From Elainellaceae cyanobacterium (GTDB lineage: Bacteria; Cyanobacteriota; Cyanobacteriia; CAZCXK01): a DNA stretch of 18,595 nucleotides. The first letter of the stretch is position 1. Each line of letters starts with the position of its first letter. A program made the position numbers and the translations under genes. Below are positions 1 to 18,595 of the stretch, piece after piece. The stretch is from assembly GCA_051117555.1 (NCBI GenBank), contig JBNPEG010000251.1:1-18595 (forward strand). The letters are read 5' to 3'. Below the pieces are notes generated by a model, which searched no databases, was not told the DNA's origin, and saw only the letters and a list, made by a program, of their open reading frames with translations.

Positions 1-41
1 TGACTGACCAGCAGATATTGGCAGTAATCGAGACGAGTTAG
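1..41 (+). CDS. possible 3' end of an upstream gene (…TDQQILAVIETS*)
   Basis: Open frame from the window edge to TAG at 39-41; too short to identify. Confidence 0.3.
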   Translation, partial: TDQQILAVIETS

Positions 42-132
42 TTTATCGCTCATACCGATGACTGTATCGTCTTTTTACTCGATCGGTGAACCTTTTCCCT
101 ATTTCCAATCTGCGTAAGTCCTATCTAATCAA

Positions 133-789
133 ATGGATGAGTTCTATCATCTCGTTCAATCTGCAACGAGAGAGCAGCGGCACAATCTAGGAGAATTGAC
201 AGGTTCAGCATTTGGAAGCTCCCCTGAAACTTTGTGCAACCATATTCGATATCTCAGTGCGGGTAGTGTCGGACAGCTTTTCTGGAATAAGTCTTGGAAG
301 CAAGTAGTAACCGATGTTGCAGATCATGTTCAGATTGATTGGGATAGCGTCCTTAATGGTCGGCCATGGAGAGAATTAGATACTCCCGAAATTGAGACGG
401 CTGTGGTTGCCAAGCTAGCTCAAACGATGCTGGATCAGGTTTCGCTAGAACAACGCCAGCAAATTTTAAGAGAAATAAACCAAGAGACGGATGATCCTCG
501 ACTTGAGAAGTTCATCGTTACTGGAAGCTTGATGTCAGCCGCGAAGATGAGTGGTTTCGGAGTCTATCTATTAGCAAGCACAGTGCTAGGCAGTTTTACT
601 CATGCATTAGGCATCACGTTGCCGTTTGCTCTTTATTTAGGCATGAGCCAAACCATCGCAGTCGTATTAGGACCTGTCGGGTGGGCAGCACTTGCAGGCG
701 GAATTCTTTTTTCACTCAATCAACCCAACTGGAATCGATTGATTTTAGCTGTGGTATGTGTTTCTATGATTCGAAATTCACCCGTCTAA
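133..789 (+). CDS. YaaW/UPF0174-like protein with C-terminal Gly-rich hydrophobic segments
   Basis: 218-aa ORF; SWKQVVTDVADHV block and LGPVGWAALAGG hydrophobic segment resemble YaaW-family proteins (by eye). Confidence 0.55.
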   Translation: MDEFYHLVQSATREQRHNLGELTGSAFGSSPETLCNHIRYLSAGSVGQLFWNKSWKQVVTDVADHVQIDWDSVLNGRPWRELDTPEIETAVVAKLAQTMLDQVSLEQRQQILREINQETDDPRLEKFIVTGSLMSAAKMSGFGVYLLASTVLGSFTHALGITLPFALYLGMSQTIAVVLGPVGWAALAGGILFSLNQPNWNRLILAVVCVSMIRNSPV

Positions 790-880
790 GCGAGCTAAGG
801 CAGAGAAGGCAAATCGAGAAAGAATTGAATTTTGGCGTGCAAGAGGAATTCATGTCAAATCGTGAATTCCAGCATCAATG

Positions 881-947
881 AGATCCCCGGCTTCTGCGTT
901 GACACCTCAACCGTTACTGAGACCCTCCATTAAGAAGCCGGGGATCT
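881..947. repeat. REP/MITE-like inverted-repeat element
   Basis: Perfect 15-bp inverted repeat AGATCCCCGGCTTCT (881-895) / AGAAGCCGGGGATCT (933-947) with a 37-nt spacer; resembles the AGATCCCCG(A/G)CTTC repeat common in filamentous cyanobacteria. Confidence 0.75.
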
Positions 948-1154
948 TAGAGAACTTCACGATAAACTTTGCGATCATGAGGATGGCAACTCTAAATAAA
1001 TTTTCGTAACTGCCACAATCTTTAAGAGTTATGGCTGGGTTAAGCTAATGATTAATCAGTTAGAATCGCTTCAAAAGAAACCGAGCAGTTAAATAATAGC
1101 TGTGGTATCTGCTGGTTTGTTTATGATTTTTGAATAGAAAGGAGTGAGTGATTT

Positions 1155-3212
1155 ATGAGTGAAAAAGTCTCCTCTAGATCACGAAATGTGGCGATCGTAG
1201 GGCCTTATCTCAGCGGTAAAACGTCGCTTCTTGAAAGTTTGCTCTCCGTAAGTGGGGCCCTATCTCGTAAAGGAAAAGTAGCCGATAAAAATACCGTGGG
1301 AGATGGCACTCCAGAAGCCCGCGATCGCCAAATGACTGTGGAAGTAAATGCCGCCAGTACTGAGTACGGCGGCATTCATTTTACATTTTTAGATTGTCCA
1401 GGTTCTATCGAATTTGCTCAGGAAACCTACAATGCTCTCATCGGAGTTGGCGCTGCAATTATTGTTTGTGAACCTGACGTTGAGAAGGTTTTTACCCTAG
1501 CCCCCTTGTTTCAGTTCCTAGATGAATGGGAGATTCCCCATCTCATTTTTATTAATAAGATGGATCGCTCCTATGTTGATTTTAGAGAGCTTTTAAATAC
1601 CCTCAAATCAGTGTCGAGTCGCCCTCTAGTTTTGCATCAATATCCAATTGGTCGAGGAGAAGACCTAACAGGTTTTATCGATCTCATTACTGAGCAAGCC
1701 TATCATTACCATCCGGGTGCTCCCGCTGATCCAGTTCCCCTGCCTGACAATCTTAAAGACCAAGAACAGGCTGCCCGAGAAGAAATGCTAGAAACCTTGG
1801 CAGACTTCGACGACCACCTGCTAGAAGAACTCCTCGAAGACATTAAACCATCTCAGGATGAAATCATTAATGATTTGAAATTAGAACTCGGAGCAGATTT
1901 GATTGTTCCGGTCTTGATTGGGGTAGCAGAACAAGATTTTGGAGTTCGGCCTTTACTGGATGCATTGGTACGAGAGGCTCCCGAACCAGCCATCACGGCT
2001 GAGCGGCGTGGCATTTCTATCGAACCGGACGAGCCACTCGCGCAGGTGCTCAAAACCTACTTCACGCCTCAGGGCAGCAAATTATCTCTCGTGCGAGTTT
2101 GGCGCGGCACCTTAACAGACGGCATTGTTCTTAATGGGGGTCGTCCTAGTGGCATCTATCAGCTACTGGGGCAACAGCAGCAGAGTGTGAGTGAGGCTGG
2201 CATTGGCTCTATTGTCGCGTTGGGGCGTCTAGACGGTGTACATACCGGAGACACACTAAGCACCGAAATGAGCCAAGAACAATCACTGTCAACTGCTGAG
2301 CAACTTAGCCCGGTCTATGCGCTAGCAATCACTTCTGAAAATCGCAGCGACGATGTCAAACTGAGTGGCGCTCTCAACAAACTAATTGAGGAAGATCCAT
2401 CCCTTCGCTGGGAACAACATGGCGATACCCACGAGGTCATTTTATGGGGACAGGGCGACATTCATTTACAAGTTACGCTCGATCGATTGCGCCGCAAACA
2501 TAACTTGACGATGACGTCTCATATGCCTCATGTGCCCTACAAAGAAACCATCCGTCATCCTGCTAACTCAATTCATGGGCGCTATAAACGCCAATCGGGT
2601 GGGCACGGCCAATTTGGAGATGTCTACCTCGATATCAAACCGTTAGGGCGAGGTGAAGGATTTAGCTTTAGCGAATCTATCGTGGGCGGATCTGTTCCTA
2701 AGCAATATATCCCTGCGGTTGAGACGGGAGTTCGTGAATATCTTAATCGGGGCCCGTTAGGATTCCCGATTGTTGATGTTGCGGTCAATTTGACTGATGG
2801 TTCATATCACAGCGTAGATAGCTCGGAGCAAGCATTTAAGCAGGCGGCTCGCCTTGCAATGCAAGATGGTATGGTCAAATGTGAGCCCAGTTTGCTAGAG
2901 CCCATCTTGGCAATTACGATTTCCGTTCCGTCAGACTTCACCTCCAATACGTTGCGCCTCATCAGCACGCGTCGAGGGCAGATCCTAGGCTATGAGGCAA
3001 AACCTAACTGGAAAAATTGGGATGATGTTTCGGCTTATCTTCCTCAAGCCGAAATGTATGACTTAATCGTGGAGTTGCGATCGCTCACGATGGGATCAGG
3101 CTCATTCCGATGGGAATATGACCATCTTCAAGAAGTTCCTGACAAGCTAGTCAACAGTGTTCTAGCACGAACTACTAATGACAATGGAAACGGAAACGAT
3201 CGAGGCAAGTAG
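1155..3212 (+). CDS. fusA: elongation factor G-like translational GTPase (EF-G paralogue)
   Basis: 685 aa; G1 GPYLSGKT, G3 DCPG, G4 NKMD; EEDPSL, GQGDIHL, VPYKETI, KRQSGGHGQFGDV, GSYHSVDSSE and LLEPI motifs; SD AAAGGAG upstream. Confidence 0.95.
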   Translation: MSEKVSSRSRNVAIVGPYLSGKTSLLESLLSVSGALSRKGKVADKNTVGDGTPEARDRQMTVEVNAASTEYGGIHFTFLDCPGSIEFAQETYNALIGVGAAIIVCEPDVEKVFTLAPLFQFLDEWEIPHLIFINKMDRSYVDFRELLNTLKSVSSRPLVLHQYPIGRGEDLTGFIDLITEQAYHYHPGAPADPVPLPDNLKDQEQAAREEMLETLADFDDHLLEELLEDIKPSQDEIINDLKLELGADLIVPVLIGVAEQDFGVRPLLDALVREAPEPAITAERRGISIEPDEPLAQVLKTYFTPQGSKLSLVRVWRGTLTDGIVLNGGRPSGIYQLLGQQQQSVSEAGIGSIVALGRLDGVHTGDTLSTEMSQEQSLSTAEQLSPVYALAITSENRSDDVKLSGALNKLIEEDPSLRWEQHGDTHEVILWGQGDIHLQVTLDRLRRKHNLTMTSHMPHVPYKETIRHPANSIHGRYKRQSGGHGQFGDVYLDIKPLGRGEGFSFSESIVGGSVPKQYIPAVETGVREYLNRGPLGFPIVDVAVNLTDGSYHSVDSSEQAFKQAARLAMQDGMVKCEPSLLEPILAITISVPSDFTSNTLRLISTRRGQILGYEAKPNWKNWDDVSAYLPQAEMYDLIVELRSLTMGSGSFRWEYDHLQEVPDKLVNSVLARTTNDNGNGNDRGK

Positions 3213-3393
3213 AGGCTCAGGACATCTGCGTCCCGTTCAATATTCGAGGTGCGAGGTGCGTTTGAAGAGAGTTGCTTTAAACATAGATTTTCATCCTGGG
3301 AGGTGGAGGGAGGGTGAGGCTGCGACATCATGCTTAACTCAAGCGCACACCGCTACATAAGGTGGAGCGATGTCCAAAATTAATTTGGTTTAT

Positions 3394-3473
3394 ATTTCTC
3401 AACACAAACAAGGAATTCTGTTGAGAAATGTAAAGGAAGAATTTGCATAAATTTATCTCGAATGCAAATTCTT
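3394..3473. promoter_or_regulatory. two adjacent perfect AT-rich inverted repeats (candidate operators or hairpins)
   Basis: ATTTCTCAACA(3394-3404)-N14-TGTTGAGAAAT(3419-3429) and AAGAATTTGCAT(3437-3448)-N13-ATGCAAATTCTT(3462-3473). Confidence 0.45.
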
Positions 3474-3571
3474 AACGTCTGTGGCGTACGCAACTAGATA
3501 ATCGTCTCAATCAGCCTTCCATTTAGATTTTGACGACGAAGCGTGTTCGTATGAACATGATACCCCTTGGA

Positions 3572-3659
3572 TATAGCGATCCTAAATCGCTTGTGAATTG
3601 TGTGTGAGTGGTAGGGCGGGCGCCGTCCCACCACTCACAAGCCATCTGGGATTGCTATA
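3572..3659. mobile_element. MITE-like element with 25-bp terminal inverted repeats and an internal GC-rich hairpin
   Basis: TATAGCGATCCTAAATCGCTTGTGA (3572-3596) matches the reverse complement of TCACAAGCCATCTGGGATTGCTATA (3635-3659) at 21/25; TA at both termini; inner hairpin TGTGAGTGGTAGGGCGG-GCG-CCGTCCCACCACTCACA. Confidence 0.7.
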
Positions 3660-4112
3660 CCTGGAGTGCGATTAGCCACTCATTTTCTATAAATATTCGT
3701 ATACAAGATTAAATTTTATTAAACTAGACTCAGCTTTCTCTGAGGATGTAGTTAATAATGATTAGTAATTAGAAACATTTTTTCTAATCAGTACACATCT
3801 TTTGTACATCTTTTTGATAAAAGCTACCCCAAATTTCAGGTGCCCGCGCTTATTTAAGACAATTTCTTTCAAACAATTAATTCACCGTTCAACAAATCAA
3901 CGAGTAGGTTCCTGAACGTGCTTAGCAGGCTCTTGCAGTTTGTCGTCTAATCGAGACATTGTCAGTTCAGGGCCGATTAGATGTAGGTGCTGTGCACCTT
4001 ATGCCTGCTTAAAGTAGCCAACCTTTGGCTATGGTTTGTAATTGCGAATGACTTCCTAAGCAAGGTTATTTCGAATGGATTAGCGTCACTATGCTGGAAG
4101 GAAAGGTTTAGG

Positions 4113-4346
4113 ATGATTCCGAAAATCGAACATGCGATCGCCCCCTCAACCAAGAACCGTTATTCTGCCCACTCTTCACTCAATGGGTTTCGTCAGCAAA
4201 CTCCAACGTCTGGGTGGGAAGGGTTTTCTCAATGGGTCCATACAAGCGCAAATTGGCTATACATGCTCTGGCTTGGACTGGTCGTGCTCTTGATGGGCGC
4301 GACGGTTGGAGGCGTTTACTTCGTGGTATCAGCGTCTGTGAGATGA
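4113..4346 (+). CDS. 77-aa single-TM protein resembling the N-terminus and helix A of photosystem II D1 (PsbA/ChlF family); miniprotein or truncated psbA relic
   Basis: ATG 4113 preceded by purine-rich GGAAGGAAAGGTTTAGG; SGWEGFSQWVHTSANWLYMLWLG aligns without gaps to D1 SLWE(Q/R)FC(Q/N)W(V/I)TST(N/E)NRLY(V/I)GWFG, followed by a hydrophobic stretch. Confidence 0.7.
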   Translation: MIPKIEHAIAPSTKNRYSAHSSLNGFRQQTPTSGWEGFSQWVHTSANWLYMLWLGLVVLLMGATVGGVYFVVSASVR

Positions 4347-4436
4347 GTCAACCAAATGGCTGAGGTGATTCTATCTGGTTCAGCGAGGATATAGGTTAAA
4401 ATCTTTAGCTGGACATTATTGTGAGGATTAAACACT

Positions 4437-4874
4437 ATGGCATTACCAGTCGGTACGACTGCTCCTGATTTTACAGCCAAGGATACAAACGGCAATACAG
4501 TTTCGTTGTCTGACTATGCAGGCAAGACCGTTGTTCTATATTTTTATCCTAAAGACGATACCCCAGGTTGCACGAAAGAGGCGTGCAGTTTTCGAGATTC
4601 TTATGCTGATTACCAAGGTAAAGATATAGCGGTATTTGGGGTTAGCACCGATGATGAATCGTCTCATCAGCAGTTTACTGATAAGTTTGGCTTGCCGTTT
4701 CCGCTACTTGCCGATGTCGGAGGCACCATCACAAAAGCCTATGATGTAGATGGGGGTGGGTATGCAAAGCGAGTTACCTATGTAATTGATGGCGATCGCA
4801 CCATTGTGAAAGTATACGATCGTGTCAATACGGACACCCATGCGAAGGACATTTTGGCTGAGCTAGGCGTTTAA
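4437..4874 (+). CDS. bcp: peroxiredoxin, BCP/PrxQ subfamily
   Basis: APDF, VVLYFYPKDDTPGCTKEACSFRD (CxxxxC), FPLLAD and KRVTYVID motifs; SD GAGGA. Confidence 0.95.
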   Translation: MALPVGTTAPDFTAKDTNGNTVSLSDYAGKTVVLYFYPKDDTPGCTKEACSFRDSYADYQGKDIAVFGVSTDDESSHQQFTDKFGLPFPLLADVGGTITKAYDVDGGGYAKRVTYVIDGDRTIVKVYDRVNTDTHAKDILAELGV

Positions 4875-4916
4875 TTCCCGTTTTCTCCACAACAATACAT
4901 TAAGCAGTGTGCGGTG

Positions 4917-4939
4917 CATCGATTAGTCATCGATTAGTC
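4917..4939. repeat. 11-bp tandem repeat CATCGATTAGT x2
   Basis: Copies at 4917-4927 and 4928-4938. Confidence 0.7.
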
Positions 4940-5002
4940 TCTCTAGCATGCATTCGTTGATGGCATTCGTTTGAGTGCAGAAAGATGGTGAATCTGACGA
5001 AC

Positions 5003-5032
5003 AAGGACACACAAACCCGTGTGTCCTTCTTT
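5003..5032 (+). terminator. probable intrinsic terminator after bcp
   Basis: AAGGACACAC-AAACCC-GTGTGTCCTT 10-bp stem followed by CTTT. Confidence 0.65.
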
Positions 5033-5157
5033 AGGTTGGATATTACGATGCCCGGAATGCTGTAGAAACTATCCTGAACATGTCAGAACCGTAGCGGAGA
5101 TTAAGGTAGACTTGACACGTTCTGAATCAATATCTTATCCATAATTGTGCTTCGCTT

Positions 5158-6012
5158 ATGAATCGTCAACCGGTATGCTTAGCGACTATCGTTGGAGTCA
5201 CTCTATTGACCCTCGGTGCCACTGTGGGAATAGATTCGATTGCCCAGTCTGCAGTCGCTGAAGAAAATGAACCCAACGATACATTTGAAAATCGGGAAAC
5301 TCAACCTGCCGACGTAACAATCGTCACTGGAGAACTCACTCAACGATTTGATCCTAGTGATTTTGACTATGAATTTTCAGGCATGATGTCACCCGGAGAG
5401 GCGTCTACCTTCGCAATCGATGACCTCGACGCATCCGAGCCATTTTATGCCTGGATTGACAATGGCTCAGATGGGCCTGATACAGTCATCGGAACTTTTA
5501 ATGCAGCAGGTGAATTGATTGGCACTGACGATGACAGTAGCCCGTCGGGTAATGGTGTTGCGTCAGGAATTGGCGGAACAGCGGGCGATGACGGAATGGT
5601 TCGCCTTGCAGTAACGGGCTTCCCCGATTTCGAATTCCAGGCATTAAATTCGAATGGCGCGTTAGTTCATGAGCAGTCAGGAGAATATCAGGTTCGCGTC
5701 AAGACTGGTATTGATGCTCCTGAGGGGGATGTTGACTACTACAGCATTTCTGGAATCGATCCTGGAACCGGCTTTACACTTGAGGTAACCGATGCCAATT
5801 TCGACTCGATTCTCGTTTGGCTCGATGACGATGGCAACGTGGTAACGGTCGATGATGACGGTGGGACAGAACTGCTTTCTAAAATTCGAGGGTTTGTACC
5901 CCTGAGTGGCAGTATTAACTTCGCGATTAGCGCATTCGGAGATCCAGAATTTACAGGCAATCATATCGAATCGGGTCCGTATTCAATCTCAGTAGAGCTG
6001 ACCGGCGAGTAA
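5158..6012 (+). CDS. secreted acidic protein with two PPC (pre-peptidase C-terminal)-like beta domains
   Basis: Signal peptide ending AVA-EE; EENEPNDTF and GDVDYY motifs; two related segments, DTVIGTFNAAGELIGTDDDS and DSILVWLDDDGNVVTVDDDG. Confidence 0.7.
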   Translation: MNRQPVCLATIVGVTLLTLGATVGIDSIAQSAVAEENEPNDTFENRETQPADVTIVTGELTQRFDPSDFDYEFSGMMSPGEASTFAIDDLDASEPFYAWIDNGSDGPDTVIGTFNAAGELIGTDDDSSPSGNGVASGIGGTAGDDGMVRLAVTGFPDFEFQALNSNGALVHEQSGEYQVRVKTGIDAPEGDVDYYSISGIDPGTGFTLEVTDANFDSILVWLDDDGNVVTVDDDGGTELLSKIRGFVPLSGSINFAISAFGDPEFTGNHIESGPYSISVELTGE

Positions 6013-6023
6013 ATCGTATCTTT

Positions 6024-6057
6024 GATTAGGCGCATGGATTAGGCGCATGGATTAGGC
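6024..6057. repeat. 13-bp tandem repeat GATTAGGCGCATG x2.6
   Basis: Copies at 6024-6036 and 6037-6049, partial at 6050-6057. Confidence 0.8.
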
Positions 6058-6193
6058 ACGCATATTAAGCTGGGCGCATCAAGCTATGTAACGTTCGAGT
6101 CGTGCGATCGCCCAGCCCTAGCTAGACTAAAAGCAAGGAGGACTTTGAGATTGCGTTCTCTAGAGTCTCTAGCGATCCCTGAGAGAATGACCT

Positions 6194-6673
6194 ATGACAT
6201 TTACTAATATTTTGGTCGCTCTAGATCAATCCTCATCGGCTGAGGCAGTGTTTCACCAAGCTCTTGAATTGGTTCACGATCGCAGTTCTTTGCTGATCTT
6301 TCACGCTATGCAGGTCGACGTGCCAGGGCAAACTGGGCCATTCTTAGGCATTGGCACTCTAGCAGACGTTGATGTTTATAGCAGCTTAAAACATGATCAG
6401 CGTGAGCAAATTCAAAAGGATATTGACGAGGCTGAAGCGTGGCTTAATGGTTATGGTCGGCGTGCTCAGGCAAAAGGAATTCAGCCAGAATGTGTGTGTA
6501 AAGTAGGAGAACCGGGATCTTGGATTTGTGATCTTGCGAATAACTGGAAGGCAGATCTGATCGTAATTGGGCGACGAGGACGCACTGGCCTCGCTGAGAT
6601 AGTTCTTGGAAGCGTCAGCAACCATGTGGTGCATCAAGCGCCCTGTTCAGTGTTAGTGGTTCAAGGGCATTAG
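6194..6673 (+). CDS. universal stress protein (UspA family)
   Basis: FTNILVALDQS N-terminus; ADLIVIGRRGRTGLAEIVLGSVSNHVVHQAPCSVLVV signature. Confidence 0.95.
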   Translation: MTFTNILVALDQSSSAEAVFHQALELVHDRSSLLIFHAMQVDVPGQTGPFLGIGTLADVDVYSSLKHDQREQIQKDIDEAEAWLNGYGRRAQAKGIQPECVCKVGEPGSWICDLANNWKADLIVIGRRGRTGLAEIVLGSVSNHVVHQAPCSVLVVQGH

Positions 6674-6800
6674 GCGGAAGGCAGAGGGCAGAAGTAGGGT
6701 GCTGTATAGCCTTTCAGGCATGGCTACGCTAAAGCGCTAGCGTAACGCACCATTAAGGCGGAAGACAAACGGCTGTTTGCGAAGCGTTGCGTAGCAAAAG
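6673..6800. repeat. composite of heptamer repeats, a REP-like palindrome and small double-hairpin elements
   Basis: GGC(G/A)GA(A/G) heptamers at 6673-6693; GTAGGGTGC(6694-6702)…AACGCACC(6744-6751); double hairpins at about 6705-6734 (minus strand) and 6774-6800. Confidence 0.55.
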
Positions 6801-6893
6801 CAGACGATAAATGCCTGTTATTGCGTTTGCGTTTTCGACGTTTCAGTCATTCGGGTTGTCCTAACATGATCGTGTAGCGCTATATTTCCAGTC

Positions 6894-7334
6894 ATGAACT
6901 CTCTAATTTGGGTTTCATTAACAAGCATGAGCGTTTTGATGCTCAGCTTAGTCGGAGGATTTTCTCTGTCTGGTGCGATCGCTGCCGAGCGTCTTAGTTC
7001 GCCTGAAATTCAGCAACAGATGCAGGCTCTACCAGAATGGACAATCAATGAGGAGCAACTCTATTGCACCTATGAATTTAGCAACTTTGTTGAGGCAGTC
7101 GATTTTGTCAATCGTATGGTAGAACCTGCTGAAGCACTTGGGCATCATCCTGATCTTGAGATCTCCTACAACACGGTCACTATCAAGCTGACAACCCACG
7201 ATGCAGGCGGGCTGACTCAACTAGATTTTGATCTAGCTCAGCGCATCTCTCAGATTGTTGAATCAATGCCTTCTGGATCGGGATGCCGATCATCTGAATC
7301 AATTGTGAGCATTCATCTATCCGGGCAAATTTAA
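6894..7334 (+). CDS. pterin-4-alpha-carbinolamine dehydratase (PCD/PhhB family) with putative N-terminal signal peptide
   Basis: LPEW, FSNFVEAVDFVN, AEALGHHPDLEISYNTV and LTTHDAGGLTQLDFDLA motifs; about 30-aa hydrophobic leader ending AIA-A. Confidence 0.9.
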   Translation: MNSLIWVSLTSMSVLMLSLVGGFSLSGAIAAERLSSPEIQQQMQALPEWTINEEQLYCTYEFSNFVEAVDFVNRMVEPAEALGHHPDLEISYNTVTIKLTTHDAGGLTQLDFDLAQRISQIVESMPSGSGCRSSESIVSIHLSGQI

Positions 7335-7436
7335 CAGTCCACGGGATTAGGAGTATCGAAACACGGTGCTAAACGCCGTCCTTACTCCCTTTCGCACTAT
7401 TCATTTGGTTATGTCAATCTCAGCCCAGGTTTAAAG

Positions 7437-7931
7437 CTACCATCCCCAGGTTCCCATTCCCCCCTTAAATGGACCCACGATGTCGCTTGTAATCCAACCG
7501 CCATAAAAATCGCCCGCCTGGGACTGCACCTGCTCGTCATCGACATAACATGCATCCATCCGACTCGGATAAAATGCAACATGGTTTTTCAAAGACGCAA
7601 AGGCTGGCGTAGGATCGGGATATGTCCAAGCAGCATTCTGCTCCTGGCGATCGCCCACCGTCACCGTATAATAGGCTGCCTGCCCTTTCCACTCACAATA
7701 GGTTGAGCGTGGCGTTGAGACGAGATAGTCCTGATTAATATCGTCGAGCGGAATGTAATAAACGGGTGGATGACTCGTTTCTAGCACTCGCTTAGCACGA
7801 TGGGTATCAGCAATGGTGACTCCATTAAAAATGACGCGGATATGACGCGACGAATCTTCAAGGCGAGGTGGACGAGGATAATCCCAAACGGATTCCTGAC
7901 CCGGACCTGGCTCAATTCGTTGCAGTGGCAT
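7437..7931 (-). CDS. DUF427 family protein
   Basis: ESVWDYPRPP, RVLETSHPPVYYIP, CEWKGQAAYY, AAWTYPDP, FYGGWIT and GPFKG motifs; SD AGGAG. Confidence 0.9.
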   Translation of the reverse strand: MPLQRIEPGPGQESVWDYPRPPRLEDSSRHIRVIFNGVTIADTHRAKRVLETSHPPVYYIPLDDINQDYLVSTPRSTYCEWKGQAAYYTVTVGDRQEQNAAWTYPDPTPAFASLKNHVAFYPSRMDACYVDDEQVQSQAGDFYGGWITSDIVGPFKGGMGTWGW

Positions 7932-7985
7932 AACATCTCCTAACGTTGCAGATTGAAGGTTGTAGAATATTGGGATGGCTAATTG

Positions 7986-8534
7986 TCATCCTTCTGCCAT
8001 TCTGTCATGAACCAGTAAGGGGCGATCGCCATCCAGATATCTGGATGATGCAAGTGGTGACATAGGCTGAACCCTGCCTCGATGAACATCTCCACCATTG
8101 CTCTGCTGCACTGCATCAATTTTTTGATTTAGCTTACGAATCCGTCGAGATAACAGTCGAATAATATTAATCGCGATTCCGGGGGTTTCGTCAATTGCCT
8201 CATATAACTGCTGCTGAGTCAGAGTTAAACACTCACAAGGTTCTAGCGTCGTGATAGATGCTGAACGTGGCTCCGCGTCAAATACGGCCATTTCGCCAAA
8301 ACAAGCGCCATGTTCAAGCTTTGCCAATGTGCGATCGCCAATGTGAACTTTGACTTTTCCTGAAACCAAGATATAAAGCGATTGACCTTCTTGCCCTTGA
8401 GTGAAGATGGTGTGATCAATGGGAAACGCGAGTTCATCCATGATTGCCGCTAACCGCACCAAAAAATCATCCCGCAATTCTTGAAAAATCGGAACTCCCC
8501 GAACAAATAGTAAGCGCTCAACGCTGTTTAGCAT
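7986..8534 (-). CDS. cyclic nucleotide-binding (cNMP/CAP-ED) domain protein, no evident HTH
   Basis: VERLLFVRGVPIF, IFTQGQEGQSLYILVSGKV and phosphate-binding cassette FGEMAVFDAEPRSASI. Confidence 0.9.
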   Translation of the reverse strand: MLNSVERLLFVRGVPIFQELRDDFLVRLAAIMDELAFPIDHTIFTQGQEGQSLYILVSGKVKVHIGDRTLAKLEHGACFGEMAVFDAEPRSASITTLEPCECLTLTQQQLYEAIDETPGIAINIIRLLSRRIRKLNQKIDAVQQSNGGDVHRGRVQPMSPLASSRYLDGDRPLLVHDRMAEG

Positions 8535-8681
8535 AAAAAGTTAAGATCGACGATTCTGGAATACTCCAAACTAATATTCACAGTAATCTTAGAAATCTTT
8601 ATTAGCAAATTGGTAGCCAAGCGTCTCTGTGAGAACCAGCAGAGACTATCCATGCACCAGCAGTTAAGCCGAGCGCGATCA

Positions 8682-11600
8682 CTATCCAAATCTAAGCTCG
8701 GGTGAATCAGTTAAACTCTGAGTGCTTCCACGAAAGCCATTTGACCTATCCTTATCATCCGTTGGCTCAAGTCCTAGCTCTGCCATCATTTTTTGGACTT
8801 GAGCCGACACTAAGCGATCGGAGTCATGCTCCATAATGGGCAGCAGATTATGGAGTGCTCTAGGAGATGCCATCTGCAAATAGTGCAATACGGCCTCTCG
8901 TACAAACCCGACAGGATGATGCAGGCCAGCAAGAATATGCTCGGTCGTCAAACTCCAGTGAGCCCGTCTAGCCAGATGGAAGCAACAGGCAAGCACCCAA
9001 TCGGATAGGAAGTGACGCAAATCAAGCAGATAACGCAATCGCTGACTTGGAGACATCGGTTCATAGTCAACAATATCAGATAGATTCTGAAGCTTTTCAT
9101 CATTGGGTCGCCGATCGAGGATGCTTAACAGCGCCTTCTTACAGGGTAAATCGATGGCATTATCAAGAATTTCTAATGCGCGGGCGACGCTATTTGCAGA
9201 CTCAGACTGTAAATTAAACGCGGCTGCCTGAATTGAACTCGATGGATATAGAAATCTCATCAGCAAGAAGAGACGCTCAATGACATCGCGTTCTAAATTG
9301 TTGAGTGCTCGTCGCAATAGTTCGGCCTCCTGCTCGTCAATATATTGAGGAGATAAATCAACCAAACTCCCGTAAATTTGCCCCAATAACATCATCTCTT
9401 GATGTATTAGAGCTTCTACGCCTCGCCGTCCTAACACATCTGCTACGGCATCGACCCCCTTTTCTTGAGGCAGTTTCAGCAATGTTCTCAGTAAACTTCG
9501 ACGAGCAGTTCCCCACGATGAATTCAAATGATTTACGAGTACATCGACCGCATCAGGAGTGCCGATTTGTCCAATAACAGACCAAGCACACGTGCGAACG
9601 ATATCGGGCTTATAAGGATCTTCTGCTGCTTCGACTAACCAAGGAATTGCATCACTATCAAGCCTGATCAACGACCGCATTGCAGCATCTCGCGTCGATT
9701 TGTAATAGAGTCCGCGAATTAAGCAGGGATAATATTCTTCTAAATGGGTTGCGGCGATCGCCTCTAGTAGAGCACATCGAACTCGCAGCGAATCATCCTG
9801 CAAAAGAGGTTCGATATAAAGTCGCAAAGCCTGAAGATACGTTGCATCCCCTAATGCTCGACATGCCATGACCCTTTCTCGTTCGTATTTATTAGTTAGC
9901 ATCCGGCGCAAAAGATCAGTTGCTTCTGCCTTTTGAAGAGAATTGCCATGGCGCAATAGAAGCGCTGCTGCCGTTCCTCTGATAGCTGAGTCAACGTCTG
10001 CCTCTAGATGTGGAAGAAGATCTTGAACATTGGGACTCGGATGGGTTCGCCAAATGTAGCGGAGTGCCAACGCAAACGTATCAGGGGAAAGAGGCTGTCG
10101 AAGAAGTGATTGCACATATTCGAGACTGGCAGCATTCGGATAATTGAGCATTGCCTCTAGACTCTTAAATTGGAGACGAGGACTTAAGCTAGCCAGTCGA
10201 GGGGCGACAACATCCCCAATATGTTTGGGATCGATATGTTCGAGCAGTTCAATGCAGGATTGTTTATCCGCTTCTGAACTAGGCCGCTCCAGTGCATCAA
10301 TGACCGATCGCTTAAAGGCATGAAGATCAACCTCGTGTAAACTCAGTTGCCCCCTCTCCGCACTTAGCACCAATAATCCAACATATCGACTGCGAAGCAA
10401 AAATACTGCGACTAACCAAATCCCAGCGAAGAGCGTAATCTGTGCCAGAAAGATGCGATTAAGGGTGCCCTGGACAAACAACTCATTCGCAGACGGTAAT
10501 ACCCAATGAAAAAACCAAATCGTAAGGAGAATTCCGGCTCCAGTTAATCCCGTCGATAACGGTTCGGCAAAGCCTCGTACGTCTGACTCAATTCGACTTC
10601 GCAACCGATCTGGAATCGCTTGAAAGAGAACGGGGGCCATTCCAGCGACGAGGGTATATCGCAGTAGCTCATCGACAAATTTCAGCGTAATCACGCCAAC
10701 AAATAAACCAACTAACCCAATTAGGGAAAGGAATCCTAACCCTAGGATTAGCAATGGAGGAAGCAATGCAATTTTAAACACCCCCATGCGCTCAATCATT
10801 CGACTCGACACAAACCATTGCGTCAGCAGTTCAAAAATACCGAGAGTGCCGCTAAATAACCCGATAAAGTCTGCGATATTTCCTGCATTGAGATTGAGGT
10901 TTTGTTCTAACTGTCTCAGGTATTGAAAATCAAGCAGGAGTGACAAGACCTGAGCCATAACGAAGAATGTAATGACTAGCACGACATAGCGATAAAGCGG
11001 ACCTTGCAACCGCCGAGTCGTGAAGTCCGTTTGCTTTTCGTGTAAGGTTCGCCTCGGTAAATCTGGAAACGATTGCTGATAGGTTTGGCCGATGTAGTAA
11101 AGAATGCCACCTCCAATCAGGAGCATGATACATGCAACTAAAATGACATTCTCCAACCCCACAAGTTGCCGCAATACGGGCATTGAAAACCCGCTGAGTA
11201 CGTCAGCTAGCAAAATACCGCTGCTAATTAAAGGATAGGCACGTTTAATTTCTCGAATATTGAACAGTTGATTTGCTGTAATTGACGTATTGAGTTCATT
11301 GAGGATATAGATTGCTTCTAGCCACAGCCGCATCAAAAAAATGGCATAGCCGCCTAGAAAGATTGGATTGAGCCCAATGCGGAAGAGGAAAAGTGGAACC
11401 GCCATGAGCACCGGAATGACAACAATGACATGGCGAAGCAATAGAGTTTTCTGAAGTCGCGAGTAGACGAACCCCAAAACAGTTCCCATTCCGGCACTGG
11501 CGATATAAACCCACGGAAGAGAATTAGCGCCGTATTCTCCCAAAAATAAGGCTGATGCACTGAACTCTAGCCACAGAATGCCTACACAAATGCACGTATA

Positions 11601-11717
11601 AAACGCAAACATTAGGAACGTTCGTCCACTTTCCTCAGGACGAAGATTGAACCAGTTTAGTAGCCTCCGTCTTACTGGAGTGATATTGGGGGTAGAAGCT
11701 CTCCTGTTTGCGTCCAT
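8682..11717 (-). CDS. NTT/TLC-like MFS transporter fused to HEAT repeats
   Basis: N-terminal ~445 aa multi-TM region with LFLGEYGANSLPWVY and ANQLFNIREIKRAYPLI motifs; C-terminal HEAT-like repeats (LQDDSLRVRCALLEAIA, HPVGFVREAVL, DSDRLV). Confidence 0.85.
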   Translation of the reverse strand: MDANRRASTPNITPVRRRLLNWFNLRPEESGRTFLMFAFYTCICVGILWLEFSASALFLGEYGANSLPWVYIASAGMGTVLGFVYSRLQKTLLLRHVIVVIPVLMAVPLFLFRIGLNPIFLGGYAIFLMRLWLEAIYILNELNTSITANQLFNIREIKRAYPLISSGILLADVLSGFSMPVLRQLVGLENVILVACIMLLIGGGILYYIGQTYQQSFPDLPRRTLHEKQTDFTTRRLQGPLYRYVVLVITFFVMAQVLSLLLDFQYLRQLEQNLNLNAGNIADFIGLFSGTLGIFELLTQWFVSSRMIERMGVFKIALLPPLLILGLGFLSLIGLVGLFVGVITLKFVDELLRYTLVAGMAPVLFQAIPDRLRSRIESDVRGFAEPLSTGLTGAGILLTIWFFHWVLPSANELFVQGTLNRIFLAQITLFAGIWLVAVFLLRSRYVGLLVLSAERGQLSLHEVDLHAFKRSVIDALERPSSEADKQSCIELLEHIDPKHIGDVVAPRLASLSPRLQFKSLEAMLNYPNAASLEYVQSLLRQPLSPDTFALALRYIWRTHPSPNVQDLLPHLEADVDSAIRGTAAALLLRHGNSLQKAEATDLLRRMLTNKYERERVMACRALGDATYLQALRLYIEPLLQDDSLRVRCALLEAIAATHLEEYYPCLIRGLYYKSTRDAAMRSLIRLDSDAIPWLVEAAEDPYKPDIVRTCAWSVIGQIGTPDAVDVLVNHLNSSWGTARRSLLRTLLKLPQEKGVDAVADVLGRRGVEALIHQEMMLLGQIYGSLVDLSPQYIDEQEAELLRRALNNLERDVIERLFLLMRFLYPSSSIQAAAFNLQSESANSVARALEILDNAIDLPCKKALLSILDRRPNDEKLQNLSDIVDYEPMSPSQRLRYLLDLRHFLSDWVLACCFHLARRAHWSLTTEHILAGLHHPVGFVREAVLHYLQMASPRALHNLLPIMEHDSDRLVSAQVQKMMAELGLEPTDDKDRSNGFRGSTQSLTDSPELRFG

Positions 11718-11959
11718 GCAGCCTTAAATACTTACGTTTAGACGTTTTGATGTCTTCATCTAAGCACGATATGTAAGAGTGCTTGATTAATCTGAATTAT
11801 TTGAGTAAAGGTGTAAAGACAAACCAGGGATGCAACGGCATCAAATAGACCCTATCTTCAATCGCAATCTGGCGACTCGGTGTTATTGGAAGGCATAGGT
11901 TCACAACATCTTAAACGGACTGACTGCGATTATATGCAAAACCATCCTATGCAGGAATA

Positions 11960-12099
11960 CGGGCATCTTGCCCGCGTTGGCAACGCCTCTCCATCAGGAG
12001 AAGCGAGACGCTGATGCGATGCATCGCTAGAGCGTTGGCGTAGCCTTGCCATCGGCAAAACGCACTGGAGATTTTTACACATCATTTGGGACTGCTATA
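11960..12099. repeat. cluster of small palindromic elements ending in a MITE-type terminal repeat
   Basis: CGGGCA-TCT-TGCCCG (11960-11974); double hairpins at 11975-12003 and 12033-12060; palindrome GCGATGCATCGC (12016-12027); TACACATCATTTGGGACTGCTATA (12076-12099) resembles the right end of the 3572-3659 element. Confidence 0.65.
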
Positions 12100-12145
12100 G
12101 AATGCCCAAATCGAGACAATTTGATAACAATTGGGCTGAAATTAC

Positions 12146-12176
12146 AAAAACTAGCCCCACACTTAGCTAGGGGCTA
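12146..12176 (-). terminator. intrinsic terminator downstream of infC
   Basis: Minus strand reads TAGCCCC-TAGCTAAGTGT-GGGGCTA-GTTTTT. Confidence 0.75.
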
Positions 12177-12189
12177 ATCACAACAGAAT

Positions 12190-12260
12190 AGGTTGGCTCC
12201 ATACCTCAGGCAAGCGACTCCGCCTGGTAAACCCGCTTCAGAGTACCTGGCTTAGCTCAA
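12190..12260 (-). ncRNA. candidate structured RNA in the infC 3' region
   Basis: Minus-strand stems CAGGU/GCCUG, ACUCUG/CGGAGU and AGGU…ACCU, directly before the terminator. Confidence 0.35.
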
Positions 12261-12311
12261 TCGGTTCTTCGCTCGCTTTAACTATCGAGGCGTCCAAACA
12301 CACCCATGCCC

Positions 12312-12851
12312 TCAGGCTTTCTTTGGAGCAAGGAGCATCATCATATTGCGCCCCTCTCGTTTGGGTGCTTGCTGAACTTCAGCGACTGCTTCTAAGTCAG
12401 TAGCAAGTTGCTTAAGAAGCGTTTCAGCTAAATCTGAATGCTGAATCTCTCGTCCCCTAAACATCACTGTCGCTTTGACTTTATCTCCCGATTTCAGAAA
12501 CCGTTGGGCTTGATTGAGGCGCACTTTGTAGTCATGATCCCCAATCTTGTAACGCATTTTAACCTCTTTCACATCAGAGGTATGCTGTTTCTTTCGAGCC
12601 TCACGAGCCTTTTTCTCTTGCTCAAACTTATATTTTCCATAATCGATGATTCGGCAGACGGGTGGATCTGCCTTGTCGCTGACTAGAACCAAATCTAAAT
12701 CCTTCTCTTCAGCCATTTCCAAGGCTTGTGAAGGTTTCATGATTCCAAGCTGAGCGCCATCGGTATCAATGACTCGAATCTCTGGGAATCGAATGCGTTC
12801 ATTAATGGTGGGGAGGTCCCGTTTCTGACGATTCTGTTTGGTCAAAGCCAT
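12312..12851 (-). CDS. infC: translation initiation factor IF-3
   Basis: [50 protein letters not shown] and [11 protein letters not shown] motifs. Confidence 0.98.
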
Positions 12852-13208
12852 GAGCAGTGCTGTAATGTTTGGCAGTTTATCTGGTGTTTGACGAAGGTTT
12901 ATAAACGAAAGCTTCAGTTAATTCAAAGCGTTTGAACTGACTGAACACCCCATTAGGGATAACGACTATGGTATTAGATCCTGCTGAATATGAGGAGAGC
13001 GAAATAGATTTTGTTACTCGCTATTTTATCCGCTTCGTTTTGGGTTTTGTCTACTAACTTATGAAAGACTTAAACACTTGTAATGGAGGGCCTTTATTGG
13101 ATGCAGTGGATTAGTGTGCGATTTGATTGAAATGGGTTTACTAAACGAGGCATTACTGTTTCAAGTCCTCTAATCCACGCCTTGTTCACCCGGTTAATAG
13201 TGCAGACT

Positions 13209-13940
13209 ATGTTGCAAAATTATGGCGCCCAGTGGGTTCGATTTCATAAATCTATCTTCAACTTATTTTTAGAATCTCGATGTGCTCTTTGTGAGCGGTC
13301 TAGTTGCGAAGATTTGTGTCTCGATTGCCAGCGTCAGATTCAGCAATGCCAGATTTCTAGTCGCGATCGCTTTTGGAATGAGCCAATCCCTGTGTTTCCG
13401 TGGGGTAATTATTCTGGAGCCTTAAAACGAGCGATCGCCGCTCTCAAATATCAGCAGCATACCCAACTTGCGAGACCATTGGGCTACTGGCTCGGTCAGG
13501 CCTGGCTAGCTTCTCCCCCGTCGAGGCATCGCTCCGTGATAGTGGTGCCGATTCCGATGCATAAACGCAAGCAGCAGCAACGAGGCTATAACCAAGCTGA
13601 CCTACTAGCGCGAGCGTTCTGCCGTGCTACTCGACTGCCGCTCAACTCTCAAGGACTAGTTAGAACACGCGCAACAGATGCTCAATTTGGCTTATCGCCT
13701 GACGAACGAGAACAGAATTTAGCGCATGCCTTTCAGTTGGGATCGGCTTGGATGCATCGTCGTCCTCAGCACGCCGTCTTGTTGCTTGATGATATCTATA
13801 CGACCGGCGCAACGACTAGAGCGGCTGTGCAGGTCTTGCGGCACCACGGTATTGCGGTCTGTGGGCTAGTTGCATTAGCACGCCCCGCGTATTCCCGAGA
13901 TGAACAAGCCCAACAAGCGCGTCGCCAACGCGATATCTAA
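13209..13940 (+). CDS. comF: ComF family protein (zinc ribbon + phosphoribosyltransferase domain)
   Basis: CALC…LCLDC, ALKY, VVPIPMH, RGYNQA and VLLLDDIYTTGAT motifs; first ATG at 13209 (the ORF track starts at TTG 13182). Confidence 0.9.
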   Translation: MLQNYGAQWVRFHKSIFNLFLESRCALCERSSCEDLCLDCQRQIQQCQISSRDRFWNEPIPVFPWGNYSGALKRAIAALKYQQHTQLARPLGYWLGQAWLASPPSRHRSVIVVPIPMHKRKQQQRGYNQADLLARAFCRATRLPLNSQGLVRTRATDAQFGLSPDEREQNLAHAFQLGSAWMHRRPQHAVLLLDDIYTTGATTRAAVQVLRHHGIAVCGLVALARPAYSRDEQAQQARRQRDI

Positions 13941-13959
13941 TGAAATTTTAATGAAATTT

Positions 13960-14322
13960 TTAAGTTGGATGAGCTATTGAGCGCGTGGGAGGAATCCCTT
14001 CGCCGCCAAAAATTGGAGCCGGGTCAAGTCCCGTAATTTGCTGAAACTGTTCTGGCGTGATTGTGCTGATAATCGGCTGACTTTCCCAGGCTTTCAGTGT
14101 ATCGTGAGCTTGAGTTAGGAAATCTAAACCTCGCACCAATGGCACGCTCGACCAGTGATCCACTAGCGTTTCTGTGAGAGCTAGCTCAATCAGCGGGGCT
14201 GGATAGCACTGCAGCAAACTCTCTAGGTATGTATCAAATCGACTGATCTCATTGCCGTGGAGTTGATAGCTGCTTACAATATGCTTGACTCGTTGTCGAC
14301 CCAATCTCTCCTGGAGCTCCAT
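13960..14322 (-). CDS. hypothetical protein (cyanobacterial type)
   Basis: 120-aa ORF with GAGG upstream of the ATG; ITPEQFQQITGLDPAPIF C-terminal block looks like a conserved motif. Confidence 0.7.
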   Translation of the reverse strand: MELQERLGRQRVKHIVSSYQLHGNEISRFDTYLESLLQCYPAPLIELALTETLVDHWSSVPLVRGLDFLTQAHDTLKAWESQPIISTITPEQFQQITGLDPAPIFGGEGIPPTRSIAHPT

Positions 14323-14530
14323 TAGAACCTCATCCAGAACCTACCGTCAGGATATTGACATCCTGCCTATTTTAATCACCTTGGGGCATTTGGGACTATA
14401 TTAAACGACTCTTGCGTCGTTTAGGGGGAAATGTATCAGGGGCGATCGCCCAAAAAATATGATTTCTCCAGAAAGCATTCATTTTTGGATGGGAGAACTG
14501 ATATAAAGGATTGGCATTCACAGTAACTCA

Positions 14531-15076
14531 ATGACCCTCATGAAAAAGCTTGTATCGCCTTCCTACTCTACATCAAGCACAATTGCAGCACTCATCACTG
14601 GATTGGCAGCCTCACTGTTCATAACCCCGCTTGCGATGGCAAATCCATACGAGCGCTGCACTGACAGTCTTATAGGGGCAGGAGTCTCTGAATCTGACGC
14701 AGCCTCTGCGTGTGCTGCATCCCTTGAACCGCGTGACTTGGCAGGCTGCGTAGCCAGAATCAGCGACGGAACCCCCATCTCTTCAACGGAAGCTCTGGCA
14801 GGATGTCGACGGGTTCGTCGCCCCATTGACATGGCAAGCTGCGTCGTCGACATTGAGGGAGATGTTGAGGGGGCAGAACCGCTCGATGTCCTTGAGCGGT
14901 GTCGTCGGAGTTTGCTGCCCGATCAATATTCTGACTGCGTAGTTGGTCTGAATGCAGAAACTGCGCTCTCTGCAACTGACGTGTTACAAACATGCGTTGC
15001 AGCCGACTATAATCGCCCGGTTGAGTTTCCGGCTGATTTTCTTCCTCGGCCTGTGATCGACCCCTCAGACTTGTAG
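14531..15076 (+). CDS. exported hypothetical protein with four two-Cys repeats
   Basis: Signal peptide ending AMA-N; 8 Cys arranged in four repeats of about 31 aa. Confidence 0.8.
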   Translation: MTLMKKLVSPSYSTSSTIAALITGLAASLFITPLAMANPYERCTDSLIGAGVSESDAASACAASLEPRDLAGCVARISDGTPISSTEALAGCRRVRRPIDMASCVVDIEGDVEGAEPLDVLERCRRSLLPDQYSDCVVGLNAETALSATDVLQTCVAADYNRPVEFPADFLPRPVIDPSDL

Positions 15077-15104
15077 TAATTTTCAATTGCGCTAAGTACA
15101 GAAA

Positions 15105-15135
15105 TGGTGGTGGGCGCCGCGCCCCCCACCACTCA
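15105..15135. terminator. GC-rich REP-like hairpin between convergent genes
   Basis: TGGTGG-T-GGGCG-CCG-CGCCC-C-CCACCA; shares CCCACCACTCA with the 3604-3639 hairpin. Confidence 0.5.
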
Positions 15136-15251
15136 ATCAAACCGTGAAGTTGTTTCTTTACGGCCTCTAATCAGTCCGTCAAGATTGCAAACTGTGCTCT
15201 ATCGGCATCAGTACAGAATGTGGATTTATCCGTGACCCGGCGAAGTTGGAG

Positions 15252-16274
15252 CTAGTTTACTGGAATTCGATAGCTCTGTTCATTGTCATTGACCGCGTCG
15301 TCTGCCTCGCCGACCTGGACACGCTGGCGGGCCCAGCGGTGACAGTCGCGATCTTGCCCTCGAATTTCATCACGAGTGCGGCAGAACTCATAGGCCACTT
15401 GCTCGGCCAAACTGTCCGGAAGCTGTGCCTGCTTGCGGAGGGCTTGCTGAAAGAACTGTTCGCTTTCTTCTAAGTTTCCTTGCAGTCTCAGAATTTGGGC
15501 TTTGAGGTAATACAAATCGGGGTTGTCAGGAGTTTCTTGCAGCGCTCTGTCGACATATTCGATTGCTTTGTCTTCCTGGCGCAGGTCACGATAGGCGATC
15601 GCCACTCCGCGATTCACTAAATAGGTCGGTGCACCATACGCTTGCAGGCGCTCAATGGCTTGATCAGGGCTGCTAAACGGTAGATTGACCGCAAGCATCA
15701 AATCCATATAGCCCTTAATCAAATTCAATTCTGAGTCTGTCGAGTCAATGCTTTCTGCCTGGCCTAGGTTGTCAAAGACCTGACGCAGCTTGCTCAGAAC
15801 GGTCGGGGTTGCTCGTACTGTGCCTTGAGTCGAGATCACGTATGCCCCTTCCATGAAATGTCCGATGGCAGTGTAAAGGTATCCCCGTAAGGGATCATCG
15901 GCAATCAACCGATCGGCACTCTCAAGAGTTAAACGTGCATTTTCGGAGAGCGCGTCCCAATCTTCATCCAAATAGGCGAGCGATGCTTTCATGGCGTGGG
16001 TCATTGGCTCATCGGATGCCGCAGCTTGGAGGTGTTGCTCGGCAGTGCGATAATCCCCTTTGACAAACATTGCATCAAAGGCTGCTTCGGTTTGTCCATC
16101 AAATTCTCGAGTGTTGGTGGTGCGAAACGGATCGGCAAATGCCGGATTAACCCACATGCTGAGGGCGATCGCCACAGTTCCAAGGGTTGCAGAGGCAAAC
16201 TGCTTGATTCGGCGATGTGCATTAGATGGAGATTTCGATGTTGAAAGGAGCATAGATGGTGTGTGTCGTGTCAT
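15252..16274 (-). CDS. Sll0314/Alr1548-type TPR-containing exported protein
   Basis: Signal peptide ending AFA-DPFR; DPLRGYLY, ELNLIKGYMDLMLAVNLPF and TPR-like PDNPDLYYLKAQIL segments. Start uncertain (TTG 16277, ATG 16274 or ATG 16253). Confidence 0.8.
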   Translation of the reverse strand: MTRHTPSMLLSTSKSPSNAHRRIKQFASATLGTVAIALSMWVNPAFADPFRTTNTREFDGQTEAAFDAMFVKGDYRTAEQHLQAAASDEPMTHAMKASLAYLDEDWDALSENARLTLESADRLIADDPLRGYLYTAIGHFMEGAYVISTQGTVRATPTVLSKLRQVFDNLGQAESIDSTDSELNLIKGYMDLMLAVNLPFSSPDQAIERLQAYGAPTYLVNRGVAIAYRDLRQEDKAIEYVDRALQETPDNPDLYYLKAQILRLQGNLEESEQFFQQALRKQAQLPDSLAEQVAYEFCRTRDEIRGQDRDCHRWARQRVQVGEADDAVNDNEQSYRIPVN

Positions 16275-16287
16275 CAACCAAAACTAT

Positions 16288-16307
16288 TATGTAAACGTCG
16301 ATACATA
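16288..16307. promoter_or_regulatory. NtcA-binding site (GTA-N8-TAC)
   Basis: TATGTA-AACGTCGA-TACATA, matching the extended TGTA-N8-TACA consensus, in a divergent intergenic region. Confidence 0.6.
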
Positions 16308-16413
16308 TTAAACAACGTGAATCGTAGAATCTTCACGTTAGAAACACCCACGGTTTACCCTGCGCGAATCACAATATCATCAACTTACCCGATGAGTCTA
16401 CCGCAGAGTTTTG

Positions 16414-16469
16414 GAGCCCTACGGGCTCAGATTTGCGTGGTGAACCCGCGTGGCGCGCGGGTTCACCAC
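16414..16469. repeat. two GC-rich hairpins
   Basis: GAGCCC-TAC-GGGCTC (16414-16428) and a perfect 14-bp stem GTGGTGAACCCGCG-TGGCG-CGCGGGTTCACCAC (16437-16469). Confidence 0.75.
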
Positions 16470-16602
16470 ACGTTTAGCGTCCTAACGCGAGAACGTAAGG
16501 CAATATTGGATCGGAGGGATTGAATCGGCAGAGAAATGGGCGATCGCCCTTGAATGCACGTTGCGGGATATGTCTGCCTTTAATAAATTCAGACTTAAGT
16601 AC

Positions 16603-16695
16603 CTGGGGAGAGGTTCCAGAAGTCGGGGCGAATAGCCAGCATTAGAACTTGTCCACTAAGATAGATCTCGGCGAGTTCTTGATGCGTCCATCCCG
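16603..16695 (+). ncRNA. candidate structured 5' leader or sRNA upstream of the ABC ATPase
   Basis: 15-bp stem 16639-16653 / 16670-16685 with three U-G pairs and one bulge; outer CGGGG/UCCCG pairing; 5' hairpin CUGGGG/UUCCAG. Confidence 0.4.
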
Positions 16696-16727
16696 TTCAT
16701 ATTAATACGCCCAACGATTTATTGTTA

Positions 16728-17405
16728 ATGCTATATCTCAGAAACCTGGTTTATCATCCTGCTGCGACACCCACAGCGATTCTGAAATCAGTCAACTTAG
16801 AACTACCGCCTCAAAAGCTTGGCCTGATTGTCGGTCCGAGTGGTTCAGGAAAGACGACGTTATTGGAGATTTTAGCGGGACTGGCCAAAAAAACGTCGGG
16901 AAACGTGCTCTGGCGGCAGCAAGAACTCACCCCCGATCATCTCCAACAGTTGGGTGGGTTGGTGTTTCAGTTTCCTGAGCGTCATTTTTGCGGTCATACC
17001 ATTTTAGAGGAGCTGCGGTTAGGGCATCCCGAACTAGGGAAAGAACGCATCGAACATGCCCTAGAAGCAGTGGGATTGTCTCATCTGCCCATGGACAAAA
17101 CGTCTCCCCAATCGCTCAGTGGTGGTCAGCAGCGACGGCTAGCGTTGGCAGTACAGCTAATTCGCCAACCCTATCTGCTGCTGTTGGATGAACCTACCGC
17201 TGGACTCGATTGGTCGATGCGGCAGCAATTAGTCAATTTATTAGCAACGCTCAAGAAAGAGTGGAGTTTGCTGGTGGTTACGCACGATGCCAGAGAACTG
17301 CTGGCGATCGCCGACTGCTGTTGGACGCTAAATCATGGAGAACTCTGCTCCGTTAAGCCGTCCGAACTTGCCGCAGCATCTGAGTCGCGCCGATCGGTTG
17401 CTTAG
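16728..17405 (+). CDS. ABC transporter ATP-binding protein (EcfA/CbiO-like)
   Basis: Walker A GPSGSGKT, Q-loop LVFQFPERHF, signature LSGGQQRR, Walker B LLLLDEPTAGLD, H-loop VTHD. Confidence 0.95.
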   Translation: MLYLRNLVYHPAATPTAILKSVNLELPPQKLGLIVGPSGSGKTTLLEILAGLAKKTSGNVLWRQQELTPDHLQQLGGLVFQFPERHFCGHTILEELRLGHPELGKERIEHALEAVGLSHLPMDKTSPQSLSGGQQRRLALAVQLIRQPYLLLLDEPTAGLDWSMRQQLVNLLATLKKEWSLLVVTHDARELLAIADCCWTLNHGELCSVKPSELAAASESRRSVA

Positions 17406-17417
17406 GAGTGATATTCG

Positions 17418-18260
17418 ATGGAAAATGCGCTGCGATCGCCCCAAGGGTCATCCGAGTACTATCCAGACTTGCCACGTCTCAACGACTATTGGCAGCAGAC
17501 TCTAGGGTGGCACCCCACTCCAGACCAACATCAGCAGTTTCGGCAGCTTTATCACTGCGTTTTAGAAGGCAATCGCCAATTTAATCTCACCCGAATCACC
17601 GAACCCACCGAATTTTGGGAAAAGCACCTGTGGGATTCGCTTCGAGGAGTTCAGGCATTCGCCAGTGTGATAGGAGAGACTGACGAAACGCATGATTCAC
17701 AACGAAGCCACAACGAAACAGAGCATTCTTCCCCTATTTCAAAGCCTCTGTCTAAGATGGCGCTGATCGACATTGGCACCGGAGCCGGGTTTCCAGGCAT
17801 CCCTGTGGCGATCGCCCATGCCGATGTGACGATGACTCTGCTCGACTCGACCCAGAAGAAAGTCGCCTTCCTAAACTCCATCTTGCCTGACCTTAGCATC
17901 ACCAATGCCAAGCCATTGACCGGGCGAGTCGAAGATATGGGGCGACATCCCCAGCATCGAGGGCACTACGATGGGGCATTACTCCGAGCCGTGGCTCCTG
18001 CCTCAGTGTGTGCTGAATATGCGCTGCCGTTGCTTAGGCAGGGAGGACACGCCATTCTGTATCGCGGGCAATGGTCGGACGACGAAGCAGAACGCCTGCA
18101 AGCAGCGGTCGACCTATTAGGCGGGGCGATCGCCCAAGTCGATGCATTTGAAACTCCCCTAAGTCACAGCACCCGCCACTGCATCGTATTAGAAAAAACG
18201 GCAAAGACACCCCCGAATTTCCCACGCGCAGTCGGAATTCCAGCCAAAGATCCCCTCTGA
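17418..18260 (+). CDS. rsmG: 16S rRNA (guanine527-N7)-methyltransferase RsmG/GidB
   Basis: FNLTRIT, HLWDSL, IDIGTGAGFPGIP, LLDSTQKKVAFL, GRVE, RAVA and FPRAVGIP motifs; SD AGGAG. Confidence 0.97.
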   Translation: MENALRSPQGSSEYYPDLPRLNDYWQQTLGWHPTPDQHQQFRQLYHCVLEGNRQFNLTRITEPTEFWEKHLWDSLRGVQAFASVIGETDETHDSQRSHNETEHSSPISKPLSKMALIDIGTGAGFPGIPVAIAHADVTMTLLDSTQKKVAFLNSILPDLSITNAKPLTGRVEDMGRHPQHRGHYDGALLRAVAPASVCAEYALPLLRQGGHAILYRGQWSDDEAERLQAAVDLLGGAIAQVDAFETPLSHSTRHCIVLEKTAKTPPNFPRAVGIPAKDPL

Positions 18261-18263
18261 CCA

Positions 18264-18293
18264 ATTTTGGATTTTGGATTTTGGATTTTGGAT
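18264..18293. repeat. STRR-type heptamer tandem repeat (ATTTTGG)4
   Basis: Four exact units from 18264 to 18291 plus AT. Confidence 0.9.
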
Positions 18294-18319
18294 GGGTCGA
18301 TTCGTCGATGCAAGAAAGT

Positions 18320-18595
18320 CTGGCGGTTATAGACGCTTGCGGATTCTCGAAGGGTAAACCGCGACTATACAAACAAAGTGCGCATAGGCGGATTTAAAAC
18401 AGAACAACAAGGTTTGGAACCTGCGCAGGCAGGTTTTGCTCGTGTAGCCTGCGTTTCGCAAGCGACATGTAATACCAATTCTCTAGAGACCGGCTACAGA
18501 TAAAGCGTCCAAAATAGACTGCCTTCCTGCGATCGAGGCAACGATGGGAGGGGTTGAGGCGAGCAAACGCTCCCGTATCAGTTGGCGCAACTCAT
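18320..18595. mobile_element. cluster of REP/MITE-like repeats, running off the window end
   Basis: Diverged inverted pair (…CCGCGACTATACAAACAAAG… and AACCTGCGCAGGCAGGTTTTGCTCGTGTAGCC); TAATACCAATTCTC at 18470-18483 looks like a MITE terminus. Confidence 0.45.

Follow-up and report, generated by a model that had tools for sequence, protein, structure and literature searches.

What is a 77-residue protein that resembles the beginning of the photosystem II subunit D1 doing as a free-standing gene, and is it a gene at all? The question is raised by an open reading frame on the forward strand of an 18,595-nucleotide stretch of DNA from an Elainellaceae cyanobacterium (hereafter the window). The frame occupies positions 4113..4346, with its ATG at 4113 and its stop codon at 4344-4346, and its product (P0001) carries no annotation in the sources other than hypothetical protein. 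A first-pass annotation made from the letters alone had described an intact short frame with a purine-rich ribosome-binding site, and coordinates and sequence are indeed as it had them: a Shine–Dalgarno-like GGAAGGAAAGG lies on the forward strand at 4096..4106, 6 nt before the ATG. AGGAGGA stands at the equivalent place before the miniprotein gene of another genus, and the 50 nt preceding the ATG (4061-4110) are 94-96% identical across three genomes of the window's genus.

The protein falls into four consecutive parts, all encoded on the forward strand. Residues 1-32 (4113..4208) make up a polar N-terminal extension that resembles the extension of ChlF-type proteins, as judged from a Met1-to-Met1 BLASTP alignment and a ChlF N-terminal HMM. 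Residues 33-48 (4209..4256), which align to D1 residues ~12-27, correspond to the surface helix and interfacial motif at the N-terminus of D1. Hydropathy, the predicted model and an alignment to D1 that extends up to residue ~52 identify residues 49-72 (4257..4328) as a transmembrane helix, the counterpart of D1 helix A. The five residues after the helix, 73-77 (SASVR; 4329..4343), form a C-terminal tail predicted to emerge on the opposite side of the membrane.

The family has five known members of 76-77 aa (the orthologues having 77, 77, 77 and 76 aa), as defined by an HMM search run exhaustively over 1.84 billion cluster representatives; a word-indexed search of 5.8 billion clusters returned two close homologues. 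The gene is present in all four genomes of the order that were examined, three from the same genus (G000, G001 and G002) and one from another genus (G003), and the miniproteins of the two genera are 32-38% identical. A scan of genome contigs for further members recovered the three known relatives only, and longer or fused forms were not seen among 8000 candidates, which is weak evidence. Two further sequences from the HMM search, P0006 and P0007, are long repetitive proteins and were rejected as spurious; the single locus from a metagenome scan, matching residues 61-76 only, was taken as spurious too. Among related genomes, a seemingly short D1-like frame (L005 in G011) proved to be a normal psbA cut by N's. 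Of 10 further short-frame matches, picked for the small size of their open frame, nine are situated at contig ends and were taken, with their sequences unread, as assembly-cut psbA, and the one internal to a contig is an unrelated 255-aa protein. In that set, nothing outside the order looked like an independent stand-alone copy.

The pattern of substitution is that of a protein-coding gene. Nei–Gojobori dN/dS for the miniprotein across the three same-genus genomes is 0.24, 0.22 and 0.27, values drawn from close kin that are not independent samples; for the neighbouring prxQ gene in the same genomes the ratio is 0.01-0.06. Synonymous changes are enriched in the miniprotein gene (Fisher p 1.6e-4, 6.9e-6 and 2.5e-3), about half of its nucleotide differences fall at third codon positions, and the extension, the surface helix and the membrane helix each have an omega of 0.15-0.42 within the genus. 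The two other forward frames are interrupted by stops in the orthologues, and only the miniprotein frame is open in all four genomes. We conclude from these patterns that the ORF is a real protein-coding gene under purifying selection.

It had been proposed from the sequence that the frame is a domesticated fragment and not a product of random decay, a proposal that dN/dS was to help test, and the ratios of 0.22-0.27 bear it out, as do the retained length and the lack of any psbA remnant in the window. A decaying remnant of psbA or chlF, still open by chance, might be suspected of any fragment of a much larger gene that is annotated as hypothetical protein only, but is very unlikely because the frame is selected, because it is the single open one and because the genome's own D1 and ChlF, used as queries against the translated window, revealed no other psbA-like piece, downstream debris included; length has been kept in five members out of five even at 32-38% identity, and the idea is largely refuted.

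The likeness to D1 was then a matter of specificity. Aligned without gaps, residues 33-55 share 10/23 identities with the D1 of the same genome (L013) and 12/23 with the D1 of a relative (locus L007), the upper figure being the one originally reported. In NCBIfam the sole match at E<=10 is the psbA family TIGR01151 (E 0.001), with residues 27-70 placed on profile positions 6-49; the score of 17.8 bits lies below the family cut-off of 596.05, and by this curated cut-off the miniprotein is not a member. Pfam gave no match at E<=1, Photo_RC (PF00124) included. Used as a single query, the miniprotein matched psbA-length frames through its residues ~25-70 in 40 of 41 related genomes, the lone miss being a genome that is 73% complete. 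A profile built from four family sequences, run against all PDB sequences, produced 56 matches at E<=10, of which 53 are D1 chains; all 26 matches with E<0.001 are D1 (best E 5.9e-6), and the alignment is always N-terminus to N-terminus, query residues 26-71 lying on D1 residues 5-52. The three matches that are not D1 comprise two cytochrome oxidase subunits (E ~0.09) and one protein at E 9.3.

The same specificity is seen within the genome. Against a control set of all 68,831 translated stop-to-stop frames of at least 40 aa, the only matches to the family HMM at E<=10 are the miniprotein itself and four psbA/chlF genes. With the ChlF N-terminal HMM, the miniprotein (E 3.8e-7) ranks right behind these four genes and ahead of PsbD (9e-4), noise setting in from E 0.22. 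BLASTP of the miniprotein gave E 7e-7 to the genome's own ChlF and 5e-6 to its own D1. The profile comparison with PsbA that the first-pass annotation had called for has therefore yielded significant, specific and in-register D1 matches in NCBIfam, in the PDB and under genome-wide control. On these profile matches the miniprotein is homologous to the N-terminal surface helix and helix A of PsbA. A chance resemblance, in which an unrelated Trp-rich juxtamembrane segment happens to precede a hydrophobic helix, draws on the shortness and partly hydrophobic character of the region, on the blank Pfam result and on a comparison with a protein atlas in which the neighbours are generic small proteins all scoring below 0.9; it is very improbable in the face of matches that are reciprocal, specific and in register, and the genome-wide control largely refutes it.

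The miniprotein has a single hydrophobic helix, the best 19-residue hydropathy window being residues 54-72 (Kyte–Doolittle 2.28). Its basic residues lie on the N side of this helix and five residues follow beyond it. It is predicted to be a C-tail-anchored single-pass protein with its ~50 N-terminal residues in the cytoplasm, and this N-in topology agrees with the stromal location of the D1 N-terminus given in the excerpted text of PMC10665015. An AlphaFold (AF2) model has a mean pLDDT of 68.6 and consists of one helix over residues 33-76, with block means of 87 (41-50), 96 (51-60) and 91 (61-70); pLDDT is below 50 at residues 1-17 and 29-31, and a helix at 18-27 is weakly supported. PsbA proteins are recognised by five helices and by ligands to pigments, iron and quinone, and a 77-residue chain with one hydrophobic helix has neither. 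The miniprotein, judged on its sequence, is not a PsbA reaction-centre subunit, yet it is homologous to the N-terminal module of one.

Within the family, the interfacial motif keeps the D1-like residues W41, T44, L49, Y50 and W53 invariant, and further invariant residues, L60, M61, T64, V65, V68, Y69 and V72, lie on one face of the helix. Three positions said to be in register with D1 helix A (T30, V34 and Y35, counted from the first Trp) correspond to T64, V68 and Y69 and are thus among the invariant ones. The W-E-x-F-x-x-W pattern proposed as conserved has fared less evenly: its second Trp, W41, is invariant, whereas the first is in register in one of five members: two have Gln at that position, and in the remaining two the Trp is displaced by one residue. 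Alignments to the genome's own D1 and to the L007 D1 also place other residues at the proline and glycines of D1 helix A, so that D1-type packing may be lost.

The downstream neighbour of the miniprotein gene is a prxQ/bcp peroxiredoxin gene on the same strand (4437..4874; AhpC-TSA, E 1.8e-41), which begins 90 nt after the stop codon, as had been noted. The intervening spacer (4347..4436) is conserved at 83-92% identity, no terminator-like site was found in it, and a terminator-like hairpin follows prxQ at 5003..5028 on the forward strand. Upstream, at a distance of ~900 nt, three of the four genomes have an EF-G-like GTPase gene (1155..3212, forward strand in the window). In G000 and G001 the order is EF-G-like gene, ~900 nt, miniprotein gene, prxQ and a gene for a secreted protein; in G002 a different gene, not EF-G-like, stands upstream and prxQ again follows; and in G003, from the other genus, the EF-G-like gene and ~940 nt precede the miniprotein gene, which is followed by a convergent gene for a PEP-utilising enzyme. 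The suggested link to the peroxiredoxin is weakened by this comparison: prxQ adjoins in the three same-genus genomes and is absent from this position in the other genus. The expectation of same-length orthologues next to bcp has likewise held for the length, in all five members, and for the adjacency in one genus only.

These arrangements bear on the possibility that the frame acts as a leader peptide or upstream ORF, its translation controlling prxQ and its product having no function of its own. The 90-nt distance to prxQ, the high conservation of the spacer and the absence of a terminator-like site between the genes are what such a leader would show, but constant linkage would be expected as well, and prxQ is downstream in one genus only, which argues against this role. 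The gene of the other genus keeps its 77 aa with the PEP-utilising enzyme gene next to it instead of prxQ, and selection acts on the amino acids along the entire length. We regard a leader peptide as improbable.

The gene appears to be preceded by regulatory DNA. An AT-rich non-coding region at 3660..4112 on the forward strand is 80-84% identical across the three same-genus genomes, with blocks of 82-96%, and this conservation seems to exceed what unconstrained sites would retain at a dS of 0.26-0.57. The region is a probable promoter, operator or long, possibly structured, 5' UTR. The other-genus gene, too, is preceded by a copy (82%, E 3e-4) of the 34-nt block 3751-3784, and an inverted repeat (I2; 3758..3798, on neither strand in particular) with 18-nt arms and a 5-nt spacer sits inside the most conserved upstream block. 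Within the region, 3668-3817 is a stretch of particular note. Rfam returned nothing at gathering score across the window, nor at E<=1 for 3200-4450.

Other features of the window may be recorded here. The EF-G paralogue at 1155-3212 has 685 aa and all five EF-G domains, and is found upstream of the miniprotein gene in two genera. Where the intergenic region is not conserved, a GC-rich hairpin is found at 3603-3639, with a 3-nt loop and 17-nt arms that are 88% complementary. The frame at 5158-6012 encodes a 284-aa, Asp/Gly-rich protein with an N-terminal hydrophobic signal-like segment; it stands beside prxQ in G001 too, and no Pfam family scored above threshold. On the reverse strand, 8682-11717 encodes 1011 aa with HEAT or PBS-lyase-type repeats and, at residues 128-340, a weak likeness to TLC ATP/ADP transporters (E 1.4e-5).

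From which member of the psbA family was the fragment taken? The genome encodes a standard D1 of 359 aa and a PsbA paralogue of 376 aa that is 68% identical to a protein named light-dependent chlorophyll f synthase in UniRef. The paralogue has Gln-Asp before REWE in helix B, a motif that is the ChlF signature; the corresponding region is absent from the miniprotein. ChlF is also defined by loss of the ligands to the Mn cluster. The gene of the paralogue heads a far-red-light photoacclimation (FaRLiP) cluster on contig C193 of the genome (L034:1035-2165 onward, and L035) that comprises chlF, psaA, psaB, psaL, rfpB, rfpA, rfpC, apc paralogues, psbD, psbC and psbB. Described by product, these genes include a response regulator of 655 aa, a kinase of the phytochrome type, a CheY-like protein, four allophycocyanin-like genes and an ApcE-like linker, and the cluster looks complete. 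Elsewhere in the genome, contig ends truncate further psbA copies (C248:103497-104024, C158:34938-35063 and C209:2342-2467), which makes the number of D1 genes in the assembly uncertain.

The D1-like core cannot discriminate between the two candidate donors, scoring 21.2 bits on the ChlF profile and 21.3 on that of standard D1; the case for a chlF-type origin is therefore made by the extension and not by the core. BLASTP aligned residues 1-69 of the miniprotein with the genome's own ChlF, Met1 on Met1 (E 7e-7, as above), while standard D1 aligned over residues 28-64 only. To describe ChlF-type N-termini we used 94 proteins bearing the Gln-Asp motif, selected from 120 matches listed, and most of the ChlF-type proteins listed open with a sequence like M(M/I)TQFGRAIA followed by 20-35 polar residues. 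The number of residues before the first motif Trp is ~34 in the miniprotein, ~30-38 in most of the ChlF-type proteins listed and ~12 in D1. An HMM of the ChlF N-terminus aligned all five miniproteins, with scores of 32.5, 27.6, 24.5, 24.0 and 9.2 bits, three of them from residue 1, and with the extension included the HMM score is 31.9 bits instead of 19.7. For the three same-genus members, 1/300, 0/300 and 0/300 shuffles of residues 2-32 attained the real score; for the two from the other genus the figures are 26/300 and 21/300, which is not significant. A position-specific matrix of the first 10 ChlF residues gave the same-genus miniproteins 12.0-15.5 bits, true ChlF proteins scoring 8.6-24.6, and these miniprotein scores were equalled or beaten by 56, 4 and 3 of the 36,254 Met-starts in the genome; for the two other-genus members the p values are 0.12 and 0.037. 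In a family-level profile–profile comparison of the extension alone, 34/200 column shuffles attained the real score, and the match is not significant. The DNA of the gene and its upstream region, compared with chlF and psbA 5' regions, showed no likeness beyond a 25-nt in-register stretch.

The extension match to ChlF is, by these scores, significant in the window's genus only. Because the ~32 residues that precede the D1-like motif match the ChlF extension, the donor was probably a chlF-type paralogue (super-rogue D1) and not canonical D1, and we favour this origin with fair, though far from complete, confidence. The alternative is that the donor was a canonical D1 gene and that the extension was acquired later through an upstream start, its likeness to ChlF having arisen by chance. 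Such a history would sit well with the equal core scores and with an extension match that loses significance in the second genus and at the level of the family. Full-length ChlF and RfpA kinase orthologues, moreover, were found in G000 and G001 only, G002 (99% complete) and G003 yielding neither, so that two carriers of the miniprotein lack a detectable chlF. A canonical donor sits less well with the first 10 residues of the same-genus proteins, which score within the range of true ChlF and are matched by only 3-56 of 36,254 starts, and with a length before the Trp that fits ChlF and not D1. We consider a canonical donor unlikely, though deserving of some weight. Whichever gene was copied, presence in two of four genomes without a found ChlF indicates that the miniprotein's function does not require ChlF.

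Comparison with known proteins helps to place the miniprotein. It resembles ChlF (PsbA4, a group 1 PsbA) in the length of the extension, in this genus also in the opening motif, and in the succession of extension, surface-helix motif and helix A, the alignment running from Met1. It differs in ending at helix A, without helices B-E, the Gln-Asp site or the pigment and quinone ligands, in occurring also where no ChlF was found, and in an identity of only 26-32%. The in-register matches to residues ~5-52 of D1 in solved structures and the predicted N-in topology are shared with D1; one helix instead of five, a score of 17.8 bits against a cut-off of 596, the non-conservation of the residue equivalent to Trp-14 and 21-22 extra N-terminal residues set the two apart. 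PsbI and the high-light-inducible proteins (Hlips) resemble the miniprotein in size and single-pass architecture, but it has no Pfam family match, and no sequence relation to the genome's own PsbI was found. Glu, Asn and Arg in the Hlip motif serve chlorophyll binding, and the miniprotein helix, LGLVVLLMGATVGGVYFVV, contains none of the three. A further parallel is with the MicroProteins of plant biology, small competitors that originate in the interaction domain of some larger protein. Like them, the miniprotein is short, comes from one module of a larger protein and is selected beside full-length paralogues; it differs in its parent, a membrane reaction-centre subunit, and in that its competitor role is putative. 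In the literature we found no microprotein case with a reaction-centre subunit as parent.

Taken as a whole, the best explanation may be a C-tail-anchored microprotein that derives from the 5' end of a psbA-family gene and mimics the N-terminal module of D1 or ChlF, an explanation to which we give somewhat less than an even chance. Partial duplication of the 5' end of such a gene, most probably of a chlF-type paralogue, would have given rise to the miniprotein gene. The product would have kept three consecutive parts, namely the N-terminal extension, the surface helix with its W...T...LY..W interfacial motif and transmembrane helix A, and the cofactor-binding core of the parent would have been lost entirely. 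Its 50 N-terminal residues, in the cytoplasm, would then mimic the N-terminal module of D1 or ChlF and occupy the usual partners of that module: PsbI, which docks on the N-terminal helix of D1, and/or FtsH, the protease that begins to degrade D1 from its N-terminal tail, or else an insertion or assembly factor. The outcome would be a tuned assembly or turnover of D1-type proteins. Mimicry is the simplest reading because what is selected along its entire length is a membrane-anchored free copy of the module. Competition for partners such as PsbI or FtsH is the best guess at its function, but a tentative one and less likely than not. More doubtful still, and on balance unlikely, is its sharpest form, a natural dominant-negative style microprotein: an anchored duplicate of the D1/ChlF N-terminal degron and PsbI-docking module which, through competition for FtsH or PsbI, would set the rate at which D1-type proteins are assembled or degraded.

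Published work on the parent proteins gives this proposal its context. According to the excerpted text of PMC10665015, Trp-14 in the first helix of D1 is hydrogen-bonded to Ser-25 of PsbI, loosening of this Trp-14/PsbI contact leads to faster FtsH-dependent degradation of D1, and the D1 N-terminal helix is needed for proper degradation, for which Komenda et al. 2007 is cited. For ChlF, an excerpt of PMC11946780 describes a 22-residue extension in C. thermalis 7203. Without it, Chl f amounted to 1.4% of Chl a, up from 0.1%; the rise on deletion implies that the extension acts negatively on ChlF output, and the reason for the effect is left open by the authors there.

The main rival to the microprotein proposal is that the fragment was exapted for an unrelated job, as a generic small membrane protein that has no link to photosystem II, D1 or ChlF and retains the motif for insertion or stability of the helix. 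Trp-14, through which D1 contacts PsbI, has an in-register equivalent in one of five members, which counts against mimicry of D1 towards PsbI and, together with the replaced proline and glycines of helix A, is what a protein freed from D1 packing would show. The miniprotein evolves fast, and at 32-38% identity between genera it is by eye much less alike than the neighbouring EF-G-like protein; no photosynthesis gene is found among its neighbours; and half of the genomes that carry it are those without ChlF and RfpA. Against this stands the location of the conservation: the family's most conserved stretch is the D1-like interfacial motif W41, T44, L49, Y50 and W53, and the polar extension, unneeded by a mere membrane anchor, is itself under purifying selection (omega 0.20-0.34). 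An unrelated job is less likely than not, though nearly as probable as the mimic mechanism.

In the literature found, including the excerpted text of the 2025 survey of D1 structural diversity (PMC12096807), no stand-alone gene for a D1 or ChlF N-terminus is described. New here, and unnoticed in the first-pass annotation, is the apparent likeness between the ChlF extension and the 32 residues that lead up to the D1-like motif. The D1 N-terminal tail and first helix are, in the excerpt of PMC10665015, the site at which FtsH starts the removal of D1 and the dock of PsbI. A free-standing, selected copy of the D1/ChlF module would be a ready-made probe of the module's partners, and such a probe could show whether occupying them alters photosystem II repair or chlorophyll f synthesis. 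The locus suggests, more generally, that reaction-centre genes can yield new small proteins by partial duplication, whose products gene callers label as hypothetical. Should the microprotein proposal be true, the miniprotein would be the first known regulator carved from a reaction-centre subunit.
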